In this document: in pieces, positions 1 to 64,000 of the stretch
How positions within the stretch are numbered: the first letter of the stretch is position 1
Layout: each line of letters opens with the position of its first letter
Source: an uncultured Rhodospirillales bacterium
GTDB lineage: Bacteria; Pseudomonadota; Alphaproteobacteria; JAWKYA01
NCBI GenBank assembly: GCA_964397465.1
Contig: CAYNIC010000002.1
Location: forward strand, 52,162-116,161
Direction of reading: 5' to 3'
Length of the DNA stretch: 64,000 nucleotides
Notes under the pieces: model-generated
What the model saw: the letters and a program-made list of their open reading frames with translations, nothing else
What the model was told of the DNA's origin: nothing
Database searches by the model: none
Translations under genes and position numbers: made by a program

Positions 1-665
1 ACGTCGGTTTTCACCCTCTCAGCATCGGATGTTTTGAGGCCGCCAAGGAAGCTTTCGGCAAAAGTATCAAGCCATGCCGCCAAGTCACCCGGTAAGGGGG
101 TAGGCCGTTTGAATAAAGTCAGTTGATCAATGTGAAAGCCAGCCTGATGGAGCAAGCTTTCCATCGTTGCTTCGTCGGGGAAAAACCAAGGATTGAGAGT
201 TGCGGCATTTACGTGATGCTGAGCTAAGGCGACGCTCAAAGCTTTAACAATAGCGGCAACGTTTCCATGACCGCCCATTTCGGCAACCAGACGTCCGCCG
301 GGCTTAAGAGCGCGCGCAACTCCGGCAAGCACGGGGCCGCTCGGCCCCATCCAATGCATAGCGGCATTGGAGATAACGGCGTCAAATTCTTGAGTAAAGG
401 TGAGTCTGCGCCCATCCATGATTCGGGCATCCAAGCCGCGTTTCTGTGCGGCGGCGACTTGCTCGGGGCTGGCATCAACGCCGACTATTTTGCCGCCGTG
501 GGCGGCAATCGCTTCCGTTAGGGCGCCATCACCGCATCCAAGATCAAGGATGCGTTCGCCCGGTTGAGGTGCCAACAAATCAATCAGCGGGCTTCCCAGG
601 TCGGCGACAAATCGAGCATTGCGGGCGTAGCGATCCGGATCCCAATGCTGCGTTAAGGACGACAC
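1..665 (-). CDS. Class I SAM-dependent methyltransferase (trans-aconitate methyltransferase/Tam-like). The C-terminus runs off the window edge; the putative start is a GTG at 663-665.
   Basis: Reverse-strand translation gives ...HWDPDRYARNARFVADLGSPLIDLLAPQPGERILDLGCGDGALTEAIAAHGGKIVGVDASPEQV... with the GxGxG SAM-binding motif I. There is no stop codon before position 1. Confidence 0.65.
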   Translation of the reverse strand, partial: MSSLTQHWDPDRYARNARFVADLGSPLIDLLAPQPGERILDLGCGDGALTEAIAAHGGKIVGVDASPEQVAAAQKRGLDARIMDGRRLTFTQEFDAVISNAAMHWMGPSGPVLAGVARALKPGGRLVAEMGGHGNVAAIVKALSVALAQHHVNAATLNPWFFPDEATMESLLHQAGFHIDQLTLFKRPTPLPGDLAAWLDTFAESFLGGLKTSDAERVKTD

Positions 666-672
666 GGAGCTT

Positions 673-1182
673 TTATTTTTTCGAAGGCGTGGCGCTGGTT
701 CCCGGCGCATCCTTCGGCTTCGCCTCGGCAGGCGTCACCGCAAGATTGATGATTTCACGAATGAGGCCCTCAAGATCGATGACATCGCGAGTCTGAGTAA
801 AAAATTCATCCGGTTTCAGAATTTCCTTATCGTTGCCGGGCTCAATCTTCACGTATTTGCCACCGATGATGCCGTCAGCGTTGATGGTGGCCTTGCTGTT
901 GCGGGGAAGTTTGTAGCGGCTGTCGATGGCCAGGGCCAAAATGGCATCGAAGGTTTCGTGATCAAGGTCTTCCTTGGCGACCGTGCCGACGACGACGCCG
1001 CCAATCCGCACCTCATCGCCAATATTGACGCCCTGCACCTTTTTGAATTTGGCATAAAGCGTATAGCGATTGGTTTGATCCACAGAGCGGGTGGAATAGG
1101 CAAAGGTCAAAAAGAGGAAAGCAGCAAGCAGCAGCAGACCACCGACGAGAATCTCCAGGTTTTCTTGTTTAATGCGCCGCAT
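673..1182 (-). CDS. MlaD/MCE-domain protein (outer-membrane lipid asymmetry maintenance), paralogue 1 of 3
   Basis: 169 aa with an N-terminal TM helix and an MCE fold (YTLYAKFKKVQGVNIGDEVRIGGVVVGTV...IEPGNDKEILKPDEF). [12 protein letters not shown] precedes the ATG. Confidence 0.75.
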   Translation of the reverse strand: MRRIKQENLEILVGGLLLLAAFLFLTFAYSTRSVDQTNRYTLYAKFKKVQGVNIGDEVRIGGVVVGTVAKEDLDHETFDAILALAIDSRYKLPRNSKATINADGIIGGKYVKIEPGNDKEILKPDEFFTQTRDVIDLEGLIREIINLAVTPAEAKPKDAPGTSATPSKK

Positions 1183-1230
1183 AGGGCCTCTCTCTAAATA
1201 TCATTCGCAGGTGGTCGTCATCATTCCAAA

Positions 1231-1680
1231 TTATAGTCCGGGACCGAAGGCAACGGCGGCGATCTCGTCTTCAAGCGACTTAACATCCTTGGCGTTAGCA
1301 AAGGTGCCGTCGGGCGGAACGGTCTCTTTGGACGTGCCGGGCTTCAATTCAATGTAGCCGCCGCCAAACATGCCGGCGCTCGACACGGTCACCTCTGTGT
1401 CGACGGGAAGTTTGTAGCGTTCGTCCACGGCGAAATCGAGAACGGCATTGTAATTTTCATAGTCGATGTACTGACGCAGGATGGTGCCGACACGGATGCC
1501 GCCGATTTGCACCTCGTTGCCGGGCTGAATGCCGCCGACTTTGTTAAACCGTGCGTGAACAACATAGGTTCGCGCTGTGGCTTCGGGCTTGCGCGATCCC
1601 GCCGCCAGCAAAACGATTGGCGTAGCGGCGATTATCAGAACAAGAAGACCGATGATGATTTCGATGGTTTCGCGGCGCAT
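1231..1680 (-). CDS. MlaD/MCE-domain protein, paralogue 2 of 3
   Basis: 149 aa with an N-terminal TM helix and an MCE domain (YVVHARFNKVGGIQPGNEVQIGGIRVGTI...ELKPGTSKETVPPDG). The architecture matches the two flanking ORFs. Confidence 0.75.
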   Translation of the reverse strand: MRRETIEIIIGLLVLIIAATPIVLLAAGSRKPEATARTYVVHARFNKVGGIQPGNEVQIGGIRVGTILRQYIDYENYNAVLDFAVDERYKLPVDTEVTVSSAGMFGGGYIELKPGTSKETVPPDGTFANAKDVKSLEDEIAAVAFGPGL

Positions 1681-1689
1681 CGTTACTCT

Positions 1690-2220
1690 CTATTTTTGAG
1701 GTTGCTTTTTAGCCGGCGCGGATTTCGCCCCCGGCGTAGTCGGGGCCACAGCTTCGGCGGGCTTCGGTGCACGGGAAGACTTGGCAAAGCCGACGATTTT
1801 TTCCACCAGCTCATCCAGAATCACCGAATCCTGCACGAAGGCGATTGCGTCACCGGGTTTTAAAACCTCGTCTTCGCCGCCGCCCGGATCAAGCGCGATA
1901 AATTTTCCGCTGAACAATCCGGCTGTGTTGATGGCGGCAAAGGCATCGCTGTGCAGTTTAATGCCCTGATTGATGTTCATAGTCATTTGAACCAGGTAAT
2001 CGGTCGGATCAAGCTCCAGGCTGGCAACCGATCCGACGCGCACCCCGAACATCCGGATTTCATCGCCGATCTTCACCCCGTCAACGCGGCTGAATTTTGC
2101 CTTGATGGTGTAGCCGCCGACGGCGCTCTCGTTGGTTTCGGTGTAGCCGAAAATCAAAAAAAACACGGCAACGGCAAGAACCGCGGCACCCAAAACTGTT
2201 TCGATAAGACTACGATGCAT
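1690..2220 (-). CDS. MlaD/MCE-domain protein, paralogue 3 of 3
   Basis: 176 aa with an N-terminal TM helix and an MCE domain (YTIKAKFSRVDGVKIGDEIRMFGVRVGSV...ALDPGGGEDEVLKPGD). An AAGGAG RBS precedes the ATG. There is an Ala/Pro/Lys-rich C-terminal tail. Confidence 0.75.
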   Translation of the reverse strand: MHRSLIETVLGAAVLAVAVFFLIFGYTETNESAVGGYTIKAKFSRVDGVKIGDEIRMFGVRVGSVASLELDPTDYLVQMTMNINQGIKLHSDAFAAINTAGLFSGKFIALDPGGGEDEVLKPGDAIAFVQDSVILDELVEKIVGFAKSSRAPKPAEAVAPTTPGAKSAPAKKQPQK

Positions 2221-2274
2221 GGGTTTAAAACGCTCCTTGGCCGATGTAAATTGGGCCGACTGGTTAAGTTCGCT

Positions 2275-2670
2275 TTAACCTGGGGGTGTCCAGGCTTCGT
2301 AATCACCGGTGGCCTTATCCCGGCGGCCCCCAGCCAGGCTATGTCCGGGGGGTAGGTAAGCGCCCGGAGTTCCGGTCGCATTTGGCCGGTGTTCCTTCTG
2401 CCAGAAACGGCGCCGCTTAGCCACAACTTCGGGGTCCGGCGGTAATTTTACTGTATAATGAAGCCAGGCATGCCATTCGGAAGGTACGCGGCTGGCTTCG
2501 GCCTCGCCATTATAGACGACCCAACGCCGGCGCCGACGTTGTTTGGAGGTGCCAAGATCAGGGTGACTTTCAACCCCGATGCCCCGTTGCTCGTAATAGC
2601 GGTTTCCGGTGCTATCGGTTCCGACGAGGCGGCCGTGGAGAAGTGTAAAAAGGCGGGTATAAAGGCTCAT
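2275..2670 (-). CDS. NADH:ubiquinone oxidoreductase subunit NDUFA12-like protein
   Basis: The internal ATG at 2668-2670 gives MSLYTRLFTLLHGRLVGTDSTGNRYYEQ...WHAWLHYT, the typical bacterial NDUFA12-family signature. It lies next to MlaD, as is common in alphaproteobacteria. Confidence 0.7.
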   Translation of the reverse strand: MSLYTRLFTLLHGRLVGTDSTGNRYYEQRGIGVESHPDLGTSKQRRRRRWVVYNGEAEASRVPSEWHAWLHYTVKLPPDPEVVAKRRRFWQKEHRPNATGTPGAYLPPGHSLAGGRRDKATGDYEAWTPPG

Positions 2671-3024
2671 AAAATTATCACGCAATAGGTCCTGGATTGC
2701 GATCGTCCGCCAGGGCGGCGCGCCCGCGGCGGAAGCGGGCCGCACTATGGCACTATGCGCCGGGTTGCGTCCAGTGCACTGGCTCATAAATAAGCTAGAG
2801 TTTGCAAGAAAAGGCGCCTTTCTCGGTTCTATTTTTAGGAACCCATTTTTAGCTTAAATCCTTGTAAAGCCCCTAAATATAGCAGATTTCGCAAAAACCT
2901 TCCTGCTTCTAGTGACATCCCCTACATTCTGTGGCAAGAATACCTAGAGCCTACCGGATATTGCTTTTTTCGAGCGAATCTCGGCGGTTTTGCTGCGACT
3001 CGGGTACAAGGGGACTCTCCCGCC

Positions 3025-6000
3025 ATGCGTATGGCGCGCCAATTCACGAAAAAAGATCAATCGCCTTACGCAGGAATGTCTTTCCGCGAGGCACTGAGCG
3101 AGATTCGCACCCCCGACGGAGCCATCGTTTTCCGTCAGGACAAGGTGACTGTGCCCGAGACCTGGAGCCAGGTTGCGATCGATATCTTGGTGCAAAAATA
3201 CCTTAGAAAAGCAGGCGTTCCAAAGGCCCTGTGCCGGGTACCTGAAGACGGCATACCTGAATGGCTGCAACGCGCAACGGCAGATGAAGCGGCGCTGGCG
3301 GATGTGCCCGAGGCCGATCGTCTTGGCGGTGAAACCGATGCGCGCCAGGTCTTCGATCGCCTGGCCGGTACCTGGACCTATTGGGGCTGGAAGGGCGGTT
3401 ACTTCGATAGCGCTGAGGATGCCCGGGCCTATTACGATGAAATGCGGTTCATGCTGGTTCACCAGATGGCGGCGCCCAATTCACCACAATGGTTCAACAC
3501 CGGCCTTCATTGGGCCTATGGAATAGACGGTCCCTCCCAGGGCCATTGGTATACGGATTTCACCTCGGGCGCGGTGGTTGAATCCACCTCGGCCTACGTC
3601 CACCCCCAGCCTCATGCCTGCTTTATCCTGTCGGTTGCCGACGACTTGGTCGGCCAGGGCGGCATTATGGACCTGTGGCAACGCGAGGCGCGCCTGTTCA
3701 AATACGGCAGCGGCACCGGCTCCAATTTTTCTCCTTTAAGAGCGGAGGGCGAATCTCTCTCGGGCGGCGGCGTAACCTCCGGCGTCATGAGCTTTCTGAA
3801 AATCGGCGATCAAGCTGCCGGTGCGATCAAATCCGGCGGCGTGACCCGCCGTGCCGCCAAGATGGCGATTCTCGACATTGATCATCCGGACATCGAGTCT
3901 TTTATCGAGTGGAAAACCGTTGAAGAGCAAAAAGTGGCGGCCCTCGTTGCGGGATCGCGCCTTACAGAACGTCATGTAAATGCCATTTTGCAGGCCTGCC
4001 GCAGCGACGCGCCGGAAGCCCTGGCCGATGATGCCGTCCGTCTTGATCCTGAGCAGAATAAGTTTTTAGCCAAGGCGGTCCGCGCCGCACGCCGCGCTTT
4101 TTTGCCGGAGACCTTAATTCAGCGGGCCTTGCGCTTGGCCGCCGAAGGACAAACCTCGGCGCGGCTGCCTCTTTATGACACCGATTGGGATGGCGAAGCC
4201 TATCGTAGCGTCAGTGGACAAAATGCCAATAACTCCATTCGCGTTACCGAAGAGTTTTTGGTCGCCGTCGAGCGTGGTGGTGATTGGGCCTTAATCCGGC
4301 GGACCGATGGCGCCACCGCAAAAACGGTTAAGGCGCGCGCCTTATGGGATCGCATAGCCACCGCGGCCTGGACGTCGGCGGATCCTGGTGTGCAATTCGA
4401 TACCACGATTAATTCGTGGCACACCTGCCCGGAAAGCGGCCGCATCAAGGCGTCCAATCCGTGCTCTGAATATATGTTTTTGGATGATACGGCTTGTAAT
4501 TTAGCCTCGCTTAACCTGATGGCGTTTCGTCGTGACGACGGCAATTTAGATGTCGATGCCTTGCGGCATGCGATAAGACTTTGGACGGTGACGCTCGAGA
4601 TTTCGGTGCTAATGGCGCAATATCCGTCGGCGCTGATCGCGCGGCGTTCTTATGAATTTCGCACCCTCGGTCTTGGCTTCGCCAACCTGGGGGCGTTGAT
4701 CATGTCCCTGGGTCATTCTTATGACAGTGATGCCGGCCGGTCGCTTGCCGGTGCGATAACCGCATTTATGACCGGAACCGCTTATACGGTTTCTGCGGAG
4801 ATGGCGGAAGAATTAGGCGCCTTTCCGGGCTTCGCCGCCAATCGTGACGCAATGCTGCGGGTGATGCGTAATCACCAACGCGCGGCGCGAGGTGAGACGA
4901 CGGGTTATGAAGGATTGTCGGTGCCGCCCGTGCCGTTAATTCAGCATGCGCAGGTGGACCAGCGTCTGCATCAGGCAGCGGTTGCGGCATGGAACGAAGC
5001 CGTAGAGCAGGGCGCAAGCCACGGCTATCGCAATGCTCAGGTTACGGCGATCGCACCTACCGGGACTATCGGCCTGGTGATGGATTGCGACACCACCGGG
5101 ATTGAGCCCGACTTTGCCTTGGTCAAGTTTAAGAAATTAGCCGGCGGGGGATATTTCCGGATTATTAACCGTACGGTTCCCTTGGCTCTGGAGGCTTTGG
5201 GTTACGATCCGGAAACGGCCAACCACATTGTCGGTTACGCCATCGGCTACGGCACCTTGAAAGATGCACCGGGCGTGAATCACGAAAAGCTGCGGTTGCG
5301 GGGATTTGACGATGCGGCGCTCACCAAGGTGGAACGCGCCTTAGAAACAGCTTTTGATATTCGGTTTGCCTTCAACAAATGGACTCTCGGCGCCGACTTC
5401 TGCACCCGCGTGCTCAAGTTGGATGGAGATGATCTTGACGATCTCTCCTTCGACATGTTGGACGCCTTGGGATTTACCCGGGACGAGATCGACGCGGCGA
5501 ATATCCACTGCTGCGGCGCGATGACCTTGGAAGGGGCGCCGGATCTGCAGCCGAAACACTTGGCGACGTTCGACTGTGCAACCCCTTGTGGGCGAAAGGG
5601 AACACGATCTCTCTCGTGGGAAAGTCATTTGCGGATGATGGCGGCGGTTCAGCCGTTTGTTTCCGGCGCCATCTCCAAAACTGTTAACATGCCGAACACG
5701 GCATCCATCGCCGACTGCCAGAATGTTTACACCCTTGCCTGGCGATTGGGGCTGAAGTCGGTGGCTCTTTATCGCGATGGATGCAAACTATCGCAACCCT
5801 TGGCATCGGTCTTTACCGATCATGCCGACGACGCTTTCGACGAGGAAGACGCGGATATTCGGCCCAGTCTTCTCGAGCAGGTTATGGCGGCGCCGGTGCC
5901 CGAGCGGGCGGCTGTCGTTACCGAGCGGATTATCGAACGGATCGTCGAACGTGCAACGGATCGCCGGCGACTTCCCCATCGCCGCAAAGGCTATACGCAA

Positions 6001-6771
6001 AAGGCGACGGTTGGCGGTCATAAGGTTTATTTGCGAACCGGCGAATACGAAGACGGCCGGATCGGCGAAATCTTTATCGACATGCATAAAGAGGGCGCCG
6101 CCTTCCGCTCGCTGATGAATAATTTTGCCATCGCCATCTCGATTGGACTGCAATACGGCGTTCCGCTGGAAGAGTTCGTCGAGGCCTTTACCTTTACCCG
6201 GTTTGAGCCGGCGGGCCCGGTCCAGGGCAACGATGTTATCAAGATGGCCACCAGTGTTCTCGATTATATTTTCCGGGAACTGGCGATCAGTTACTTGGGG
6301 CGGACCGACTTAGCCCACGCCGAACCGGCCGATCTCCTGCCCGATGCCTTGGGTAAGAAGAACGCGCCGGCCGAGGGTCTGGATCGCCCTGCTGAGGCGG
6401 CCGAGCAACAGCTTGATACCCGAGAATTGGTTCGTCGGGTGGCCTCGACCGGCTATGTCCGGGCCAATCTTCTGGTTTTACAAGGCGGGCTTGCCGCGAC
6501 GGGGACGGAAAACCATCGGTCGATGAGTGAAGCGCAGACGGTTGCCGACGCCTTCACCCCCGACCCGGCGGCTGAAGCGGTGTTCTCGCCGTCCCCTGCC
6601 ATTGCCGAAACCGCTGTGCGGGAAGTTAACCGCCAGCTCGACCGTATCCGGGAAGCCCGGCTTAAGGGATTCGAGGGCGATCCGTGCCCGGAATGCGCCA
6701 ATTTTACCCTCCTGCGTAGCGGTACCTGTCTTAAGTGCGATAGCTGCGGAGGAACAAGCGGCTGTTCTTAA
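3025..6771 (+). CDS. nrdJ: Class II (adenosylcobalamin-dependent) ribonucleoside-diphosphate reductase NrdJ
   Basis: 1248 aa with conserved RNR class II blocks ([28 protein letters not shown]) and a C-terminal [22 protein letters not shown] zinc-ribbon tail. Confidence 0.9.
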
Positions 6772-6907
6772 GCAGCCTAACAAGTTTGCATCGGGCGTGA
6801 CCGATGCGTCTCTATGCGGCGGAACTGCCTGTTCCGCCCATACGCCGGCGGAGCGTGATGCCTGCCGCTGGTGTCTCGCCTGGCATCAGTGCTCCCTGTA
6901 TAAACTT

Positions 6908-6940
6908 GGGGGAGACCGCAAGGTCTCCCCCACTTTTTTA
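6908..6940 (+). terminator. Rho-independent terminator after nrdJ
   Basis: Perfect 10-bp stem GGGGGAGACC / GGTCTCCCCC with a GCAA loop, followed by ACTTTTTTA. Confidence 0.7.
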
Positions 6941-7018
6941 TCCAATAAAAAGGCAAAGTTTGCGGAAGAGGCAGGCTTTTTGCAGGGTTTTCTGTTAAAA
7001 TTCTCGCGAAACCTTTGC

Positions 7019-7047
7019 TTGCAGGAACAAGAGGTGATTCCTATACT
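7019..7047 (+). promoter_or_regulatory. Sigma70-like promoter candidate for dksA
   Basis: TTGCAG, a 17-nt spacer, then TATACT, about 48 nt upstream of the dksA ATG. Confidence 0.3.
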
Positions 7048-7094
7048 CCTGCGCGCAAGAGTTCAGAGTTTGCGCTCACAACCCGGCGATCACC

Positions 7095-8057
7095 ATGGCA
7101 CAGAAAAAACAGCCTTCTCCCAAGAAAAAGAAACAACCGGTGGCGAAGAAAAAACGCCCAGCCCCGATGAAGACGCCGGTAAAGAATCGCGCAAAACCGG
7201 CGGCGAAATCTCGGGGTGCTGTGAAAAAACCGGCTAAGGCGAAAACTGTTGCTAAAAAATCGGGGGCGCCCAAGTCGCGGCCGGTGACAAAATCAACGAA
7301 GTCGGCAAAGCCGGCGCCTCGCCCGGCAAAAACCGGTTCGGCCAAAAAAACACCGACGGCGAAAAAACCGCCGGCGAAGGCGGCACCCGCGAAACAAGCT
7401 GCAAAGGTTGCGCCACCCAAGACAATGCCCAAATCGTCGGCGAAGGTGTCGGGAGGGAAAACAACTCCGACAAAAGCTCCGGCTGTGAAGGCAACACCCG
7501 TTAAGGGGCCGTCCAAAGTGCCGGCTAAACCCTCTGCGGCTTCGAATAAAGGTCCGTCCCCTTTTCGTCCGACTGGCGCGGCAAAACCGGTTATCGTCAA
7601 GAAGCCGATCATTCCCCGCAAGATTCTAGGCAAGCCGGGGCCCGCGATCGTGTTGCCGCCCGATTACGAGCCTGATGAAAAAGAAGAATTCATGAATCCA
7701 CGTCAGCAGGAATTCTTTCGGCAGAAATTGTTAAAGTGGCGCGAAGATGTTTTGAAAGAGTCCGATGAGACGCTGATGGTTTTGCGCGAGGAAAGCTTGC
7801 AGGAATCGGATATGAACGACCGGGCGTCGTTGGAAACCGATCGCTCGATCGAGCTGCGGACGCGCGACCGTCAACGCAAACTCTTGTCAAAGATTGATGA
7901 CGCGTTACGCCGCATTGATGAGGGCGTTTATGGGTATTGTGAAGAAACCGGCGAGCCGATCGGATTGAAGCGGTTGACGGCACGCCCGATTGCGACCCTA
8001 AGCCTTGAAGCGCAAGAGCGCCACGAGCGGATGGAACGGACGCATCGCGAAGATTAA
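7095..8057 (+). CDS. dksA: DksA-family RNA polymerase-binding factor with a long N-terminal Lys/Ala/Pro-rich (histone H1-like) extension
   Basis: The C-terminal ~130 aa align to E. coli DksA (EFMNPRQQEFFRQKLLKWR...SIELRTRDRQRKLLSKIDDALRRIDEGVYGYCEETGEPIGLKRLTARPIATLS). Only one of the four Zn-finger Cys residues is retained. The first ~190 aa are KKPAK/AKP repeats. Confidence 0.75.
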   Translation: MAQKKQPSPKKKKQPVAKKKRPAPMKTPVKNRAKPAAKSRGAVKKPAKAKTVAKKSGAPKSRPVTKSTKSAKPAPRPAKTGSAKKTPTAKKPPAKAAPAKQAAKVAPPKTMPKSSAKVSGGKTTPTKAPAVKATPVKGPSKVPAKPSAASNKGPSPFRPTGAAKPVIVKKPIIPRKILGKPGPAIVLPPDYEPDEKEEFMNPRQQEFFRQKLLKWREDVLKESDETLMVLREESLQESDMNDRASLETDRSIELRTRDRQRKLLSKIDDALRRIDEGVYGYCEETGEPIGLKRLTARPIATLSLEAQERHERMERTHRED

Positions 8058-8061
8058 TTAA

Positions 8062-8085
8062 GAGATCGTCATGGGCGATCTTTTT
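8062..8085 (+). terminator. Hairpin plus T-run after dksA
   Basis: AGATCGTC-ATGG-GCGATCT with one mismatch, followed by TTTTT. Confidence 0.45.
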
Positions 8086-8135
8086 ACGCGATATAGTTTG
8101 CGCGGCAGTCTTGGGCTAACTTATAGGTAGACCGC

Positions 8136-9731
8136 ATGGCGGAGAGAAAAGAGGGCCGTAATCTCGAGGATCGGTCTGATGCGCCACTCGTTCGCCGTTC
8201 TGAGCGGCGTTTCCGCGCTCTATACGACTTGGCGCCGATCGGCATCGTCTTGCTTGATGGTGAGACGAAGATTCTGCGTGGTAATAATGCGTTTCTTTCT
8301 CTTGTCGGTGATCCTAAGATTCGTCTAACCGGCCAGTCGTTGGATAGTCTGGTTTTTGAATCTGACCGAGTAGCGGTGCGGAAAATTCTTGATAACCTCT
8401 ACGATCATTCCGGCTTCGAGCGGATAGATGTTCGATTTGGCCAAGCAGGCGATAAGACGGCGACGCTTTTCATCGGAGCTGACTCAGAAGAGGATCCGTC
8501 TTCTAAGAGCGCTACGGTTTATGTGATCGATACCACCGAGCAAAAAAGCCTCGAGCAGCGTTTGGCCCAAGCTCAAAAGATGCAGGCCATCGGTCAGTTG
8601 GCGGGAGGGATTGCCCACGACTTTAATAATTTGCTGACGGCGATGATCGGTTACTGCGACCTTACCTTGTTGCGGCAAGATCAAGGGAGCGATGATTTCT
8701 CCGATATCACGCAGATCAAGCAAAACGCCGAACGTGCAGCTACTTTGGTGCGGCAATTGCTGGCTTTTTCACGACGGCAAATCCTTCAGCCGCATGTGCT
8801 GAATGTCAGGGATACTATTTCCGGCGTGACGGATTTGCTGCGTCGTCTCAGCGGTGAAGAAATCAAGATCGAGATCCAGAATACGTCCGAGCAGGGTCTG
8901 ATTTTTGCCGATGAAAGCCAACTGGAACAGATTTTGGTGAACCTGGTCGTCAACGCCCGGGATGCAATGCCGCGCGGAGGAAAGCTGTCCATTCGCACCG
9001 CCAATATGGTGTTAACTCAGCCGCTGGTTCGCGGCGGTGAGGTTGTGCCTCCCGGTAATTGGATCTCGATCGAGGTTGAGGATACGGGCGTCGGCATTCC
9101 ACCGGAAATTCTAAGCCGGATCTTTGAGCCGTTCTTTTCGACGAAGGCGATCGGGCAAGGGACCGGCCTTGGCCTGGCGACAGTCTACGGCATTGTAAAG
9201 CAAACCGGCGGGTATGTGTTTGTGGATACGGCTGTTGGCAGCGGATCGATTTTTCGGCTCCTTTTCCCTCGTCACATCGACACTCATGTGGCCAAGTCCT
9301 CGGACGGGATGAAGGCAAAGCCAACGGCAAAGCCTTCGGCCGGCGAGGTGAAAGAGGGCGAGAACCGTACGGTCCTTATTGTTGAAGACGAAGATCCGGT
9401 GCGGCTGTTTGCGGTGCGCGCCTTGCAGGCAAAAGGATACAAGGTATTTCATGCCGGCACTGGGATGGAGGCTTTGGAGATTCTCCGCCAAGAACGCGAT
9501 GCCATCGATTTGCTTATTACCGATGTGGTGATGCCCCAGATGGATGGGCCGTCGGTTATCGCCGCCGCCAGAGCCATCGTGCCGCGGATCAAAGTGCTCT
9601 GCATGTCCGGTTATGCCGAAGAGGCGCTGAAAGATCGGATTCGGGCGACTCAGGACGTCCGATTTCTCGCCAAGCCGTTTAGCCTGGCGCAATTTGCCGG
9701 TGCGGTTAAAGAGGTCTTGGCGCCGAAGTAA
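8136..9731 (+). CDS. Soluble PAS-domain hybrid sensor histidine kinase/response regulator (CckA-like HisKA and receiver)
   Basis: PAS region, then an H-box ([18 protein letters not shown]), HATPase_c (G-boxes DTGVGIP, GTGLGLA), and a C-terminal receiver domain ([11 protein letters not shown]...[14 protein letters not shown]). No TM segments. Confidence 0.8.
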
Positions 9732-9803
9732 AATTACTAACCGGGACTGGTGTTGATAAGTAAGCGGTGTTCTTGCGGCAAACCCCAGATAATCCGCCAT
9801 TTT

Positions 9804-9840
9804 GTTCATATATAGTTTTCCTATTGTTCTTTTATTGTTC
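9804..9840. promoter_or_regulatory. Two alphaproteobacterial-type LexA (SOS) boxes upstream of recA
   Basis: GTTCatatataGTTT at 9804-9818 and a perfect GTTCttttattGTTC at 9826-9840. This matches the GTTC-N7-GTTC direct-repeat consensus known for alphaproteobacterial LexA. Confidence 0.55.
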
Positions 9841-9977
9841 CTGTAGTAAAGTGTTTGGACGGTTGGAGACGGAAACCAATCGGGGAGCAAAATCTAACCT
9901 GCATCCAAGAACATAAGGTGACCATTTACCCGTATTGCGGGAGCACCAGGCTTTTTGTAAGAGGAGGATATTCGGCT

Positions 9978-11060
9978 ATGACGAATACGGCATTGCGCCT
10001 AGTGGAGAAAAACCAAATGGATAAACAAAAAGCCTTGGATGCGGCTCTCGGTCAGATCGAGCGATCCTTCGGTAAAGGCTCGATCATGAAGCTCGGCCAG
10101 CAAGAGGCGACCGAGCATGAGGCCATTTCCACAGGATCGCTGAGCCTGGACATCGCCCTAGGAATCGGCGGGTTGCCGAAAGGCCGGGTGATTGAAATTT
10201 ACGGCCCTGAATCCTCGGGTAAAACCACCTTGGCTTTGCATGTTGTTGCCGAAGCGCAGAAAAGCGGCGGGACCTGCGCCTTTATCGATGCCGAGCATGC
10301 GCTGGATCCCATTTATGCCGGCAAGCTGGGGGTTGATGTTGGGAACCTTTTGATTTCGCAGCCTGATGCAGGCGAGCAGGCGTTGGAAATCGCCGATACC
10401 TTGGTGCGGTCCGGTGCCGTCGACGTTCTGATCGTTGACTCGGTTGCGGCGCTGGTGCCGCGCGCGGAACTTGAAGGCGAAATGGGCGATAGTCATGTCG
10501 GTCTTCATGCGCGGCTGATGAGTCAGGCGCTTCGGAAGCTGACCTCGTCGATTTCCCGGTCGAACACCCTGGTTATTTTCATCAATCAAATTCGCATGAA
10601 AATCGGCGTGATGTTCGGCAGCCCCGAAACTACGACCGGCGGCAATGCGCTGAAGTTTTATGCCTCGGTTCGTTTGGATATTCGCCGGATCGGTCAAATC
10701 AAAGACCGGGAAAATGTGGTGGGCAATCAGACCAAGGTGAAGGTTGTCAAAAACAAAATGGCGCCGCCGTTTAAGGTGGTTGAATTCGACATCATGTATG
10801 GCGAAGGCGTTTCCAAAACAGGCGAGCTTGTCGACTTGGGCGTTGCAGCCGGGGTCGTCGAAAAATCCGGCGCCTGGTTTTCCTTCGATGGCCAACGGAT
10901 TGGCCAGGGGCGGGAGAACGCCAAGACTTTCTTGAAAGCCAACCCGGAAATGGCGGCGACCATCGAACAAAAAATCCGCGCCAATGCCGGACTGGTCGCC
11001 GGCCGCATGATGATGTCTTCCGGTGACGGTGAAGGATCATCCAGCTCTGACGATGACTAA
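9978..11060 (+). CDS. recA: Recombinase RecA
   Basis: 360 aa with a GAGGAGGA RBS. Walker [10 protein letters not shown] and near-identical blocks throughout. Confidence 0.95.
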
Positions 11061-11067
11061 GATTAAG

Positions 11068-11104
11068 CAGCTTTGCGAAGGCAGCAAGCCTTTCGCAAAG
11101 CTGC
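11068..11104 (+). terminator. Hairpin after recA
   Basis: GCAGCTTTGCGAAGG-cagcaag-CCTTTCGCAAAGCTGC, a 15-bp inverted repeat. There is no strong U-tract. Confidence 0.45.
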
Positions 11105-11384
11105 CGAAAATCTCTGAACGGTACCGGCTGTAACCCCTGCCTGGTAGCCCTCCTCAGAGAAAGGTCCGCCCTTGTTGCCCTTCCCCGTCCTCCGGGATCA
11201 AGCCGCAGCAGGGGCGGATTTCCTTGTAATTCCCGCTTTTTACCACATATATAAGCCTATGCCCGGGATGCGTAATTTGCGGCGCCTGCTTTTGGGCCGC
11301 TGGCGTCTGCGCGATAGACAGTCCGCAGGAGGGGCGGTACAACAAATTTCTTATGTTTTTGATTTGAGGTAACGGCAGGCGGTT

Positions 11385-14042
11385 ATGGCGAGCGGCAACG
11401 AGATCCGGTCAACCTTTATTGAATTTTTCCGCAAGAACGGTCACGAGGCCGTGGCCTCGAGCCCTCTTGTGCCGCGGAATGATCCGTCGCTGCTCTTCAC
11501 CAATTCCGGCATGGTGCAGTTCAAGAATGTCTTCACCGGCACCGAACAGCGTCCCTATCGGCGCGCGACCACGGCGCAGAAATGTGTCCGCGCCGGTGGA
11601 AAGCACAATGACTTGGAGAACGTGGGTTACACCGCCCGCCATCATACATTCTTTGAAATGCTGGGGAATTTCTCGTTCGGCGATTATTTCAAACCGGATG
11701 CGATCGAGTTTGCGTGGAGTCTCGTCACTCAGGACTACGGCCTTCCAAAATCGAAACTATGGGTGACGGTTTATAGTGAAGACGAAGAAGCCGCCGGGTT
11801 GTGGAAAAAGATCGCCGGCCTTGGGGACGATCGCATCATCCGGATTTCCACCTCCGACAATTTCTGGCAGATGGGGGATACGGGTCCCTGCGGTCCCTGT
11901 TCGGAAATTTTCTACGACCATGGTGACAAGATTCCCGGGGGTCCTCCGGGGAGTGCGGATGCCGACGGCGACCGCTTCATCGAGATCTGGAATTTGGTGT
12001 TCATGCAATATGAGCAACAGCCGGGCGGCAAACGGATTAGTTTGCCACGGCCGTCGATTGACACCGGCATGGGGCTCGAGCGGATCGCCGCCATCCTGCA
12101 GGGCAAGCACGATAATTATGATACCGATTTACTGCGCTCATTGATTGAGTCATCGGCCGAGCTGACCCGGCAGCATGCCGATGGATCTCATGCGGTCTCG
12201 CACCGGGTGATTGCCGATCATCTTCGCTCCAGTGCGTTTTTGATTGCCGATGGGGTATTGCCGTCGAACGAGGGGCGGGGATATGTCTTGCGCCGCATTA
12301 TGCGTCGCGGGATGCGCCATGCCCATAAGCTTGGAAGCTCTGAGCCGTTAATGTGGCGTTTGGTGCCGAGTCTGGTTCGCATGATGGGTGCCGCCTATCC
12401 GGAGCTGATCCGTGCCGAGGCTTTAATAACCGAGACATTGAAATTGGAGGAAACTCGGTTCCGGCAAACCTTGGAACGTGGGTTAAAATTGCTGGATGAG
12501 GAACTGACCCGTCTGCCTAAGGACAAGGCCTTGGCCGGTGATGTGGCGTTCCGGCTTTATGATACCTACGGTTTTCCCTTGGATTTAACCCAAGACATTC
12601 TCCGCGGACAAAGTCGTGCGGTTGATGTCGCCGGATTTGATGCGGCAATGGCCAAACAGCGTGCCGAGGCGCGGAAGGCCTGGGCCGGTTCGGGCGAGAC
12701 GGCGACGGAAAGTCTGTGGTTCAATCTACGCGAAAAACATGGAGCGACCGAGTTTCTGGGTTATGGAGAGATCGCTGCCGAGGGGAATGTCCTTGCTGTT
12801 ATCAAAGACGGCAAGGAAGTCGCTTCAGCCGGTGCGGGCGATCAGGTGGCGATTATCGTCAACCAGACACCCTTCTACGGCGAGTCCGGTGGACAACAAG
12901 GCGATCAAGGCAGCTTCTTTGCGCCCGGCGGTCTGGAGGTCGCCATCGAAGATACCCAGAAAAAACTGGGTGATCTTTTCATTCACATGGGCAAGGTGGT
13001 TCATGGAACGCTGAAGGCCGGCATGGCGGTAAACATGCGAATCGATGCCGAGCGCAGGGCCGGCTTGCGCGCCCATCATTCGGTTACCCATCTTCTGCAT
13101 GAAGCTTTGCGCCGCCGTCTGGGCGATCACGTGACGCAAAAAGGTTCGCTGGTCGCCGCCGATAGATTGCGGTTCGATTTTTCTCAAGTACGTCCGCTAA
13201 CGGCAGAAGATATTGCTGCCGTTGAGGCGGATGTGAATGCGCGCATTCTTCTAAATGCCGACGTCACCACCCGGCTGATGACACCGGAGGCGGCGGTTGC
13301 CGCCGGCGCTTTGGCGTTGTTCGGCGAGAAGTATGGCGACGAGGTGCGGGTTGTTTCCATGGGCGGCGCTCATGAAAAAAAGAACAATGCTTTTTATTCG
13401 ACCGAACTATGCGGGGGAACTCATGTGACCCGCACCGGCGACATCGGTCTATTCCGCATCATATCGGAAGAAGGCCTTGCTGCCGGGGTGCGCCGAATCG
13501 AAGCGGTGGCAGGGAAGGCAGCGATCGAGTGGACCAAGACGCAGTCCGCCTTGCTGGCCGAGGTGGCGGCAATCATTAAGGCCTCGCCTCAAGACGTGCC
13601 TAGCCGCATCACCGCCTTGCTCGACGAGCGAAAAAAACTGGAGCGGGATCTGGCCGACCTTCGGCGCAAGCTGGCAACCGGCGGCGGTGGAAATGGTGCT
13701 GCCCCGGAAATCCGCACCATCGGCAAGATCAAATATATCGGCCGCGCCTTATCGGAAGTCCCGCCGCGCGAACTAAAGGCGATGGCGGATGACCTCAAGC
13801 GTAAGCTGGGCAGCGGCGGGGTTGTCGCTCTGGCCACCACCACCGAAGGCAAGGCGTCGCTGGTTGTCGGGGTTACCGACGATCTCACGCCCGGCGTCAG
13901 TGCGGTCGAACTCGTCCGGGTCGGCGCCGAGACCTTGGGCGGCAAGGGCGGCGGCGGACGCCCCGATATGGCGCAAGCCGGCGGTCCCAATGTCGCTAAG
14001 ATTGATGCGGCCCTTGAAGCAATCGCCGGCGCTTTGAATTAG
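11385..14042 (+). CDS. alaS: Alanine--tRNA ligase
   Basis: 885 aa. N-terminal class II aaRS motifs ([21 protein letters not shown]), editing domain, and a C-terminal DHHA1-like region. Confidence 0.95.
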
Positions 14043-14051
14043 CAAGGACGG

Positions 14052-15344
14052 TTAATCCGCAAACGGATCGTGCACCAAAATGGTATCGGCCCGTTCGGGA
14101 CTGGTGGAGAGCAGCGCGACGGGCGCACCAATCAATTCTTCAACCCGGCGCACGTATTTAATTGCCGTCGCTGGAAGATCCGCCCAGGATCGCGCACCTT
14201 GGGTGGTTTCTTGCCAGCCCTCGATGGTTTCATAAATGGGTTTCAACTGCGCTTGCTCGTCGATCCCCGCCGGCAGGCGATCCAGTTTCTTTCCGTCGAG
14301 ATCGTAGCCGACGCAGATCTTGATTTCATCCAGACCGTCCAGCACATCAAGTTTGGTTAAGGCGATGCCGTTGATTCCCCCGACCGTAATGGCTTGGCGC
14401 ACCAGAACCGCATCGAACCAGCCGCAGCGGCGTTTGCGTCCGGTCACGACGCCGAACTCGCGACCGCGGGCGCCCAAGCGTTCGCCGATATCATCGGTTA
14501 GCTCGGTCGGAAAGGGGCCCGAACCAACCCGTGTCGTGTAAGCCTTCGTAATACCCAGCACATAACCGATACGCCCCGGTCCAATGCCCGAGCCGGCCGC
14601 GGCTTGGCCGGCAACGGTGTTGGACGAGGTTACGAAAGGGTAGGTGCCGTGGTCAACGTCCAGCAAGGTTCCTTGCGCGCCTTCGAATAGTATGCGTTTC
14701 CCTTGGTGGCGCGCTTCATCCAAGCGTTTCCATACGCAGTCCATAAACGGAAGAAGGCGCGGCGCAATTTCTTGCAACGGCGCAAGAATGGACTCAAGGG
14801 TAAGTTCCTTTTCACCCAGGCCGCGACGCAACGCATTATGATGCGCCAATAAACCTTCGACCCGTTGGCGGAGAACCTTGGGTTGGGCCAGATCGATAAG
14901 ACGCACGGCGCGCCGCGCCACCTTATCTTCATAGGCAGGCCCGATGCCGCGACCGGTCGTGCCGATTTTTCCGGCACCTTGCGCCTGTTCTCGTGCGCGA
15001 TCTAACTCCGGGTGAAGCGGTAAGATAAGGGCTACATTCTCGGCAACGCGCAATTGATCTGGGGTAATCTTGATGCCTTGTTTGGCGATCCCATCAATTT
15101 CCGCCAGCAACGCCCACGGGTCAACCACGACGCCGTTACCGATCAGGGACAGCTTGCCGCCGCGCACCACACCGGAGGGCAACAAACTTAGTTTATAGGT
15201 GACACCATCAATGACCAGAGTGTGGCCGGCATTATGACCGCCTTGGAACCGAACCACCACATCGGCGCGTTCCGATAGCCAGTCGACAAACTTTCCCTTG
15301 CCCTCGTCGCCCCACTGCGAGCCGATCACCGCCACATTGGCCAT
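14052..15344 (-). CDS. purA: Adenylosuccinate synthase
   Basis: 430 aa with [12 protein letters not shown]-loop at the N-terminus and a GNGVVVDP motif. Confidence 0.95.
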
Positions 15345-15362
15345 AAAATCTTTCCTTCTGGA

Positions 15363-16529
15363 TTAAAGAGGCGTTGGTTTATCGCCCGACAGAATATGGG
15401 TGCAGCCAAGGCGTCGCGCTTCTGCTGTGCTATCCTTGGTTTTCGTCAATCCCATCACCGTTATCCAGCCTTCTTTATGCAAGGCCGCTCTGCGGGCGGG
15501 ATCAGTATCAAGAGGAAGAAAAAGACGTTGTGTCGGCACCGGTGCGGGAAGGGCTCGTAAGATTGAATCCATATATAAGGTGACTCCGCAAGCAGGCTCT
15601 CCTGCGGATTCTTCGGCAATGGAAATAAGATAATCGCCGCCCCGTCCCAGCTCGCCCCGTACGCCGCGCGCGAACAGGGTAAAGGCGATGCCTTGTTCAT
15701 AAGAGAAGCCCCGGCGCTCGACATAATCGACTGTCAAAGTGAGATTGGGCAAAGCGGCCGAAACTTGACGGATGACGTCCTTCAGACGTTGCGCGATAGC
15801 CCGGGCCTGGGCGGGTAACGAAATTTTGTCTAAGGCGGCCAAGGCAGAGGTTACAGGGCCGCAAGCACCGATCAATGCCGCAAGGGTTTTACCATCAGCG
15901 CCGCCAAGCTTGGTGACGGCGTCGATGTCGCGACGATCAAGCGCTTGATACAGGTCGTAGGAAATCTCAGGCCCTTTATTGAGAATAAGTGGCACAAGTC
16001 CGGGCAAGGCGATATCGACGGAAAGACCGGCGACCTTGAGATGCTGCAGAGCCTCGGCTGCCAAGATAATGACCTCGGCATCGGCGGTCGCCGCGTCGAT
16101 GCCGATCAGCTCGGCGCCGACTTGAGCGAACTGCCGTTCCGGCCGAAGCTGCGTGCCCTTAACCCGTAACACTTGGCCGGCGTAGGACAGGCGAAGCGGC
16201 CGGGAGATTTTAGCAAGACGCGTTGCGGCGATTCGGGCCACCTGAACCGTGATGTCGGCGCGAACCCCCATCATACGCTGAGAGACCGGGTCCATTAATC
16301 GAAAGGTTTGCGCCGCCATGGCGGCGCCGGTTCCGGCGAGAAGACCCGTTTCAAACTCAATCAAAGGCGGTTTTACCCGTTCATATCCATAGCTGCGAAA
16401 ACTCGCGACCAAGGTTTCAATCGCGGCGGCTTCCTGTTCCGCCATGGGTGGCAAAACATCGCCCAATCCCGCCGGAAGAAGAGCGGCGGCAGTCGTCGCA
16501 GAATCTGAGTCTTTGGATCTCTGCACCAT
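15363..16529 (-). CDS. hisZ: ATP phosphoribosyltransferase regulatory subunit HisZ (HisRS paralogue)
   Basis: 388 aa. N-terminal LLPAGLGDVLPP, a HisS-like class II core without an anticodon-binding domain, and a typical HisZ length. Confidence 0.75.
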   Translation of the reverse strand: MVQRSKDSDSATTAAALLPAGLGDVLPPMAEQEAAAIETLVASFRSYGYERVKPPLIEFETGLLAGTGAAMAAQTFRLMDPVSQRMMGVRADITVQVARIAATRLAKISRPLRLSYAGQVLRVKGTQLRPERQFAQVGAELIGIDAATADAEVIILAAEALQHLKVAGLSVDIALPGLVPLILNKGPEISYDLYQALDRRDIDAVTKLGGADGKTLAALIGACGPVTSALAALDKISLPAQARAIAQRLKDVIRQVSAALPNLTLTVDYVERRGFSYEQGIAFTLFARGVRGELGRGGDYLISIAEESAGEPACGVTLYMDSILRALPAPVPTQRLFLPLDTDPARRAALHKEGWITVMGLTKTKDSTAEARRLGCTHILSGDKPTPL

Positions 16530-18163
16530 TATTTAGGGTCGCTCGATTTGATCCCTGTGCGAGAGCGCGAGGGTTCGGGTTCAATTTTTACGGGCGGTTT
16601 ATAAGGTTGCGGCGCTGCAGTCGGCTTGTTCGAAGGTAAAGGGGTCCCGGGCCGATCGCTTGTCACGTCGCCCAAGGGTTTCGTCACTTTGGGAGCGGCA
16701 GGCGCAACATAGGCTTCGGGCGAGCGAATGATCGGGGTTCCCGGGGCCGGCGGCGGTGGCGTTTTAGGCAATCCATCTCCCACGGCGACGGTCAGCATCC
16801 CATTTGCCATGAAGGTGACGGCACCATGGCCCTCTTTGTCGTAAAGCGGGTACATTGGCCCGGTAAAAGGCGCAGGGAGAAGCTGCTTGCCAAGATCAAG
16901 AAAATCATCGCCCCACAAGGTGACAATGCGCAGGTTCCGACGATCAAAATCCGGGACCACAATGTCGGGCCGGCCGTCGCCGTTCATATCGACAACGGTG
17001 CCCAAGTCCGGCTCCTGGGTGCCGAAGACATGGTTGCTAAATCCATTGGCCGTGGCTATAGGCACCAAAGCCTCGTCCTGATATCTGAACAAAGTCAGAA
17101 TGCCCACCTCATGAGGCATCATGACCGCGACGACTTCCAATTTTTTGTCGCCGTCGAAATCGGCAAACCCAACCGGATTCATCCAGCGCATCGGCACGCC
17201 CACGGCGGCGCTTTGTGCCAATAACTCCAGCTTGCCGTCGCGCAACCCCAAAATGGCCAAGGCGGAGCCGTAGTCTATAAAAGAACGGACCACGATCACC
17301 TCGTCCCGCCCGTCGCCATCGATGTCGATCAGGCGCGGCATGACATCTTCTATGACCGCTTCGCGATGTTCAAGATAGGTAAAGATCTTGCCGTTACGAT
17401 CCCGTATCTCGACTCCATCCGCTTCAATCCGATCACCCAAGGCGCCGTGACGGTACTGTGCGGTGGGCTGAACCAGGTAGGCGGAGGCAATGTCTTTTTG
17501 TCCATAGGTCACGCGTGATCCTGAAAGAATGGTATATTCGGAAGTTACCGGCTTGGGCGACGGCGGCGACCGTTCTTCTTGAATAAGCTGGGGCGTTCCG
17601 TTGACAAGCTCTAATCGGAAGCTGCGACCTGTTCGGTCTTTGACCAAGGCGGTGCCATCACCTTTAGGCGATAATATATCTACCTGCCCCGGAGCGTTGA
17701 CGGTAATACCCGGAACGTTGACGGTAATGAAGCGGAGCTTACCCTGAGGGACGGTCGGCTTGGCGATCGGCGCCACCTCGCCGGCCACTGGTGCCGTACT
17801 TGCCGGTGCGGCAATGGCGGGTGAAGTTGGCGCTCCTGTCGGCCGCAACGGTGTTGCCGGTGATGCAGGGGTTGTGGTCGGCGTTGCCGGTGCTTCCGGC
17901 TTCGGCGGCGTGAGAACAACACCAGGTGCTGCGCCAGGTGTTGCTGGCCGCGAAGGTGTCGTTGCGGTTGGCGCTTCAGGTTTTGGCGGAGTTAAAACGG
18001 GCGCGGGAGAAGACGGAGAGGTTGCCGGCGGTGGAAAGGGTTTCGGCTCTGCTGAGGGCGCAGAGGATGAAGGTGGTGTCTGAGCAAAACTCATAGAGGT
18101 CAAGCTGACCGCGACGGCGATGGTGATTGCGGTTAAAAAGTATAAGGGGGATAAACGAACCAT
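16529..18163 (-). CDS. Secreted FG-GAP/beta-propeller repeat protein with Pro/Thr/Ala-rich tandem repeats
   Basis: A signal peptide, then a ~120 aa P/T/A-rich linker with VLTPPKPEAP repeats. Four DxDGDGxDE-type Ca-binding FG-GAP-like repeats follow (DIDGDGRDEVIV, FDGDKKLEV, MNGDGRPDIVV). The C-terminus is Pro-rich. Confidence 0.6.
   Translation of the reverse strand: MVRLSPLYFLTAITIAVAVSLTSMSFAQTPPSSSAPSAEPKPFPPPATSPSSPAPVLTPPKPEAPTATTPSRPATPGAAPGVVLTPPKPEAPATPTTTPASPATPLRPTGAPTSPAIAAPASTAPVAGEVAPIAKPTVPQGKLRFITVNVPGITVNAPGQVDILSPKGDGTALVKDRTGRSFRLELVNGTPQLIQEERSPPSPKPVTSEYTILSGSRVTYGQKDIASAYLVQPTAQYRHGALGDRIEADGVEIRDRNGKIFTYLEHREAVIEDVMPRLIDIDGDGRDEVIVVRSFIDYGSALAILGLRDGKLELLAQSAAVGVPMRWMNPVGFADFDGDKKLEVVAVMMPHEVGILTLFRYQDEALVPIATANGFSNHVFGTQEPDLGTVVDMNGDGRPDIVVPDFDRRNLRIVTLWGDDFLDLGKQLLPAPFTGPMYPLYDKEGHGAVTFMANGMLTVAVGDGLPKTPPPPAPGTPIIRSPEAYVAPAAPKVTKPLGDVTSDRPGTPLPSNKPTAAPQPYKPPVKIEPEPSRSRTGIKSSDPK
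17880..18000. repeat. In-frame tandem repeat of about 81 nt inside the FG-GAP gene
   Basis: GGTGCTTCCGGCTTCGGCGGCGTG and GGCGCTTCAGGTTTTGGCGGAGTT are repeated. They encode two copies of VLTPPKPEAP...TP on the minus strand. Confidence 0.5.
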
Positions 18164-19740
18164 CAGAATCGCAATGCCCGCGCTTGGCGAACACCGTTCA
18201 GCGCCTCGATCTGTGAGAGAAGATTTGCTGGGACCGCGTTATCCACGGCTAAAAGGGCGATCGCCGTCCCGCCCTCACGATCACGGCCAAGATGAAAAGT
18301 GGCGATATTCACCCCCGCATTACCTAGCAATGTACCTAAGGCGCCGATCATGCCCGGCTTGTCCGAATTGGTGATATACAGCATATGCGGCGACCATTCT
18401 GCTTCAACGGGAATTCCTTTAATTTCAACCATGCGCGGCTTGTCGCCGCCAAACAATGTTCCCGAGACCGATCTTTCGCCGCGATCTGTCGTGACAACGA
18501 GTTTGATCAGCGTCTGATAGTCGCCCGGCCGGTCGTGCGTCGTCTCGGTAATATCGATATTTCGTTCCCGGGCAATCACCGGGGCGTTAACCATGTTCAC
18601 GGATTCCAAGAGTGGCCCCAAGAGACCCTTCAAGGCAAGGCAAGTTAAAGGTCGTCGATTTAGTTTGCCGACATGTCCTTCATATTCAATGCGCACGGCC
18701 TTCAAGCCGTCGCCGGTCAGTTGCCCCGCAAAACTGCCTAAAAGCTCGGCCAATTTCATATAGGGCCGCAGCTTGGGAGCCTCCTCGGCGGTAACGGACG
18801 GCATATTCACCGCATTGGTGATGGCGCCATGCAGCAGAAAGTCGCTCATCTGCTCGGCAATTTGCAGCGCGACTTTTTCCTGGGCTTCAGTAGTAGATGC
18901 GCCCAAATGCGGTGTGGCGACGATCTTGTCCGATCCGAACAAAGGGTTGTCCTTGGCCGGCTCGACTTCAAACACATCCAGGGCGGCGCCCGCAACCTTG
19001 CCGCCGTCGATGGCCGCTTTAAGATCTTTTTCGACGACAAGTCCGCCCCGTGCGCAGTTGATGATGCGAACGCCGGTTTTCATCTTGGCAATGGCCTTGG
19101 CGTCGATCATGTTCCGGGTGGCGTCAGTCAAAGGCACATGCAGCGTGATAATGTCGGCGCGGTTATAGAGGGTATCAAGATCAACTTTTTCGATTCCCAG
19201 ATCGCGGGCGCGTTCTTCCGACAAAAATGGATCGTACGAAATGACCCGCATCCGGAGACCGATCGCCCGATCGGCGACAATGGCGCCGATATTGCCGCAG
19301 CCGATCAGGCCCAGGGTTTTTCCGGTCAATTCAACCCCCATGAACCGTGTCTTTTCCCATTTGCTGGCCTGGGTCGATGCATTGGCCGCAGGGATTTCCC
19401 GGGCCAGGGCAAACATCAAGGCCAAGGCGTGTTCGGCGGTCGTCACGGAATTTCCCGCCGGCGTATTCATAACAACCACGCCGCGGGCGGTCGCCGCTGG
19501 GACATCCACATTATCGACGCCGATGCCGGCACGGCCGACAACCTGAAGCTGAGGGGCGGCCTCGAAGATATCCTTGGTGACCTTGGTGGCCGAGCGAATC
19601 ACAAGGCCATCGACATGAGCCATTTTTTCCTTCAACGCGTCAGGCTTAAGACCTGTCGCGGTTTCCACGTCAATTCCCCTTGTGCGGAAAATAGCTTCGG
19701 CTTGTGGGCTAAGGCTGTCGGCGATAAGAACCTTCGGCAT
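18163..19740 (-). CDS. serA: D-3-phosphoglycerate dehydrogenase (with C-terminal ACT domain)
   Basis: 525 aa. NAD-binding GLIGCGNIG, a catalytic domain, and ASB/ACT regulatory C-terminal domains. Confidence 0.9.
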   Translation of the reverse strand: MPKVLIADSLSPQAEAIFRTRGIDVETATGLKPDALKEKMAHVDGLVIRSATKVTKDIFEAAPQLQVVGRAGIGVDNVDVPAATARGVVVMNTPAGNSVTTAEHALALMFALAREIPAANASTQASKWEKTRFMGVELTGKTLGLIGCGNIGAIVADRAIGLRMRVISYDPFLSEERARDLGIEKVDLDTLYNRADIITLHVPLTDATRNMIDAKAIAKMKTGVRIINCARGGLVVEKDLKAAIDGGKVAGAALDVFEVEPAKDNPLFGSDKIVATPHLGASTTEAQEKVALQIAEQMSDFLLHGAITNAVNMPSVTAEEAPKLRPYMKLAELLGSFAGQLTGDGLKAVRIEYEGHVGKLNRRPLTCLALKGLLGPLLESVNMVNAPVIARERNIDITETTHDRPGDYQTLIKLVVTTDRGERSVSGTLFGGDKPRMVEIKGIPVEAEWSPHMLYITNSDKPGMIGALGTLLGNAGVNIATFHLGRDREGGTAIALLAVDNAVPANLLSQIEALNGVRQARALRF

Positions 19741-19760
19741 GACCTATCTTTCAACGTCGG

Positions 19761-20921
19761 CTAAGCGGCGGCTTTATTACGAACGACTTCACCATAGGCC
19801 CACTCCAGCCATGGCATAAGGGCGGCAAGATCCGCCGCATCAACCGTCGCCCCGCACCAAATGCGCAAGCCTGCGGGGGCGTCACGGTAACTGGCAATAT
19901 CAAAGGCAATCTTTTCAGACTCAAGTTTCCCTACCAGATCTTTAACCGCCGCTTGTTGTCCTGCATCATCCAGAGACGTGAACCAAGGTGCGGTAATCTT
20001 GAGGCACACAGAAGTAGGAGAGCGCGTTTTTTCGTCGACGCTTAAAAAATCGATCCAGTCGGTTTTTTTGACCCAGGCATCGATCGTGTTAAAATTGGCG
20101 CTCGTGCGGGCGATCAATCCTTTGAGGCCGCCGATGGACTCAGCCCAGGCCAATCCATCCAAAGCATCGGCGACGCACAGCATCGAGGGCGTATTAATCG
20201 TCTCGCCGCTAAAAATTCCCTCGATTAATTTTCCGCCTTTTGTCAGCCGAAAGATCTTCGGGAGCGGCCACGCCGGTGAATAGGATTGCAGACGCTCGAC
20301 CGCTCGCGGTGAAAGGGCGATCATGCCGTGACCCGCTTCTCCTCCCAAAACTTTTTGCCAGGACCAAGTCACCACGTCGAGTTTATCCCACGGCAAATCC
20401 ATGGCGAAAGCGGCCGAGGTCGCGTCGCAAATCGTTAATCCCTGACGATTTTTTTTGATCCAATTGCCATCAGGAATCCGCACACCGGAGGTCGTTCCAT
20501 TCCAGGTAAAAACAACGTCACGATCGGTGTCGACCTTGGTAAGGTCAGGCAAGTATCCGTAATCGGCTTGATGATTTCTGACATCGGCGAGTTTGAGTTG
20601 CTTCACCACATCGGTGACCCACTCGCCGCCAAAGCTGTCGAAGGCGACCATATCGATGCCGCGGCCGCCAAGAAGAGACCATAAGGCCATTTCGACCGCA
20701 CCGGTATCCGACGCCGGAACGATACCCAAACGGTAATCGGCGGGCATGTTCAGGATCATCTTTGATCGGATGATCACATCATTCAAGGCGGCTTTGCCGG
20801 ACTTAGCGCGGTGGGATCGTCCAAGTACGGCGCTCTTCAGAGAATCCAACGACCATCCCGGCCGCTTGGCGCAGGGACCGGAAGAGAAAAATGGACGGGC
20901 CGGACGAAGCTTCGGCAGCAT
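19761..20921 (-). CDS. serC: Phosphoserine aminotransferase
   Basis: 386 aa. N-terminal RPxxFSSGPC and a class V aminotransferase fold. It sits directly upstream of serA on the same strand. Confidence 0.85.
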
Positions 20922-21065
20922 GGCAGGGCCTTTCGGGGCGCGGCGGGAAACACAGGACGCGGCGATCCTACGAGGCCTATTGCGCCTACGTCAACGAAAG
21001 CGGCGGTGGACAAATCGCCCTAGGTTTCCGGGAAAAAGCTCAAGCGAAACGCCTTTCCCCAAAGG

Positions 21066-21540
21066 TTAACACGTCAGGGTGGCAGTCCCCGCAGAAAGGC
21101 TTGCCCGTGTGCGCATAATAATAGTGCAGCGGTAGTCCATAACCGTTTCGTTCTTGTGATTAAGGGTTTTGCAGATCAGGGTCACGTAACCGCGGTCGGC
21201 CCGGCTGGAAGGGCGGATTTCCAAAATCTCCGCCTCGGCCCGGATCGTATCCCCCCGGACGAACCGGCTTTAACCAACGAAGCTGCTCGAAACCCGGGGA
21301 TCCCATACTGCTGGCGGTAAACTGACGTTCTTGCCACAGCAGGCGAAAGGTTATGGCGAGGGTCTGAAATCCGCTGGCGATTAGCCCGGTATACGGACCT
21401 TTCTCGGCTGCACCTATATCGATATGGAAAGGCTGAGGGTCATAGATAAGGGCAAAATCAATAATGGCCGATTCGGTGAAGGTGTAGCCTCGGCTTTGCC
21501 AAATCTCGCCGACTTTGTAGTCTTCAAAGTATCTATCCAT
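21066..21540 (-). pseudogene. MaoC-like (R)-hydratase/hotdog-fold gene interrupted by a +1 frameshift in a C6 homopolymer
   Basis: The ORF 21160-21540 encodes a MaoC N-terminal half up to ...LRWLKPVRPG. The -1 frame then continues as DTIRAEAEILEIRPSSRADRGYVTLICKTLNHKNETVMDYRCTIIMRT* to 21066. The switch point is the CCCCCC run at 21250-21255. Confidence 0.6.
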
Positions 21541-21619
21541 GACCCTTGGATCCTTGTCCTAGGGATTCAGCTCACCGCAAAGCAGGACAAGGGTCAAGAC
21601 CAGATAAAGCGTAAACCCC

Positions 21620-22525
21620 TTACGCCGCGTGATCTTCGCGCATGGCCTGTTCCCATCCGATCAGCGCCAATTTACGGCCGGATCCCCAGAGATAGCCGCC
21701 GACGTGACCTGTGGCACGAATAACCCGGTGGCAGGGAATGAGGACAGAAACGGGATTGCGGCCATTGGCCGTTCCAACTGCGCGGGCGGCCTGGCCGCCG
21801 GTATACCCGAGACGTTTGGCCAACATGGAGTAGGTCGCAAGGCCGCCCGGCGGAATGGTCAGCAAAGCCTCCCACACCTTGACTTGAAAAGGCGTGCCTT
21901 GAAGATACAGCTTGAGCGGAGCGGTTCCCGGCTTCGGAAGACGGTCGCGAAAAATAAGCGGGATATAGGCCGCCGTATCGACGGGGCTTTCGACGAGACG
22001 CGCCGCCTGCCAGTTGCGGGTCAATAGAGCGAGGGACGGTTTGGGATCAGGTGTATCGACGAAGCCGAGTCCGACGATACCGCGCGGGCTGGCCACAATT
22101 AAGCAATCGCCAAAGGGCGAGGGATGAACGCCCCACTGCAAAGTCATTCCGTCGCCCTGACGTTTAAATTCTCCCGGCGTTGCCGCTTCGTAAGTGATCA
22201 TTAAATCATGCAGACGGCTAGGGCCCGATAATCCTGCATCTAACGCTGCATCCAAAACCGAGGCTGAGGCGGCAAGGCTTTGCTTAGCCGCTTCTAATGA
22301 CAAGTATTGTTGAAACCGTTTCGGGCTGATGCCGACCCAGCGGGTGAATTCGCGTTGGAAATGAAACGGACTTAAGCCGACGGATTCGGCGGCGCGCTCC
22401 AGATCAACCGCGCCGGCTTCTGGATTAGCCGCAAGAAAACCCAAGGCTTTTTCAATACGGCGATAGGCTTCGGATCTTTCCATCGTGGTTTCGACAGGGT
22501 TAATCTCTTGCGTTTGCAGAAGCAT
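21620..22525 (-). CDS. AraC-type HTH fused to methylated-DNA--protein-cysteine methyltransferase (Ada-like, lacking the N-Ada Zn domain)
   Basis: N-terminal AraC second HTH (LSPFHFQREFTRWVGISPKRFQQYL). C-terminal MGMT with the active-site PCHRV motif (VLIPCHRVIRATGHVGGY). Confidence 0.8.
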   Translation of the reverse strand: MLLQTQEINPVETTMERSEAYRRIEKALGFLAANPEAGAVDLERAAESVGLSPFHFQREFTRWVGISPKRFQQYLSLEAAKQSLAASASVLDAALDAGLSGPSRLHDLMITYEAATPGEFKRQGDGMTLQWGVHPSPFGDCLIVASPRGIVGLGFVDTPDPKPSLALLTRNWQAARLVESPVDTAAYIPLIFRDRLPKPGTAPLKLYLQGTPFQVKVWEALLTIPPGGLATYSMLAKRLGYTGGQAARAVGTANGRNPVSVLIPCHRVIRATGHVGGYLWGSGRKLALIGWEQAMREDHAA

Positions 22526-22527
22526 GA

Positions 22528-22737
22528 TCAAGCTCTCCAAAACGGTTTGGCCGTTTCTTCAAAAACATCCCGGCTTTCTAATCCGATATCGCGCAGCATT
22601 GTATCACTCATCGTCGCAAGCAAGTGCCGCTGATAGCTTCGCTCGTACCACGATAAAACAGTATCGATTACGTTTGTAAGCTGAAACGTTAAGTTTAAGT
22701 GGATCAGTCCGGGTAAGCGTAGCGATGTTTGTTTCAT
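22528..22737 (-). CDS. DUF1127 small protein
   Basis: 69 aa. The C-terminus LLATMSDTMLRDIGLESRDVFEETAKPFWRA matches the DUF1127 signature (LxxLSDxMLKDIGISRxD). Confidence 0.65.
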   Translation of the reverse strand: MKQTSLRLPGLIHLNLTFQLTNVIDTVLSWYERSYQRHLLATMSDTMLRDIGLESRDVFEETAKPFWRA

Positions 22738-22831
22738 AGCGATACCTCCTGCATATAGTCAGAAGGTAGCGATGGGAAGCACTTAAACCCACCCGGTTCT
22801 TGCTATGAAGACTACCTGATTTTCCAAAGAA

Positions 22832-23632
22832 TTAGCCAGGAATCTCTATGGTTCCTTCCAGATAAAATCGGGTTTTTCCGCGCATAAGAACGCGGTCATT
22901 TTTTAAGGTGCAGCCAAAATCGGCTCCGCGCGTCGAAGCTTGGCGGGCGCGTAAGGTTGTTTTCCCCAGGCGTTTGGCCCAATAGGGAACAAGAATGCAA
23001 TGGGCGCTGCCGGTCGCGGGGTCTTCGTCGATCCCGGCATGGGGGGCAAAATAGCGCGAGACGAAATCATGGTCTGGCGTATCACCCGGTGCGGTAACGA
23101 TCAGACCATCACGATCGAGCTGCTTAACAAAGTGCAAATCCGGTTTCATCTGACGCACAGTAGTCGCATCGCTAAACACCGCTAAGTTTTTAGAGGCAGC
23201 CAGCATCTGCGTTGGTGCTGCACCTAAGGCCTTTGCCAGACCGTGCGGAAGGGAAATGTGCTGTGGAGGTTGCGCGGGAAAATCCAATTCGTACTGATCG
23301 CCGCTGCGGCGAACGATTAAAGGTCCGGCGGTTTGGGTTGTGAATTGCGTCGTTTTCAGGGTTGGCTTTAATTTTTCCATGATGGTTGCCGCGGTCGCCA
23401 ATGTTGCATGACCGCACAGATCGACCTCCAAAACCGGCGTGAACCAGCGCAGGTGAAAACTATCACCTGTAGGAACAAAGAAAGCCGTTTCCGCTAGATT
23501 GTTTTCCGCGGCAATTGCCTGAAGCAGACCGTCCGGAAGCCAGGACGTCAGAGGGACGACGGCGGCCGGATTTCCCGAAAACGGCCTTCCCTCGATGACA
23601 AAGGCGTCCACCTGATAAAGAGGAAGCTGCAT
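22832..23632 (-). CDS. PhzF-family isomerase
   Basis: MQLPLYQVDAFVIEGRPFSGNPAAVVP...ETAFFV, the classic PhzF/YddE N-terminal block. About 266 aa. Confidence 0.8.
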   Translation of the reverse strand: MQLPLYQVDAFVIEGRPFSGNPAAVVPLTSWLPDGLLQAIAAENNLAETAFFVPTGDSFHLRWFTPVLEVDLCGHATLATAATIMEKLKPTLKTTQFTTQTAGPLIVRRSGDQYELDFPAQPPQHISLPHGLAKALGAAPTQMLAASKNLAVFSDATTVRQMKPDLHFVKQLDRDGLIVTAPGDTPDHDFVSRYFAPHAGIDEDPATGSAHCILVPYWAKRLGKTTLRARQASTRGADFGCTLKNDRVLMRGKTRFYLEGTIEIPG

Positions 23633-23636
23633 CGTC

Positions 23637-23852
23637 CTATGCTTTCCAAAAGGGTTTGTTGATTTCGGCGGCGGCATCGCTGCGGGAAATGCCGATGTCC
23701 TTCAACATGGCATCGCTGAGCCGGGCCAGGTGCCGCCGCTGCTTCAGGCGGGCGAGCCATGTTTGATAGAGGGGAGTCGCCCGTGAGGTGTCCTGGCTTT
23801 GGTTCAAGGATCTTGGGCTGGTTAAGTCTGTTTGCTTCAGAATTGTAACCAT
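23637..23852 (-). CDS. DUF1127 small protein (second paralogue)
   Basis: 71 aa ending ...LARLSDAMLKDIGISRSDAAAEINKPFWKA. There is a 4-nt gap to the phzF start. Confidence 0.65.
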   Translation of the reverse strand: MVTILKQTDLTSPRSLNQSQDTSRATPLYQTWLARLKQRRHLARLSDAMLKDIGISRSDAAAEINKPFWKA

Positions 23853-23934
23853 GACAATCTCTCCATGACTTAATAATTGTTATAGTTACATAGTGACAAT
23901 TTAACCTCTACAGTTATATTGTCCCGGTGACATT
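23852..23934. promoter_or_regulatory. Divergent promoter region with four TGACA(A/T)T-like direct repeats (candidate MocR operator)
   Basis: TGACAAT at 23852 and 23894, TGACTTA at 23866, and TGACATT at 23928. Confidence 0.3.
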
Positions 23935-23943
23935 GGAGGGTAA

Positions 23944-25323
23944 ATGACCTGGACTCCTGTAATTGCCGATCGCACCGGCCCGATCTATCGCTCGATTGCC
24001 GATGCCTTGGCTGAGGATGTAGCGCAAGGCCGCTTAAAGCCGGGCACGCGGCTGCCGACCCATCGCGATTTGGCTTATCGGTTAGGCGTTACCATTGGCA
24101 CGATCACCCGCGCCTATGCCGAAGGGGAAAAACGCGGCCTCCTGGCCGGGGAGGTGGGTCGCGGCACCTTTGTCCGTCCGTCGACGAACAATATTATGAT
24201 CGAAGATCAATCCTCGGAGCCGATCAATTTGACAACAGTGGTGCCGGGGACCGTCGCGACCGTCGCCCCCATAGTTGCGGCGAAAATGAAAGCCGTCGCT
24301 GAAGATCAAAATTTTTTTAGTCTTTTGACCTACCATCCCTATGGCGGCAGTGAACGGCATCGCGCGGCCGGGGCGGTGTGGATGCAGTCCTTGGGAATCG
24401 AGGCTGATCCTGCCCGCGTTTTAATCTCCGCCGGGGCGCAGCATGGGATTTTAATCGCCTTTGCCGCCTTGGCCCGCGCCGGCGATACCGTGGTTTCCGA
24501 ATGTTTATCCTATGGCAGCGTGCGGTCGACCGCCGAGCTTCTAGGTTTGAAATTACGCGGCTTGGCGATGGACGAGCACGGGCTGCTTCCCGATGCCTTC
24601 GATGCGGCATGCCGAAGCGGCAAGGTGCGGATCGTTTATTGCCTGCCGACCCTGCATAATCCCACGACCTTGATCATGCCCCCGGATCGTCGGGCGGCGA
24701 TCGCCGACATCGCCCGGCGGCATGACGTCATGATTGTTGAGGACGATATCTACCGGCCCTTGGCCAAGAATCCGCCGCCGCCGATTTCGTTCTATGCGCC
24801 CGAGCGTACGGTGACGATCGCCGGGTTATCCAAGGCCTTGATGCCGGGGTTGCGGGTGGCTTATCTCCATGGCCAGGCGGCCGTATCCGGCGCCTTGGCC
24901 GGCGCGGTGCGGGCGAGTGTCATGATGACGAACCCGATCATCAATGAAGTCGCCGCGCAGTTGATTGAAAGCGGTGATGCGGCGCGAATCATGCAGGCTA
25001 ATCGTGTCGATGCGGCGCAGCGGCAGCAGATTGCCCGCCGGATTATGCCGAGGGTTTTTGACCGGTGCGAAGCCGAAGCCGCTCATCTCTGGCTGCCTCT
25101 GCCGGCACCGTGGACGTCGGCCAATTTTATTGCCATTGCCCGCGAACGCGGCGTCAGCATCTGGCCGGCGGAAAGTTTTTATCATGGTCTTGGATCGCCG
25201 CCGGCTGCCGTTCGCTTGGGTCTGGGTGCTACGGGATCGCACGAGCGGCTGCAGCGGGCGCTAATCATTCTGCGTGAATTGCTGCAAAGCGATCCGATGG
25301 CGGAAACTGCGCCGGTCGTGTAG
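23944..25323 (+). CDS. MocR/GabR-family transcriptional regulator (GntR HTH plus PLP-dependent aminotransferase-like domain)
   Basis: N-terminal wHTH (IYRSIADALAEDVAQGRLKPGTRLPTHRDLAYRLGVTIGTITRAY), then a ~350 aa type-I aminotransferase fold. Confidence 0.85.
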   Translation: MTWTPVIADRTGPIYRSIADALAEDVAQGRLKPGTRLPTHRDLAYRLGVTIGTITRAYAEGEKRGLLAGEVGRGTFVRPSTNNIMIEDQSSEPINLTTVVPGTVATVAPIVAAKMKAVAEDQNFFSLLTYHPYGGSERHRAAGAVWMQSLGIEADPARVLISAGAQHGILIAFAALARAGDTVVSECLSYGSVRSTAELLGLKLRGLAMDEHGLLPDAFDAACRSGKVRIVYCLPTLHNPTTLIMPPDRRAAIADIARRHDVMIVEDDIYRPLAKNPPPPISFYAPERTVTIAGLSKALMPGLRVAYLHGQAAVSGALAGAVRASVMMTNPIINEVAAQLIESGDAARIMQANRVDAAQRQQIARRIMPRVFDRCEAEAAHLWLPLPAPWTSANFIAIARERGVSIWPAESFYHGLGSPPAAVRLGLGATGSHERLQRALIILRELLQSDPMAETAPVV

Positions 25324-25329
25324 GACGCT

Positions 25330-26154
25330 TTAACGCTTTGCGGGAAAAGCATTCACGGTATGAAGATGATTGAGCGGCCCATGACCATGGCCAAGCCCGG
25401 GTGCGGTGCGGATGGCCTCCATCACGTAAGCGCGCGCGCGCCGAACGGCCGCGTCAATATTTAAACCTTGGGCGAGACCGGTGGCAATCGCCGAGGCCAA
25501 GGTGCATCCAGTGCCATGGGTATGCGCTGTCTCGATGCGTCGGTCTTCAAATCGCAGACACCCTGTTGCCGTCACCAAAACATCGATGATGCGATCGCCG
25601 GTTAAGTGACCGCCCTTCACCAACACGGCCTGCGGACCAAAGGCCAATAAGGCTTCACCGGCCCGCTGCATCTCTGTTTCATTCTGAACGGAAAATCCAA
25701 CCAGAGTTTCGGCTTCAGGCAGGTTAGGGGTCAAAACCGTCGCGAGCTTCAGTAGCTTATGTTTCAAGGCGGCACCGGCGTCGGGCTGCAACAAGGCCTG
25801 CCCGCCCTTGGCTATCATAACCGGATCGACGACGACGGCCGCGCGAGAGCAATACTGCCGCAGGGCGCCAACTACCGTCTCGATGACGGCTGTGTTATGC
25901 AGCATGCCGGTTTTGACGACATCGACGCCGATATCCTCCGCCACCAAAGAGATTTGCTGCCGGATAAAATCCGTCGGCACATCGTGAATGCCGAACACAC
26001 CTTGCGTATTTTGCGCGGTTAGAGCGGTGATGGCGGTCATCGCGTAGCCGCCCAAGGCTGTGACGGTTTTGATGTCGGCTTGGATTCCTGCGCCGCCACC
26101 GGAATCCGATCCCGCAACGATCAAGACCCGAGCCGGTTTCGAAGAAATGCTCAC
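25330..26154 (-). CDS. thiD: Hydroxymethylpyrimidine/phosphomethylpyrimidine kinase
   Basis: 274 aa with [20 protein letters not shown] at the N-terminus. GTG start overlapping the glmM stop. Confidence 0.85.
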
Positions 26155-27503
26155 TTTATGGCGGCTCGCTCGACCGCGGCCACGACGTCGCCCACGATAG
26201 CCTCGACCAGATGCGCGTCATCGCCTTCGGCCATCACCCGAATAAGCGGCTCGGTACCCGAAGGACGAATAAGTAGACGGCCTTTATCGCCCAATTTTGT
26301 CTCGCCGTTTTTGATCGTTGTTTGCACGACCCGATCTTCCAACGGTTTCCCACCCTTGATGCGAACATTGCGAAGAACTTGGGGAACGGGCTCGAACACA
26401 TGAGCCGCCTCACTCACAGGTCGCTGCAACTCCAAGATCGCCGCGAGGACTTGCAAGGCCGCAACCAACCCATCACCGGTGGTCGCCATGTCGCCCAGGA
26501 TGATATGGCCGGATTGTTCGCCACCGACATTGTAGCCGCCTTCGCGCATGCGCTCGACCACGTAGCGATCTCCCACGGCGGTGCGGATCAGCGTCAGCCC
26601 AAGTTTTTTAAGGTGGCGTTCAAGTCCAAGATTGGACATCACCGTGGCGACGACACCGCCGCCTTTGAGCCGGCCCTGACGCTGCCAGGATTGAGCAATT
26701 AGTCCCATCAGTTGATCACCATCAAGAACCGTGCCGTGTTCGTCAGCCATGACGACCCGGTCGGCGTCGCCGTCAAGGGCAATCCCCAGATCGGCACCGT
26801 GGGAAACAACTTGCTGGCGCATCGCTTCCGGCAAGGTAGCGCCACAGGCGGCATTGATGTTGCGGCCGTTAGGTTCCACCGCCAAGGGCACAACCTCAGC
26901 ACCCAGTTCGCGAAATACGATCGGGGCCACCCGATAAGCGGCACCATGAGCGCAGTCGACAACAATCTTAAGGCCATCAAGGCGCAAATGCCGGGGAAAG
27001 GTTTGTTTGACGAATTCGATATACCGTCCCGGCGCATCGTCTAGGCGCTGCGCCTTACCAAGAGCCCTTCCTTGCGGCAGATCGCTGGTTAGGCTTTCGG
27101 CATGCATCAAGGCTTCGATTTTACCTTCGATCTGATCGGATAGCTTATAGCCATCGGGACCGAACAGCTTGATGCCATTATCTTCAAATGGATTGTGGGA
27201 GGCGGAAATCATCACGCCCAAATCGGCCCGCAGGGATCGCGTTAGCATGGCAATGGCCGGTGTGGGCAATGGGCCCAACAGAGCGACGTCCATGCCCATG
27301 GAAATAAAACCCGCGGTCAAGGCCGGCTCCAGCATGTAGCCGGAAAGACGAGTGTCCTTGCCAATGACGACCCGGTGACGGTGATCGCCACGGGTAAATT
27401 GCCGGGCGGCGGCCATGGCGACACGCAAGGCGGTGGTCGCCGTCATCGGCTCGGAATTTGCGGCGCCGCGAATCCCGTCTGTTCCGAATAACTTACGGGT
27501 CAT
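26151..27503 (-). CDS. glmM: Phosphoglucosamine mutase
   Basis: 450 aa with the FGTDGIRG start and the active-site serine loop ISASHNP. Confidence 0.9.
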
Positions 27504-27567
27504 GGTGTGACGATAAACATTAAAAAACCCCTGGGGAAACCTGGAGGATTATATCACGAACTCAGCA

Positions 27568-27603
27568 AAAAGGCCGCAGTTTTTGCGCAAAACCGCGGCC
27601 TTC
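27568..27603 (-). terminator. Rho-independent terminator after ftsH
   Basis: On the minus strand, AAGGCCGCGGTTTTGCGCAAAAACTGCGGCCTT forms a long nested hairpin, followed by TTTTGCT. Confidence 0.55.
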
Positions 27604-27631
27604 GCAGGATTACGATAATTAGTCGTTGGGA

Positions 27632-29542
27632 TTAATCGCCGGGTTGGGGCTCAGGTGCGCCGCCCGGACGGGTCGTGGGGACGGATCCGCGGCGACGCGG
27701 CGGCTTTTTGGAGCCGTCATCGGATGACGCGCGCACGATGGATTTCCCGCTCAACACGGCGGCAACTTCATCCCCGCTCAGGGTTTCATGCTCGACCAAG
27801 GCCTTGGCCAGGCGATGCAGATCTTGCAGATGCTCGGTCAGGATTTCACGGGCTCTTTTGTAGCCGATCTCGACGATCCGGCGGATTTCTTCGTCGATCA
27901 ATTGCGCCGTCGCATCGGAAATGTTTTTGCGCTGGGTGACCGAATGACCCAGGAAAACCTCTTCCTCGTTTTCACTGTAACGAAGCGGGCCCAATTTTTC
28001 GCTCATGCCCCATTCGGTGACCATCATCCGGGCAAGGCGTGTGGCTTGACGGATATCGTCGGCAGCCCCGGTATTCAAATGGGATTCTCCATAGATAAGC
28101 TGTTCGGCAACCCGTCCGCCGAAGCAAACCGCAAGGCGGCTGTCGAAGAAGTTTTTCGATTGCGAATACTTATCCCGCTCCGGCAAGGCAAAGGTGACGC
28201 CCAGGGCGCGGCCGCGTGGAATGATCGTCACTTTATGCAACGGATCATATTCGGGCACGTTCATAATCACCAAGGCGTGTCCCGCTTCATGATAAGCAGT
28301 CGCTAATTTCTCTTCCTCGGTCATGACCATGGAGCGGCGTTCCGTCCCCATCATCACCTTATCCTTGGCTTCTTCGAAATCCTCCATGGTGACAACACGG
28401 CGGGATTTGCGCGCGGCAAGAAGAGCGGCTTCATTCACGAGATTGGCAAGGTCCGCGCCGGAGAATCCCGGCGTGCCCCGAGCGATCACCCGGGCATCCA
28501 CATCAGGAGATAGCGGAACTTTACGCATATGGACTTTAAGAATGTGCTCACGGCCCAAGATATCGGGATTCGGCACAACGATCTGCCGATCGAACCGACC
28601 GGGACGCAGCAGGGCGGGATCCAAGACATCGGGACGGTTGGTGGCGGCGATCAGGATCACTCCGTCGTTCATCTCGAAGCCGTCCATTTCGACCAGCAAT
28701 TGGTTCAAGGTCTGTTCGCGCTCGTCGTTGCCGCCGCCTAGCCCGGCGCCGCGATGACGGCCGACCGCATCGATTTCGTCGATGAAAATAATGCACGGCG
28801 CATTCTTCTTGGCTTGCTCGAACATGTCGCGAACCCGGCTGGCGCCGACACCGACAAACATTTCGACGAAATCCGATCCCGAGATGGTAAAGAACGGGAC
28901 GTTGGCTTCGCCGGCGATGGCGCGGGCCAATAGTGTTTTACCGGTCCCCGGCGGTCCGATCAGCAAGCAACCTTTGGGGATTTTACCGCCCAGACGCTGA
29001 AACTTTTGCGGGTCGCGCAGAAAGTCGACGATCTCATAAAGCTCGCCCTTGGCCTCTTCGATGCCGGCGACATCGTCAAAGGTGATCCGTCCCTGGCGCT
29101 CGGTTAAAAGCCGGGCGCGGCTTTTGCCGAAGCCCATGGCCTTGCCGCCGCCTCCCTGCATTTGACGCATAAAGAATACCCAAACGCCGATCAGCAGCAA
29201 CATCGGCGCCCAGTTCAAGAGAATAGCGAGCAGCGAGGGCGTAGCCTCATCCACCGGCGCGGCCTTAATGGTGACCCCGCCGTTACGAAGTTGCTGCACT
29301 AAACCGGGATCGGGCGGGGCATAGGTTGAATAAGCCCGACCATCGGTGAAATGTCCGCTGATGGTGTTGCCTTGAATCAGGGCGTCACGGATCTGTTTGC
29401 CGTCAACAGCGCTGACAAAATCGGAATAAGCCAAAATTGATTTTGACTCATTCTCGCCCGGGTTCCGGAAGAGGTTAAACAGCGCTAATACCAGAAGGCC
29501 AATGATGACCCAGAGAGCAATGTTACGGCCAAAGATATTCAC
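27632..29542 (-). CDS. ftsH: ATP-dependent zinc metalloprotease FtsH
   Basis: 636 aa. Two TM helices, an AAA+ module ([23 protein letters not shown]), and a Zn-protease HEAGH motif. GTG start. Confidence 0.95.
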
Positions 29543-29653
29543 GTGAAGGGGTCGCTTTCGATTGCGATAGAAGCGCGGGGCAACGGCGCGCGGGAAAAGC
29601 CCTTAAGCATTATTTAGTGCGTTATCCGACTTTCGCAACATCCCTTGAAATAC

Positions 29654-31105
29654 TTAATTTGGCCTTAAAAAACAAAAAGATGCCGGCGCCAAGGGATGTT
29701 GAGGTCGAAACTGCACAGTTTCCTTAATAATTCTAACAGGATCAGACCCGAGACGTCCATAAATAGCTGTCGCGGGACGTAAATAACCCAGATGAGGAAT
29801 CGCCAGGATTCCTGAGGAATCTTTGAGGACGGGCAGGGTGTCACGCACCAAGGCGGGAAGATCGGCACCGGCACCTTCCGGTAAATTTTTCGGGAGGAGG
29901 GCCGGTTGCCGGCCAAGAGCATCAATGATCAGCGACTCCTTCGTGCCAGAACAGAACAAGGACATCTCTACCAAGAACCGCTCATCCCACAAAATGGCGC
30001 GCGAGGTCGCCTCTTGGTCCGCAAAGGCCAAAGAAATCAGCGGATGTTCCACCCGCAAGGCTGGCGCGCAAGCACCAGGTTCCCGGCACACGAAGAGCTG
30101 AAGAATTTTTTGGTGAGGGCGCAAGCTCCAGCAACATCCGCCAAGGGTGCATTGCCGACTAACAGAAGGATTTTGCAGCCCGTGCCGTAACCAGGCCACC
30201 AAACTCTGCAGCCGTTCGGTCCGAGGGGGATAGCCTTGGGTTCCGACGCACAAAGCCAGCCGGCGTAAAATTTGCATAAGACGGGTGTCATCAAGGTCTA
30301 GTTCCGTAACATCCAAAGTCGCAAAACCATGACGATCCACAGTTGCGCGCGCGGCTAACAGCGATGCGGTTTGACTTTCGGTCAGGGCGCGGCGGGCCCC
30401 GGCTTCACCTGCTGAATTGATCGCCTCGAGCCGGGCGGTTTCAGTCAGAGTTTTTCGCAATCGCGCACGTGTAAAACGAGGATTGATGTTGCTGGGATCG
30501 GTAAGAAAATCTTGTCTGCGATATTGTAGATCGCGAAGAAGGGCGTCGTGACGCAGGCCAAGCAGCGGCCGGAGCAATCGAAGCTGGGGCAATTCGACAA
30601 TCGCCGCCATCCCCGCCAACCCATCAGGACCGCTGTGGCGATTGGTGCGAAAAACAACGGTCTCCGCTTGATCGTCGGCATGGTGACCCAGCAACAAATG
30701 CAGGATGCCCTCTCTGCGGCACCAGGTGGTCAGAAGGTGGTAGCGAGCCTGGCGTGCCGCATCCTGGATCCCCGTTTCGGGTTTGGGTCCCTCCCATTCC
30801 AAGATATGATGCGCGATCCCATAATCGGCCATCCACGTAGCGACTTGTGCTGCTTCCGGCGTACTTTCGGGGCGGAGCTTATGATCGACGGTAAGAGCCA
30901 TAACCTGGCCATTACGCGCCCCGCACCATTCGGCGGTAAGAAAAACCAGCGCCAGGCTGTCGGGTCCTCCTGATACGGCAACCGCCACACGAGGCGCCGT
31001 TTCAAAGGGACCTAATTTTGCTAAGGCGGCGTCAAAGGCCGCAAAAACATCTGGATCGCCCGGAGCTAAACGATGAGGGAGAGTCACCGTTCCGGCAACG
31101 ATCAT
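29654..31105 (-). CDS. tilS: tRNA(Ile)-lysidine synthetase
   Basis: 483 aa with a PP-loop SGGPDS near the N-terminus. Confidence 0.8.
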   Translation of the reverse strand: MIVAGTVTLPHRLAPGDPDVFAAFDAALAKLGPFETAPRVAVAVSGGPDSLALVFLTAEWCGARNGQVMALTVDHKLRPESTPEAAQVATWMADYGIAHHILEWEGPKPETGIQDAARQARYHLLTTWCRREGILHLLLGHHADDQAETVVFRTNRHSGPDGLAGMAAIVELPQLRLLRPLLGLRHDALLRDLQYRRQDFLTDPSNINPRFTRARLRKTLTETARLEAINSAGEAGARRALTESQTASLLAARATVDRHGFATLDVTELDLDDTRLMQILRRLALCVGTQGYPPRTERLQSLVAWLRHGLQNPSVSRQCTLGGCCWSLRPHQKILQLFVCREPGACAPALRVEHPLISLAFADQEATSRAILWDERFLVEMSLFCSGTKESLIIDALGRQPALLPKNLPEGAGADLPALVRDTLPVLKDSSGILAIPHLGYLRPATAIYGRLGSDPVRIIKETVQFRPQHPLAPASFCFLRPN

Positions 31106-31109
31106 CTAC

Positions 31110-32120
31110 CTACTTACAGCCCAGGGACGTTGATTCCCGCTGCGCCCGTTGTTTTACCGTGGCAGGGGCATCCGGATAATCGGTGCCAAGACGACCCAGC
31201 GACCGGCAGGCTTGCTGCGTCTGACCAAGTTTACCTAAAGACATTCCCAACTTCAGGAGATTGTCCGGGCCCTTGGTGTTTTTCTTGTACTTTTGATAGC
31301 CGGTTAGGAAGGCGGAGGCGGCCTCTTCGTATTGGCCTCGCACGTAATGGGTCTCGCCCAACCAATATTGAGCGTTGCCGGCAAGTTCAGTATCGGGATG
31401 CTTCGTTACGAATTCAGCCAAGGCAACCTGGGCGTCGTCGTATTCCCGCGCCTGTAAAAGCGAATAGGCAAAATCGTACTGATCTTTGGGCGATCCCGCA
31501 GGCAAGACATTGCCGGGTTTGGCGGCGGCGGTCGGTTTGATGGGGCCGGGTGTGGACGCGGGCGGTGCGGCAGGGGGATTAGCCGTCGCTGCATTCAGCT
31601 CGCGTTGTGGCAAGGTGCCGAGCACGCCACGGGTACGGTTTTGTTCGGGCGCGGCGCTGGCCGTTGCCTCGGCAGCGGTGCGGGCGACCGGCGCTGCGGC
31701 GGCTGGCGGAGTTGCTGGCGTTGCGTTAAGGGGCGGCGGCGCGATCGCTGCTGTTTGACCGGTAGGTGATGGGGCGGATGATGATGGTGCCGGTGCCGCC
31801 GCCATGGGCGTTCCCCCGCCGCCATGCTCGATCTTTTGCAGGCGGAATTCCAAATCTTCGGTCATTTTATCGAGGCGCTGTTCCATCCGTTTAAGCCGGA
31901 AGTTCATTTCTTCCATGCTGCCGGTGAGACGCGAAACTTCATTTTCAAGAGCGGAGATGCGCACCTGTTGGCGGGCCATGGCGGGGCCATCAGCTTCGAC
32001 CCCTTGCGCCCAACTGGGAGAAGGTACGGCGCCGAAGAGGATTGCCATCACACCGGCGAGAAGCAAACCTTTACCATAAAGTCGTCCAGGGTGCGTCAGG
32101 ACAAGGATGTTTTTACGCAT
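31110..32120 (-). CDS. cpoB: Tol-Pal system protein CpoB/YbgF
   Basis: A signal peptide, a coiled-coil, an Ala/Pro-rich linker, and C-terminal TPR repeats (AQYWLGETHYVRGQYEEAASAF). Confidence 0.75.
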   Translation of the reverse strand: MRKNILVLTHPGRLYGKGLLLAGVMAILFGAVPSPSWAQGVEADGPAMARQQVRISALENEVSRLTGSMEEMNFRLKRMEQRLDKMTEDLEFRLQKIEHGGGGTPMAAAPAPSSSAPSPTGQTAAIAPPPLNATPATPPAAAAPVARTAAEATASAAPEQNRTRGVLGTLPQRELNAATANPPAAPPASTPGPIKPTAAAKPGNVLPAGSPKDQYDFAYSLLQAREYDDAQVALAEFVTKHPDTELAGNAQYWLGETHYVRGQYEEAASAFLTGYQKYKKNTKGPDNLLKLGMSLGKLGQTQQACRSLGRLGTDYPDAPATVKQRAQRESTSLGCK

Positions 32121-32297
32121 AATGATCTCACGCTATCTTTTGAGTCGCTCATCAAGGGCAAGCGCAGAGAGCCGCCAAGAGTATGTATAGGTTGAGGGAA
32201 CGGCAAAAATAAGGCGCCCGCCCTGTGGTTGGCTCTGAATTCAGAGCTCCAGGGCGGGCGCCTCCTTGTCTAAATGCAACGTGTTAATTACGACTCG

Positions 32298-32825
32298 TTA
32301 GCCGCCGCTGACCAAGGTAACGGCCCGGCGGTTTTGCGACCAAGCCGCTTCATTGGATCCGACCACCTCGGGCTGTTCCTTACCGAAGGAAATGATCGAT
32401 ACCCGATTGGGTTCGACCCCCAGCGAGATGAGGTAGTCTTTAACCGACTGAGCGCGCCGCTCGCCGAGAGCCAGGTTATATTCTCGGGTGCCGCGTTCGT
32501 CGGCGTGACCCTGAATGGTAACTGATACGCCGGCCCGGGTTTTCAACCAAGCCGCTTGAGCGCTGACAGTTTTGCGGGCTTCCGGAGAAAGGTCATATTG
32601 GTCCAGGCCGAAAAATACACGGTCACCAACATCCCGTTGCAGCTCCATCTGCAATCCGCCGCTGGAGACGCCGCCAGGACCGGTGCCTGTGCCGGTGCCG
32701 CTGCCAGGAAGGCCGGGAGGGCCTCCCGTTCCGCCGCCACCAAGGTCTGTCACGTCTTCTGGTGCGGATCCGCAAGCAGCAAGCATAAGGGCCGCCGCGC
32801 AAGCGCAAACAATTTTAAGCCGCAT
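32298..32825 (-). CDS. pal: Peptidoglycan-associated lipoprotein Pal (OmpA family)
   Basis: MRLKIVCACAAALMLAAC lipobox and an OmpA C-terminal domain (TIQGHADERGTREYNLALGERRAQSV). Confidence 0.85.
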   Translation of the reverse strand: MRLKIVCACAAALMLAACGSAPEDVTDLGGGGTGGPPGLPGSGTGTGTGPGGVSSGGLQMELQRDVGDRVFFGLDQYDLSPEARKTVSAQAAWLKTRAGVSVTIQGHADERGTREYNLALGERRAQSVKDYLISLGVEPNRVSIISFGKEQPEVVGSNEAAWSQNRRAVTLVSGG

Positions 32826-32991
32826 CACTGATATCTCCGAGCGTCTGGGTAGGTGAATGGAATTGAGGAGCCGATCCCAATATCCGATTTCGATCCTATT
32901 TTTATACATGTTACGTGACTCCGTGACAATGGGGTTCTGAGGTTATGATCAATTTTTTCAGTAAGATGACCCCAGATGTTTATGTTTGAGT

Positions 32992-34353
32992 TTAAGGAAT
33001 GAGGGGCGACCAAGCCGGATCAGAGGCTTCGAGCGGCGTTACGATTTCCCGCAAGTTCTGCCCGGAAAGGTCGATGCTGTAGAGTTTAGTGGTGCCTGAA
33101 ACGCTTTGTCCGCCTTGGGTTTGCCGGAAAAACATCAAGACGCGGCCGTTGGGCGACCAGGTCGGGCCTTCATCTAAAAAGCTTTCGGTCAGGAGGCGCT
33201 CCTTGCTGCCGTCGGGTTTCATGACGCCAATATAAAATTTACCACCTTGCATCTTGGTAAAGGCGATCAAGTCGCCGCGAGGCGACCAAACCGGGGTCGC
33301 ATAGCGGCCTTGGCCAAAACTGATTCGCTGAACATTCGAGCCGTCGGCGTTCATGACATAAAGCTGCTGAGCCCCGCCGCGATCAGAGTTAAACACGATC
33401 TGGGCATTGGTATCCGAATAGGACGGCGAGGTATCGATCGCGGGATGGTTGGTCAATTGCTGAACCCGCCGTGTCTGCAGATCCATGGCGTAGATTTCAG
33501 AATTGCCGTCATTGGACATGCTGAGGACGATTTTCTTGCCGTCATTTGAGAACCGGGGGGCAAAGGTCATGCCGGGGAATTCACCAACGACTTCGCGCTG
33601 ACCGCTATCGATGTTGAACAGATAGACCCGCGGCTTATCCGCAAAGTAAGACAAATAGGTGATTTCCTGGGTCGACGGCGAGAACCGGGGGGTCAATACC
33701 AGGGAAGACCCGTCGGTTAAGAACTTATGATTGGCGCCATCTTGATCCATGATGGCCAAGCGCTTGATGCGGCGGTTACCGGGGCCGCTTTCCGCCACGT
33801 AAACGATACGCGTATCGAAGTAGCCCTTTTCGCCCGTGACCCGCTCGTAGATCGCATCGGAGATGATATGGGCGATGCGCCGCCAGTTCTGCGGCACCGT
33901 ATAGTACTTACGGCCAGCCATGGGCTGGCCTTGGAAAATATCCCACAGACGGAATTCAACCCGTAATCGGCCGTCGGGCTCCATCGCGGCGACCCCTGAA
34001 ACCAGGGCTTGGGCGTTGATGGTTTTCCAATCCTGAAAGCGCGGTTGGGCTTGGGCCAAATCAGCCGGCGATTGCAGAAAAGCCCGTGGATCGACGGCGC
34101 GGAACAGGCCTGATCTTTCTAAGTCGGCGCTGACGACGGCGGCAATTTGCTTGCCGTAATTCGAGGCATCAGCGGCGCCGCCGAAAAAGTCGGTGATGGC
34201 GATCTGAATGGGATTGGGAACGGGACTTTCGATATCTACGCGGACTTCAGCCCGGGCAGAAGTGAAGATGACGGCGCTGGAAAACAATCCAATAACGGCG
34301 GCAAGAGCAAGCTTGCTGCCAACGAGAGGTAGCCGATATCGCGTGAACATCAT
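32992..34353 (-). CDS. tolB: Tol-Pal system beta-propeller protein TolB
   Basis: 453 aa. A signal peptide, a TolB N-terminal domain, and WD-like propeller repeats. Confidence 0.9.
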
Positions 34354-35270
34354 TACATACAGTCCGCTTCTTTAGGGGTGAAGGCGACGATAAACCGGTC
34401 AAATTGAGCGTATTTATCTTTGGGGATAGGCAAGGGGCTGGCTTGATTAACGGCACGAATCGCACTGTCAACAAAGGCTGTCAGGGCGACATTATCGCCC
34501 GATCCAACCGCACGCTCGACCTTCACCGAGGTGACAGTTCCATCGGGCAAAACTTGAACCGCCAACTCTGCCGCCATTTGGGAAAAACCCTTAAGGCCGC
34601 AGTTGGCATTCCATTTTTCTTTGATGACTTGGCGCAAGGCGTCCAACTCGCTGCCCGACAGGGTTGGGCCAAGCGGCGCGATGGCGGCGGTGCGGGTCGC
34701 CGGCTCCGGCTGCGGTTTCGCCGCAGGATCGATCGGGGTATTCATCGCCGTTTGTTTGGACTTTGGATCAACTTGGGGGGTTGGTTGTTGCGGCTTGGTC
34801 TTCAAACGGTTTTGCAGAAAGTTTTCGATATCGGCAAAGTCGTCCTTCTTCTGATCCTTTTTAGGCTCGGGCTTTTTCGCATCTTGCTTGGGTTGATCCT
34901 TGGGCTTGGGCGGTTGCGCCGGCAAAGCCATTTTCTCAGGCACGGGATCTGGTTTTGGCGGTAAAGGTTCAGGCTTAGGCGGGGCGACAGCGACCTTCGG
35001 CTCCGGCGGTGGCGGCGGTGCCGCCTCGGCAGGGGCTGGTGCGGGAGCCGGCGGGGGTGGCGGGACGGGCTGAGCCTCCGCCTTAGGCGGTTCCGGTTTC
35101 GGCGGCGGCGGCGCGACCTCGGGGGTCTGCGAGACGGGACCGATTTCAACCAAGCTGACAGCGATAGTCGGTTGCGGCTCGATCTCGGGACGCAGATGTG
35201 GCAACCCGACCACCGCAAGGACAAGAAGCGTGGCGTGTAGGGCGCTGGAGGCAACCAGAGCTTTACGCAT
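34353..35270 (-). CDS. tolA: Cell envelope integrity protein TolA
   Basis: An N-terminal TM helix, a long Pro/Ala/Lys/Glu-rich domain II, and a C-terminal TolA III-like domain. It sits in the position between tolR and tolB. Confidence 0.7.
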
Positions 35271-35275
35271 GACGG

Positions 35276-35872
35276 TTAACGTGTTGAATTTTGCCCCGGG
35301 ATAGCCGGAGGCAAAGGAATACCGGTAGGAGCGCTACTTGCCGGAGGGACGCCGGCAACACCAGGTGAGGCGGGCGTTGGCGCGGGCCGTGCGGTGGCCG
35401 GCGCCGCGGTACGAGCGCGCGGTGCCGCAGTGGATTTGACTCCGCTCTCGCCCGGGGCGGAAATCAACGCGATCTTGCGGAAACCGGCACGGGTGACCAG
35501 ACCCATCACCTCAAGAACGCGGCCGTAATCAATTCCTTTATCGCCCCGAACATAAATCTGCGTGTCGGGATTTTGATTGGTGATGGCATCAAGCCGCGGC
35601 ACCAAGGCGTCAATGGCCGTCTCGCTTTCCTGCAGGAAAATGCGGCCGTCGCGCGAGATGCTGATTTCGAGCGGCTCAACCTGTTGATTAATGGGAGGTG
35701 CTGAGGTTTCGGGAAGTTCGATTTCGACCCCGACAGTCAGTAAAGGCGCGGCGACCATGAAGACGATCAGAAGGACCAACATCACGTCGACAAAGGGCGT
35801 AACGTTGATATCGCTCATGCGATTATAACGAAAATTCTTACCTTTTGACCGGCTGAGAAGCGCGCCTGCCAT
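35276..35872 (-). CDS. tolR: Tol-Pal system protein TolR (ExbD family) with an extended Ala/Pro-rich C-terminal tail
   Basis: INVTPFVDVMLVLLIVFMVAAPLL TM/ExbD core, then a ~55 aa low-complexity tail. Confidence 0.8.
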   Translation of the reverse strand: MAGALLSRSKGKNFRYNRMSDINVTPFVDVMLVLLIVFMVAAPLLTVGVEIELPETSAPPINQQVEPLEISISRDGRIFLQESETAIDALVPRLDAITNQNPDTQIYVRGDKGIDYGRVLEVMGLVTRAGFRKIALISAPGESGVKSTAAPRARTAAPATARPAPTPASPGVAGVPPASSAPTGIPLPPAIPGQNSTR

Positions 35873-35877
35873 AGGAT

Positions 35878-36606
35878 CTACGCTCCTTCCAATTGACGGG
35901 AAAGAATAGCGCTGAATTCCCCGGCGAAGCCTTCCATGCGATTGGCGTAACGGCCCAAATCGGTTGAGAGTTTATTATAGGCAATAACCGCTGGAATCGC
36001 TGCGACCAGGCCAAGGGCTGTCGCAAACAAGGCCTCGGCAATGCCCGGTGCCACCACGGCAAGAGAGGTGTTTTTGGACGCTGCGATGGCTTGGAAACTG
36101 TTCATAATTCCCCAAACGGTGCCGAAGAGCCCAATGAATGGAGCCGTCGAGCCGACCGAGGCGAGAAAGCTCATATAGCGCTCGAGACGCTCCATTTCGC
36201 GGCCAAGAGTAACGCTCATGACCCGCTCGATTCGTTGCTGAAGATTAGCCCGCATATTGCTTTCGGCCGATAGGCCGCGCTCGGTTGAGCGCCGCCACTC
36301 CCGCATAGCGGCGGCAAATATAGCGGTCATGGGGTCGAGGGGGCGGCGCCCCACCCGGTCATAAAGGTCTTCAAGGGAACTGCCGGACCAAAAAGCCTCT
36401 TCGAATTTGTTGGCGCGGGCATTCAGCCGGCGCATCCGGACGGTTTTCTCGAAAATGATGGCCCAGCACCATACCGAGGCCATCATCAGCATGGTCATGA
36501 CAATTTTAACGATAATATCGGCCTGCATAAACAGACCGATGATGGAAAGATCGTGAGGCGCGGCCGTTGCGGCAAGCGTCGCCGTTTGGACAAGGGTTTG
36601 ATTCAT
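35878..36606 (-). CDS. tolQ: Tol-Pal system protein TolQ (MotA/ExbB family)
   Basis: 242 aa, 3 TM, and a typical ExbB C-terminal block. Confidence 0.85.
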   Translation of the reverse strand: MNQTLVQTATLAATAAPHDLSIIGLFMQADIIVKIVMTMLMMASVWCWAIIFEKTVRMRRLNARANKFEEAFWSGSSLEDLYDRVGRRPLDPMTAIFAAAMREWRRSTERGLSAESNMRANLQQRIERVMSVTLGREMERLERYMSFLASVGSTAPFIGLFGTVWGIMNSFQAIAASKNTSLAVVAPGIAEALFATALGLVAAIPAVIAYNKLSTDLGRYANRMEGFAGEFSAILSRQLEGA

Positions 36607-36684
36607 GGTCTCTGCATTATCCTTAGCAATTTGTCAGAATCGTGGTCATGAAAGGAGTTTCCGTCTTGATCTTGATGTAATGTC

Positions 36685-37155
36685 TTATGCAGCGTCACCT
36701 GCCATGATGCGCAAGGCATTCTGCAGGGAAGACGGCAATCGAACGGGACGACCTTGGGCGTCTATGCAAACAAGGCGGACGGTCAAATGGGCTATCGGGG
36801 CATCGCCGCGACGGATGGATTGATCCAGTTCGAAGCTTGCGCCACCCATAGTCGTAACCCGGGTATAGACCATTAAAGCATCATCGAGGCGGGCGGGGCG
36901 CTGGTAATCGATGACACAACGATGGACCGCAAAATGCAGACCTTGTTCCTTGGCAAGGCGGCCATGATCAAGCCCGCATAACCTTAAGGCTTCGGTACGG
37001 GCCCGTTCGGCGTAATGAAGATAGACGGCATGGTACACAATACCCGCAGCGTCGGTGTCTTCGTAATATACGCGAAGGGATAAACTATGCTGATTGCCCG
37101 TCAAACGGCCGGAAGCAGGGCTTAAAGAGGCATCAGTCATTCGAGCCGTAAGCAA
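36685..37155 (-). CDS. ybgC: Tol-Pal-associated acyl-CoA thioesterase YbgC (4HBT hotdog)
   Basis: YYEDTDAAGIVYHAVYLHYAERAR hotdog-fold N-terminus. Positioned upstream of tolQ. Confidence 0.75.
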   Translation of the reverse strand: MLTARMTDASLSPASGRLTGNQHSLSLRVYYEDTDAAGIVYHAVYLHYAERARTEALRLCGLDHGRLAKEQGLHFAVHRCVIDYQRPARLDDALMVYTRVTTMGGASFELDQSIRRGDAPIAHLTVRLVCIDAQGRPVRLPSSLQNALRIMAGDAA

Positions 37156-37253
37156 AAATTTGCACTAAAAACAGTGTAACTCAAAACGGCGATCTTACCT
37201 ACGGTTCTTCATTTGAGGATGAAGCGGAACGAAAACGCCATCATGCGCCCGGA

Positions 37254-38321
37254 TTAGGTGGTACCATCAGGATCGAAAGATTGGCCCATAAGCTGCAGTT
37301 GCTCCGGTCCGCGCGGCGGCGGCGTCAAGCCCAGATGCCGGTAGCCCTTTTCGCCCAGCATGCGGCCCCGGGGTGTTCGTTGGACGAGTCCGATCTGAAT
37401 CAAATAGGGCTCGATAACGTCTTCCAGCATATCGCGAGGTTCTGCCAGGGCGGCGGCAAGGGTTTCGACGCCGACCGGACCCCCATTGTAATGATCGGCC
37501 ATGCAGGAAAGATACCGCCGATCCACACCATCCAAGCCCAGAGTATCCACTTCAAGACGGGTCAAGGCGTGATCGGCAACTTTGCGATCCACCGTTTTGG
37601 TGCCGGCCACGGCGGCAAAGTCGCGGACTCGGCGTAAAAGACGCCCGGCGATCCGCGGGGTCCCGCGGGCTCTCTGGGCGATTTCCTTGGCGCCGTCATG
37701 TGTAATGACCAATCCTAAGACCTTGGCGGCACGAAGAACAACGGCTTCAAGTTCTTCGGGCGTATAAAAATTTAAACGTAAAGGAATGCCGAAACGATCG
37801 CGTAAGGGAGTCGTCAATAATCCCATACGGGTTGTGGCGCCGACCAGAGTAAAGTTTGGCAGATCAATCTTCACCGACCGGGCGGCCGGCCCCTCACCGA
37901 TAATAAGGTCCAGTTGAAAATCTTCCATCGCCGGATAAAGAATTTCCTCGACCTGAGGCGGCAGACGGTGAATTTCGTCGATGAACAAAACATCGCGCGG
38001 TTCAAGATTAGTCAGAAGGGCGGCCAGATCACCGGGCTTGCTGATGACTGGTCCGGAGGTGGCGCGAAACCCAACGCTCAATTCCCGGGCGACGATCTGC
38101 GCCAAGGTTGTTTTTCCGAGGCCTGGCGGGCCGAATAACAAAACATGATCCATCGCTTCGCTGCGGCCGCGCGCCGCTTCAACGAAGATGCGCAAATTTT
38201 CACGCACCGACCGTTGGCCGATAAAATCATCAAGAGTTTGTGGCCGCAAATGCGCTTCAACGCTGTCTTCTTCGACCACGCTTTGTTGGATTAGGCGATC
38301 TTCGGGAAGGGTGGCCGTCAT
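37254..38321 (-). CDS. ruvB: Holliday junction branch migration helicase RuvB
   Basis: 355 aa with Walker [12 protein letters not shown] and high conservation throughout. Confidence 0.95.
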
Positions 38322-38944
38322 GCTGCCAACTCACGCAAAGCCGCCTTGATAAGGGCGTCGACTTGCGCCTTGTCGCCAAGCTTGCTGGCGGCACGGGTAG
38401 CCGCACCAAAAGCTTCGCTTCGCCCATATCCCAGATTAACTAAGGCGGAGACGGCATCTTGCAGCGGTAAAGTTTCAGGAGAGTCTGTGCTGCCTGCTTT
38501 GCGATCTTGTGATAGCGCAACAGTTGTGCCGCCCAAGGCAAGGGCGCCGGTCTTGTCTTTGAGTTCCGTGACAAGTCGCGCCGCCAGTTTGGGGCCGACG
38601 CCATCGGCGCGAGTTAATAAAGCTTTGTCCTGTGCGGCTATGGCCTGCATAAGATCATTGGGAGAAAGCGTAGATAAGATTGCCAGGGCAACCTTGGCGC
38701 CGACGCCTTGAACCGTGGTCAAAAGACGAAACCAGTCTTTTTCGGCGGTCTCGGTAAATCCATAAAGATGGATATGATCTTCACGGACATGGGTCTCAAT
38801 ATGCAGTTGCGTGCCTTCGCCGCGGCTGGGCATGCGCGCCAAGGTTCTGGCCGAACAGAAGACCAAATATCCGACCCCGCCACAATCAATGATGACGTGG
38901 CCGGTGCCGCTTTCCGCAAAGATACCTTTCAGCCGCGCGATCAT
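38318..38944 (-). CDS. ruvA: Holliday junction DNA helicase RuvA
   Basis: MIARLKGIF...GVGYLV N-terminus. ATGA overlap with the ruvC stop. Confidence 0.9.
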
Positions 38945-39447
38945 CGCTGCACCATGCTGAGGCTTGTTTTGCGATTGGCGGCGCTTGAATGGTGGGCATG
39001 ACAAATGGCGATGGCCAAGGCATCCGCCGCATCGGGGCTTTCGACCAACGAGCCGGGCAGCAATCGGGCGACCATCGACTGAACCTGAACCTTATCCGCG
39101 TGGCCGGTTCCCACGACAGTCTTCTTGATCGTGGTCGCTGCGTACTCCGATACGGTCAACCCGGCCTGCGCCGGCGCCAGCAAAACAACACCGCGCGCTT
39201 GGCCAAGTTTCAGCGTGCTGCCGGGATTGCGGTTAAGAAAAGTCTCTTCCACAGCCGCTTCATCAGGTTTGTAGGTATCGATAATCGTCAACAACCCGGT
39301 GTAGATCGCCGACAGCCGTGCCGCCAGGGAGTGATTGGCGGTCGAGCGAACCGTGCCTGAAGCGACAAAGATCAGCCGATTACCCTGGGTTTCGACGATG
39401 CCCCAGCCTGTCGCCTTAAGTCCGGGATCAAGGCCCAGCAATCGCAT
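38941..39447 (-). CDS. ruvC: Crossover junction endodeoxyribonuclease RuvC
   Basis: [20 protein letters not shown]-terminus with the catalytic Asp. Confidence 0.9.
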
Positions 39448-39472
39448 CAAGGTGCCTTCCCGCGGTCTTAGC

Positions 39473-40219
39473 TTAGTTAGCAAGACGCGCCATTACATCA
39501 TCTGAGATATCGAAATTAGCCGCGATGTTTTGCACATCGTCGCTGTCATCCAAGGCATCGATCAGTTTCAATAAGGATTCAGCTGGCTCAGGCGCTACGG
39601 GAACTAAGGTCTGCGGACGCCAGACGAGCTTGGCCGATTGAGGTTCGCCGAATTTCTTTTCCAACACAGCCAATACGGCGTGCAGCTGATCCGGTTTGCA
39701 AAGAACAATGTGACTGTCGTCGTCGGTTGTCACATCATCGGCGCCGGCTTCGATTGCCGCCTCGAAAACAGCGTCGGCGGCAGTCTTCAAGGGATAGCGA
39801 ATTTCGCCGACGCGGTCGAACATAAAACTGACGGAATTGGTTTCGCCCAATGTGCCGCCGTGTTTGGTAAAAGCGGTGCGGATTTCTGAAGCGGTGCGGT
39901 TACGATTATCGGTCAGTGCTTCAACAATGATCGCCACGCCTCCGGGACCATATCCTTCATAGCGGATTTCGTCGAATACCGTATCGGCATCGCCGCCCTG
40001 GCCTTTTTTGATCGCCCGGTCAATGTTATCCTTCGGCATATTGGCGACGCGGGCCGCAGCCATGGCGCTGCGTAACCGCGGATTGGATGCCGGGTCGGGT
40101 AAGCCTTCTTTGGCGGCGACCATAATTTCCCGAGTCAAACGTGCAAACATTTTGGCGCGCCGTTTATCTTGGGCGCCTTTGCGGTGCATGATATTCTTAA
40201 ACTGTGAATGGCCGGCCAT
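39473..40219 (-). CDS. yebC: YebC/PmpR-family transcriptional regulator
   Basis: [25 protein letters not shown]...; 248 aa. Confidence 0.85.
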
Positions 40220-40317
40220 GACATGCTCAATAAATTAAAAGGCGCTTCAAATTCCAAATATAGCGCCAGGTCTCAAGATTTATACCAGATCGGGTTATTA
40301 ATTCCAGTAAACTGTCG

Positions 40318-41154
40318 TCAGTCAGCGGCAAAAGCTTGCGCATAAGGCGGGTGTTGCTGGCTTAAGCATCCGCCCAATCGGATGGGATTTATTCTGACGG
40401 CAAGACCGGTTTTCGAGTCCGTCTCGATGAACACGCCGCATAAAGTGGCGTCACCCTCTGCCGGCGCAGGGCGATCGGTTGGCATTTTAGACCGAAAACG
40501 AGCAACAGGGACGCTTTTTTTCATCCCGATGACGCTGTCATAGTCGCCACACATGCCGGCATCACTTTGAAAGGCGGTGCCGTGCGGAAGAAGCCGGCCG
40601 TCGGCGGAAGGAACATGGGTGTGGGTACCGATCACCAGCGAAACCCGGCCATCCAAATGATGAGCAAGGGCCTGCTTCTCGCTGGTCGCTTCGGCATGGA
40701 TGTCGACTACGATCGCCGCCATGTCCTTACCTAACGGATGATCATGGAGGATCTGATCCACAGCGGCGAAGGGGTCTTCCAAAGGCTCCATGAAAAGACG
40801 TCCCATGACGTTAATAACAAGAACCTGCTGACCTTGAGGCGTGGTGCGAATAACCCACCCGCTCCCCGGCGTGCCGTTGGGAAAGTTCGCCGGCCGCAAT
40901 AAACGTGCGTCATCGGCGATATAAGCGATTGTTTCGCGCTGGTCCCAAACGTGATTACCCGTGGTTACGACATCGACCCCGGCCGCATAAAATTCGGCGC
41001 AGATGGCGCTGGTGATGCCAAAGCCATGAGCGGCGTTTTCGCCGTTAACAATCACAAGATCGAGATTGAGATTTTTGCGAAGCCGCGGAATTTCATTGGT
41101 GACGACAGTGCGACCTGACCGGCCCATGACGTCGCCGCAGAATAAAAGTCTCAT
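40318..41154 (-). CDS. TIGR00282/YmdB-like metallophosphoesterase
   Basis: MRLLFCGDVMGRSGR...GNHVWDQ calcineurin-like phosphoesterase motifs. Confidence 0.75.
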   Translation of the reverse strand: MRLLFCGDVMGRSGRTVVTNEIPRLRKNLNLDLVIVNGENAAHGFGITSAICAEFYAAGVDVVTTGNHVWDQRETIAYIADDARLLRPANFPNGTPGSGWVIRTTPQGQQVLVINVMGRLFMEPLEDPFAAVDQILHDHPLGKDMAAIVVDIHAEATSEKQALAHHLDGRVSLVIGTHTHVPSADGRLLPHGTAFQSDAGMCGDYDSVIGMKKSVPVARFRSKMPTDRPAPAEGDATLCGVFIETDSKTGLAVRINPIRLGGCLSQQHPPYAQAFAAD

Positions 41155-41738
41155 GCGCTGTCGTCCGGATGAATAATTCCATTTTCTGTGGCTATGTAAT
41201 CAAGGCGCACATCCGTGGATTCGAGAGGAATAGCGGAAATCTCTTGCGCGGCGAAGGCGATTCCGATGGCTAAGAAACCAGGATTTTGCTGCCGTAAAAC
41301 AGGAATGGAGCGATCGTAAAACCCACCGCCATAGCCTAGACGGTATCCGCGCCGGTCGAAGGCCAGTTGCGGAACAAGAAGAATGGAAGGAATTTGCGGT
41401 TCCGCGTCGGGACAAGGCTCAAAGGTGCCAAATGCGCCGGCGCGCATTGTTTCGCCGGGCTGCCACGCGCGAAAGACGAGCGGCGCTTCGGCGCGTTCCA
41501 CGGCGGGCATCGCCAACCGTTGACCCCGAAGATGAAGCGCCTGAAGGAGTGGCCGGATGTCGATTTCAGAACTGATCGGCCAGTAGCCGGCGATGCAAAC
41601 GTCGGGCTGGAGAAGATTGCTTTTCAATAAATGATCGCGCAGCGCCAAGGCTTTGGTTTCGCGGCCGACTACGGCCGCGCGTTGTCTTGTGGTTTCACCG
41701 CGGAGGCGGCGTTTGAAATCGGTGATGTTTTCTGTCAT
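41151..41738 (-). CDS. ygfA: 5-formyltetrahydrofolate cyclo-ligase (ygfA)
   Basis: 195 aa with an ...IAGYWPISSEIDIRPLL motif. Confidence 0.8.
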   Translation of the reverse strand: MTENITDFKRRLRGETTRQRAAVVGRETKALALRDHLLKSNLLQPDVCIAGYWPISSEIDIRPLLQALHLRGQRLAMPAVERAEAPLVFRAWQPGETMRAGAFGTFEPCPDAEPQIPSILLVPQLAFDRRGYRLGYGGGFYDRSIPVLRQQNPGFLAIGIAFAAQEISAIPLESTDVRLDYIATENGIIHPDDSA

Positions 41739-41747
41739 GCAATCCTA

Positions 41748-41908
41748 AAAGAGTGCCGCGCCAGCCGTTGACCGTTTCTATCCACTTGGGCCTGCCATAG
41801 CAGGTGGGCGCCATGTACCAAAGCCAAGGCTCTGGCAGGGACAGCTCCCATAGTGTGGAAATTGGCCCCAGGGAATGAGTGGTCTGACGTACTGGGCAGC
41901 ACCAAGAC
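41748..41908 (-). ncRNA. ssrS: Candidate 6S RNA (SsrS)
   Basis: A 174-nt non-coding gap in the conserved zapA-ssrS-ygfA position. In the minus-strand transcript the 5' GUGCUGCC can pair with the 3' GGCGCGGCAC to form a closing stem, as expected for 6S. No ORF. Confidence 0.45.
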
Positions 41909-41912
41909 TAAT

Positions 41913-42269
41913 CTAGGTGGTCGACAAGCGATCGGCAATCGCTTCGATGCGCCCCGCTAACTTTTCTATGCCATCGCACAGCTTGTCGGTATCCGGCAAA
42001 GAGGGTGCCGGCGGCGCAGGTGTGTTCGCCGCATGCCGCAGCTTTTCTTTAAGGGTCGCTATTTCGGTTTTTGTATCACCAAGTTCATCAGCGATGACGA
42101 GACTTGCCATAACAAGAAGCCGCGTATGATCGATCTGGCCGATGCTCGAAACCAGCTGCGTTACTCGCTTATCCACCAGTTCCGCAAGGGTAAGGAGATG
42201 AGGTTCTTCCCCATCATCGCAGGCAATTCGGTAACTTTTGCCGTTTATGACGACGGATACCTGGGCCAT
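41913..42269 (-). CDS. zapA: Cell division protein ZapA
   Basis: MAQVSVVINGKSYRIACDDGEEPHLLTLAELVDKRV... N-terminal ZapA domain plus a coiled-coil. 118 aa. Confidence 0.75.
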   Translation of the reverse strand: MAQVSVVINGKSYRIACDDGEEPHLLTLAELVDKRVTQLVSSIGQIDHTRLLVMASLVIADELGDTKTEIATLKEKLRHAANTPAPPAPSLPDTDKLCDGIEKLAGRIEAIADRLSTT

Positions 42270-42304
42270 GTTATGTTCCGCTTCTCAAGAGGGCAGATAC
42301 TCTT

Positions 42305-42556
42305 TCAGGTGGCATTGGTTTCATCTGCCAGGTCGCGCAATTGATCGATCGTCGTATCTAAACGGTGGGTGGCGGTCTCGGAGGCCGTCTTTAACGCCGC
42401 ATGCTCCGCCTTCAGGGTTTCGAGCTCGGCATGGAGCCGTGCTTCGGTCATCCCGACCTGTTGTCGACGCTGAAGCGCACCCTGAAGAGCCGTCTCAAGA
42501 CGTTCGATTGCTTGCTCTAACCGGCGCTGCGCCGATTCCATCCGACCCGTTTGCAT
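42305..42556 (-). CDS. DUF4164-like coiled-coil protein (often upstream of zapA in alphaproteobacteria)
   Basis: About 83 aa, all coiled-coil (LEQAIERLETALQ...LETLKAEHAALKT). Confidence 0.5.
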   Translation of the reverse strand: MQTGRMESAQRRLEQAIERLETALQGALQRRQQVGMTEARLHAELETLKAEHAALKTASETATHRLDTTIDQLRDLADETNAT

Positions 42557-42802
42557 GGAAATCCTTTTAATCTCACGGCAGTATAAGATGATCTTCGCCG
42601 CGAATGCGAGCATAGGGGATAGGCACCGGCCGCGTCAACGTGGGGGAAGGAGAAAAAGGCAAGTAATGCTTTAATAAGGCGTGAATGCCTCGGCTTGACG
42701 GGCCGGGGGTGGCAAGGCATGTTCCGCCGTCGCGCGCCGCTCGATCCGTCGTCATCGATGTGCTGACGGTATGGCTAAGATCTTGAAGAGATACTTCCGA
42801 CC

Positions 42803-44800
42803 ATGAGCCTCTCATCCGGCAAACCAGCCTCTGTCGACCACTCTCTTATGGCAAACGCCATCCGGGCCCTGGCTATGGACGGGGTTCAGCAAGCCAATTC
42901 TGGCCATCCCGGGATGCCCATGGGGATGGCCGATGTAGCAACGGTGCTTTTTACCCAGTTCTTAAAATTCGATCCCAGCGATCCGTCCTGGCCCGATCGC
43001 GATCGGTTCATTTTATCGGCCGGTCACGGCTCGATGCTGCTTTATGCTTTGCTTCATTTGACGGGCTATGATTTGCCGTTGGATGAGTTAAAGCGCTTTC
43101 GCCAATTGGGGAGTAAGACCCCTGGTCATCCGGAATATGGCCATACTGTTGGTGTCGAAACCACGACCGGGCCCTTGGGCCAAGGATTGGCCACCGCCGT
43201 TGGCATGGCCCTTGCCGAGCGGATGCTGGCCGCAAGGTTCGGTAACGATTTGGTCGATCACTGGACTTATGTCATCGCCGGTGACGGTTGTTTGATGGAA
43301 GGAATTTCCCAAGAGGCAATCTCTCTTGCTGGACATTTAAAATTAGGTCGCATGGTCGTGCTGTGGGACGATAATCGCATTTCGATCGATGGCCCGACCG
43401 ATCTGTCCACCTCTGAAGATCAACAGGCCCGTTTTACGGCGGCAGGATGGCATGTCGCCGCCGTCGACGGACATAATCCCGACGCCATAGCCGCGGCGAT
43501 CGAGGCGGCGCGTAAAGATCCGCGTCCCTCCCTTATCGCCTGCCGGACCATCATCGGTTATGGGGCGCCGACCAAGGCCGGTACCGAAGCCACTCACGGC
43601 GCGCCTCTGGGCGAAAAAGAAATCGCCGGCACCCGCGAGGCCCTTAAATGGCCGCACCTGCCCTTTATCATTCCGTCGGAAATTCTGGCTGCGTGGCGCG
43701 ACAAGGGTGCGCGCGGGAAAAACGCCAACCGAGAGTGGTCGGCGCGCTTGGCCAGCCATCCGAAGATGCCGGAATTTCAGCGCTGCCTTGCCGGAGATCT
43801 ACCGCAAGGATTTGCCGCCGCGGTTGAGAGTTTGCGCAAACGTCTTGTCAGCGAAGCGCCCAACTGGGCAACGCGCCGCTCATCGGAAGAGGTCTTGAAC
43901 GCCTTGGCGGAAGTGGTGCCGGAAATGGTCGGCGGCTCCGCCGATCTGACCGGCTCCAACAATACCAAAGCCAAAGTCATGAAGCCGATCACGCCGACGG
44001 ATTTTAGCGGTCGCTACATTTATTACGGTGTACGCGAGCATGGAATGGCCGCCGCCATGAACGGGATCGCCTTGCATGGCGGCTTGATCCCTTATGGCGG
44101 CACCTTTCTGGTATTCACCGATTACGCCCGCCCGGCCATCCGTCTGTCGGCGCTTATGGGGCTGCGCGTTGTTTATGTCATGACCCACGATTCGATTGGT
44201 CTTGGCGAAGACGGCCCGACCCATCAGCCGGTGGAGCATCTGGCGGCGCTGCGGGTCATTCCCAACCTTCACGTTTTTAGGCCCGCCGATGCCGTGGAAA
44301 CAGCGGAATGTTGGGCTTTGGCTTTAAGTTCAGAGACAACACCTTCGGTTCTTGCCCTCACACGTCAGGGTTTGCCTACGCTGCGCACCACCCATCTTTC
44401 GGACAATCCATGCGCACGCGGCGCCTATGTTTTAGCCGAAGCCGAAAACGGTGCGCGCAAAGTCACCTTATTGGCGACGGGATCGGAAGTTTCGCTCGCC
44501 ATGACGGCGCGGAAATCTTTGCAAGAAAAAGGCGTGCCAACCGCGGTTGTTTCCATGCCGTGCTGGGAATTATTTGCACAACAATCCGACGATTATCGTC
44601 GACAAGTTCTGGGTATTGGAACGATCCGTGTCGGTATTGAGGCCGCCAGCCGCTTCGGCTGGGATCAGTGGTTGGGCGACCAGGGCAGCTTTGTCGGCAT
44701 GAGCGGATTTGGCGCTTCCGCTCCAGCCGATCAGCTGTATAAGCACTTCGGCATCACGGCCGACGATGTTGTGAAAGTAGTGCAGAAAAAACTTAAATGA
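42803..44800 (+). CDS. tkt: Transketolase
   Basis: 665 aa with a TPP-binding GHPG...[10 protein letters not shown] motif. Confidence 0.95.
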
Positions 44801-44813
44801 CTTTAAAGCGAGA

Positions 44814-45824
44814 TTGAGCGAGATGGACATTCAAGCACTCAACAAAACGGCTAAAACATTAATGGCCCCGGGTAAGGGTATTCTGGCGGCGGATGAAAGC
44901 ACCGGCACGATTAAAAAGAGGTTTGACACGATTAAGTTAACGTCAACCGAAGAGGCGCGGCGCGACTATCGTCACATGCTGTTCACAACCCCCAAGGTGA
45001 ATCAATTTATCAGCGGGGTCATTCTTTATGATGAAACTCTTCGCCAAAAGGCCGCCGATGGTCGTAGCCTTGTTTCGATCCTCAAAGACGCCGGAATCAT
45101 TCCGGGCATTAAAGTTGATATCGGCGCCAAGCCCCTGGCCTTGCATCCGGGCGAAACCGTCACCGAAGGGCTGGACGGTCTTGCCGATCGTTTGGCGGAA
45201 TACCGTAAACTCGGCGCAAAGTTTGCCAAGTGGCGCGCTGTTTATGCTATAGGTGGGGGTATTCCTAGCCGGGCAGGTTATGCCGCTAATGCGCACGCCT
45301 TGGCTCGGTATGCGGGGTTGTGCCAGGAAGCCGGGATCGTTCCGATTGTTGAGCCCGAAGTGTTGATGGATGGCGCTCACGATATCGAAACGTGCCGCAG
45401 CGTTACCCATGAGGCTTTGCGCACGGTTTTTGCCGCCCTGCTCGAGCAGGGCGTAAAGCTGGAAGGTATTTTGCTCAAGCCAAATATGATTATTTCTGGC
45501 ACCAAGGCTAAGAAGCAAGCACCGATCGACGAGGTAGCCCGCCAGACGGTGGAGTGCTTTTTGCGCATGGTTCCGGCCGCTGTCCCGGGTATTGTCTTTT
45601 TGTCAGGCGGCCAGTCTGATGAGCTGGCGACCCGGCATCTCAACGCTATGAACAAGCTTTACAAAAACCTGCCGTGGGGTCTTAGCTTCTCTTATGGCCG
45701 CGCTTTACAAGCCGCGCCCCTTAAGGCGTGGGGTGGAAAAGCCGCCAATGTGAAAAAGGGACAAGCGGTATTCTTTGATGTCGCCAAGGCCAACGGTGCC
45801 GCCGCCCGCGGCGCCTACCGGTAA
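44814..45824 (+). CDS. fba: Class I fructose-bisphosphate aldolase
   Basis: GKGILAADESTGTIKKRF and the Schiff-base Lys region. 336 aa. Confidence 0.9.
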   Translation: MSEMDIQALNKTAKTLMAPGKGILAADESTGTIKKRFDTIKLTSTEEARRDYRHMLFTTPKVNQFISGVILYDETLRQKAADGRSLVSILKDAGIIPGIKVDIGAKPLALHPGETVTEGLDGLADRLAEYRKLGAKFAKWRAVYAIGGGIPSRAGYAANAHALARYAGLCQEAGIVPIVEPEVLMDGAHDIETCRSVTHEALRTVFAALLEQGVKLEGILLKPNMIISGTKAKKQAPIDEVARQTVECFLRMVPAAVPGIVFLSGGQSDELATRHLNAMNKLYKNLPWGLSFSYGRALQAAPLKAWGGKAANVKKGQAVFFDVAKANGAAARGAYR

Positions 45825-45839
45825 TTGAGGAGAAACACG

Positions 45840-46847
45840 ATGGCAGTTCGGATCGCGATTAATGGGTTTGGCCGTATCGGTCGATTGGTCTTGCGGGCTG
45901 CCCTCGAGGCGGGTCGCAAGGATATAGAGATCGTCGCCATCAACGATCTGGGATCGGTTGATATGAACGCGCATTTGTTGCGTCATGATTCCACCCATGG
46001 CCATCTGCCGTTTCCGGTTAAGTCCGGCAAAGACTTCATCGAGGTGGCGGGTAAGAAAATCAAAGTCACCGCCGAGCGGGATCCGGCCAATTTGCCGTGG
46101 AAGGCGCTGAAGGTTGATATCGTGGCCGAGTGCACCGGCATTTTCACGAAAAAAGAGGATGCCGCGAAGCATCTAACCGCGGGCGCATCCCGCGTGCTGA
46201 TTTCGGCGCCGGCCACGGGCGAAGACTTGACCGTGGTTTATGGCGTCAATCATGACAAACTGAAAAAATCTCACCGCATCGTCTCGAACGCATCCTGCAC
46301 CACGAACTGCTTGGCCCCTGTTGCTCAAGTCTTAAACGAGGCGATCGGTATTCAACGCGGATTTATGACCACTATCCACGCCTTCACTGGTGATCAAGTT
46401 ACATTGGATACGCTGCACCGTGATCCACGGCGGGCCCGAACCGCCTCAGTCTCGATGATCCCGACCTCGACCGGTGCCGCTAAGGCCTTGGGCCTTGTCC
46501 TGCCCGAGCTTCAAGGCAAGATGGATGGAACTTCCATTCGGGTGCCGACGCCTAATGTCTCGCTCATCGATCTGACCTTCGATGCGGCGCGCAATACGAC
46601 CGCTGAAGAAATCAATGCAGCGATCATCAAGGCGTCAAAAGGTAAACTGAAAGGCATTTTGGGCGTAAATGACGAACCCTTGGTGTCGATCGACTTCAAC
46701 CATAATCCCTACAGCTCGACCTTTGACGTGACCCAAACCCAGGTTATCGACAAGAAACTTTGCCGGGTCTTGTCGTGGTACGACAATGAGTGGGGCTTCT
46801 CCAATCGCATGCTCGATACAGCGGTGGCCATGGGTCGTCTCGGTTAA
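45840..46847 (+). CDS. gap: Glyceraldehyde-3-phosphate dehydrogenase (type I)
   Basis: [15 protein letters not shown], the active site [12 protein letters not shown], and a GAGGAG RBS. Confidence 0.95.
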
Positions 46848-47278
46848 TGGGCGAAGAGCCTGCGATTATCATTCATAATTTTGCGCAAGGGCAGGCCGTC
46901 CTTGCGGCGGCTCATGAAGTGAATAAACCTGTGATTTTATGGAGCGCGCCCGGCGCCGGATGCTATGCCGGTGCGGCGTGGTGGCGCGGATTGCTTGATC
47001 TCTTGAAGCAGGTTCAGCCGGAGCAAAGCCGCTACACCAGCGTCCTAGATTGCAGTGATGCGCCCGGTTTTGCCATGGCCGCGATCCGGACCCGGATTCC
47101 CAGTATTTATTTCTGTGGATCCCCGGACATAACCCAAAAGCTATCGGCGATGGCGACCGCCCAAGGTCTTGAGCTTGTCACGCTTCGCCCCGCGGCTCTC
47201 GATTTAGCTACGGCTAAAGATCCCCAAGGCGCCTGTCAGCATTATCTAAAGGGCGGTCAGCAGCATGGCGTCACTTAA
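46847..47278 (+). CDS. Hypothetical protein, translationally coupled between gap and thiE
   Basis: 143 aa. The start ATG overlaps the gap TAA (TAATG) and the end overlaps thiE by 14 nt. I recognise no family. Confidence 0.5.
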
Positions 47279-47927
47279 GAATAATGCGTGCCGGCTCTAT
47301 CTAATTACACCGCCTAAAATTGAGGTGTCGATTTTTGCCCAGGCGCTCACTCAAGCCCTGGATGGGGGGGACGTTGCCGCCGTGCAACTTCGGCTGAAAG
47401 ATTGTTCTGATGACGTCATTCGCGCGGCCATTAAAAGTCTGCAACCGCTTGTTCAAGAACGCGACGTGGCCTTCATCTTGAACGATCGCCCTGATCTTGC
47501 GGCAGAGATGGGATGCGATGGCGTCCATATAGGACAATCCGACGGATCCTATAGTGATGCCCGTCGCCTTATGGGCGAAGACAGAAGTATGGGGGTTACT
47601 TGCCATGCCTCACGGCATCTGGCGATCGAAGCCGCCGAAGCCGGAGCGGACTATGTCGCCTTTGGTGCATTTTTTCCCTCGTCGACCAAACCTGAGGCTG
47701 ACGAACGGGCGCCGGTCGAGCTTTTATCCTGGTGGTCTGAATTGACCGAAGTCCCCGTGGTTGCGATCGGCGGCATAACCCCACTAAACTGTAGGTCGCT
47801 CGTTGCGGCAGGTGCTGACTTTCTTGCCGTTGCAAACGCGGTTTGGAATCATGTCCGTGGTCCGGGTGCGGCCATTCAGGATTTCCTGAAGGCCATAGAA
47901 ACGGCAAAATCTATTGATCAAACGTGA
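47265..47927 (+). CDS. thiE: Thiamine-phosphate synthase
   Basis: RLYLITPP start, then HIGQSD and AVGGI motifs. 220 aa. Confidence 0.85.
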
Positions 47928-47957
47928 ATAAAGCGAATTTAATAGGAGAAGAATAAG

Positions 47958-48698
47958 GTGACGATGATGTCGTTCGATTGGGTATTTAACATAGAGATCT
48001 GGGCGTCCTTGCTGACGTTGTCGGTACTGGAAATCGTGCTGGGCATCGACAACATCATTTTCATTTCCATTATGGCCGGCAAATTGCCGCCGCATCAACG
48101 GGCCAAGGCACGGCAAGTTGGTTTGGCACTGGCGCTGATTACGCGAATTTTATTGCTGTCGACCATTGCCTGGATTGCTGGCCTTAAAGAGCCTTTCATG
48201 ACCATCTACGATTTTGGCTTGTCATGGCGCGATGTCATCCTGTTCGGCGGGGGTTTGTTCCTTGTCTATAAAGGCACGAATGAGATTTACACTATGATCG
48301 AGGTTGATGAAGAGGGGCATCGCCATGTTAAAACGTCTGGCTTCACCTCGATCGTGATACAGATCATGTTTATTGATATTGTATTCTCTCTTGATTCAGT
48401 GATTACCGCGGTAGGCATGTCGAATCATTTGCCGGTAATGATCGCCGCCGTCATCATTGCCGTTGTCGCAATGTTGTTTGCATCGGGACCTCTGTCCACA
48501 TTTGTTGATAGGCATCCTTCCGTAAAGATGTTGGCGTTGGCGTTCTTGCTGCTGGTGGGTGTGTTGCTTATTGCGGATGGTCTGCATTTCCACTTCCCGC
48601 GGGAATACCTTTATTTTGCCATGGCCTTTTCGGTTATGGTGGAAGGGCTTAATCTCTTTCACAATAAGCGTAAGAGGCGGCGCAAGAAGGTCGATTGA
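47958..48698 (+). CDS. TerC-family integral membrane protein
   Basis: 246 aa with multiple TM helices, typical TerC pairs, and a Lys/Arg-rich C-terminal tail. GTG start after an AGGAG RBS. Confidence 0.8.
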   Translation: MTMMSFDWVFNIEIWASLLTLSVLEIVLGIDNIIFISIMAGKLPPHQRAKARQVGLALALITRILLLSTIAWIAGLKEPFMTIYDFGLSWRDVILFGGGLFLVYKGTNEIYTMIEVDEEGHRHVKTSGFTSIVIQIMFIDIVFSLDSVITAVGMSNHLPVMIAAVIIAVVAMLFASGPLSTFVDRHPSVKMLALAFLLLVGVLLIADGLHFHFPREYLYFAMAFSVMVEGLNLFHNKRKRRRKKVD

Positions 48699-48800
48699 TC
48701 CGAAGCGGCGACTGCAGCAAGCGACAGTTGCATGGGGCGGGCCTCCTTGTTAGGGTCCGTCCCTGCAATTCTTAATGTTACTTCTCTAAAGTGGATTTTT

Positions 48801-49598
48801 ATGCCCTCAGCTTCCCCCCTTATTTCTGTTATGGCTGCAACGGCGATAAAAGCGGGTCGTGCTTTACGTCGTGACTTTGGTGAAGTGGAAGCGCTTCAAG
48901 TATCCCGCAAAGGGCCGGCGGATTTCGTGTCAAATGCCGACATAAAGTCCGAGCGGCTTATTCGTAAAGAGCTCGAAAAAGCGCGGCCCGGCTGGAGCTT
49001 TCTCATGGAGGAAGGCGGGGTCATTGAGGGCGAAGTAGGACGTCCACGGTGGATCGTCGATCCTTTGGACGGAACGACTAATTTTCTCCACGGCCTTCCT
49101 CATTTCGCCGTATCCATTGGAGTTGAACAGGGCGGCGAACTTACCGCAGGGGTCATCTACGATCCAATCAAGGATGAAACCTTTTGGGCGGAGAAAGGCG
49201 TAGGCGCCTATCTCAACCAGCGGCGTATACGCGTTTCGGCGCGGGATAAACTTCCCGATGCCTTGCTCGCGACAGGTATTCCCTTTCTCGGCAGTAAGGC
49301 CAAGCAGCATGACCGCTATCTTGCCGAAATGCGCGCGGCGATGGAGTCAACATCTGGGGTGCGGCGTTGGGGAGCTGCGGCTCTTGACCTTGCCTATGTT
49401 GCCGCCGGACGGGTTGATGCCTACTGGGAAGCAGGCCTATCACCCTGGGATATCGCCGCCGGAATTGTACTCGTCAGGGAAGCGGGGGGCTATGTCAGCG
49501 CGATAGATGGAACGCCGCTTCGCCTCGATAGCGACACAATCCTTGCCGCGAATGATCGGCTGTTTAAACCCGTGGGTGACATGCTTCGAGGGGCATAA
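48801..49598 (+). CDS. Inositol monophosphatase family protein (SuhB/HisN-like)
   Basis: WIVDPLDGTTNFLHG and WDIAAG motifs. Confidence 0.85.
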   Translation: MPSASPLISVMAATAIKAGRALRRDFGEVEALQVSRKGPADFVSNADIKSERLIRKELEKARPGWSFLMEEGGVIEGEVGRPRWIVDPLDGTTNFLHGLPHFAVSIGVEQGGELTAGVIYDPIKDETFWAEKGVGAYLNQRRIRVSARDKLPDALLATGIPFLGSKAKQHDRYLAEMRAAMESTSGVRRWGAAALDLAYVAAGRVDAYWEAGLSPWDIAAGIVLVREAGGYVSAIDGTPLRLDSDTILAANDRLFKPVGDMLRGA

Positions 49599-49704
49599 AA
49601 TCAAGCTTTTAGAGGGGGTTCCGGGAAAGAAATTGTCCCCGGCAGTCACCTCCGCTATGGTGCAGCGGATTTCACGCCTAACGGCTAGGGTTCGCGGGGC
49701 TAAC

Positions 49705-50787
49705 ATGCTGAAACTGGGTGTAAAAATGAGACGATCCAACACAGGTCATTGCCTTGTGATCGGGGCATTCTTGGGTCTCACCTCTTTTATATTTGGATCG
49801 ATGGCCCAGGCGCAAAGCTCGGGCGTTTACGTTGATACGGGCGTTCTTGACTCTTTGGGACGCGCCGGTCAGCCGACCTATGGTTATTCGCCCACCTATC
49901 CGGCAGCTGCGCCTGCTTATCCTTATCCCTATGCAGGTAATAGCCAAGTCTATGGCAGCGGTGCTGTGACCGTGAATCCTGTCGACGTGGCCTTAGGCTA
50001 CAACGGTATGCCCGGTCAGTATGGATATGGTGGCAATGAGGTTGGATCTAGATTGCCCCCTCCGGGAATGCCGGCGCTGAAACGCATGGTGCGAGACGTC
50101 AACCAACGGGGATTGTCGCGCTTGCCCGGTGGGCAAACGGCTGCGGTGCGGACACCGTCGACGCCGAAGACTCCGGCAGCATCAACCCAAACCACTACAC
50201 CTGCGCCGTCATCAGAAGCCCCACCACCAGCTGCGACGGCTTCGGCGCCCATTCCAGCACCTATGGATCCGCCCCGCGATGTAGCGCCGCCGCCAGGAGG
50301 CGTAGCAAGCGCTCCGCCATCAACCGCCGTTACGCCGCCGCCGTCTCCGGCCACACCCAATACACCGGCATCGCCACCAGCTGCTGCTAAACCCACAGAT
50401 AAGCCGCCTGTGGCGACGGTTTCGCCGCAAGGAGAGATCCAAACCGCGGCGGTACCCGTAGCGACCGCGCAGAATAGCGTTCGTATCGTTTTCGAGAATG
50501 CGTCGACGAACCTGCCGGCTCAGGCCAAGGCAATGTTGGATGAGGTCGCCAAGAAAATGGGTGCGACGCCGAATATGCGGCTTCAGCTGCTGGCCTATTC
50601 GGCCAGCGACGGCGACAATGCAAGTCAGGCGCGCCGTACCTCCCTATTTAGGGCAATTACGGTCCGGTCTTATTTGATCGAGAAGGAAGTGCTCAGCCGC
50701 CGCATCGAAGTTCGCGCTTTGGGAAATAAATTTGATCAAGCGCCGGGTGATCGGGTTGACGTCATCATGGTGACAGGCACCGAGTAA
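49705..50787 (+). CDS. OmpA-like domain protein with a long Pro/Ala/Thr-rich linker
   Basis: A signal peptide, a ~180 aa P/A/T-rich region, and a C-terminal OmpA/MotB-like fold (VRIVFENASTNLP...LLAYSASDGDNASQARRTSLFRAITVRSYL). The start could be ATG 49705 or 49726. Confidence 0.6.
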   Translation: MLKLGVKMRRSNTGHCLVIGAFLGLTSFIFGSMAQAQSSGVYVDTGVLDSLGRAGQPTYGYSPTYPAAAPAYPYPYAGNSQVYGSGAVTVNPVDVALGYNGMPGQYGYGGNEVGSRLPPPGMPALKRMVRDVNQRGLSRLPGGQTAAVRTPSTPKTPAASTQTTTPAPSSEAPPPAATASAPIPAPMDPPRDVAPPPGGVASAPPSTAVTPPPSPATPNTPASPPAAAKPTDKPPVATVSPQGEIQTAAVPVATAQNSVRIVFENASTNLPAQAKAMLDEVAKKMGATPNMRLQLLAYSASDGDNASQARRTSLFRAITVRSYLIEKEVLSRRIEVRALGNKFDQAPGDRVDVIMVTGTE

Positions 50788-50808
50788 CCAATGCCCGACG
50801 ATCGGCGG

Positions 50809-51147
50809 CTATCGCTGCTCGTCTCCCTTGATGCCCAAAGACAACATTAGTCCCACTGCGGCGCCTTTAACCGAAGGCAGCAGAAGAATGGTCATGATCG
50901 TGGTCGTGGCCGGCCATACCGCCATGTGCACCCAGTAAGACCAATGCCATGTCTGCTCGGTCCAAAGCAGAAGCGGAACAATAACATGTCCAACAATCAT
51001 AATCGTTAGGTAGGCTGGCAAATCGTCGGCGCGAATATGGCCAAGCCGCATGTGGCAATGGGTGCATGCATCGACCAGCTTTAAATAACGACGATATAGC
51101 CCGCCGCGCGCGCAGTGGGGGCAGCGATGACGAAATCCCGCGCTCAT
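50809..51147 (-). CDS. DUF983-family membrane protein (zinc-ribbon plus 2 TM)
   Basis: CPHCARGGLYRRYLKLVDACTHCH zinc ribbon, then two TM helices. Confidence 0.6.
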   Translation of the reverse strand: MSAGFRHRCPHCARGGLYRRYLKLVDACTHCHMRLGHIRADDLPAYLTIMIVGHVIVPLLLWTEQTWHWSYWVHMAVWPATTTIMTILLLPSVKGAAVGLMLSLGIKGDEQR

Positions 51148-51288
51148 GGCGGCAAAGCGGGTAGGCGTATCCAGCGTCAAAGGTGGGGGAGGAAGGTTTT
51201 GCATGAGGTTAATTTAGCCTTCCTCGTCCTCCTCTTCATCAAGGCGGATCGCCGCAGGGCTCAAGAAAATAAAGACATGGATTTCGGC

Positions 51289-51453
51289 TTAATCCTGAAG
51301 CCGGATGATTTCATCCTTTAGCTTCAGCTTTTCTTTTTTAAGACCGTGAAGGGTCGTTGGATCGGGAATTGGGCGCTGAGTTTCTTGGGCAATTTGTCGG
51401 TCAAGGTCGGCGTGTTTAGCTTTTAAGGCCTCGATATGCTGGATCACAGCCAT
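51289..51453 (-). CDS. DUF465 (YdcH-like) small protein
   Basis: 54 aa MAVIQHIEALKAKHADLDRQIAQE...LKKEKLKLKDEIIRL. Confidence 0.6.
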   Translation of the reverse strand: MAVIQHIEALKAKHADLDRQIAQETQRPIPDPTTLHGLKKEKLKLKDEIIRLQD

Positions 51454-51615
51454 TGCACATTCTCCCAGTTGTCGCATCAACTACTAGATTCATGCTAAAC
51501 CCGGGATTGCGGCATCGCCAAGGGCGGAATAGGGAATATTAAAAATAAATATTCCTTAAGGGTTTTGTTAACTTAGCAACCGACGGTCGAGAAAAATCGC
51601 ATCAAAATAAGACAC

Positions 51616-52134
51616 TTAAGGTTTCTGTCGCTGCCAAAATAGCTCGGCGGCGTTGCGAATTTTCCCCAGACGAAGATCGTTAATTTTTAGCTTGGGCGTT
51701 GCTTCAATAAGGGGACGCATCTGAGCCTCGGAGACGCTTCCTGCGGGACCTTTGCTTAAAGCTGCCAGGCTGCCTAACAAAAGAAACTCTGCTTCAAGCT
51801 CGGCTTTTTTTACCTTGGTGCGCAGGGCTTCGCGACCTTCGGCTTCCATTGCAGGAAAGTCGCGCTTTAATTCCTGGCGAACTTGGCGCAAAGGTTGAAT
51901 GACCGCGTCCTTCCATAAGGCGGCAAGAGTGCGTGCGGATTTTACCGCGGAAGACTCCAACGGCGCCGACCACAGATAAAAGAGGAGTAAGGGAATATTG
52001 GTCTCAAACTCTTCTTGCAAAGAGAGGCAAGTTTTCTCGATCCCCGGCGAGGTAAAAACCTCAAGGGCAAAGGCATGAAGTTCGTCGGCAAAGTTTGCGA
52101 TGTCTTCAGAGGAAAGTTTATGAATTGCCGACAT
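51616..52134 (-). CDS. Hypothetical protein (lower GC than neighbours)
   Basis: 172 aa MSAIHKLSSEDIANFADELHAFALEVF.... I recognise no catalytic motif. The region is visibly AT-richer than the flanks. Confidence 0.45.
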   Translation of the reverse strand: MSAIHKLSSEDIANFADELHAFALEVFTSPGIEKTCLSLQEEFETNIPLLLFYLWSAPLESSAVKSARTLAALWKDAVIQPLRQVRQELKRDFPAMEAEGREALRTKVKKAELEAEFLLLGSLAALSKGPAGSVSEAQMRPLIEATPKLKINDLRLGKIRNAAELFWQRQKP

Positions 52135-53188
52135 ATATTCCCAAACCACGTGCTGTATGTAAAAGAGGATCATCGGATCTTACCGCAGCATAAGCAGCGA
52201 TGGCTTCGGCAAGAGATACGTCGATAACACGGCGATCGCGCCACGCCACCATGCGGTCAAATTTCTTCGCGGCAACAAGATCGACCGCATGGACGCCAAA
52301 GGCAGAAGCAATCAGCCGGTCTTGGTAGGTGGGGCTGGCGCCACGTTGAAGGTGACCCAAAACAGTGACGCGGGTTTCGGCGCCTGTGGCTTCGCTGATC
52401 CGGTCGCCGACATAATGACCAATGCCGCCATAACGGCCTTCGTTGCCGCGGATGGCGTTGCCGGTCTCGGTCTTGACGGCTTCGGCCACGACCACCAAGG
52501 CAAAGTTGCGTCCGGCTGACTTGACGGCTTCGATCTTGGTTTTTAGCCCGTCCAGCTGCCACGGAATTTCCGGCAGCAAAATGGCATCGGCGCCGCCCGC
52601 GACGCCCGCAGCAAGCGCGATATGTCCTGCGTCCCGGCCCATCACCTCAAGGACCATGACCCGGCTATGGCTGGCGGCCGTGGGCTGCAACTGATCAAGG
52701 GCTTGGGTGGCGACGGCCACGGCACTGGAAAACCCGACCGACAGTTCGGTCAGACCGATGTCATTATCGATGGTTTTTGGGATGCCGACGAAGGGAATCG
52801 CGCCTTTTTGGGCCAAGCGGCGCAGGATATCGAGACTGCCGTCACCGCCGATCCCAATTAAGGCATCTAGATTTAACAAACGGAATCCCTCGATAACCTC
52901 GGAGGAGCGATCAAATTTGCTGCCGTCGGGGCGGGGAAAGGCAAAGGGATTGCCGGTATTTGTCGTCCCTAAGATTGTTCCGCCAAGGCGAAGCATCCCC
53001 GCATCGATGCGGCCGGACTCCAGGATTTCTGCGCTTGGCGGGCGTTGCAAAAGCCCGTGGGTTCCTTGGTGGAGCCCCATAACCTGCCAGCCGTAACCCT
53101 CGGTGGCTCTATAGGTAACGGCGCGTATGACGGCATTTAGCCCGGCACAATCGCCCCCACTGGTTAACAGTCCAATTCGCTTCGTCAT
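52118..53188 (-). CDS. pfk: 6-phosphofructokinase (PfkA family, possibly PPi-dependent)
   Basis: MTKRIGLLTSGGDCAGLNAVIRAV, then GGDGS and MGR motifs. Confidence 0.85.
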   Translation of the reverse strand: MTKRIGLLTSGGDCAGLNAVIRAVTYRATEGYGWQVMGLHQGTHGLLQRPPSAEILESGRIDAGMLRLGGTILGTTNTGNPFAFPRPDGSKFDRSSEVIEGFRLLNLDALIGIGGDGSLDILRRLAQKGAIPFVGIPKTIDNDIGLTELSVGFSSAVAVATQALDQLQPTAASHSRVMVLEVMGRDAGHIALAAGVAGGADAILLPEIPWQLDGLKTKIEAVKSAGRNFALVVVAEAVKTETGNAIRGNEGRYGGIGHYVGDRISEATGAETRVTVLGHLQRGASPTYQDRLIASAFGVHAVDLVAAKKFDRMVAWRDRRVIDVSLAEAIAAYAAVRSDDPLLHTARGLGIYVGNS

Positions 53189-53205
53189 GGCGGGCAATTT
53201 GCCAT

Positions 53206-53249
53206 GGCCGATAAGGATAAAGCAACGGCCGATATGCCGACGGCCGATA
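53206..53249. promoter_or_regulatory. Three direct GGCCGATA repeats in the divergent pfk/DUF465 promoter
   Basis: GGCCGATA at 53206, 53227 and 53242. Confidence 0.3.
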
Positions 53250-53286
53250 TAGCAACCTGGCCAAGGTTAGTGTAAAAGCCCAGGCC

Positions 53287-53493
53287 ATGGACGATAGCGA
53301 ACGCGAACGCCTGCAGGCTATGCTTATTCATCTGGAGACCGAACATCGGGATCTAGACGATATTATTCGTCGGCTCATTGAAAGTCCGATTGTCGACCGA
53401 CTGCAAATCCAGCGGCTTAAGAAGCGCAAACTTGTGCTGAAGGATCAAATCAGTCAGCTGCACAATCTTTTGCTACCCGACATAATTGCCTAA
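53287..53493 (+). CDS. DUF465 (YdcH-like) small protein (second copy)
   Basis: 68 aa ...LETEHRDLDDIIRRL...LKKRKLVLKDQISQL, the same family as 51289-51453. Confidence 0.6.
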   Translation: MDDSERERLQAMLIHLETEHRDLDDIIRRLIESPIVDRLQIQRLKKRKLVLKDQISQLHNLLLPDIIA

Positions 53494-53497
53494 GCAG

Positions 53498-54757
53498 TTA
53501 GCCGGTCGCTTGGGTCTTACCGCCTTCGGTGATGCGGAGGGTTGCCCACACTTCTTGAAGTGCCGTCACCAGCTGATCGATCATTGCGTTGCTATGAAGA
53601 GGAGATAAGGTGATCCGCAACCGCTCATTCCCGCGGGGGACGGTCGGATAATTGATCGGTTGGATATAGATCTTGTGTTCATGGAGCAATCGATCCGCCG
53701 CGGCCTTGCATAAAACAGCATCGCCAATGGGAACTGGCACGATATGGGTTGTGCTGGGCAGGCAGGGCAGTCCGGCCGCAGTTAGCCGTGTCTTCAGATA
53801 GCGGGTTTGCTCGTGCAAGGCTTGGCGTTCGCTATCGCATGATCGCAAATGCCGGATGCTGGCTAACGCGCCGGCGGCAAGCGCAGGCGGCATGGCAGTG
53901 GTAAAGATAAATCCGGGCGCGTAAGAACGTACCGCATCGCATAAGACCGAGGATGCCGCAATATAACCGCCTTGCAACCCGAAAGCCTTGCCGAGAGTTC
54001 CTTCGATGACGTCGATCCGATCCATAACCCCGTCGCGGGCGGCGATCCCGGCGCCGCCGGGGCCGTACATGCCGACGGCATGAACTTCATCAAGATAGGT
54101 CAGCGCTTCATAGCGTTCAGCCAGATCGCAGATTTCTTTGATCGGCGCGATATCGCCATCCATGGAGTAGACCGACTCAAAGGCGATCAGCTTGGGCCGC
54201 GAAGGATCTACGCTGCGCAGAAGCGCTTCCAAATGCTCAAGGTCGTTATGGCGGAAAATAAGTTTTTCGCAGCCGCTGCGGCGAATGCCTTCGATCATAG
54301 AGGCGTGATTCAAAGCATCAGAAAAAATCACGCAGCCGGGTAGTAGCCGCGCCAAGACATCCAAAGCCGCTTCGTTCGCCACATAGCCCGACGAGAAAAT
54401 CAGCGCCGCCGCCTTTTGATGGAGCGAGGCGATTTCGGCTTCTACCTCGACAAGGGCATGACTGGTCCCGGAGATATTGCGGGTGCCCCCGGCGCCGGCA
54501 CCATACCTGTCCAGTGCCGCATGCATGGCGGAGAGGACTTTAGGATGTTGCCCCATTCCGAGATAATCATTGGAGCACCAGATAGTGACCTCGTGGCTAC
54601 CGGAAGGGTCGCGGTAAATGGCTTGGGGAAAATCGCCGGCCCGCCGTTCAAGATCGGCAAAAACCCGATACCGGCCCTCAGCCTTCAGCTGGGTAATCCG
54701 GTTGGCAAAAAGGGTCTCGTAGGAAAGGCGCCGCTGACCGGCCATAGTCATGTCCAC
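53498..54757 (-). CDS. hemA: 5-aminolevulinate synthase
   Basis: About 410 aa. [17 protein letters not shown]-terminus and a PLP-lysine region in the alpha-oxoamine synthase fold. The start is ambiguous among GTG 54757, ATG 54751 and ATG 54745. Confidence 0.9.
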
Positions 54758-54895
54758 CCACCGTTGGTTGGTGCCCTATCATGCGACGGCCCGGCCCAGG
54801 GAGCAACCGCCGCAAGACCAAAGATTACCGCGACCAAGCGGCGCAGGACCAGCCTGCGTTGCATAGGGGCGGCTTATCGCGTAGAACCTTGAGAA

Positions 54896-57861
54896 TGACG
54901 CATCGACCTGCAAAGGCCACAAATCATGTCTCTTTGTCACCCCATGTGGCAGATGAGGTTAAGGCGACGACCTGTTATATGTGCGCTTGCCGGTGCGGCA
55001 TTCAAGTTTATGTGAAGAACGACAAAATCCGTTATATCGAGGGCAATCCCAATCACCCGGTGAACCGAGGCGTCTTATGCGCCAAGGGATCGGCCGGAAT
55101 TATGCAGCACTATTCGCCGGCGCGGCTGCGGAAGCCCTTGCTGCGCGTGGGTGAGCGGGGCGAGGGAAAATTTCGCGAAATTAGTTGGGATGAGGCGCTG
55201 GATCTCGCGACGACGTGGCTGGCTGATATTCGCCGGACCGACCCCAAAAAATTGGCTTTCTTCACCGGGCGGGATCAATCCCAATCCTTGACCGGCTGGT
55301 GGGCCAGCCGTTTCGGCACCCCGAACTTTGCCGCCCACGGCGGATTTTGCTCGGTCAATATCGCCGCCGCCGGCATGTATTCTATTGGCGGGTCCTTCTG
55401 GGAATTCGGCGAGGTCGATTGGGAGCACACCCGCTATTTAATGATGTTTGGCGTCGCGGAGGACCATGACTCCAATCCGATAAAGATCGGTCTTGGGTCT
55501 TTACGCAGCAAAGCCCAAGCAAAGATTGTCTCGATCAATCCGGTGCAGACGGGTTATGCCGCCTTGGCCGACGAATGGATCGGCATCCGCCCCGGCAGCG
55601 ACGGGTTGCTGGTCTTTGCCTTGATCCATGAACTGTTAAAGGCCGATAAGGTCGATGGTGAGTTTTTGGCGCGTTATACCAATGCGCCGTGGTTGGTCAT
55701 CGATGCGCCGGGCACCGGGCAACACGGACTCTTCGCCCGCAATGAGGAAGGTCACCCGCTGTGTTTCGATGGTCGTCAGAACAAAATTGTCGATGCTTTG
55801 ACGGCGGAAACACATCCGATTCTGGCGGGTACGCATCAGCTGGCCGACGGAACCAAGGTTGTTCCAGTATTCGAATTGATGGCCCAACGCTATCTTGATC
55901 CGACCTATGCGCCCGAACAAGTTGCGGCGCAAACCGGTATTCCAGCAGAGACGATCCGCCGCTTGGCGGGAGAGCTGGCTCACGCTGCCTTCGCCCAGCA
56001 GGTGGTTCTGGATGTGCCGTGGACCGATTGGGCGGGACGGCGCCATGAGCAAATGATCGGTCGCCCCGTTTCCATTCATGCCATGCGAGGAATCTCCGCC
56101 CACAGTAATGGCTTTGATACCTGCCGTGCCATTCACGTGCTGCAGATGTTGCTGGGCGCCATCGATACGCCGGGTTCGTTCCGGTTCAAGCCGCCCTATC
56201 CGAAATCAGCGCCACCGGGTCCCAAACCCGCCGGTAAAACCACGTCGCCGAATACGGCTTTTGACGGATCACCCTTGGGCTATGTGACGGATCCCGCCGA
56301 TCTATTGCTGGATGACAAAGGCGCCGCGCAAAGAATCGACAAGGCTTATTCCTGGGAGTTTCCCTTCGCCGCTCACGGTTTGCTGCATCTTATGTTGCAC
56401 AATGCCTGGGCGGGCGATCCTTATCGCATCGAGTGTTTGTTTCTGTACATGGCGAACATGGGCTGGAACAGCGCGATGAATATCGAAGGAAGCATTAAAT
56501 ATCTCACCGATAAAAACGCCGACGGCAGTTACCGCATTCCAAAAATTATTTATGTCGACGCTTACAACAGCGAGACCGTCGCCTATGCCGATCTCGTTCT
56601 GCCGGACACGACCTATTTGGAGCGGTGGGATTGCATCTCACTCTTGGACCGGCCGATCTCGCGGCCGGACGGTCCGGCCGATGCAATTCGCCAGCCGGTA
56701 GTAAAGCCCGATCGAGATGTGCGCCCGTTCCAGGATGTGCTGCTGGATCTCGGCGCACGGCTCCATTTGCCGGGTATGGCCGATAGCGGTGGGAAGCCGG
56801 TCTATCCGGGCGGCTATGCGGATTACATGGTCAATCATCAACGCAGTCCCGGGCTCGGCCCGCTTGCCGGGTGGCGGGGCGAGACGCAAGATCAATCGGG
56901 CAAAGGCGCCCCGAATTCGCGGCAGCTCGAGCGTTATATCGACAATGATTGTCATTGGTATGAACCGTTCACGCCATCCCAGCGCTATTTCAAAATGGGC
57001 AACAAGGATTATCTGAATTACGCCCACAAAGTGGGGTGGGTGGCGTCGCCGGATCCGATCATCCTGCAGCTTTATGTTGAGCCGCTGCAAAAGTTCCGTC
57101 TGACGGCCCAAGGTCACGGACCTCATCAGCCGCCGGAGAGCCTGCGGACACGCGTCGCAACCTATTTTGATCCCTTGCCGCGATGGCATCCGCCAGTCGA
57201 TGAAAGCAATTCGGATCATGAAAACTATCCTTTGCACGCGATCACCCAGAGGCCAATGCATATGTATCATTCGTGGGGGTCGCAGAATGCTTGGCTGCGC
57301 CAGATAACCGATCGGAATTATTTGTTCGTTCATAAGGACCGCGCCTGTGATCTTGACTTGAAGGATGGTGATTGGGTTTGGGTAATCAGTCCGCATGGCC
57401 GCCTAAAGGCGCCGATTAAAACCATGACCGGCGTCAATCGCGATACGGTGTGGACGTGGAATGCGATTGGCAAGCGGGCGGGTGCTTGGGGGCTTGATGC
57501 CAATGCACCTGAGGCAACCAAGGGATTTTTGCTTAATCATCTTATTGCCGACCTCTTCCCACCTCGCAAAGGGCGGTCCAGCCTTGCCAATGCCGATCCG
57601 GTGACGGGTCAAGCGGCGTGGTATGATCTGAAGGTTCGCATTAAAAAATGCCTGCCCGAAGAAGCCGAAGAAACAGCGCCACGATTCCCGTCACTGATAA
57701 ACCAAGGATCGCCGGTTCAACCGGCGGTCCTGCGCCAAGGGTTGAATGTGAAGGATACAAAAACATCGGTAACGCCGGTTCCTTTTAGGGAATGGATCGG
57801 CAATGCTGACAGCTATGCCTTGCAGAAGGATAGGCATGCAGAAGACAAGGCGAAACCATGA
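54896..57861 (+). CDS. Molybdopterin (Mo-bisPGD) oxidoreductase catalytic subunit without a Tat signal, SoeA-like
   Basis: 988 aa. An N-terminal CYMCACRCG...LCAKG FS0 cluster motif, then molybdopterin domains. No twin-arginine leader in any frame upstream. Confidence 0.75.
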
Positions 57862-58595
57862 CCAGCCTTCCGCAAAACCCGCCGCCCGTCAAACTGGGAT
57901 TGGTTATCGATTTGGATATCTGCGTAGGCTGTCACGCCTGCGCGGTTTCGTGCAAAGAATGGAACAGCGGCGGCCATTCCGCACCGCTGACCGACTTTGA
58001 TCCCTATGGCGCCCATCCCTCGGGCGTGTGGTTCAATCGGGTGCACAGCTTTGAAGTGGTGGATGATGCCGGAGATGCCAGAACAGTGCATTTTCCAAAA
58101 TCATGTTTGCATTGCGATGATGCGCCGTGCGTCACGGTTTGCCCGACGGGCGCTTCCTACAAACGGGAAGAAGACGGGATTGTCCTTGTCAATGCAGATA
58201 CCTGCATCGGCTGCAAGCTGTGTTCGTGGGCTTGTCCCTATGGGACGCGGGAATATGATGAAGACGCCGGAGTGATGAAAAAATGCACGCTCTGCGTCGA
58301 CAAGATTTACAACGCTAATCTCGAGCCCGCTGCGCGCGTGCCGGCATGCGTATCGGCTTGTCCCACAGGAGCGCGAAGCTTTGGTGATTTGGGTAATCCC
58401 GACAGTGGGGTCTCGCAGTTGGTGGCCTCCCGCGCTGGTTTTGATTTGATGCCCGAACAGGGCTGCCGTCCGGTCAATAAATATCTCCCGCCGCGCCAGC
58501 GCCAGACAACAGGCGATGGAAGACCGTTGACTCCCGTCGTGGCCGATCAAGCGGGTCTGTTGGCGCGCTGGGTTGACCGGATCTTTTCACATTAA
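57858..58595 (+). CDS. 4Fe-4S ferredoxin-type iron-sulfur subunit (DmsB/SoeB-like)
   Basis: Four Cys clusters (CVGCHACAVSC, CLHCDDAPC, CIGCKLCSWACP, CTLCVDK...C). ATGA overlap with the upstream gene. Confidence 0.8.
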   Translation: MTSLPQNPPPVKLGLVIDLDICVGCHACAVSCKEWNSGGHSAPLTDFDPYGAHPSGVWFNRVHSFEVVDDAGDARTVHFPKSCLHCDDAPCVTVCPTGASYKREEDGIVLVNADTCIGCKLCSWACPYGTREYDEDAGVMKKCTLCVDKIYNANLEPAARVPACVSACPTGARSFGDLGNPDSGVSQLVASRAGFDLMPEQGCRPVNKYLPPRQRQTTGDGRPLTPVVADQAGLLARWVDRIFSH

Positions 58596-58606
58596 CCGGC
58601 TACGCC

Positions 58607-59551
58607 ATGCATCCAGCAAAGTCCGTCATTCTTTTTACGACAACTTCCGGCGCCGGGGCGGGACTGTTGATCTGGCTCGGCGTGTTTGGTTTGGCCGGCC
58701 GGCTTCCTGCGGAATTATTTTTTCATTTGACGGTTTTTGGCGCGGCCTTTGTGCTGGTGACCATAGGCCTTCTGTCGTCGGTTTTTCATCTTGGCCACCC
58801 GGAGCGGGCCTGGCGCGCTCTTAGTCAATGGCGATCATCATGGCTGTCGCGCGAAGGGGTCGCGGCGCTTGTCACCTATCCGCTAGCCGGAGGTTACGCG
58901 GCAACGCTTTATGGTTTTGGCTTAACCAATGGAGTCACCAAAGTATTGGGAATTGCCGCCGTCGTCATGGCGATGGTGTTTATTGTCTGCACCGGAATGA
59001 TCTATGCCTCGCTGCGGCCTATCAAGGCCTGGGCCAATCCGTATGTTCCAATCGGGTATTTGCTGTTCGCGCTGATGACCGGGGCTATTCTGCTTGCGGC
59101 CCTGCAAGCCGTATTTGGTGACAACTATGTTCCGACGACGGGCTTTGCTATTGGTCTTTTGGCTATAGGTCTTATGCATAAGTTGGGATACTGGCGGTTC
59201 ATCGATCAAGCCGCGTCTCGCTCAACGCCGGAAACCGCCACCGGCTTGGGTCATTTGGGGCAGGTGCGTCTTTTGGAAGGTCCACATAGCGAGGCGAATT
59301 ACCTGATGCAGGAGATGGGGTTTCGCATCGCTCGCAAACATACGCAGGCTTTGCGGCGTGTGGTTCTTATTGCGGGGTTTGTTTTGCCCAGTCTTTTTTT
59401 GGTCGCCGCACTTGTCTTATCGGCAGCAGGAATAGTTTTTATATCTCTTGCGGCGATATCCTGCGCCTTGGGAATCATTGTCGAGCGCTGGCTGTTTTTT
59501 GCCGAGGCGAAGCATACGGTTGCGATGTATTACGGCGCACCGTCGGCTTAA
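58607..59551 (+). CDS. DmsC/NrfD-type membrane anchor subunit (SoeC-like)
   Basis: 314 aa with about 8 TM helices and a DmsC-like N-terminus. Confidence 0.7.
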   Translation: MHPAKSVILFTTTSGAGAGLLIWLGVFGLAGRLPAELFFHLTVFGAAFVLVTIGLLSSVFHLGHPERAWRALSQWRSSWLSREGVAALVTYPLAGGYAATLYGFGLTNGVTKVLGIAAVVMAMVFIVCTGMIYASLRPIKAWANPYVPIGYLLFALMTGAILLAALQAVFGDNYVPTTGFAIGLLAIGLMHKLGYWRFIDQAASRSTPETATGLGHLGQVRLLEGPHSEANYLMQEMGFRIARKHTQALRRVVLIAGFVLPSLFLVAALVLSAAGIVFISLAAISCALGIIVERWLFFAEAKHTVAMYYGAPSA

Positions 59552-59554
59552 CAT

Positions 59555-61153
59555 CTACTGCATCTGCTCTTTGGTCGACAAAAACCGCACCGTTGGAAAA
59601 TCCTCTTGTGCCCGATTAAGGTGCCAGGCATTACGTGCGAGATAAACCGGTGCGCCGTCATGATCTTCGGCCATATTGGCGCTATTGGCATCGCTGAACG
59701 CTTTAAGCTTGAGGTTGTCGTCGGCTTCAACCCACCGTGCCGTGTAAAGGTTTGATGGTTCAAACCGCACCGGAACGTCATATTCGGTGCGGATACGATC
59801 CGCTAACACTTCAAACTGCAGAGGCCCCACAGCACCGACAATAAACCCCTGATCAAGACGCGCGCGGAATACACGGGCGGCGCCTTCCTCGGCCAATTGC
59901 TGCAAGGCCTTGCCCAGATGCTTGGCGCGCATCGGATCTTCGGGACGCACACGTTGCAAAATTTCCGGCGCAAAGCTGGGGATGCCGACAAAGCGCAAAA
60001 GCTCGCCCTCGGTTAGGGCATCACCAATGCGCAGATTGCCATGATTAGGCAAGCCGACAATATCGCCGGGAAAGGCGCTTTCCGCCACTTCCCGGTCTTG
60101 GCCCAAAAACATCAGCGGATTATGCATCAAGGTCCACTTATTCGATCGTACATGAAGCAATTTCATGCCGCGTTTGAAGGCGCCGGAACAAATCCGCACA
60201 AAGGCCAACCGGTCCCGGTGGCGTGGGTCCATATTAGCCTGGATTTTGAACACAAAACCGGTCACTTTATTTTCGTCAGGTTTGACAATCCGGTTGTCGG
60301 CACATTTTTGCGGCCGCGGTGTCGGTGCGTAGCGCGCCAAGCCATCCAGCAACTCACGCACGCCGAAGTTATTGACCGCGCTGCCGAAAAACACCGGCGT
60401 CATATGGCCTTCAAGATAGGCTTCTTCGGAAAATTTCGGCATCAGCTGGCGGACCATCTCGGCCTGTTCACGCAACTCGGCCAGTGCATCTGCCGGCAAC
60501 AACTTATCCAACTTAGGATCGGTAAGTCCCTCGCAGGTTTCTCCCGCTTCGGGCAGGCTGCCTTTCTTCGCAGCGCGTTCCAGCAAGGCCAGACGGTCAT
60601 TCAACAAATCATAGCAGCCGAGGAAACTTCGGCCCATGCCGATCGGCCAGGTTGCGGGCGACAGATCCAGCGCCAGTTCGCGCTCGATCTCGCTGATCAG
60701 ATCAAAGGGGTCGCGGCCTTCACGGTCCAGCTTGTTGATGAAGGTGATGATCGGCACATCCCGCAGCCGGCAAATCTCAAATAGTTTCCGCGTGCGGTCT
60801 TCGATGCCCTTGGCGGCGTCGATCACCATCACCGCCGAATCAACCGCGGTCAGGGTGCGGTAGGTGTCTTCACTGAAATCTTCGTGGCCGGGCGTATCCA
60901 AAAGATTAAAAATTGCCGGACCATAGTCAAAGGTCATGACCGAGGTTGCGACCGAGATGCCGCGTTCTCGTTCGACTTTCATCCAGTCGGATCGCGCGCG
61001 TCGCGCATCCCCCCGCGCCTTGACGGCGCCGGCCAATTGAATCGCGCCGCCGAACAACAGCAGCTTTTCGGTTAGGGTAGTTTTGCCCGCGTCAGGATGG
61101 GAGATGATGGCGAAGGTTCTTCGCCGCGCAATCTCCGAGGTCAGGTTTGTCAT
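59555..61153 (-). CDS. prfC: Peptide chain release factor 3
   Basis: RRTFAIISHPDAGKTTLTEKLL GTPase. 532 aa. Confidence 0.95.
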   Translation of the reverse strand: MTNLTSEIARRRTFAIISHPDAGKTTLTEKLLLFGGAIQLAGAVKARGDARRARSDWMKVERERGISVATSVMTFDYGPAIFNLLDTPGHEDFSEDTYRTLTAVDSAVMVIDAAKGIEDRTRKLFEICRLRDVPIITFINKLDREGRDPFDLISEIERELALDLSPATWPIGMGRSFLGCYDLLNDRLALLERAAKKGSLPEAGETCEGLTDPKLDKLLPADALAELREQAEMVRQLMPKFSEEAYLEGHMTPVFFGSAVNNFGVRELLDGLARYAPTPRPQKCADNRIVKPDENKVTGFVFKIQANMDPRHRDRLAFVRICSGAFKRGMKLLHVRSNKWTLMHNPLMFLGQDREVAESAFPGDIVGLPNHGNLRIGDALTEGELLRFVGIPSFAPEILQRVRPEDPMRAKHLGKALQQLAEEGAARVFRARLDQGFIVGAVGPLQFEVLADRIRTEYDVPVRFEPSNLYTARWVEADDNLKLKAFSDANSANMAEDHDGAPVYLARNAWHLNRAQEDFPTVRFLSTKEQMQ

Positions 61154-61207
61154 GAGAGGCTCTATCCTCGGAAATACCGGTCGGCGTCAAGTATCTTAAC
61201 GTCGTCG

Positions 61208-61543
61208 TTATAGCTGCTGGCCGGGAAAGGGGTTGCGGCCGTCGCGGTCATCGATCTCGATGACCCATAAATCTCCATCCCGCGCCACCGCCTTGCTGAT
61301 ATAAGCATCGGCATCGGCTTCGGCAACCACCGCACCTTGAAGGGCTGCCAGCCATGCACGCTGGCCTTTACCGTCCCGAGCTTGATTCAACACCCGCCAC
61401 CCTTCGGGACGCTGGGCCAGCTTCAGCAGGATCGTGCCGCGATGGGGGTCGCCCTTGCGGGTAACCACTGCCGGAATGGACGCAAGGTCTGCTTGGCGTA
61501 GATGGAGTTGAACCCAAAGCGCGGTCGGCAGATCCTCATCCAT
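61208..61543 (-). CDS. DUF1491-like hypothetical protein
   Basis: 111 aa ...VVTRKGDPHRGTILLKL.... Confidence 0.45.
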   Translation of the reverse strand: MDEDLPTALWVQLHLRQADLASIPAVVTRKGDPHRGTILLKLAQRPEGWRVLNQARDGKGQRAWLAALQGAVVAEADADAYISKAVARDGDLWVIEIDDRDGRNPFPGQQL

Positions 61544-61564
61544 AGAAAGAAGACTTAAAGCCGC

Positions 61565-62524
61565 TTATTTTGGTTTTGGCGTCATGGGCGCGGGAGTCGC
61601 ACTAGGGGCATCCTTCACCGCAGGTGGCAGAGGCTTCCCATCCGGCCCCAAGATTTCGATCTTTGATTTCTTCCGCAGGTCGGCGAGGGTTTCCTCAACA
61701 ATTTGCTCCGCCAAGGCTTCGCGCAATGCCGGCTTGCTTTCCTCGAAGGTGGGCGGTTTGGCTTTGCGCTTTTCCTCGATCTTGATGACGTGCCAGCCGA
61801 ACTGGCTTTGCGTCGGCGTCTTGCTATAGGTCCCGGGTGCCATGACAAAGGCGGCGTCGGCAAAGGCCTTCACCATTTTTTCTCGTGTAAAGAAACCAAG
61901 GTCGCCGCCATTGCCCTTGGCGCTGGGATCGGTGCTTTTTTCCTTGGCGAGGGTGGCGAAATCCTTGCCTTTATCAAGATCGGCAATGATCGCCTTCGCC
62001 TCATCTTCGGTTTTAACCAAAATATGCCTGGCGTGAACTTCTTCTTCGCCGCCGGCTGTCGCCACCTGTTTATCGTACAGCGCCTTCATGCGGGCGTCGG
62101 TGGTCTTATCTTTGATCGCTTTCTCCAAGAACGCTTGATGCAAAACGCGATCTTCCAATCCGGCGAGGCGGCTTTTTACCTCGGGGGTTGATTGCAGGTT
62201 ATCTTTTCGCGCCTGGCGCACGGCAAGTTTCCGTTCGATCATGCGCTCCAAAAGCTGCGGATAAAAGGCATCCAGCGGAAGCTGGCGGTATTCGGCGGGA
62301 AGAGTTTCATAAAGAGCGGCGACTTCGGAACGCATAATGGTTTCGCCATCGATGCGGGCGGCAACGGTATCAGCGACGGGAGCCGAAGACGCCGCCGGTG
62401 GTTTGCCATTAGCCGGTGCGGGTGGGACCGGTGCGGGTGTAGTCTGGGCGCAGAGCGGTCCCGCGACAAGACAAGTGAAAACGGCGGGCACAACAAATAA
62501 ACGGCGCATACAATCCTCGCACAT
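61565..62524 (-). CDS. Periplasmic parvulin-type peptidyl-prolyl cis-trans isomerase (SurA/PpiC-like)
   Basis: A signal peptide, a chaperone-like N-terminal domain, and a parvulin domain (ARHILV...GGDLGFFTREKMVKAFADAAF...GWHVIKIE). Confidence 0.8.
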   Translation of the reverse strand: MCEDCMRRLFVVPAVFTCLVAGPLCAQTTPAPVPPAPANGKPPAASSAPVADTVAARIDGETIMRSEVAALYETLPAEYRQLPLDAFYPQLLERMIERKLAVRQARKDNLQSTPEVKSRLAGLEDRVLHQAFLEKAIKDKTTDARMKALYDKQVATAGGEEEVHARHILVKTEDEAKAIIADLDKGKDFATLAKEKSTDPSAKGNGGDLGFFTREKMVKAFADAAFVMAPGTYSKTPTQSQFGWHVIKIEEKRKAKPPTFEESKPALREALAEQIVEETLADLRKKSKIEILGPDGKPLPPAVKDAPSATPAPMTPKPK

Positions 62525-62579
62525 AGCAAAATCCCTCCCTGCGGGATCGCAGGTGGGTTATATATCTTTGGAAAAAAGG

Positions 62580-62789
62580 TTAGCCGATCAGCTTAAGCTC
62601 GATCGCAGCCATTTTGCCCTTTTTATCCTCGCCCATGACGTATTCGACCCGCTGGCCTTCGGCAAGGCCGGTAAGACCGGATTGCTGAACCGCGGAAATG
62701 TGAACGAAAACGTCTTTTGACTGGTCGTCGGGTTGAATAAACCCATAACCCTTAGTCGCGTTAAACCACTTTACGGTGCCATTCGGCAT
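62580..62789 (-). CDS. cspA: Cold-shock protein (CspA family)
   Basis: [15 protein letters not shown] and VFVHISA, the RNP1 and RNP2 motifs. Confidence 0.9.
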
Positions 62790-62978
62790 GTCGTTGCTCT
62801 CCTGTTTCGGTCGCGCTTAGTCCAGGAAACGGCGCGCCAAAGTAAGATTAACCGACTCGCGTGCCGGGGGCAAAAGGCAAGTTAAGAAGGAGCGGACAGA
62901 ATACCCTCGACGCCGCATTTTCTGCGGGTTTTAATGGGGATAAATCGGTCGAGCTTGGCCAAAATAAGGGGGAAAAGT

Positions 62979-63728
62979 ATGCGCCTACAGGGCAAAATTG
63001 CGATTGTTACGGGAGCGGCCTCCGGCTTTGGCAAGGCCATAGCCCGTAGCTTTGCCGGGGAAGGGGCCAAGGTTCTCATTGCGGATATTAATGAAGCCGG
63101 GGCCCATACCGCCGCCCGGGAAATCGGCAATGGCGCCTCGGCTCATCGGGTTGATGTTACGAAAGCCTTCGAGGTCGAGACGATGGTGAAAACCTGCCTC
63201 CAGGTCTTTGGCGGGTTGGACATCCTGGTGAATAACGCAGGCATCACGCACAAAAACAGGCCCATGCTGGAGGTTGACGAGGCGACCTTTGATCGGGTTT
63301 ACGCCGTGAATGTGAAATCTATTTTCCATAGTGCCCATGCGGCGGTTCCTTATTTTCGTCAGAAGGGTGGCGGGGTGATTATCAATGTGGCTTCAACCGC
63401 TGGACTAAGGCCTCGGCCCGGCCTTACGTGGTACAACGGCAGCAAGGGTGCCGCGGTTGTTTTGTCCAAGTCCATGGCGGTCGAATTGGCGCCTGACAAG
63501 ATCCGGGTGAATACGATCTGTCCGGTGATGGGGGAAACCGCGCTCTTGGAGGATTTTATGGGAATGCCGGATACGCCCCAAAACAGGGCCAAGTTTATTG
63601 CCGGCATTCCCTTAGGCCGAATGAGCAAGCCGGAGGATATTGCCGCCGCGGCTCTTTATCTTGCGAGCGATGAAGCGGCGTTTATTACCGGTGTTGCCTT
63701 AGAGGTTGATGGAGGCCGGTGCATCTAA
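62979..63728 (+). CDS. SDR-family oxidoreductase
   Basis: GKIAIVTGAASGFG Rossmann motif, then NNAG and a YNGSKGA catalytic triad. Confidence 0.85.
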   Translation: MRLQGKIAIVTGAASGFGKAIARSFAGEGAKVLIADINEAGAHTAAREIGNGASAHRVDVTKAFEVETMVKTCLQVFGGLDILVNNAGITHKNRPMLEVDEATFDRVYAVNVKSIFHSAHAAVPYFRQKGGGVIINVASTAGLRPRPGLTWYNGSKGAAVVLSKSMAVELAPDKIRVNTICPVMGETALLEDFMGMPDTPQNRAKFIAGIPLGRMSKPEDIAAAALYLASDEAAFITGVALEVDGGRCI

Positions 63729-63752
63729 GCGACGGTGCGGTTTAAATAAGAA

Positions 63753-63780
63753 AGAGGCGGCACCTCAGGCGCCGCCTCTT
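63753..63780 (-). terminator. Hairpin terminator between the convergent SDR and phasin-like genes
   Basis: GAGGCGGC-acctcaggc-GCCGCCTC. It is followed by a T-rich run on the minus strand (TTTCTTATTTAAA). Confidence 0.5.
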
Positions 63781-63800
63781 CGTCTCGCACGTCAGATAAA

Positions 63801-64000
63801 TTATTTTCTGTTGTTATCGTTGCGGGCCTGCGTCGGTTTGTTTTGTTGGGCATTGCTGGAAGCTGCCTTTGATCCAATGGCGCCGCGGAATTCGTCAAGG
63901 GCGCCGGTGATCCGCTCGTTGATCACATCCAAAGCTTCGTTCTGTGATTTCGCCATCATCTCGGCCAATTCCTTGGCGGCGGCAAGGGCGTTTTCAAATC
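63801..64000 (-). CDS. Phasin-like protein (tentative). The N-terminus runs off the window edge.
   Basis: The C-terminal 66 aa are ...FENALAAAKELAEMMAKSQNEALDVINERITGALDEFRGAIGSKAASSNAQQNKPTQARNDNNRK*. This is alpha-helical and phasin-like, a weak call. Confidence 0.3.
   Translation of the reverse strand, partial: FENALAAAKELAEMMAKSQNEALDVINERITGALDEFRGAIGSKAASSNAQQNKPTQARNDNNRK

Follow-up and report, generated by a model that had tools for sequence, protein, structure and literature searches.

The analysed stretch of DNA (64,000 nucleotides from an uncultured alphaproteobacterium, hereafter the window) begins with a cluster of minus-strand genes in the order NDUFA12-like gene, MlaD-A, MlaD-B, MlaD-C and SAM-dependent methyltransferase. 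A DUF2155 gene (PF09923) lies 3' of the methyltransferase on the same strand of the parent contig, beyond the window. The features are as follows.

Positions 2275 to 2670, minus strand: NDUFA12-like gene, 131 aa from ATG 2670; the open reading frame is readable back to 2787.
Positions 1690 to 2220, minus strand: MlaD-A, 176 aa, with a canonical single-copy-type TM anchor, an MCE domain, the C-terminal helix FVQDSVILDELVEKIVGFAK and a Pro/Ala/Lys-rich tail.
Positions 1231 to 1680, minus strand: MlaD-B, 149 aa, with a divergent proline-containing TM helix and an MCE domain, ending at the short invariant C-terminal helix SLEDEIAAVAFG.
Positions 673 to 1182, minus strand: MlaD-C, 169 aa, with a divergent TM helix, an MCE domain, the C-terminal helix TRDVIDLEGLIREIINLAV and a Pro/Ala/Lys-rich tail.
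Positions 1 to 665, minus strand: 5' part of a class I SAM-dependent methyltransferase starting at GTG 665 (251 aa on the parent contig), which leaves the window.

The original prediction of three tandem MlaD/MCE genes of 169, 149 and 176 aa beside an NDUFA12-like gene was exact in coordinates and lengths. It had also assigned each gene its own ribosome-binding site (RBS) and TM anchor, and both were found: RBS-like purine-rich motifs precede MlaD-A (AAGGAG), MlaD-B (GAGAG) and MlaD-C (GAGAGAGG), and each protein carries a single, strongly hydrophobic N-terminal 19-mer (Kyte-Doolittle 2.4-3.0). The end of the NDUFA12-like gene is separated from the MlaD-A start by 54 nt, the co-oriented MlaD genes are spaced by 9 nt (A/B) and 48 nt (B/C), and GTG 665 of the methyltransferase follows the MlaD-C stop by 7 nt. 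No terminator-like site was detected on the minus strand within positions 1 to 3100. Other gene callers start the methyltransferase at an upstream ATG, overlapping MlaD-C by 38 nt.

The NDUFA12-like neighbour proved genuine, matching NF006040 at 157.4 bits (cut-off 135) and PF05071 at 86.7 bits. The NF006040 match begins at residue 40 of the long open reading frame, so that homology runs from ATG 2670, and the orthologue in L009 is 82% identical. An alphaproteobacterial NDUFA12-mlaD-DUF2155 operon has been described by Isom et al. 2017 (PMC5561183) and in Thioclava electrotropha (PMC9226611). The window shares its locus and gene order, with NDUFA12 upstream and DUF2155 downstream, a layout also present in most of 80 related loci; the published form has one mlaD, whereas the window has three and an inserted methyltransferase. 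These results indicate that the NDUFA12-like gene is the first gene of this conserved operon, for which no experimental characterisation in any organism was found in the literature searched.

The methyltransferase, predicted to lie 7 nt downstream on the same strand, matched Methyltransf_11/25 (66.9 bits). Among NCBIfam models it reached no specific family, the best being Tam (trans-aconitate methyltransferase; 75.9 vs 320 bits). A lipid N-methyltransferase (PmtA-like) role was also considered, and nothing supports it. Orthologues 50-59% identical are found at this position, flanked by MlaD and DUF2155, in L013, L017, L022, L031, L049, L080 and L085, and the lineages with this arrangement include Pelagibius/Kiloniellales and others. 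This shared position suggests that the methyltransferase almost certainly belongs to one transcript with the MlaD genes, as had been proposed.

Lipids are moved from one bacterial membrane to another by MCE transporters, whose textbook example of a homohexamer is MlaD. All three proteins passed the MCE/MlaD profile PF02470 (gathering score 25.1), with 72.2 bits for MlaD-A, 58.9 for MlaD-B and 62.2 for MlaD-C. Their alignments to TIGR04430 were full-length (profile positions 2-144 of 146) and scored 117.1, 105.6 and 134.1 bits, respectively; none reached the equivalog cut-off of 135, which MlaD-C fell short of by only 1 bit. The AF2 model of MlaD-B (pLDDT 78.7) contained a TM helix at residues 3-28, strands of a beta-barrel over residues 38-131 and a helix at residues 136-145, and a Foldseek search with this model returned MlaD chains of MlaFEDB as top matches (E 1e-11, TM-score 0.67-0.81). 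A profile of the three proteins matched solved MlaFEDB structures with E-values of 5e-25 (7ch8) and 6e-23 (6zy2/6xbd), covering the TM helix, the MCE domain and the C-terminal helix, and MlaD-A and MlaD-C aligned over their full length with the MlaD of E. coli and P. aeruginosa. The hydrophobic loop that lines the pore in published MlaD structures, GLLGEQY in E. coli, aligned with GLFSGKF in MlaD-A, GMFGGGY in MlaD-B and GIIGGKY in MlaD-C. In each protein, a linker of ~10 residues joins the TM helix to the first beta-strand. These results indicate that MlaD-A, MlaD-B and MlaD-C are all complete MlaD-type (type I) proteins, with one TM helix, a seven-stranded MCE barrel, a short C-terminal helix and no other domain.

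In architecture and size they resemble the MlaD of MlaFEDB from E. coli (6XBD/6ZY2), P. aeruginosa (7CH8) and A. baumannii (6Z5U). The known protein is a homohexamer encoded by one gene inside an mlaFEDCB operon, whereas here three diverged genes stand with NDUFA12, a methyltransferase and DUF2155. The three genes are distinct, with a start codon apiece, and do not place several MCE domains on one polypeptide as PqiB and LetB do. The partner genes of the Mla pathway (mlaFEDCB and mlaA) were searched for around the locus: no MlaE, MlaF, MlaB, MlaC or MlaA gene was found in the 64-kb window or 8 kb beyond it, no ABC ATPase signature occurred in any window ORF, and these Mla families were absent among the called genes of L001/L002 and ten further window ORFs. 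The operon likewise contains no permease gene. The triple array is a variant of the known MlaD system and not a new kind of system.

The number of MlaD genes was then compared across the best 80 NDUFA12 loci from related species genomes. One MlaD was found in 55 loci, two in 19, from Magnetospirillum and other Rhodospirillaceae, and three in 1; at the rest, there was none or the locus was cut. The expectation of a single MlaD gene in most alphaproteobacteria thus held roughly (55/80), but it overlooked the two-copy loci (19/80). Two copies are standard in Magnetospirillum, Paramagnetospirillum, Phaeospirillum, Telmatospirillum and related MAGs (L016, L020, L023, L026, L035, L062, L075 and others), and their fixed gene order is kept in 19 species. 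These two-gene arrays share with the window the operon, the order and the combination of one canonical with one relaxed anchor; they differ in having two genes, and in carrying the canonical TM helix on gene 2, not gene 1.

Two more triple loci were recovered from metagenomes, the more distant ones being obtained by protein search followed by contig look-up. The A-B-C order beside NDUFA12 is also present in L009, L092 and L093, with MlaD-B orthologues down to 52-53% identity. The narrow clade formed by these three and the window has conserved the triple array, which is kept across at least four lineages with all copies intact. A metagenome scan with MlaD-B returned three loci only, all of the same species (97% identity) and none from a new lineage. 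MlaD-B, which has no C-terminal tail, is the rarest of the three paralogue types, with orthologues in just a few clusters among 1.84 billion representatives. Since the literature searched contained no characterisation of such arrays, a triplicated MlaD locus is not a state that is both common and already characterised. Nor did that literature yield anything relevant on the two-gene arrays, on MlaD that is tandem, paralogous or heterohexameric, or on the MlaD of Magnetospirillum or Rhodospirillum.

The three genes had been called clearly diverged, and pairwise BLASTP identities agreed (A-B 28%, A-C 35%, B-C 40%). Using L091 as comparison partner, dN/dS was 0.041 for MlaD-A, 0.020 for MlaD-B and 0.044 for MlaD-C, with 0.020 for NDUFA12. 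L009 was set aside for this purpose since its synonymous sites were saturated; the dN of the MlaD genes against it was 0.10-0.13. All three MlaD genes are under strong purifying selection.

In neighbour-joining trees (~148 columns), MlaD-B and MlaD-C formed a clade with 83% bootstrap, which joined gene 2 of the two-copy lineages with 71%. MlaD-C also scored higher on the copy-2 HMM than on the copy-1 HMM (138.8 vs 118.5 bits). We infer from these trees and scores that MlaD-B and MlaD-C are sister daughters of gene 2 of the two-copy lineages. MlaD-A grouped with gene 1 of those lineages at 60% bootstrap and gave ambiguous HMM scores (141.9/140.5/145.1); it is probably the counterpart of gene 1, an assignment less secure than that of MlaD-B and MlaD-C. 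A one-off, lineage-specific triplication with all three copies monophyletic received 1% bootstrap and was rejected. The history would then comprise an old gene 1/gene 2 duplication, shared with Magnetospirillum-type Rhodospirillaceae, and a later split of gene 2 into MlaD-B and MlaD-C here. The contrast first drawn between single and triple loci needs amending in this respect: the triple array is genuine, but it appears to be the two-copy state with its second gene duplicated.

The membrane anchors and C-terminal helices were compared among paralogues. Scored with a TM-helix profile, 23/23 multi-copy loci had exactly one paralogue with the canonical single-copy TM helix: this paralogue scored 28.8-45.5 bits, single-copy MlaD 29-48 bits and the remaining paralogues <=17 bits. 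MlaD-A (35.7 bits) falls inside the single-copy range. Across the 19 two-copy species, TM identity was 82% for gene 2 and 40% for gene 1, whose MCE domain was 55% identical. Triple loci have the canonical anchor on gene 1 but two-copy loci have it on gene 2, so the division of labour between paralogues would not be a single inherited state. The C-terminal helix was 64-81% identical within an orthologue group and 19-29% identical among paralogues of the same locus.

We propose, with about an even chance of being right, that MlaD-A, MlaD-B and MlaD-C are subunits of one hetero-oligomeric inner-membrane MCE ring of MlaD type, one of the two readings suggested in the original prediction. Such a ring would parallel the Mce1A-F heterohexamer and fit the three non-equivalent positions that MlaD takes in E. 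coli MlaFEDB. The simplest stoichiometry of a mixed hexamer would be A2B2C2, and in an Mla-like phospholipid transporter it would serve as the periplasmic section that binds lipid and provides the tunnel. The work done by the ancestral homohexamer would be divided among paralogues: the ancestral-type TM helix, kept by one paralogue per genome, would presumably make the specific contact with an MlaE-like permease, the anchors of the others being relaxed or altered, and the central helical bundle would be built of unlike helices. A bundle of this kind would predict paralogue-specific conserved C-terminal helices, as observed. The hetero-oligomer gains indirect support because gene order is conserved, all copies are under purifying selection, each locus has one canonical TM helix and the C-terminal helices are paralogue-specific. 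Counting against it, each paralogue has every element that a homohexamer needs, and to our knowledge every MlaD ring characterised in Proteobacteria is a homohexamer. Further points against it are that the canonical anchor lies on different genes in two- and three-copy loci, that the link of MlaD-A to gene 1 has moderate support, and that no Mla partner gene was found in the 64-kb window or 8 kb beyond it.

A precedent exists in mycobacteria, where Mce1A-F, encoded by tandem mce paralogues, assembles as a heterohexamer (PDB 8fed; PMC9882608). The Mce1 and Mce4 heterohexamers resemble the window in having tandem MCE paralogues in one operon, and the profile of the three MlaD proteins detected Mce1 chains B-F (8FED). 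The mycobacterial systems comprise six paralogues, each extended at its C-terminus by a long helical needle and a tail, and are encoded beside YrbEA/B permeases, whereas the window encodes three short MlaD-type proteins (149-176 aa) that end soon after a short helix and have no adjacent permease.

A more specific form of the mixed ring, in our view rather unlikely, draws on the E. coli MlaFEDB complex. There, six identical MlaD TM helices meet the MlaE dimer in three non-equivalent ways, and two of the six pack on the MlaE core (PMC7790496). By analogy, an ordered A2B2C2 ring could place each paralogue at one of the three non-equivalent positions of the MlaE dimer (a 1-2-2 pattern in two-gene species), which would resolve the 6:2 symmetry mismatch. 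The canonical-anchor paralogue would supply the A/D helices on the MlaE core, and MlaD-B and MlaD-C, one gene split in two, would take the IF1-contacting positions B/E and C/F. Such an ordered ring would be intermediate between the homohexamer of Proteobacteria and the mycobacterial Mce1A-F ring, which is fully asymmetric.

Among the alternatives to a mixed ring, three separate homohexameric rings fare best, although we give them clearly less than an even chance. The canonical-TM paralogue (MlaD-A here, gene 2 in two-copy species) would form an ordinary MlaFE-bound ring, and the others would build rings of their own that differ in partner or lipid specificity, or would serve as lipid-transfer stations that are anchored in the membrane but otherwise free. 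This corresponds to the substrate specialisation that the original prediction had offered beside the mixed ring, and for which nothing observed speaks either way. With TM helix, barrel, hydrophobic pore loop and C-terminal helix all present, each paralogue could homo-oligomerise; the pore-loop residues differ (LF in A, MF in B, II in C), paralogue-specific C-terminal helices fit three different homo-bundles equally well, and the three MCE systems of E. coli run as separate homohexamers (PMC5561183; PMC12436622). Yet characterised independent MCE systems have their own permease genes and separate operons (PMC5561183), whereas the three MCE genes here share a single operon that lacks one. The poor conservation of the gene 1 TM helix relative to its MCE domain also makes it less likely that gene 1 has a dedicated partner in the membrane, and the sole tandem single-MCE operon known to be characterised yields a heterohexamer (8fed).

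A stack of three homohexameric rings that lengthens the periplasmic tunnel, as the three MCE rings do in PqiB, is very improbable. The multi-MCE proteins PqiB and LetB do stack their domains (PMC5561183, PMC12436622), and multi-MCE MlaD-type proteins exist, one of them at this locus. However, the N-terminal TM helix and short linker of every paralogue would hold all three MCE domains at the inner-membrane surface, which excludes PqiB/LetB-style stacking, and extended linkers and needle-like C-terminal domains are absent from all three. Copies that are redundant, serve dosage or are heading for loss, in an array without structural meaning, could be expected from tandem duplication as a common neutral event and from the repeated MCE multiplication at this locus, but this reading has only a slight chance. 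The data on selection and conservation have already gone most of the way to refuting it, since the paralogues are 28-40% identical and hence old, are intact in four lineages with MlaD-B orthologues diverged to 52% identity, evolve at a dN/dS of 0.02-0.044 per gene, each carry paralogue-specific invariant motifs, and have two-copy counterparts retained in fixed order in 19 species.

If short proteobacterial MlaD-type proteins do form mixed rings, as the hetero-oligomer proposal holds, subunit heterogeneity would be an evolutionary option open to MCE rings in general and not one confined to Actinobacteria. The two- and three-gene arrays would then be natural experiments on the jobs of individual anchors, pore loops and C-terminal helices, and the two-gene version in the genetically tractable Magnetospirillum makes the mixed-ring idea directly testable. 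The locus also draws attention to the NDUFA12-MlaD-DUF2155 operon, which is widespread in alphaproteobacteria, the lineage from which mitochondria arose.

Multiplication of MCE units has been repeated at this locus, as seen in gene 1/gene 2, in B/C and in the fused two-domain protein P0132. The search recovered two MlaD-type proteins, P0131 and P0132, in which one TM helix is followed by 2 or 3 MCE domains in tandem; one of the two proteins is encoded at the NDUFA12 locus. A fusion of gene 1 with gene 2 was considered for P0132 and rejected: each of its domains resembles a single-copy MlaD, and the two share 49% identity. Judged by these domain sequences, the two MCE domains of P0132 represent an independent internal duplication at the same locus.

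The operon lies on the minus strand, its parts being listed here in transcription order:

2670 (ATG) to 2275 (stop), minus strand: NDUFA12-like gene; homology starts at ATG 2670, the ORF being readable back to 2787
2220..1690, minus strand: MlaD-A, 176 aa, second in transcription order
1680..1231, minus strand: MlaD-B, 149 aa, third
1182..673, minus strand: MlaD-C, 169 aa, fourth
GTG 665 to past the window edge (1-665), minus strand: SAM-dependent methyltransferase, fifth
L001:12322-12792 (parent contig, just beyond the window start): DUF2155 gene, the operon's near-universal last gene

The ORF positions confirmed the coordinates and lengths of the three MCE genes in the original prediction (169, 149 and 176 aa), as well as its placement of the methyltransferase 7 nt downstream of MlaD-C. 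The intergenic gaps from the NDUFA12-like gene through A, B and C to the methyltransferase were 54, 9, 48 and 7 nt, and no terminator-like site was found on the operon's minus strand. AAGGAG, GAGAG and GAGAGAGG were located 5' of the start codons of MlaD-A, MlaD-B and MlaD-C, respectively. Beyond the window, the parent contig, 397 kb long and from JGI metagenome 3300013121, continued with the methyltransferase (251 aa), DUF2155, a member of the RidA family and a small CigR-like gene. Divergent from the operon, across a 350-nt intergenic region, lay a class II (B12-type) ribonucleotide reductase (3025-6771, plus strand; 1248 aa) with Ribonuc_red_2_N, Ribonuc_red_lgC and TSCPD domains on the parent contig; at a further locus, L097, a TSCPD-domain protein was likewise divergent, upstream of NDUFA12.

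All three paralogues exceeded the Pfam MlaD gathering score and aligned over the full length of the NCBIfam MlaD equivalog, with scores under its cut-off of 135 (C 134.1, A 117.1, B 105.6). A profile of A, B and C matched complete MlaD chains of solved MlaFEDB structures (P. aeruginosa 7ch8, 5e-25; E. coli 6zy2/6xbd, ~6e-23) and also the Mce1 chains of 8fed. In the AlphaFold2 model of MlaD-B (pLDDT 78.7), a TM helix (3-28) precedes a beta-barrel, and residues 136-145 form a C-terminal helix; the best Foldseek matches of this model were MlaD chains. In each paralogue, a hydrophobic motif in the pore loop lined up with GLLGEQY of E. coli. The predicted divergence was borne out by pairwise identities of 28% (A-B), 35% (A-C) and 40% (B-C), and the predicted TM anchors by one strongly hydrophobic N-terminal segment in each protein.

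With NDUFA12 as the anchor protein, we retrieved the best 80 loci from one-genome-per-species bacteria and counted their MlaD genes by HMM. The expectation of a single MlaD gene as the usual state held insofar as this was the commonest arrangement (55/80; Acetobacteraceae, Nisaea, Pelagibius, Elioraea, Stella and others), but two tandem copies occurred in 19/80 (Magnetospirillum, Paramagnetospirillum, Phaeospirillum, Telmatospirillum and Rhodospirillaceae MAGs). Three copies were found at one locus, the closest relative L009 (NDUFA12 82% identical); the rest comprised one locus cut after a first-type gene, one split gene, two without MlaD and one cut straight after NDUFA12. The order NDUFA12-MlaD(n)-DUF2155, already noted for the single-copy operon (PMC5561183; PMC9226611), was kept throughout. 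B-type proteins were rare, with seven matches in a 5.8-billion-protein index; an exhaustive HMMER search over 1.84 billion representatives gave five at E<=1e-30, two of them in further triple arrays (L092 and L093; B 52-53% identical) that come from different metagenomes. These counts and rare matches show that the triple array is conserved within a small uncultured clade, that a larger group next to it has the double array, and that one gene is the commonest arrangement. In two related genomes (L024, L042) the NDUFA12-like gene had no adjoining MlaD, and in L024 DUF2155 followed it directly.

A neighbour-joining tree (100 MlaD sequences, 500 bootstraps) grouped B with C (83%), B and C with gene 2, the second gene of two-copy loci (71%), and A with gene 1, the first (60%); A, B and C as a single clade received 1%. 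HMMs were trained separately for gene 1, gene 2 and the single-copy proteins; MlaD-B and MlaD-C scored 126 and 139 bits with that of gene 2, compared to 93 and 118 bits with that of gene 1, while MlaD-A showed no clear preference. The C-terminal helix began with [KR]D[VF]x[SD][LI]E in gene 2, MlaD-B and MlaD-C; gene 1 and MlaD-A retained the single-copy-like [TV]QD..[LIV].[ED]L. Since the tree, the HMMs (for B and C) and the motifs agree, these results identify the array as the product of an old duplication and a later split of gene 2 instead of a recent triplication.

The most informative result concerned the TM helix. A TM-helix profile built solely from the 55 single-copy proteins was run against all paralogues. 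Each of the 23 multi-copy loci had exactly one paralogue with a single-copy-like score (28.8-45.5 bits; singles 29-48), and the others reached at most 17 bits. The canonical helix was carried by gene 2 in two-copy loci and by gene 1 (A) in the four triple loci. Across 19 two-copy species, mean TM helix identity was 82% for gene 2 and 40% for gene 1, whereas their MCE domains were similarly conserved (61% and 55%).

Compared to the strain-level relative L091, dN/dS was 0.041 for A, 0.020 for B, 0.044 for C and 0.020 for NDUFA12; against L009, dN was 0.10-0.13 with synonymous sites saturated. Over four lineages, every orthologue group had near-invariant motifs of its own, the most striking being those of the C-terminal helices: FVQDSVILDELV[EQ]KIV[GS]FAK in MlaD-A, KDV[KA]SLEDEIAAVAFG in MlaD-B, where the protein ends, and TRDVI[DE]LE[GK]L[IV]REIINLAV in MlaD-C. 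Identity of this helix within orthologue groups was 64-81% for triple loci and 53-56% for gene 1 and gene 2 of two-copy species, compared to 19-29% between paralogues at one locus.

In E. coli MlaFEDB, the contacts of the six identical MlaD TM helices with the two-fold MlaE dimer are of three non-equivalent kinds: two helices pack on the MlaE core, and the remaining four only cross the IF1 helices and otherwise lie by themselves in the lipid (PMC7790496). The sole characterised tandem single-MCE genes, mycobacterial mce1A-F, encode a heterohexamer (8fed; PMC9882608). If only some ring subunits need a specific anchor, one canonical helix per genome would be predicted; a central bundle of unlike helices could account for C-terminal helices that are conserved yet paralogue-specific; and a linker of ~10 residues tethers all three proteins, which places them in a common plane at the membrane. 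Because of the anchor pattern, the private helices, the mce1A-F precedent and the shared membrane plane, we favour a hetero-oligomeric MlaD ring as a plausible reading. A narrower and more speculative version, an ordered A2B2C2 ring with its subunits matched to the three positions relative to MlaE, seems rather improbable. The main rival, in which A, B and C form homohexamers of their own that differ in partner or lipid, is possible but less likely. Stacked rings are argued against by the short linker, which holds each of A, B and C at the membrane, and plain redundancy is at odds with what selection and conservation show. No MlaE, MlaF, MlaB, MlaC or MlaA gene was found in the window or 8 kb beyond. 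The NDUFA12-MlaD linkage (PMC5561183) and the actinobacterial heterohexamer principle are already known; in the literature searched, with incomplete coverage, neither tandem MlaD paralogues at the NDUFA12 locus nor the two-copy state of Magnetospirillum-type bacteria nor the one-canonical-anchor pattern was described. The array makes the ring hypothesis directly testable in a tractable relative.

The methyltransferase reached no specific family among curated families. Class I SAM-methyltransferase orthologues (50-59% identical, E 1e-77 to 1e-95) were found in the slot between MlaD and DUF2155 at L013, L017, L022, L031, L049, L080 and L085, in several distant lineages (Pelagibius/Kiloniellales and two other single-MlaD MAGs). 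As orthologues share this slot, the gene is a genuine, recurrent operon member, and its occurrence in single-MlaD genomes indicates that its presence is unrelated to MlaD copy number. DUF2155 is widespread (>7,800 homologues), with a signal peptide for secretion, a confidently modelled all-beta core and invariant FxGWMFASSP and EHPVYD; no convincing structural relative was found in the PDB. The protein may act in the periplasm as a partner of the MlaD ring.

Fused forms were also observed. P0128, P0129 and P0131-P0134 (L097:4001-4822, also L098 and L099) are MlaD-type proteins of 270-391 aa in which a single TM helix is combined with two or three MCE domains in tandem, every domain having its own short C-terminal helix. 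P0132, with two single-copy-like MCE domains 49% identical to each other, occupies the NDUFA12-[MlaD]-DUF2155 slot beside an enlarged DUF2155 protein (311 aa), and is an independent, fused multiplication at this locus. At L100, the gene downstream of P0128 encodes MlaC. Elsewhere in the window, a co-oriented ORF run (31110-36606, minus strand; one ORF scanned) looks like a Tol-Pal envelope cluster by order, sizes and N-termini, and would be another envelope-maintenance system without a link to the MlaD operon. Its ORF at 31110-32120 had matches to the TolA_bind_tri and TPR families (CpoB/YbgF-like), and the run was followed by a RuvB-like (Walker A) ORF and neighbouring ORFs at 37254-39004. 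A 6S RNA (SsrS) gene (41749-41905, minus strand; Rfam RF00013, 79.5 bits) was flanked by a small ORF (41913-42269) and an ORF at 41151-41738.

Follow-up and report, generated by a model that had tools for sequence, protein, structure and literature searches.

A predicted DksA protein with a long, acid-free Lys/Ala/Pro-rich N-terminal tail from an uncultured Rhodospirillales bacterium

DksA is usually regarded as a small, freely diffusing protein kept at constant abundance, and its action is taken to be governed by ppGpp and by competition for the RNA polymerase (RNAP) secondary channel. In DdbA (SCO2075) of Streptomyces coelicolor a DksA-like domain is preceded by an H1-like N-domain (Aldridge et al. 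2013, PMC3643593). The N-domain binds DNA in EMSA and condenses it, which the DksA-like domain does not, and suppression of relA phenotypes requires the full-length protein; orthologues were reported by the authors in streptomycetes only (PMC3643593). The DksA of Rhodobacter sphaeroides (RSP2654) binds the secondary channel of RNAP and acts in synergy with ppGpp (Lennon et al. 2014, PMC4010833), while DksA2 of Pseudomonas aeruginosa is a zinc-starvation paralogue found alongside DksA1 (PMC9213440). Basic appendages are also known from proteins outside the DksA family: the Lys/Pro/Ala tails of AlgP and PhaF bind DNA (PMC9239181), and in Anaeromyxobacter CarD an H1-like domain is attached to an RNAP-interacting module (PMC2919716).

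The window analysed here, a stretch of 64,000 nucleotides from an uncultured Rhodospirillales bacterium, contains an open reading frame (ORF) that begins with ATG 7095 and, as the original prediction had stated, runs without an interrupting stop codon into a DksA core; both the ORF listing and a direct reading of the sequence give a product of 320 aa (Table 1). A ribonucleotide reductase (RNR), a hybrid kinase, RecA and AlaS are encoded nearby, tail-less relatives have dksA, the hybrid kinase and recA in the same order, and no second DksA is encoded within the 64-kb window. The RecA sequence puts the bacterium near the Rhodospirillales. By its sequence and context, the gene is the resident housekeeping dksA. 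A terminator-like hairpin, retained in the orthologous loci L081 and L083, closes the upstream class II RNR gene and delimits the dksA unit on its 5' side. It is followed by a promoter-like element, both hexamers of which are identical in L081 and L083, whereas the spacer and flanks differ and contain indels that are not multiples of three. A scan with the promoter consensus missed this element because its -35 hexamer agrees at only three of the six positions. The predicted transcription start at about 7054 would leave a 5' untranslated region of about 40 nt. In the 5' region of dksA and its surroundings no Rfam family scores at the gathering level, the sole match in the window being a 6S RNA elsewhere.

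Table 1. Features of the dksA locus, in window coordinates
Feature	Position	Strand	Basis or remarks
Terminator-like hairpin and T-run	6907..6932	+	Scan: 11-bp stem, 8 G-C pairs
Promoter-like element TTGCAG-N17-TATACT	7019..7047	+	Orthologue alignment; promoter role putative
dksA coding sequence	7095..8057	+	320 aa, 35.1 kDa, whole-protein pI 10.45
N-terminal tail, residues 1-184	7095..7646	+	Composition, AlphaFold2, orthologue comparison
Junction segment, residues ~155-191, FRP..KKPIIPRKILGKPGPAIVLPPDY	7557..7667	+	Better conserved; joins tail to core
DksA core, residues 185-320	7647..8054	+	Profile matches, alignment, AlphaFold2, Foldseek
Coiled-coil tip motif DxxDxA, D239-M-N-D242-R-A244	7809..7826	+	Alignment to 1TJL
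Zinc-finger-equivalent segment with one Cys: C282, T285, S303, A306	7938..8012	+	Alignment

Judged by its sequence and predicted fold, the C-terminal part of the protein is a bona fide DksA. The NCBIfam model TIGR02420 (dksA) matches residues 200-309 with 143.9 bits (cutoff 115.5), and the Pfam families DksA_N (PF21157) and zf-dskA_traR (PF01258) match residues 204-274 (5.7e-26, 91 bits, threshold 27) and 278-312 (5.2e-10, 39.6 bits, threshold 24.9), respectively. In the AlphaFold2 (AF2) model the core has a long antiparallel coiled coil formed by helices 202-236 and 243-276, together with a globular part and a helix at the C-terminus (304-319), and the best Foldseek matches are DksA2 (4IJJ, TM 0.74), E. 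coli DksA (1TJL) and RNAP-bound DksA (5VSW and 7KHI). In a gapless alignment to 1TJL (offset +168) the tip residues D239, D242 and A244 correspond to E. coli D71, D74 and A76, and the DxxDxA columns are invariant in the homologue alignment A1. R259, K262 and K266, which align with the ppGpp site-2 residues R91, K94 and K98 of the E. coli protein, are also conserved; these and the tip residues are of known importance in E. coli. At the position of K139, a further E. coli contact with ppGpp at site 2, the window protein has Q307, and glutamine occupies this position across the whole clade (motif EAQERHE). The core is acidic, with a pI of 4.9 and a net charge of about -9.

The segment equivalent to the zinc finger reads C282-E-E-T285 ... 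S303-L-E-A306; it keeps one of the four canonical cysteines, as had been noticed originally, and lacks the Cys4 finger of the E. coli type. Its string CEETGEPIG..ATLS.EAQERHE is near-invariant among homologues. The finger had been called 'degenerate', but it is no peculiarity and is the usual form in alphaproteobacteria. The DksA of R. sphaeroides, which acts with ppGpp on RNAP, shows the same lone cysteine together with T and A substitutions (PMC4010833). RSP2654 shares the DxxDxA tip and retains only the equivalent of C114 (T at 117, A at 138), and the window core is of the RSP2654 type; that protein, however, has 158 aa and no polycationic tail, and its third substitution is a threonine instead of Ser303. 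The suggested likeness to zinc-independent DksA2 holds as well, P. aeruginosa DksA2 (4IJJ) being the closest solved structure by both sequence (E 4.5e-25) and fold (47% identity). DksA2 possesses a zinc-independent globular domain with the pattern CxxT...xxA, like the window core, but it retains two cysteines (CxxT...CxxA) and lacks an extension at the N-terminus, whereas the window protein combines one cysteine with a tail. Membership in the wider DksA family stands, because a finger substituted in this way is the accepted zinc-free variant, present in the functional R. sphaeroides DksA and partly in DksA2. A zinc-starvation paralogue of the DksA2 type, with two retained cysteines and encoded as a second, Zur-controlled copy next to a Cys4 DksA, was considered and rejected in view of the single cysteine, the conserved dksA-kinase-recA context and the lack of another DksA in the window.

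The N-terminal tail contains 46 K, 7 R, 34 P and 33 A but not a single D or E (K 25%, P 18.5%, A 17.9%), i.e. 53 basic against 0 acidic residues with 29% K+R, which gives it a pI of 12.0. AF2 assigns it no secondary structure (pLDDT about 50), so that it is predicted to be intrinsically disordered; the model has no confident contact between tail and core. It includes KKKK and KKK runs, one SPKK, three TPxK and one KPAA motif. The original prediction spoke of an array of KKPAK, AKPA and TPxK units; Tandem Repeats Finder reports a single repeat (15-bp x 2.1), and the region is therefore better described as compositionally biased, with no regular repeat. The bias of its lysine codons towards AAA tracts is not unusual (59% vs 52% genome-wide). 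A Pfam search of residues 1-184 at E<=10 returned no match, a sequence search of the PDB with the tail alone returned nothing meaningful, and an NCBIfam match to DNA polymerase III tau (E 0.28) was dismissed as a low-complexity pseudo-match. The term 'H1-like' is thus applicable to composition only: the proposed resemblance to H1, AlgP and Hc1 stands in so far as the composition recalls the H1 C-terminal domain, AlgP and Hc1, but it is not accompanied by detectable homology or by regular repeats. A linker histone H1/H5 domain was ruled out, as neither the winged-helix family PF00538 (Pfam, E<=10) nor any PDB entry matched residues 1-184. AlgP, PhaF, CarD and chlamydial Hc1 and Hc2 share with the window protein a Lys/Ala/Pro-rich disordered polyanion-binding appendage on a folded module, but their tails are C-terminal, whereas the one described here is N-terminal and irregular. 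The KPAA-repeat domain found in AlgP and PhaF, which is a regular tandem array, was discarded on account of the solitary KPAA and the lone short repeat. The junction segment between tail and core is almost identical in P0002 and P0003, and a junction-like pattern P-[KR]-K...[IV]VLPPDY recurs in other tail-bearing clades.

The start 'ATGGCACA(G/A)AA' at ATG 7095 is kept in both L081 and L083, and it is the only candidate start retained in all three orthologues; in L081, Met25 is changed to Ile and the codon-43 GTG to GTT. Indels in the tail among the three orthologues all comprise whole codons, while upstream of ATG 7095 the same alignment contains indels of 1, 2 and 14 nt. Compared with L081, the tail exhibits a dN/dS of 0.18 at a dS of 0.59 (dN of the core is 0). 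Although tail identity drops to 48%, against 94% for the core, the tails of all three orthologues maintain 25% K and 0-1 acidic residues. From base composition alone, the 184 codons that precede the core would stay open with a probability of about 8e-4. As judged from these patterns, translation starts at ATG 7095 and yields a single 320-aa protein, with purifying selection holding the tail in frame and acid-free, and the earlier proposal of a DksA fused to a long K/A/P tail is upheld in the form of a single ORF under selection. The opposite view would have the tail wholly or mostly untranslated, with translation beginning internally (at the Met of FMNPRQQ, the codon-43 GTG or Met25) and an upstream frame left open by chance or bias. 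It can draw on the lack of a Shine-Dalgarno motif before ATG 7095 in our reading of the sequence, on disagreement between gene callers (the JGI start is GTG 7221), on one homologue cluster that holds both 145-aa and 249-aa versions, and on the complementary strand, which is open across the tail as the only one of the five other frames without stops. The whole-codon indels and the low dN/dS nevertheless argue against an untranslated tail, the promoter-like element sits upstream of all of it, and a start at Met200 would cut off the conserved LPPDY..E segment, present in every tail-less homologue. The FMNPRQQ start, offered originally as an alternative, is contradicted by the conservation of codons in the tail, of ATG 7095 and of the upstream element, and we rejected the internal-start reading as extremely improbable on the evidence of the orthologue alignment and dN/dS. 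A minor short isoform may exist beside the 320-aa form.

Among characterized proteins DdbA is, by analogy of architecture, the best functional counterpart of the window protein. Both consist of a basic N-terminal region followed by a C-terminal DksA-type domain with two tip aspartates. However, DdbA is a DksA-like paralogue from an actinobacterium and carries a Cys4 zinc finger, whereas the window gene encodes a genuine proteobacterial DksA with one cysteine. The N-domain of DdbA spans 93 aa with five S/T-A/T-A-K-K pentapeptides, while the window tail is 184 aa long, proline-rich and non-repetitive, and a motif count found no [ST][AT]AKK in it. DdbA is encoded in a streptomycete locus near ftsZ, and the window gene lies in an alphaproteobacterial dksA locus. 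Owing to these differences in finger, N-domain repeats and locus, taken from the published features of DdbA and not from an alignment, the likeness is most likely convergent.

A survey of homologues revealed that such tails are far from rare. Basic K/A/P tails of 48-254 aa (median 112 aa) are present on 127 of the 268 retrieved DksA homologues, with a median acidic fraction of 2.4%. In a search with the core only, 28 of 126 classifiable cluster representatives are tailed, as are 8 of about 73 GTDB species loci, chiefly in Hyphomicrobium, and in a tree of the core tail-bearing proteins fall into at least seven clades. The original prediction regarded the architecture as unusual and called for a survey of DksAs from related alphaproteobacteria; given DdbA in Streptomyces and the common tails on alphaproteobacterial DksAs, 'unusual' was an overstatement, and tails indeed recur in several alphaproteobacterial clades. 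Yet the majority of alphaproteobacterial DksAs are tail-less, including the Rhodospirillales-type proteins nearest to the window core, which makes the tail dispensable for the core DksA function. Either the architecture arose repeatedly, or it arose once and was lost many times. In open-access papers and bioRxiv we found no report of a tail on an alphaproteobacterial DksA, and this form of the protein appears to be undescribed.

We propose that the core coiled coil would enter the RNAP secondary channel and work with ppGpp, as does R. sphaeroides DksA. As is expected of a DksA, it would thereby change how long the open complex lasts. The tail would leave from the globular domain, which itself would lie outside the channel, so its exit point should not block RNAP binding. 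It would bind polyanions non-specifically, most probably duplex DNA; tethering would gather DksA at the nucleoid or close to RNAP engaged in transcription, and the tail could perhaps add to DNA compaction in the manner of the H1-like N-domain of DdbA. By composition and analogy, tethering of a secondary-channel factor to DNA is the most likely role of the tail. The combined reading, a housekeeping one-Cys dksA translated from ATG 7095 with the tail as a polyanion (DNA) tether, seems to us fairly probable.

Other roles of the tail can be envisaged. Polyphosphate (polyP) or RNA might be the ligand instead, so that in starvation the tail would direct DksA to granules of polyP or to condensates that are rich in RNA or contain RNAP, coupling polyP and ppGpp signalling. 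The composition is like that of polyP-associated proteins, and the K/P/A tail of AlgP localises to polyP granules (PMC9239181); polyP is bound by lysine-rich stretches with K runs (PMC12077175), such as those in the window tail, and in E. coli DksA is tied to polyP accumulation (Gray 2019, cited in PMC9239181 and PMC12077175). But the sequence of the tail suits DNA, RNA and polyP alike, DdbA, the sole experimentally studied DksA with a basic tail, binds DNA, and no polyP genes adjoin dksA here, so we consider this ligand unlikely. The contrast between the basic tail and the acidic core invites a different idea, namely a regulatory appendage: the tail (+53) could fold onto the core and, as an autoinhibitor, keep it from binding RNAP until displaced by a competing polyanion, or it could serve as a degron, for instance for polyP-stimulated Lon, a protease known to degrade basic proteins. 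E. coli DksA without residues 1-18 is reportedly more active (PMC4010833), which indicates that the N-terminus of DksA can modulate its function. The autoinhibition and degron proposals are purely inferential, however; the AF2 model speaks against fold-back, and the variation of tail length between clades is more in keeping with generic binding of polyanions than with a specific switch within the molecule. Such an appendage is accordingly distinctly improbable.

Finally, the tail could be a nearly neutral low-complexity expansion devoid of a specific function, tolerated because the N-terminal end of DksA is located outside the secondary channel. Its fast evolution with frequent indels, its patchy distribution with tail-less nearest relatives by core, and its lack of a regular repeat or known domain would all agree with this. 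A neutral tail is nevertheless hard to reconcile with a dN/dS well under 1, with the lysine content and near-absence of acidic residues maintained in the three orthologues, with the low acidic fraction of the 127 tails, with the conserved junction motif and with the occurrence of tails in many separate clades, and we regard it as very improbable. A broader idea, which we consider quite unlikely, is that DksA, a cofactor of the stringent response, repeatedly became nucleoid- or polyP-associated in many alphaproteobacteria, with the tail gating or localising its activity. In a gating version the acidic core would be subject to electrostatic autoinhibition that DNA or polyP lifts; in a localising version DksA would be recruited into polyanion condensates. 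If this were true, the supply of DksA to RNAP would be set by the polyanion state of the cell and not by ppGpp alone.

Returning to the polyanion tether that we favour, a housekeeping DksA with a polycation of 50-250 residues would be attached to DNA or to other polyanions, which would shift its effective concentration at RNAP, and a tailed DksA could link the state of the nucleoid or of polyP to how rRNA and stress genes are transcribed. DdbA, the only studied precedent, was believed to occur in streptomycetes alone. On the practical side, the inconsistent calling of dksA gene starts means that the tail is often truncated or falsely lengthened in databases. Tractable systems are at hand in cultured Hyphomicrobium and in heterologous tests with RNAP of E. 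coli or R. sphaeroides. That genuine proteobacterial DksAs carry tails, seemingly in several clades independently, suggests that these confer a general selective advantage.

The window's dksA gene is a single ORF that runs without interruption from an ATG start and encodes a DksA core (residues 185-320) preceded by a tail of 184 residues (46 Lys, 34 Pro, 33 Ala and 7 Arg; pI 12.0) that lacks both Asp and Glu; the core itself is acidic (pI 4.9). This single 320-aa frame, together with the DksA domain matches, bears out the original prediction of a DksA joined to a Lys/Ala/Pro-rich tail. From base composition, an open frame as long as the tail is expected by chance with a probability of ~8e-4. 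The tail had also been described as a low-complexity repeat array, but the only repeat detected by TRF is a 15-bp unit in 2.1 copies, and the motifs SPKK, TPxK and KPAA occur once, three times and once, respectively; the tail is biased in composition but is not a repeat array. Elsewhere in the window, K/A/P-rich sequence is confined to the Pro/Glu/Lys spacer of a TolA/TonB-like protein; this spacer contains acidic residues and is thus a different kind of region. Among the Ala codons of dksA (7095-8054, +) GCC is nearly missing (2/33 in the tail, 0/5 in the core), compared with 577/1191 across 18 further window genes, while the usage of AAA and AAG for Lys is normal.

The core was matched by Pfam to DksA_N (residues 204-274, E 5.7e-26) and to the dksA/traR finger (278-312, E 5.2e-10), and by the NCBIfam equivalog model TIGR02420 (dksA) over residues 200-309 (143.9 bits, cutoff 115.5). 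A phmmer search of PDB sequences returned Pseudomonas aeruginosa DksA2 (4IJJ, 4.5e-25) and Escherichia coli DksA (1TJL, 1.4e-23). The alignment to the latter has no gaps (offset +168) and places E. coli D71, D74 and A76 at D239, D242 and A244, R91, K94 and K98 at R259, K262 and K266, and K139 at Q307; these positions do not vary among 25 aligned sequences. In the AlphaFold2 model the core comprises coiled-coil helices 202-236 and 243-276 together with a small globular region and, at the C-terminus, helix 304-319; pLDDT is 82-91 for most of the core, 69-76 at the coiled-coil tip and ~60 in the final ~20 residues. Foldseek matches to the model include DksA2 (TM 0.74), E. coli DksA and two structures of DksA bound to RNAP, 5VSW and 7KHI. 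Residues 1 to ~184 were modeled with pLDDT ~50 and no secondary structure. A disordered polycation is thus joined to an intact DksA core in a single polypeptide. The finger had been called degenerate, and it does retain only one of the four canonical cysteines (C282-E-E-T285 ... S303-L-E-A306); this is, however, its ordinary state, as the string CEETGEPIG..ATLS.EAQERHE is almost invariant across the retrieved homologues. In the Rhodobacter sphaeroides DksA studied by Lennon et al. the C114 equivalent is likewise the only Cys, positions 117 and 138 being Thr and Ala, yet this protein was shown to bind in the secondary channel and to act in synergy with ppGpp (PMC4010833). By this comparison, the single-cysteine finger appears in no functional sense degenerate, and the core is a DksA family member of the alphaproteobacterial Zn-free type.

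Translation of the tail was assessed in a three-way DNA alignment with two metagenomic orthologous loci, L081 and L083, whose proteins (P0002 and P0003) are, across the true ORF, 80% and 48% identical to the window protein in the tail and 100% and 94% in the core. The start 'ATGGCACA(G/A)AA' is kept in all three, and all indels in the tail are multiples of three; upstream of the ATG there are indels of 1, 2 and 14 nt. Between the window and L081 the tail has dS 0.59, dN 0.108 and dN/dS 0.18, and the core dN is 0. Despite the 48% tail identity to L083, Lys makes up 25% of each of the three tails, and none has more than one acidic residue, which argues that the composition is under selection. 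The alternative that the tail is untranslated and that synthesis starts at Met200 (FMNPRQQ) is contradicted by the conserved ATG, the whole-codon indels and the dN/dS ratio, and it would remove the LPPDYxPxxxE segment kept by all tail-less homologues. L081 has Ile in place of Met25 and GTT in place of the GTG at codon 43, and in the three loci no conserved start codon was found where tail-less homologues begin. Several lines of evidence from the alignment thus say that the tail is most plausibly coding, and nothing in the sequence supports a minor internal-start isoform.

The dksA transcription unit has clear predicted bounds: a terminator hairpin closes the gene before it, and a promoter-like element (see table) places the predicted transcript start ~40 nt before the ATG. 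This element was not flagged by a consensus promoter scan, and the ATG lacks a Shine-Dalgarno motif in the window and in L083. Start calls for tail-bearing dksA genes are inconsistent: JGI, in a 397-kb metagenome contig matching the window, chose the codon-43 GTG, the Logan start of P0002 (L081 2435) is 73 codons too early and runs through the ribonucleotide reductase (RNR) terminator, and 145-aa and 249-aa versions share one 90% cluster. Protein lengths recorded in databases cannot be relied on for this family.

Features of the window around dksA and elsewhere
Feature	Position	Strand	Remark
Class II (B12-dependent) RNR	3025-6771	+	1248 aa; TSCPD domain; C-terminal Cys-rich tail (CPEC...)
JGI ORF	6527-7237		146 aa, spurious, over intergenic region
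Terminator hairpin	6907-6932		3' end of upstream RNR gene
Promoter-like element TTGCAG-N17-TATACT	7019-7047	+	hexamers identical in window, L081 and L083; spacer and flanks diverge
dksA	7095-8057	+	320 aa, ATG start
JGI start of dksA	7221		GTG; P0001, 278 aa
Junction motif P-[KR]-K-hydrophobic-x2-[RK]-x-K-x3-[IV]VLPPDY	7557-7667	+	just before core; semi-conserved
dksA, PAS-HisKA-HATPase-REC hybrid histidine kinase, recA, alaS	8136-14042	+	order partly conserved across alphaproteobacteria (L058, L059, L040, L062)
TolA/TonB-like gene	34353-35270	-	TonB_2 C-terminal domain (E 5e-5); directly upstream of tolB
Pro/Lys-rich stretch	34833-34991		within TolA/TonB-like gene
6S RNA (SsrS)	41749-41905	-	Rfam RF00013, 79.5 bits vs gathering score 46.4; full-length model coverage

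Nearly all of the top 120 of 5298 homologues from a full-length search, a ranking biased by the tail itself, are proteins of 180-392 aa with a K/A/P-rich N-extension and a one-Cys finger like that of the window protein. Searching 1.84 billion cluster representatives with the core alone, which removes this bias, gave 126 classifiable representatives: clear K/A/P tails are present on 28, the canonical short N-terminus on 53 and some other extension on 45, in most cases seemingly a start called too far upstream. Most alphaproteobacterial DksAs, as judged from the 80 best GTDB species loci, start 16 residues upstream of FMN (M-x-V-T-L-P-P-D-Y...); eight of the 80 carry tails, four from Hyphomicrobium or Hyphomicrobiaceae and four from uncultured lineages, and a 253-aa 'RNA polymerase-binding transcription factor DksA' of Hyphomicrobium sp. 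ghe19 is already in the NCBI annotation. The architecture is therefore not as unusual as had been supposed, since K/A/P tails (median length 112 aa, range 48-254; median basic and acidic fractions 26% and 2.4%) were found on 127 of the 268 retrieved homologues and Streptomyces DdbA provides a precedent.

The window RecA is 81-85% identical to those of Azospirillum, Nitrospirillum, Novispirillum, Rhodocista and Stellaceae, which places the source among uncultured alphaproteobacteria close to Rhodospirillales, and the genes are ordered class II RNR, dksA, PAS-HisKA-REC hybrid kinase, recA, alaS. The dksA-kinase-recA block also occurs beside tail-less dksA genes (e.g. L059), which indicates that the window gene is the resident dksA elaborated in place and not an acquired paralogue; no further DksA/TraR gene was found in the 64-kb window. 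The partly conserved order including alaS is likewise seen with tail-bearing and tail-less dksA alike. The Cys-rich end of the RNR might be the zinc-finger tail of class II enzymes, and 6S RNA is another RNAP-binding global regulator encoded in the window besides DksA. In a neighbour-joining tree of the core (136 residues, no support values) tail-bearing proteins fall into seven or more clades with tail-less proteins scattered between them, and the window clade lies beside tail-less sequences of Kiloniellales, Dongia and Reyranella. Tails may have been gained repeatedly, or an ancient tail may have been lost many times. The junction motif recurs in several tail-bearing clades that are otherwise unalignable (homologues P0004-P0084); this hints that some tails may share ancestry, and the motif could either function as a linear motif or be left over from a common ancestral tail.

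The E. coli DksA-RNAP structures (5VSW, 7KHI) have the coiled coil inserted in the secondary channel; the N-terminus leaves from the globular domain, which remains outside on the beta' rim helices. The coiled coil of the window protein would enter the channel in the same way, and the N-terminal extension should therefore be sterically compatible with RNAP binding. Its 184 disordered residues would be long enough to reach nearby DNA, and by binding it non-specifically the tail might raise the local concentration of DksA at the nucleoid or close to RNAP. By analogy, such non-specific DNA binding is the most likely role: DdbA (SCO2075) of Streptomyces coelicolor is a direct precedent for a DNA-binding tail on a DksA-type domain (PMC3643593), and in Anaeromyxobacter CarD an H1-like domain is attached to a module that interacts with RNAP (PMC2919716). 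The real ligand could also be polyP or RNA; for polyP, the K/P/A tail of AlgP associates with polyP granules (PMC9239181) and lysine runs bind polyP (PMC12077175). The tail could, alternatively, autoinhibit the acidic core electrostatically or serve as a degron. A nearly neutral expansion is disfavoured by the tail's low dN/dS and by how strictly acidic residues are kept out of it.

In searches of Pfam and of PDB sequences, no homology of the tail to H1, Hc1 or AlgP was found. The window protein shares its architecture with DdbA, and probably, by analogy, its logic too; it is not an orthologue, since it lacks the Cys4 finger and the S/T-A/T-A-K-K pentapeptides, and phylum and locus differ. A DksA2-type paralogue was also rejected, given one Cys compared with two in DksA2 and the housekeeping locus. 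The authors of the DdbA study regarded its N-terminal domain as specific to streptomycetes (PMC3643593), and we found no description of a tailed alphaproteobacterial DksA in open-access papers and bioRxiv. Of the two features that had seemed odd, the finger is thus ordinary and the tail has a precedent; the tailed alphaproteobacterial DksA is real, selected and apparently undescribed, although not categorically new, and merits experiment.

Follow-up and report, generated by a model that had tools for sequence, protein, structure and literature searches.

The window, by which we mean the whole 64-kb stretch of DNA analysed, carries on its minus strand a compact string of five genes that runs from serC to purA. 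Its middle gene, between serA and a hisZ-like gene, is here called X, and its product was described in an earlier note as a secreted FG-GAP protein placed among housekeeping genes. The genes, their junctions and the one promoter-like element upstream are as follows.

20965-20994, minus strand: sigma-70-like promoter match TTGACG-18-TAGGAT, upstream of serC (consensus scan)
19761-20921, minus strand: serC (phosphoserine transaminase), first gene; NCBIfam NF002841, 672 bits against a 477-bit cutoff
18163-19740, minus strand: serA (D-3-phosphoglycerate dehydrogenase, long form with ACT domain); TIGR01327, 673 bits
18161-18165, minus strand: serA stop TGA and X start ATG, read from the sequence as TGATG with a one-base overlap
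16529-18163, minus strand: gene X, FG-GAP propeller protein; 544-aa ORF with ATG start, stop codon included
16527-16531, minus strand: X stop TAA and hisZ start ATG, read from the sequence as TAATG with a one-base overlap
15363-16529, minus strand: hisZ-like gene (ATP phosphoribosyltransferase regulatory subunit type); Pfam tRNA-synt_His, 5e-77, full model
14052-15344, minus strand: purA (adenylosuccinate synthase), last gene; NF002223, 660 bits

The ORF of X is present exactly as it had been described, on the minus strand and with 544 aa, and profile models identify the neighbours as the serC, serA and purA genes named earlier and a hisZ-like gene, whose best NCBIfam match, hisZ (TIGR00443), has 200.9 bits and so falls under the 271.65-bit cutoff. 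The hisZ-like product, of 388 aa, has a HisRS-like catalytic core without the anticodon-binding domain, and the serA product matches the Pfam models 2-Hacid_dh, PGDH_inter and ACT. The 64-kb window holds no second copy of X, and no riboswitch or leader RNA was found near the string, the only Rfam match being a 6S RNA far off. A search of the literature on the serC/serA/hisZ/purA string yielded nothing relevant. Among genomes that bear a name, the nearest is the MAG "Alphaproteobacteria bacterium BC1.221" (GCA_041396725.1).

X had been reported to abut both of its neighbours exactly, and each junction indeed overlaps by one base, as seen in cgattcTGATGgtt for the serA stop and X start and in cctaaaTAATGgtg for the X stop and hisZ start. 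The same gene overlaps appear in loci L001-L005; the one-base serA/X overlap was read in L001 (TAATG) and in L005 and L035 (both TGATG), and only L001 and L005 keep the TAATG overlap of X with hisZ; in syntenic loci that are more distant, X and hisZ are separated by 70-110 nt or by other genes. No recognisable Shine-Dalgarno sequence precedes X or hisZ (the 15 nt before each start contain no GGAG-like element), which makes it plausible that both are translationally coupled to the genes upstream of them; purA has its own, GAAGGA. The match upstream of serC is the sole sigma-70-like match on the minus strand, and it is weak evidence for a promoter since the number of matches is not above that in shuffled sequence. 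Within the string, the search for internal promoters and terminators gave no matches above chance, a crude sigma-70 consensus matching less often than in shuffled sequence. Taken with the overlaps and the missing Shine-Dalgarno sequences, the want of a standout internal promoter or terminator makes co-transcription of the string, with coupling by termination and reinitiation, plausible.

The product of X is divided into a signal-like N-terminus, a proline-rich spacer, a propeller domain and a second proline-rich segment at the C terminus, with the following features.

18080-18163, minus strand: signal-peptide-like N-terminus, residues 1-28, predicted cleavage after SFA (inspection by eye)
17759-18079, minus strand: N-terminal Pro/Ala/Thr-rich spacer, residues 29-135 (31% P, 21% A, 15% T)
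17969-17998 and 17888-17917, minus strand: two VLTPPKPEAP motifs, at residues 56 and 83
17687-17728, minus strand: 21-nt/7-aa tandem duplication ITVNVPG/ITVNAPG, residues 146-159 (tandem repeat finder)
16769-17758, minus strand: beta-propeller domain, residues ~136-465
17300-17326, minus strand: putative calcium-blade loop 1, DIDGDGRDE, residues 280-288 (Dx[DN]xDG in 119 of 123 family members)
17135-17161, minus strand: putative calcium-blade loop 2, DFDGDKKLE, residues 335-343 (Dx[DN]xDG in 96 of 123)
16964-16990, minus strand: putative calcium-blade loop 3, DMNGDGRPD, residues 392-400 (Dx[DN]xDG in 109 of 123)
16532-16768, minus strand: C-terminal Pro/Lys-rich tail, residues 466-544, ending GIKSSDPK (28% P, 10% K)

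The N-terminus, MVRLSPLYFLTAITIAVAVSLTSMSFA followed by QT, resembles a Sec signal in having Arg3, a hydrophobic stretch at residues 7-22, modelled as a helix over residues 11-20, and a small -3/-1 pair (S-F-A before Q); it contains no Cys and therefore no lipobox. By inspection of these features, X looks Sec-exported, in agreement with the signal peptide proposed earlier. The spacer that follows lacks secondary structure in the full-length model, where its pLDDT stays under 50, and it is absent from the ~300-aa members of the family. The tail likewise drops under a pLDDT of 50 from residue ~484 onward and harbors no further domains; its conservation is limited to the long-form clade, in which the final GIKSSDPK is conserved. 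The VLTPPKPEAP motifs had been described as tandem repeats, but there are only two copies, and a spacing of 27 residues between them rules out a tandem arrangement; their DNA differs at synonymous sites. The only true tandem repeat, ITVNVPG/ITVNAPG, is specific to the window's sequence, the aligned homologues having one copy or a different insert in this region.

The propeller domain matches FG-GAP_3 (PF13517) at 2.2e-13 and 51 bits, against a 26.9-bit cutoff, as do 123 of 123 aligned relatives, and FG-GAP (PF01839) at 20.7 bits on full-length X, under the 22.1-bit cutoff, and at 27.1 bits on the core alone. A structure model (pLDDT 91.2, pTM 0.90) has 24 strands, whose order suggests about six blades, and its fold resembles the integrin alpha headpiece beta-propeller. 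Each of the three loops sits between two model strands; loops 1 (DIDGDG) and 3 (DMNGDG) are exact Dx[DN]xDG motifs, whereas loop 2 (DFDGDK) is imperfect, with K instead of the final G. The description of X as an FG-GAP propeller is borne out by the FG-GAP_3 match, and calcium-blade motifs are present as well; from these motifs, X is predicted to bind Ca2+. A Foldseek search of the PDB returned generic propellers only (such as DDB1 and the BBSome, TM 0.3-0.5), and a profile search of PDB sequences gave matches at the level of the calcium motif only. Two other candidates were set aside: PliI, with a sub-cutoff match (E=8e-4) spanning the region around the first calcium-blade loop, and the FusH esterase, below threshold with 17 bits against 999.

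X belongs to a large family, which comprises 1,343 clusters at 90% identity and 1,139 representatives at 50% identity (E<=1e-30). The family profile was built from a core-only alignment, a full-length alignment being swamped by matches to proline-rich words. Among the best 150 of the 1,139 representatives, lengths range from 233 to 442 aa, one member of the long-form clade excepted, and a hydrophobic N-terminal stretch occurs in 114 of 122 members. From their sequences, nearly all members appear to be stand-alone proteins of ~300 aa with predicted signal peptides, and the family may be regarded as a large group of periplasmic propellers that stand on their own. Their distribution is patchy across alpha-, beta- and gamma-proteobacteria, culturable carriers being found in Sedimenticola selenatireducens, Variovorax sp. 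and Aurantimonas, among others. An alignment of 123 sequences averages 31% column identity and contains a set of invariant or near-invariant polar residues, namely, T234, Y237, H239, E272, D273, R277, R326, W327, H351, N377, H378 and R408 in X numbering, which may indicate a single defined site for ligand binding or catalysis. No NCBIfam model matches the family, and its Pfam matches are to generic FG-GAP repeats only. Those members that have names are called "VCBS repeat-containing" or "FG-GAP repeat domain-containing" by NCBI and UniRef; these generic labels cover thousands of unrelated multirepeat adhesins, whereas the X family is a tight, single-domain group of ~300 aa. Being coherent and devoid of a curated model, the family merits an entry of its own in Pfam or NCBIfam, and it is a reasonable subject for a structure-function study.

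The comparison with relatives bears on whether X interrupts a pair of genes that are normally adjacent. In relatives, serA often adjoins hisZ with no insert, and in other genomes the interval holds X or other genes. Of 80 metagenomic hisZ loci, serA lies directly upstream in 12, X in 7 and another insert in 10; these other inserts are an opposite-strand PqiA-family gene, TPR and cyclase-TPR proteins, a fasciclin protein and a trypsin-like peptidase. The serA-hisZ interval is thus a variable slot, which may be empty or filled by X, by an opposite-strand pqiA-like gene or by others. The arrangement serC-serA-X-…-hisZ-purA recurs in L028, L035, L037, L048, L053, L057 and L060, where serA is 63-71% identical and the serA-X gap measures -1 to 23 nt. 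An equivalent gene does occupy the same position in several genomes, and in none of them does it have an annotated function. Elsewhere, the family is found in quite different company: phaA-phaB-X-EamA, with a 4-nt overlap of X and EamA, aroC-ribBA-X, uvrD-small protein-X, copA-X, glgX-X and DsbD_N-redoxin-X. Clustering of the neighbours in 80 genomes revealed no universal operon partner, the partners being lineage-specific.

We favor, as the probable explanation, that X is an exported calcium-blade propeller carried as a passenger of housekeeping operons, with no metabolic role, and that the overlaps mark the fusion of two units. X would be a Sec-exported protein of the cell envelope, composed of an FG-GAP propeller of ~330 residues with calcium blades and, in the window's clade, disordered proline-rich flanks, and it would play no part in the synthesis of serine, histidine or purines. 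We propose that the family has repeatedly settled downstream of constitutively expressed housekeeping operons in different lineages, its home in the Rhodospirillales-type group being the position immediately after serA. The genes that in other genomes come between serC-serA-X and hisZ-purA appear to be missing from the window's clade, where the two units would have merged into a single compact string whose stop and start codons overlap by 1 nt. Ribosomes that have finished serA would then most likely reinitiate on X, and those that have finished X would reinitiate on hisZ. As a case of operon evolution, the window's clade would thus document the passage from two units to one overlapping string.

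A different view of the protein itself is that the propeller is a periplasmic enzyme or a metal-site protein and not a passive binding scaffold, acting either by beta-elimination or hydrolysis of envelope glycans through His, Tyr and Arg or through a His-ligated Cu or Zn site. The (near-)invariance of T, Y, three H, E, D, R, W and N across the 123 sequences speaks for it, and most of these residues would lie, judging from the strand order, in the D-A and B-C loops, on the face opposite the calcium loops. Moreover, X is located 0-11 nt downstream of the gene for a CopA-type Cu ATPase in three loci. Among propeller lyases, the PL22 enzymes coordinate Mn through three His residues, and those of PL24/25 rely on His, Tyr and Arg on seven-bladed propellers; similarity of X to the solved propeller lyases (PL11, PL22 and PL24/25) was not found beyond the calcium motif. 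Overall, we consider an enzymatic or metal-binding role unlikely, although it retains an appreciable chance. An extension of this idea, which strikes us as rather improbable, is that the family constitutes a periplasmic enzyme or receptor that is widespread among proteobacteria but has gone unrecognised, and that its placement behind serA, ribBA and phaB has been selected. If so, one face of the propeller would carry an active site made up of the invariant residues (His, Tyr, Arg, Trp, Asn and Glu/Asp), and the coupled placement would keep a housekeeping function of the envelope in step with growth.

The overlaps might instead exist to enforce co-expression of X with flanking pathways to which it is functionally tied, for example as a sensor in the envelope or an uptake component for serine, histidine or purines, or as a factor whose stoichiometry relative to SerA or HisZ is important. 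The serA-X junction does remain tight across Rhodospirillales-type genomes, and three lineages of the window's clade have kept both overlaps; that serA-X persists at a serA identity of only 63-71% could be due to selection for co-expression and not to neutral hitch-hiking. However, most family members reside in unrelated contexts (phaB, ribBA, uvrD/rep, copA, glgX, redoxin and DUF genes), serA adjoins hisZ without X in many relatives, and opposite-strand genes break the X-hisZ link in several syntenic genomes. In addition, an exported protein could not touch SerA or HisZ, which are cytoplasmic. The functional connection of X with amino acid and purine biosynthesis that the overlaps had seemed to imply is therefore very unlikely, and with it a false lead is removed: here, stop/start overlaps with amino acid and purine genes imply no shared function, and our findings on X alter the understanding of no pathway.

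We also judge it extremely unlikely that X is mobile cargo that was recently inserted by horizontal transfer into an intact serA-hisZ junction. The frequency of direct serA-hisZ adjacency in relatives, the patchy spread of the family and the rise of G+C content and GC skew over the proline-rich part could be read in this way. Yet X follows serA in genomes as distant as those with 63-71% serA identity, the G+C content of the propeller part equals that of the neighbours, no integrase, tRNA or flanking repeats were found near X, and the shift over the proline-rich part is explained by its Pro and Ala codons.

Finally, the public gene calls for the identical sequence (NCBI, JGI and Logan) give a model of 419 aa that starts at residue 126, accompanied by an 89-aa antisense ORF over the proline-rich part, according to which X would be a cytoplasmic protein devoid of a signal peptide and the upstream region noncoding or antisense; this is hardly credible, given that homologs with 72-75% identity keep the full ORF open with in-frame indels only and that dN/dS amounts to 0.16 in the N-terminal proline-rich spacer, against 0.03 in the core and 0.10-0.16 in the C-terminal tail. 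Full-length homologs of 549-565 aa exist, as does one Logan call of 546 aa, the signal-like N-terminus M-x-R-L…FAQT is conserved, and in the ~300-aa relatives a hydrophobic N-terminus immediately precedes the propeller. On this comparative evidence, the 544-aa model is the right one, the 419-aa model being truncated and the antisense ORF spurious, and the annotation of X should be corrected from 419 aa and cytoplasmic to 544 aa and exported, as predicted.

Several known systems resemble X in part. Proline-rich spacers that span the periplasm are known from TonB, and X recalls its (Glu-Pro)n/(Lys-Pro)n spacer by its composition, its PKPEAP-type motifs and the extended disorder of the model. In contrast to TonB, X lacks the TonB C-terminal domain as well as any transmembrane anchor other than the signal peptide, which looks cleavable, and its spacers flank the propeller on both sides and are confined to the window's clade. 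The integrin alpha-subunit propeller (PF01839, PF13517) shares 10-14% sequence identity with X and has seven blades, whereas the 24 model strands of X suggest six. X also lacks the thigh, calf and transmembrane parts of integrin alpha and ends instead in a disordered Pro/Lys-rich tail of ~80 residues; unlike integrin alpha, it is a stand-alone bacterial protein of predicted periplasmic location, and the family residues PTxxYxH, VFED..PR, RWxNP, TPH and SNH lie outside the FG-GAP consensus. An integrin alpha subunit proper was therefore rejected for X, as about six blades, the absence of thigh and calf domains and the lack of a C-terminal transmembrane helix do not fit. Calcium-blade propellers are defined by Dx[DN]xDG loops (Rigden et al. 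2011, PMC3123361), with PilY1, the Bacillus subtilis rhamnogalacturonan lyase YesW/PL11 and the Psathyrella lectin as examples (PMC3123361). These three differ from X in size, blade number and function, show no detectable homology to it outside the motif and were not among its top structural matches; a PL11 lyase gave a weak sequence match, over the calcium motif. What they have in common with the predicted form of X is that all three are extracytoplasmic propellers with integrin-like Dx[DN]xDG loops at the blade tips.

Five consecutive open reading frames on the minus strand of the window follow the order serC, serA, X, hisZ-like gene and purA, X being the gene for a predicted exported FG-GAP propeller protein.

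Genes of the string in the window
19761-20921, minus strand: serC (profile search, NF002841, 672 bits)
18163-19740, minus strand: serA (profile search, TIGR01327, 673 bits)
16529-18163, minus strand: X, 544-aa ORF (Pfam FG-GAP_3 repeat, 2.2e-13, above the gathering score)
15363-16529, minus strand: hisZ-like gene (Pfam tRNA-synt_His, end-to-end coverage; best NCBIfam match TIGR00443 (hisZ), below the trusted cutoff)
14052-15344, minus strand: purA (profile search, NF002223, 660 bits)

The one-base overlap of X with each neighbor, claimed in an earlier note, was borne out when the junction sequences, cgattcTGATGgtt and cctaaaTAATGgtg, were read. Upstream of serC (20994-20965) lies a promoter-like match, the sole one for the minus strand, and no terminator-like site within the string rose above the level of shuffled sequence. 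The 15 nt before the ATG of X and of hisZ hold no Shine-Dalgarno-like element, whereas purA is preceded by GAAGGA and serA by a weak GATAGG, a difference that would be consistent with termination-reinitiation as the mode of translation for both X and hisZ. Upstream of serC, a MaoC-like dehydratase gene (ORF 21160-21540, minus strand) carries a run of six G at ∼21251-21256, against five G in L001 and in L006, a contig that matches the window with 100% identity in its SerC, SerA, X, and HisZ proteins. The six-G run shifts the frame and yields a product of 126 aa with an aberrant tail versus 157 aa, a form likewise present in the homologous locus L007; the cause is either an assembly error in the homopolymer or a frameshift specific to the strain. 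Elsewhere, a 6S/SsrS RNA gene at 41749-41905 (minus strand) matches the full Rfam model RF00013 with 79.5 bits, the only Rfam match above the gathering score within the window.

Public pipelines annotate X as a 419-aa protein starting at residue 126, together with an 89-aa antisense ORF across the Pro-rich part, which would leave X without its signal peptide and without its serA overlap. We rejected this model and consider that the long 544-aa model is the correct one, because the whole frame is open in homologs at 72-75% identity (549-565 aa), with indels in-frame and the N terminus M-x-R-L…F-A-Q-T conserved, because identical one-base overlaps are called in the contigs of these homologs, and because dN/dS against L001 comes to 0.16 for both the Pro-rich N-terminal part and the C-terminal tail and to 0.03 for the core. 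The antisense gene call (window 17760-18083, plus strand; L006 7706-7975, minus strand) is a shadow ORF, a product of GC-rich Pro/Ala codons.

By inspection, residues 1 to 28 look like a Sec signal peptide, as the earlier note had proposed: Arg3, a hydrophobic core, and S-F-A|Q are present, without cysteine, and the assignment remains a prediction made by eye. The flanks of the protein are rich in proline (residues 29-135, Pro 31%, Ala 21%, Thr 15%; residues 466-544, Pro 28%, Lys 10%), and both lack secondary structure in the structure model (pLDDT < 50). The VLTPPKPEAP element, described earlier as a tandem repeat, occurs in two nonadjacent copies, at residues 56 and 83; only a 21-nt duplication, which codes for ITVNVPG/ITVNAPG, forms a genuine tandem repeat. 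The middle of the protein (∼136-465), modeled from an alignment of 123 sequences, is an all-beta domain of 24 strands (pLDDT 91.2, pTM 0.90), from which strand count we infer six four-stranded blades. Calcium-blade loops of the Dx[DN]xDG type (PMC3123361) occur three times in the model, in consecutive blades and in each case between the first and second strands.

Calcium-blade loops of X
Residue 280: DIDGDG
Residue 335: DFDGDK, imperfect
Residue 392: DMNGDG

The core defines a large family: a core-only profile gathered 1,343 clusters at 90% identity, and an exhaustive HMM search of 1.84 billion representatives returned 1,139 at E ≤ 1e-30 and 2,961 at E ≤ 1e-10. Since the 150 best-scoring representatives measure 233 to 442 aa except P0007 (530 aa), which represents the window's own long-form clade, the Pro-rich flanks are a clade-specific addition. 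Family members that bear any name are called "VCBS repeat-containing protein," "FG-GAP repeat domain-containing protein," or "hypothetical protein"; NCBIfam holds no model matching X, and Pfam gives generic repeat models only. An N-terminal hydrophobic stretch is found in 114 of 122 members. In an alignment of 123 sequences with a mean column identity of 31%, the calcium-blade sites match the motif, in loop order, in 119, 96, and 109 sequences, and T234, Y237, H239, V270, E272, D273, P276, R277, R326, W327, P350, H351, N377, and H378 are invariant or nearly so. By strand order, most invariant residues would lie in the D-A and B-C loops, which would include E272/D273, R326/W327, H351, N377/H378, and R408. 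Loops of these kinds lie, in a propeller of standard topology, on the face opposite the A-B loops, and the invariant face of X is thus probably opposite the A-B calcium loops. The family is best read as having a conserved face for specific binding or for catalysis. That X is an enzyme or a metal/ligand-site protein is a reasonable secondary hypothesis, favored by the invariant His, Tyr, Arg, Trp, and Asn residues.

Relatives of the core were found in 254 genomes of alpha-, beta-, and gammaproteobacteria, with one genome sampled per species. The order serC-serA-X-…-hisZ-purA is shared, within the best 80 loci, by the window's clade and by Rhodospirillales-type genomes whose SerA is only 63-71% identical (L028, L035 [Inquilinaceae], L037, L048 and L060 [Pelagibius], L053, and L057); the serA-X gap is -1 to 23 nt in all of them, and the distance from X to hisZ runs from 70-110 nt up to 3.5 kb. 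A second scan, of hisZ loci in metagenomes, found hisZ and purA almost always together. Among the informative loci, serA lies directly upstream of hisZ in 12 (gap of 57-430 nt, no intervening gene), X occupies the slot in 7, another insert does so in 10, and serA is absent within 2.5-6 kb upstream in ∼27. The adjacency of serA and hisZ in relatives without X, raised in the earlier note, thus exists alongside loci with X in the slot, which makes the interval a variable slot within a conserved backbone. One metagenomic contig (L133 4716-7074) shows an unusual backbone variant, in which serC immediately precedes hisZ and no serA was detected in between. The other inserts were rejected as diverged X genes by the family HMM; they are mostly an opposite-strand gene for a PqiA-family membrane protein, the remainder encoding a TPR protein, a cyclase-TPR protein, a fasciclin protein, or a trypsin-like peptidase. 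The PqiA-family gene, absent from the window, is the commonest alternative occupant of the interval in related genomes.

Small PqiA-family membrane protein genes (Pfam PF04403, 82-90 bits)
L048 7922-8617, minus strand
L114 5194-5766, minus strand
L134 3595-4329, minus strand
L166 3623-4153, minus strand

In genomes with an opposite-strand gene in the interval, of which Pelagibius L048 is one, X is clearly part of the serC-serA unit, and hisZ-purA form a unit of their own; in the window's clade intervening genes are lacking, and both units form one overlapping string. At the opposite end of the string, purA and the plus-strand alaS (11385-14042) are convergent, with ∼9 nt between their stop codons (window 14042-14052). 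This interval is a second variable slot: in relatives it holds an extra small gene, of the Anthrone_oxy family in L001-L004 and MarR-like in L005.

Gene order in other contexts comes from a crude gene caller based on GC by codon position, and representatives were checked against Pfam and NCBIfam.

Gene contexts of the family elsewhere
Marine Rhodospirillales: thiolase - acetoacetyl-CoA reductase-type SDR - X - EamA transporter
Rhizobiaceae and Aurantimonas: aroC - ribBA - X - deacetylase - xseB
Hyphomicrobiaceae: DsbD_N protein - redoxin - X - M19 dipeptidase
Sedimenticola: CBS protein - DUF2835 - X - WD40 protein
Variovorax: uvrD/rep - small secreted protein - X, amt on the opposite strand
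Three genomes (L011 5223-6713, L030 4298-6760, L038 82-2208): CopA-type ATPase - X
Accumulibacter: glgX - X
Other loci: DUF427 or DUF924 - X

In the marine Rhodospirillales loci L014, L015, L017, L018, L021, and L024 (∼7744-7888), the X homolog overlaps the start of the EamA-family transporter gene by 4 nt, which would be a further example of tight coupling to unrelated genes. A codirectional gene ends ≤60 nt upstream of X in 33 of ∼64 loci with both genes called, and the contexts examined share no common functional partner of X; what they have in common is that X rides as a passenger downstream of genes that are unrelated to one another and mostly of the housekeeping kind. In the three genomes with a CopA-type neighbor, the X homolog starts 0-11 nt after the end of the gene for a CopA-type copper P-type ATPase (TIGR01511, 597 bits, in L038), and this occasional neighborhood, with the three invariant histidines, gives a weak hint of a metal-related role.

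Taken together, X is best read as a predicted exported calcium-blade FG-GAP propeller of a large, uncharacterized family, whose expression would ride on that of the serC-serA operon, an operon probably continuous with hisZ-purA in the window's clade. The combination that puzzled the earlier note is real, but operon architecture would explain it instead of a link with Ser, His, or purine synthesis. The finding reveals no new mechanism; its value lies mainly in annotation: the gene model is corrected, a family can be defined, and the synteny shows a variable slot.

Compared with known systems, X shows no detectable relationship to the propeller-fold lyases, and it is not an integrin alpha subunit, from which it differs in lacking further domains and probably in blade number. 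Its repeats place it in the FG-GAP/VCBS superfamily and, at the motif level, among the calcium-blade propellers: X adds a new and unstudied protein to a known kind, and its Pro-rich flanks are specific to its clade.

Follow-up and report, generated by a model that had tools for sequence, protein, structure and literature searches.

Two DUF1127 genes, a gene for a PhzF-family enzyme and an Ada-like alkyltransferase gene lie close together on one strand, next to a divergent MocR-type regulator gene, in DNA from an uncultured Rhodospirillales bacterium. This arrangement raises the question of whether they constitute one tightly coupled operon, as proposed in a first-pass annotation, or separately regulated units. 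The window denotes the whole stretch of 64,000 nucleotides that was analysed.

Gene content of the locus

The following genes were located.

21620..22525, minus strand: cada2-like gene, 301 aa, AraC helix-turn-helix without Zn-Cys4 fused to O6-alkylguanine-DNA alkyltransferase
22528..22737, minus strand: DUF1127#1, 69 aa, YjiS-like, C-terminal KPFWRA (PF06568, 30.5 bits)
22832..23632, minus strand: phzF, PhzF-family isomerase/epimerase, 266 aa (PF02567, 2.9e-48; TIGR00654, 124.5 bits)
23637..23852, minus strand: DUF1127#2, 71 aa (PF06568, 45.9 bits)
23944..25323, plus strand: MocR/GabR-type PLP-dependent regulator, 459 aa, GntR and Aminotran_1_2 domains

The identities given in the first-pass annotation were borne out by Pfam/NCBIfam matches for each gene (PF06568 has a cut-off of 23.3 bits), and its four minus-strand genes (21620-23852), divergently transcribed mocR and junctions of 2 nt (DUF1127#1/cada2), 94 nt (phzF/DUF1127#1) and 4 nt (DUF1127#2/phzF) were likewise recovered. 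Against two congeners, dN/dS was 0.04-0.2 for the five genes, apart from a single value of 0.5 in the range of DUF1127#1 (0.2-0.5), and all five therefore evolve as coding sequences. The start of phzF is ATG 23632, not 23677, and that of the cada2-like gene is ATG 22525 behind a GGAG ribosome-binding site, its longest ORF running from TTG 22540. No terminator-like site was found by scanning the window between phzF and DUF1127#1 or after cada2, so that a single long transcript is possible.

E48, C73-G74-H75 and D204 of PhzF are invariant in 26 homologues, and the nearest solved structures, 1s7j and 4dun, are both uncharacterised. phzF does not belong to a phenazine cluster. The two DUF1127 genes are paralogous, as previously proposed, with approximately 48% identity over the domain. 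The orthologous position of DUF1127#1 is occupied in loci L091, L092, L093, L176 and L177, and DUF1127#2 adjoins the orthologous MocR gene in L020, L056, L082, L093, L111, L174, L175 and L176. The earlier designation of DUF1127 proteins as RNA-binding holds for one reported behaviour, but YjiS and Agrobacterium DUF1127 proteins bind sensor kinases (PMC12501420, PMC11707872); our guess is that the proteins encoded here could contact other proteins and so modulate feedback as small regulators.

A Cada2-like regulator and its predicted promoter

The cada2-like protein matches HTH_18 (2.6e-14) and PF01035 (7.8e-27), whereas the NCBIfam Ada model is matched only from model position 86 on. BLASTP aligned residues 40-297 with residues 100-353 of E. 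coli Ada (31% identity), pairing F54/H55/R58 with F114/H115/R118. No Cys precedes C141 and the Zn-Cys4 domain is absent, confirming that the N-Ada zinc domain is missing; R104-L105-H106-D107 and P264-C265-H266-R267 are invariant. Because the lack of an earlier Cys is combined with the motifs SPFHFQR, RLHD and PCHR, features given in PMC10957082, the AraC/MGMT protein is, judged from its sequence, a Cada2-like adaptive-response regulator, of a family characterised in Caulobacter crescentus (Kamat et al. 2024, PMC10957082).

The 94-nt spacer has the length described earlier but is not a passive gap, since it contains a complete predicted Cada2-type promoter upstream of DUF1127#1, with the layout GCAAG-AAC-CGG-GTGG, 20 nt, TACCTT.

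22789..22803, minus strand: Cada2 binding element GCAAGAACCGGGTGG, exact match, with B-box GCAA(G), AT-rich spacer and X-box CGG
22763..22768, minus strand: candidate -10 hexamer TACCTT (predicted), 20 nt 3' of the Cada2 element

The element matches the published B-box plus X-box motif (PMC10957082) and occurs at most 200 nt upstream of 65 of the 71 homologous genes, compared with 9 matches in 885 kb of control DNA; homologues in the cultured S. meliloti and A. baumannii are preceded by similar elements with one mismatch each. A position-weight table from the 65 loci places TAnAAT 20 nt past the element, where TACCTT fits TAnnnT, and the -10 block is kept in the congeners. A -35 hexamer is absent from this promoter, which suggests that it is activator-dependent. 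DUF1127#1, with an AGGAGG ribosome-binding site, is the first gene after it. L093 and L176 have two copies of the element, one before the DUF1127 gene and one before cada2, and in L110 phzF is directly followed by the box and then cada2.

MocR and its predicted operators

The MocR protein carries a PLP-lysine motif, GLSK(297)AL, and by its model match belongs to the EnuR/EhuR clade, scoring 455.4 bits against the NCBIfam EhuR model (cut-off 480). Predicted boxes of the form ATTGT-N6/7-ACAAT fill the 91-nt divergent region between mocR and DUF1127#2 (23853-23943), in which inverted and direct repeats recur with a 34-bp spacing.

23842..23858, unstranded: MocR operator box 3, ATTGTAACCATGACAAT, perfect ATTGT-N7-ACAAT, on the DUF1127#2 start codon
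23876..23901, unstranded: central operator region, ATTGTTATAGTTACATAGTGACAAT, two overlapping imperfect boxes
23918..23934, unstranded: MocR operator box 1, ATTGTCCCGGTGACATT, one mismatch, 9 nt upstream of the MocR start codon

Their sequences agree with the EnuR consensus from the literature, ATTGTnnnnnnACAAT (PMC8739950), and box 1 overlaps a predicted mocR promoter (GTGACA-16-TATATT, 23893-23920, plus strand); a simple scan of the minus strand gave no sigma-70 promoter for DUF1127#2. Every orthologous MocR-DUF1127 intergenic region examined has boxes with at most one mismatch, mostly perfect, whereas perfect boxes numbered two in 822 kb and none in 405 kb of control DNA. An equivalent of box 3 lies on the DUF1127 ATG in L056, L093, L111, L174 and L175, the central box is perfect in L174 and L175 (ATTGTACGACGACAAT), and in distant loci the box 1 equivalent covers the MocR start codon. 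Given the score below the EhuR cut-off and a spacing that is mostly N7 rather than N6, the effector and regulatory sign of this MocR could differ from those of EnuR.

Two probable regulatory units side by side

With a Cada2 promoter of family-wide occurrence between phzF and DUF1127#1, two transcription units, a MocR-controlled DUF1127#2-PhzF unit and a Cada2-controlled DUF1127#1-cada2 unit, are more likely than the tightly coupled operon of the first-pass annotation. We thus consider it probable that the locus consists of two adjacent regulatory units, each headed by a DUF1127 gene behind a transcription-factor operator. The genes present, their motifs, the positions of the operators and the conserved arrangement are directly observed; from these, together with predicted promoters and start sites, we infer the following scheme of repression and activation, inducers, PhzF reaction and any DUF1127 role. 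In the first unit, MocR would bind the three boxes of the 91-bp region and, by analogy with EnuR, repress its own promoter and that of DUF1127#2-phzF until an amino compound reacts with PLP, after which the PhzF-like enzyme would isomerise or epimerise an amino-acid-like metabolite. In the second, the spacer promoter would drive DUF1127#1, with cada2 expressed through translational coupling. If the protein works as Caulobacter Cada2 does, it would become an activator of its own promoter once Cys265 has accepted the methyl group of O6-methylguanine. Since no terminator separates the units, read-through from the first may add basal expression of the second.

The first-pass annotation had associated absence from related genomes with fortuitous adjacency; the arrangement proved to be present beyond close relatives, recurring in distant Rhodospirillales-like contigs, usually with a PRK06110-type threonine-dehydratase-like enzyme (PALP) and a GNAT acetyltransferase added to the MocR unit. 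The order is thiD|MocR<>DUF-PhzF-x-PALP-GNAT-cada2 in L174, MocR<>DUF-PhzF-PALP-GNAT-cada2 in L175 and thiD|MocR<>DUF-PALP-PhzF-GNAT-DUF-cada2 in L176, and L093 and L111 resemble these. The MocR unit occurs without cada2 in L020, L056, L082, L032 and Azospirillum B510, and cada2 without the MocR unit in L177, L092, L154, S. meliloti and A. baumannii (there with alkB). As each unit also occurs alone, a functional link between alkylation repair and isomerase chemistry does not follow from the locus.

A single functional four-gene operon, in which one MocR-controlled transcript ties PhzF chemistry to alkylation repair, is quite unlikely; the pathway might, for example, process or produce an alkylating or nitrosatable compound resembling an amino acid, with the alkyltransferase co-expressed. 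The tight junctions, the lack of predicted terminators between the genes and the L110 arrangement speak for it, as do at least nine lineages (Cada2 identity approximately 50-57%) in which cada2 follows the MocR unit on its 3' side, a linkage that persists though internal order and downstream flanks change. However, cada2 retains its family-wide promoter even inside the cluster, either unit is found independently, and the window has no MocR box close to DUF1127#1 or cada2. Moreover, the housekeeping HMP-P kinase gene thiD, upstream, is conserved beside MocR as strongly as cada2 is, so plain synteny can explain such conservation. All loci keeping both units together share this thiD backbone, so that their adjacency may reflect inherited synteny and not a linkage under selection. 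In its strict form, with unrelated units joined once in an ancestor of the Rhodospirillales-like clade and kept together, without functional interaction, by low rearrangement in the backbone ftsH-glmM-thiD ... serC-serA, this explanation by fortuitous or historical adjacency is unlikely. In its favour, this backbone surrounds the cluster in L020, L056, L093, L174, L176, L177 and the window; L177 lost MocR, DUF1127 and PhzF while DUF-cada2 stayed in place, and approximately 70 of the 80 GTDB PhzF orthologue loci and most Cada2 homologues are without either partner. Against it, cada2 stays with the MocR unit although its flanks vary (MaoC-serC, inositol phosphatase, lactamase_B-TatD), and shuffling, loss and gain of genes inside the unit have left the two parts joined.

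A mainly cis-acting role of the DUF1127 ORFs, as leaders whose translation sets expression of the next gene by translational coupling or attenuation instead of yielding trans-acting proteins, is improbable. Their stop codons do lie 2 nt (DUF1127#1) and 4 nt (DUF1127#2, first gene of the MocR-controlled unit) ahead of the next ATG, the cada2 ribosome-binding site GGAG is formed by the codons for the conserved W-R at the C-terminus of DUF1127#1, a spacer hairpin of anti-SD/SD type is predicted (z = -3.5), and a DUF1127 gene of S. meliloti is known to be preceded by a uORF-dependent attenuator (PMC12218461). Yet the amino-acid sequence (W..R..QR..L..L.D..L.DIG..R....E..KPFW) is conserved across approximately 25 loci despite DNA divergence, with dN/dS below 1; at other loci the next gene follows at distances between 2 and more than 100 nt, a separate box stands between the DUF1127 gene and cada2 in L093 and L176, and homologues work in trans in other bacteria (PMC12501420).

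Comparison with known systems

The first-pass annotation regarded the locus as not a described system, but relatives of both units are on record, namely the Cada2 family with its B-box and X-box promoter (PMC10957082) and MocR regulons with PhzF/COG384 and RimI-type GNAT (Suvorova & Rodionov 2016, PMC5320631). The latter, PdxQ and unnamed MocR regulons, share a divergent MocR with a PhzF-like predicted target, and GNAT and PLP-enzyme genes as co-members, here in relatives. Neither a DUF1127 nor an Ada-like gene is among those listed in PMC5320631, DUF1127 being absent from its main text, and methylated-DNA, COG2169 and COG0350 from its supplement; Azospirillum B510 MocRs have no assigned regulon there. 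In E. coli, the MocR-type gene yjiR is likewise divergent to a DUF1127 gene, yjiS, across 176 nt, but it belongs to another MocR clade and is not accompanied by ATTGT/ACAAT boxes; YjiS lacks the C-terminal KPFW extension and no enzyme gene follows yjiS.

EnuR/EhuR (EutR), the repressor of ectoine/hydroxyectoine catabolism, is the best match of the window MocR (EhuR, 455 bits) and shares the ATTGT/ACAAT half-sites, boxes overlapping promoter elements and the PLP-lysine motif (PMC8739950; Suvorova & Rodionov 2016). Unlike EhuR, the window MocR falls below the 480-bit cut-off, its boxes are mostly N7-spaced, no ehu/eut/doe genes adjoin it, and its target is DUF1127-PhzF, in relatives also the threonine-dehydratase-like enzyme and GNAT.

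The B-box-reading F/H/R of E. coli Ada is kept in the cada2-like protein, and GCAAGA(T/A)T is common to the ada promoter sequence AAAGCGCAAGATTGTTGG and the window promoter, where the element lies at approximately -47 to -33, that of ada being further upstream. Unlike Ada, the protein has neither the methylphosphotriester sensor domain with Cys38 nor the A-box contacts R45 and R71, which leaves the C-terminal Cys as its sensor, if it has one. It has the architecture of Caulobacter Cada2, in which the A-box/Zn-Cys4 part is likewise missing and a B-box-binding SPxHFQR motif is combined with RLHD in the helix-turn-helix and PCHR in the C-terminal alkyltransferase. A GCAA, AT-rich spacer, CGG element upstream of its own transcription unit is also shared, pointing by analogy to autoregulation. 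In contrast to Caulobacter, cada2 here has neither alkB nor another repair gene joined to it, a DUF1127 gene with a translationally coupled 2-nt gap stands between promoter and cada2, and cada2 adjoins a MocR-controlled unit on its 3' side. What is new in this locus is that both units have a DUF1127 gene in first position and remain next to each other.

Organisation of the five-gene locus

The tightly coupled genes with a divergent MocR-type regulator described in the first-pass annotation were borne out as five genes with minus-strand junctions of 2, 94 and 4 nt and a divergent intergenic region of 91 nt, when starts were placed behind good ribosome-binding sites.

21620-22525, minus strand: Ada-like (cada2-like) gene, with HTH_18 and PF01035 domains and a PCHR motif
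22528-22737, minus strand: DUF1127#1
22832-23632, minus strand: PhzF-family gene
23637-23852, minus strand: DUF1127#2
23944-25323, plus strand: MocR-type regulator

For phzF the start codon is the ATG at 23632, which coincides with profile position 1 of TIGR00654, rather than 23677; for the Ada-like gene it is the ATG at 22525 and not the TTG at 22540. Comparisons with two congeners show purifying selection on all five genes (dN/dS 0.04-0.2, with DUF1127#1 once at 0.5). The window is a JGI metagenome contig, assigned by its best SerA matches to an uncultured, Rhodospirillales-like alphaproteobacterium; the best named matches of SerA are 70-72% identical, among them Indioceanicola, Magnetospirillum and Nitrospirillum. 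A terminator scan gave no site between the genes and none after cada2, and the hairpin 3' of the cada2 stop codon is no better than shuffles (z = -1.55). None of the five proteins matched a PADLOC defence model, ruling out a known defence system, and Rfam returned no match at E <= 1 across 21400-24100, ruling out a known riboswitch or leader in the 94-nt spacer between phzF and DUF1127#1. Over the whole window, Rfam gave a single match that exceeds the gathering score, a 6S RNA (RF00013, 79.5 bits) at 41749-41905 on the minus strand. Downstream of cada2, a MaoC-like dehydratase gene (21160-21540, minus strand) encodes 126 aa, compared to 157 aa in congeners, with the frame shifted by one surplus G in the run GGGGGG near 21245; either the gene is a pseudogene or the homopolymer was misassembled. 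In one distant locus (L091), cada2 is likewise followed by a MaoC-like match.

The Ada-like protein is of the Cada2 type

BLASTP analysis revealed 31% identity between the Ada-like protein and residues 100-353 of E. coli Ada, with F54, H55 and R58 aligned opposite Ada F114, H115 and R118, the residues that read the B-box (PMC4437013). E. coli-type bifunctional Ada carries a Zn(Cys)4 methylphosphotriester-repair domain with Cys38, whereas this domain (N-Ada) is absent from the window protein, as evidenced in the BLASTP alignment, in the cysteine positions, with no Cys before C141 in the N-terminal 140 residues, and in the NCBIfam Ada model, the match of which is limited to positions 86-351 and leaves the first 85 unmatched. 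Alignment of 26 homologues demonstrated that six of the seven residues of the SPxHFQR motif (S52-P53-F54-H55-F56-Q57-R58) are invariant, the exception being P53, as are the RLHD columns (R104, L105, H106 and D107) and P264-C265-H266-R267 in the alkyltransferase domain (PF01035, 7.8e-27). Cada2, the regulator of the Caulobacter adaptive response, was described by Kamat et al. 2024 as an autoregulated protein without the A-box/Zn-Cys4 domain, which has a B-box-binding domain, an RLHD helix-turn-helix and a PCHR alkyltransferase and becomes active upon methylation of its cysteine (PMC10957082). The window protein carries these defining features (no Zn-Cys4, SPxHFQR, RLHD and PCHR), and on its motifs and domain content it is a Cada2. 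The family is large and found in several phyla, with about 7,900 of the 8,000 candidates scored having E <= 1e-10, and several candidate members are already annotated as AraC-family proteins or methyltransferases. The Ada without an N-Ada domain, which had been counted as part of an undescribed system, is a known and widespread type of regulator.

A Cada2-type promoter element precedes DUF1127#1

A conserved block in the spacer, shared by congeners and recurring in two distant loci, led to a search of all loci compared, in which at most 2 of the 14 positions could mismatch. The element GCAAGAAnCGGGTGG was found no more than 200 nt upstream in 65 of the 71 Cada2-like genes with enough flank, compared to 9 matches in 885 kb of control DNA. 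One-mismatch elements lie upstream of the cada2 homologues in S. meliloti and A. baumannii, and GCAAGA(T/A)T is common to the element and the E. coli ada promoter; the published Cada2 DNA motif consists of GCAA, a 3-bp AT-rich spacer and CGG (PMC10957082). A position table across loci placed a TAnAAT box 20 nt past the element and revealed no -35 hexamer, which together give the predicted layout of an activator-dependent promoter.

22789-22803, minus strand: Cada2 element, exact match (GCAAG-AAC-CGG-GTGG), with TACCTT 20 nt downstream

In the window the element precedes DUF1127#1, which separates it from cada2. Box, DUF1127 and cada2 follow one another in this order in three other loci (L091, L092 and L177), and the box appears twice, before DUF1127 and before cada2, in L093 and L176. 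Given these positions, DUF1127#1 is best read as a gene of the putative Cada2 regulon; DUF1127 is not mentioned in the Cada2 paper (PMC10957082).

A second Cada2-like match in the window, at 33678-33692, has 2 mismatches, lies inside a coding region of the opposite strand and was put down to chance, as at least two matches occur in 12% of shuffles. In the spacer RNA (22740-22770, minus strand), CCUUCU, which overlaps the candidate -10 box, is predicted to pair with AGGAGG, the ribosome-binding site of DUF1127#1 (z = -3.5), with no supporting covariation. If this hairpin is real, the anti-SD sequence would be carried only by read-through transcripts from phzF. It was rejected as evidence for an RNA switch, because each arm is independently constrained, one as a -10 box and the other as a ribosome-binding site.

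The MocR regulator and its predicted operators

The MocR-type protein comprises a GntR winged HTH (PF00392, residues 15-77) and an aminotransferase-like domain of fold type I (PF00155, residues 112-440), with the PLP lysine assigned at motif level to K297 in GLSKAL. Its top-scoring model is NCBIfam EhuR (NF052286) at 455.4 bits, under the cut-off of 480; EhuR is thus its closest family by profile score, and the protein is not called EhuR. The EnuR/EutR operator consensus is ATTGTnnnnnnACAAT (PMC8739950), and the 91-bp divergent region contains three predicted boxes of the ATTGT-N7-ACAAT type, spanning 23842-23934.

23842-23858: predicted MocR box 3, perfect, covering the DUF1127#2 start codon
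23876-23901: predicted MocR central box, composite
23918-23934: predicted MocR box 1, one mismatch, overlapping the predicted mocR promoter

This agrees with the EnuR/EhuR clade, in which ATTGT-N6-ACAAT lies over target promoters. N6 and N7 variants are conserved in at least 10 distant loci. The three-box layout was found at the orthologous MocR genes of most of eight loci (L020, L056, L082, L093, L111, L174, L175 and L176), some being clear for the first box only, and also in two Azospirillum genomes, where it precedes DUF1127 operons. Perfect boxes in control DNA numbered 2 in 822 kb and 0 in 405 kb. Box 3 also sits on the DUF1127 start codon in L056, L093, L111, L174 and L175. Several MocR-side DUF1127 proteins start with M-x-T-I (ATG NNT ACA AT) because box 3 lies on the start codon, so that the DNA operator constrains the protein N-terminus. 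Unlike the EnuR/EhuR clade, which controls ectoine uptake and catabolism, this MocR has no ehu, eut or doe genes within about 10 kb, nor were any found in related loci; its surroundings over about 10 kb consist of housekeeping genes and DUF1127-PhzF. With this locus, an orphan EnuR-like MocR gains a defined set of operator, regulator and targets.

The PhzF-family enzyme

Both PhzF family models scored above threshold (165 bits against 27 for PF02567; 124.5 against 76.2 for TIGR00654), and E48 (NLAETAF), H75 (CGHAT) and D204 (EDPATGSAH) are invariant in 26 homologues. By motif, and not by structural alignment, these were equated with the conserved catalytic Glu, His and Asp of the family (E45, H74 and D208 in P. 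fluorescens PhzF). True PhzF structures match at only E ~1e-21 by profile, the closest solved relatives being the uncharacterised 1s7j and 4dun, and no phz genes (phzA-G) were found around the gene in the window or in the related loci. A GTDB scan with the PhzF profile was used as a background set only, since the matches listed left out the closest relatives; among the matches listed, orthologues are 45-57% identical, come from many phyla and mostly stand alone. The dehydratase and GNAT partners encoded beside PhzF in related loci point to a beta-substituted, amino-acid-like compound as candidate substrate. The locus also defines the operator, regulator and targets for an uncharacterised PhzF subfamily with two solved but unannotated structures.

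The DUF1127 proteins

Both small proteins exceed the PF06568 cut-off of 23.3 bits (30.5 for DUF1127#1 and 45.9 for DUF1127#2) and carry the DIGL/DIGI core. Their arginine content, by our own count about 9-10%, is below the family average of 14% (PMC12501420). They belong to one subfamily, marked by an extension at the C-terminus, E..KPFW(R/K), which is lacking in E. coli YjiS. Separate MocR-side and Cada2-side orthologue groups were rejected, because the sequences do not separate the copies (mean domain identity 0.475 on the MocR side, 0.49 on the Cada2 side and 0.47 between groups). Four DUF1127 papers (PMC8034643, PMC12501420, PMC11707872 and PMC12595884) jointly report that CcaF1 binds RNA, that sensor-kinase binding (PhoR, SsrA) is known for other members, YjiS and small Agrobacterium DUF1127 proteins being among the kinase binders, and that the LysR-type VtlR controls DUF1127 genes in Brucella; they mention neither a link to MocR or Ada/Cada2 nor the pairing of yjiR with yjiS. 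In E. coli K-12 (NC_000913.3 4570162-4571915), yjiR (MocR type) and yjiS (DUF1127) are divergent across a 176-nt intergenic region. A LysR-type regulator is likewise divergent from a 165-aa protein with a DUF1127 domain in L092 (6313-7805), where the pair adjoins the unit of box, DUF1127 and cada2.

Conservation of the neighbourhood

The entire region is retained in congeners, whose proteins are 84-98% identical, which is weak evidence because the surroundings are syntenic too. The adjacency of MocR, DUF1127, PhzF and cada2 picked out in the first-pass annotation recurs in the three loci with the closest Cada2 homologues on long contigs (53-57% identity), shown below with <> marking the divergent pair and PALP a PRK06110-type threonine dehydratase (478-517 bits).

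L174: thiD, MocR<>DUF1127-PhzF-x-PALP-GNAT-cada2
L175: MocR<>DUF1127-PhzF-PALP-GNAT-cada2, the DUF1127 gene uncalled but present
L176: thiD, MocR<>DUF1127-PALP-PhzF-GNAT-DUF1127-cada2

The whole arrangement or parts of it are also present in L093, L111, L148, L091 and L110. As the relatives carry PALP and GNAT genes, the window holds a reduced version without both.

Inherited synteny instead of functional linkage is a serious alternative explanation of this pattern, because the housekeeping gene thiD adjoins MocR as faithfully as cada2 does. ThiD is an HMP-P kinase (TIGR00097, 319 bits), and its gene is convergent to MocR and overlaps glmM, on which grounds a MocR-linked pyridoxal kinase was rejected. 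Each half of the arrangement also occurs by itself: the MocR unit without cada2 in L020, L056, L082, L032 and on Azospirillum sp. B510 pAB510d (operon order DUF1127-GNAT-PALP-PhzF), and cada2 with no MocR unit in L177, L092, L154, S. meliloti and A. baumannii; in A. baumannii the cada2 homologue is followed by alkB. The B510 operon (AZL_RS29770-29755) is preceded by an EnuR-type box, with an ISAs1-family transposase gene and rnk between the operon and the MocR gene. L177 (4238-5918) has lost MocR, DUF1127, PhzF and PALP and retains, in the same ftsH-glmM-thiD backbone, a 123-aa GNAT remnant, the Cada2 box, a DUF1127 gene missed by Pfam and cada2.

Two probable regulatory units and their relation to known systems

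The best-supported reading is that of two units, an EnuR-like MocR with DUF1127#2-phzF and a Cada2 with DUF1127#1-cada2. By analogy with EnuR, MocR would bind its boxes and keep both mocR and DUF1127#2-phzF repressed, relief coming once its PLP has reacted with an amino compound. Cada2 would be methylated on C265 during O6-methylguanine repair and then activate the spacer promoter, providing DUF1127#1 and, via coupling, more Cada2. Read-through between the units is possible because no terminator separates them. The regulatory sign, the inducers, the start sites and the DUF1127 role are all inferred. Cultured Azospirillum sp. B510 may serve as an experimental model for the MocR unit.

It is conceivable, though we consider it improbable, that the KPFW-ended DUF1127 proteins are dedicated small partners of the regulator whose operator precedes them, DUF1127#2 pairing with the PLP-dependent MocR and DUF1127#1 with Cada2. 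Each would be made first upon induction and feed back on its own regulator, for example with DUF1127#1 timing or resetting irreversibly methylated Cada2. If true, DUF1127 would be a general "first-gene" feedback module, which would also account for the pairing of yjiR with yjiS in E. coli and for the links between LysR (VtlR) and DUF1127.

The first-pass annotation had regarded the gene mix as not a described system. The locus is real, but most of it proves to be a juxtaposition of known kinds. PhzF/COG384 proteins and RimI-type GNATs are frequent members of MocR regulons (PMC5320631), a survey in which DUF1127 is absent from the main text and no Ada-like gene appears in the supplement. DUF1127 stands first behind an EnuR-type MocR operator at this locus, and in E. 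coli it does so behind another MocR; this first-gene pattern is not mentioned in the DUF1127, MocR or Cada2 papers (PMC8034643, PMC12501420, PMC11707872, PMC12595884, PMC5320631, PMC8739950 and PMC10957082). In several lineages, DUF1127 either has a Cada2-type promoter to itself or lies between such a promoter and cada2. What stands as new is modest, namely that DUF1127 appears to head two units, one dependent on Cada2 and the other on an EnuR-type MocR, a pairing that recurs across lineages. Its position at Cada2-type promoters would put a poorly understood family of small proteins in the adaptive response to alkylation.
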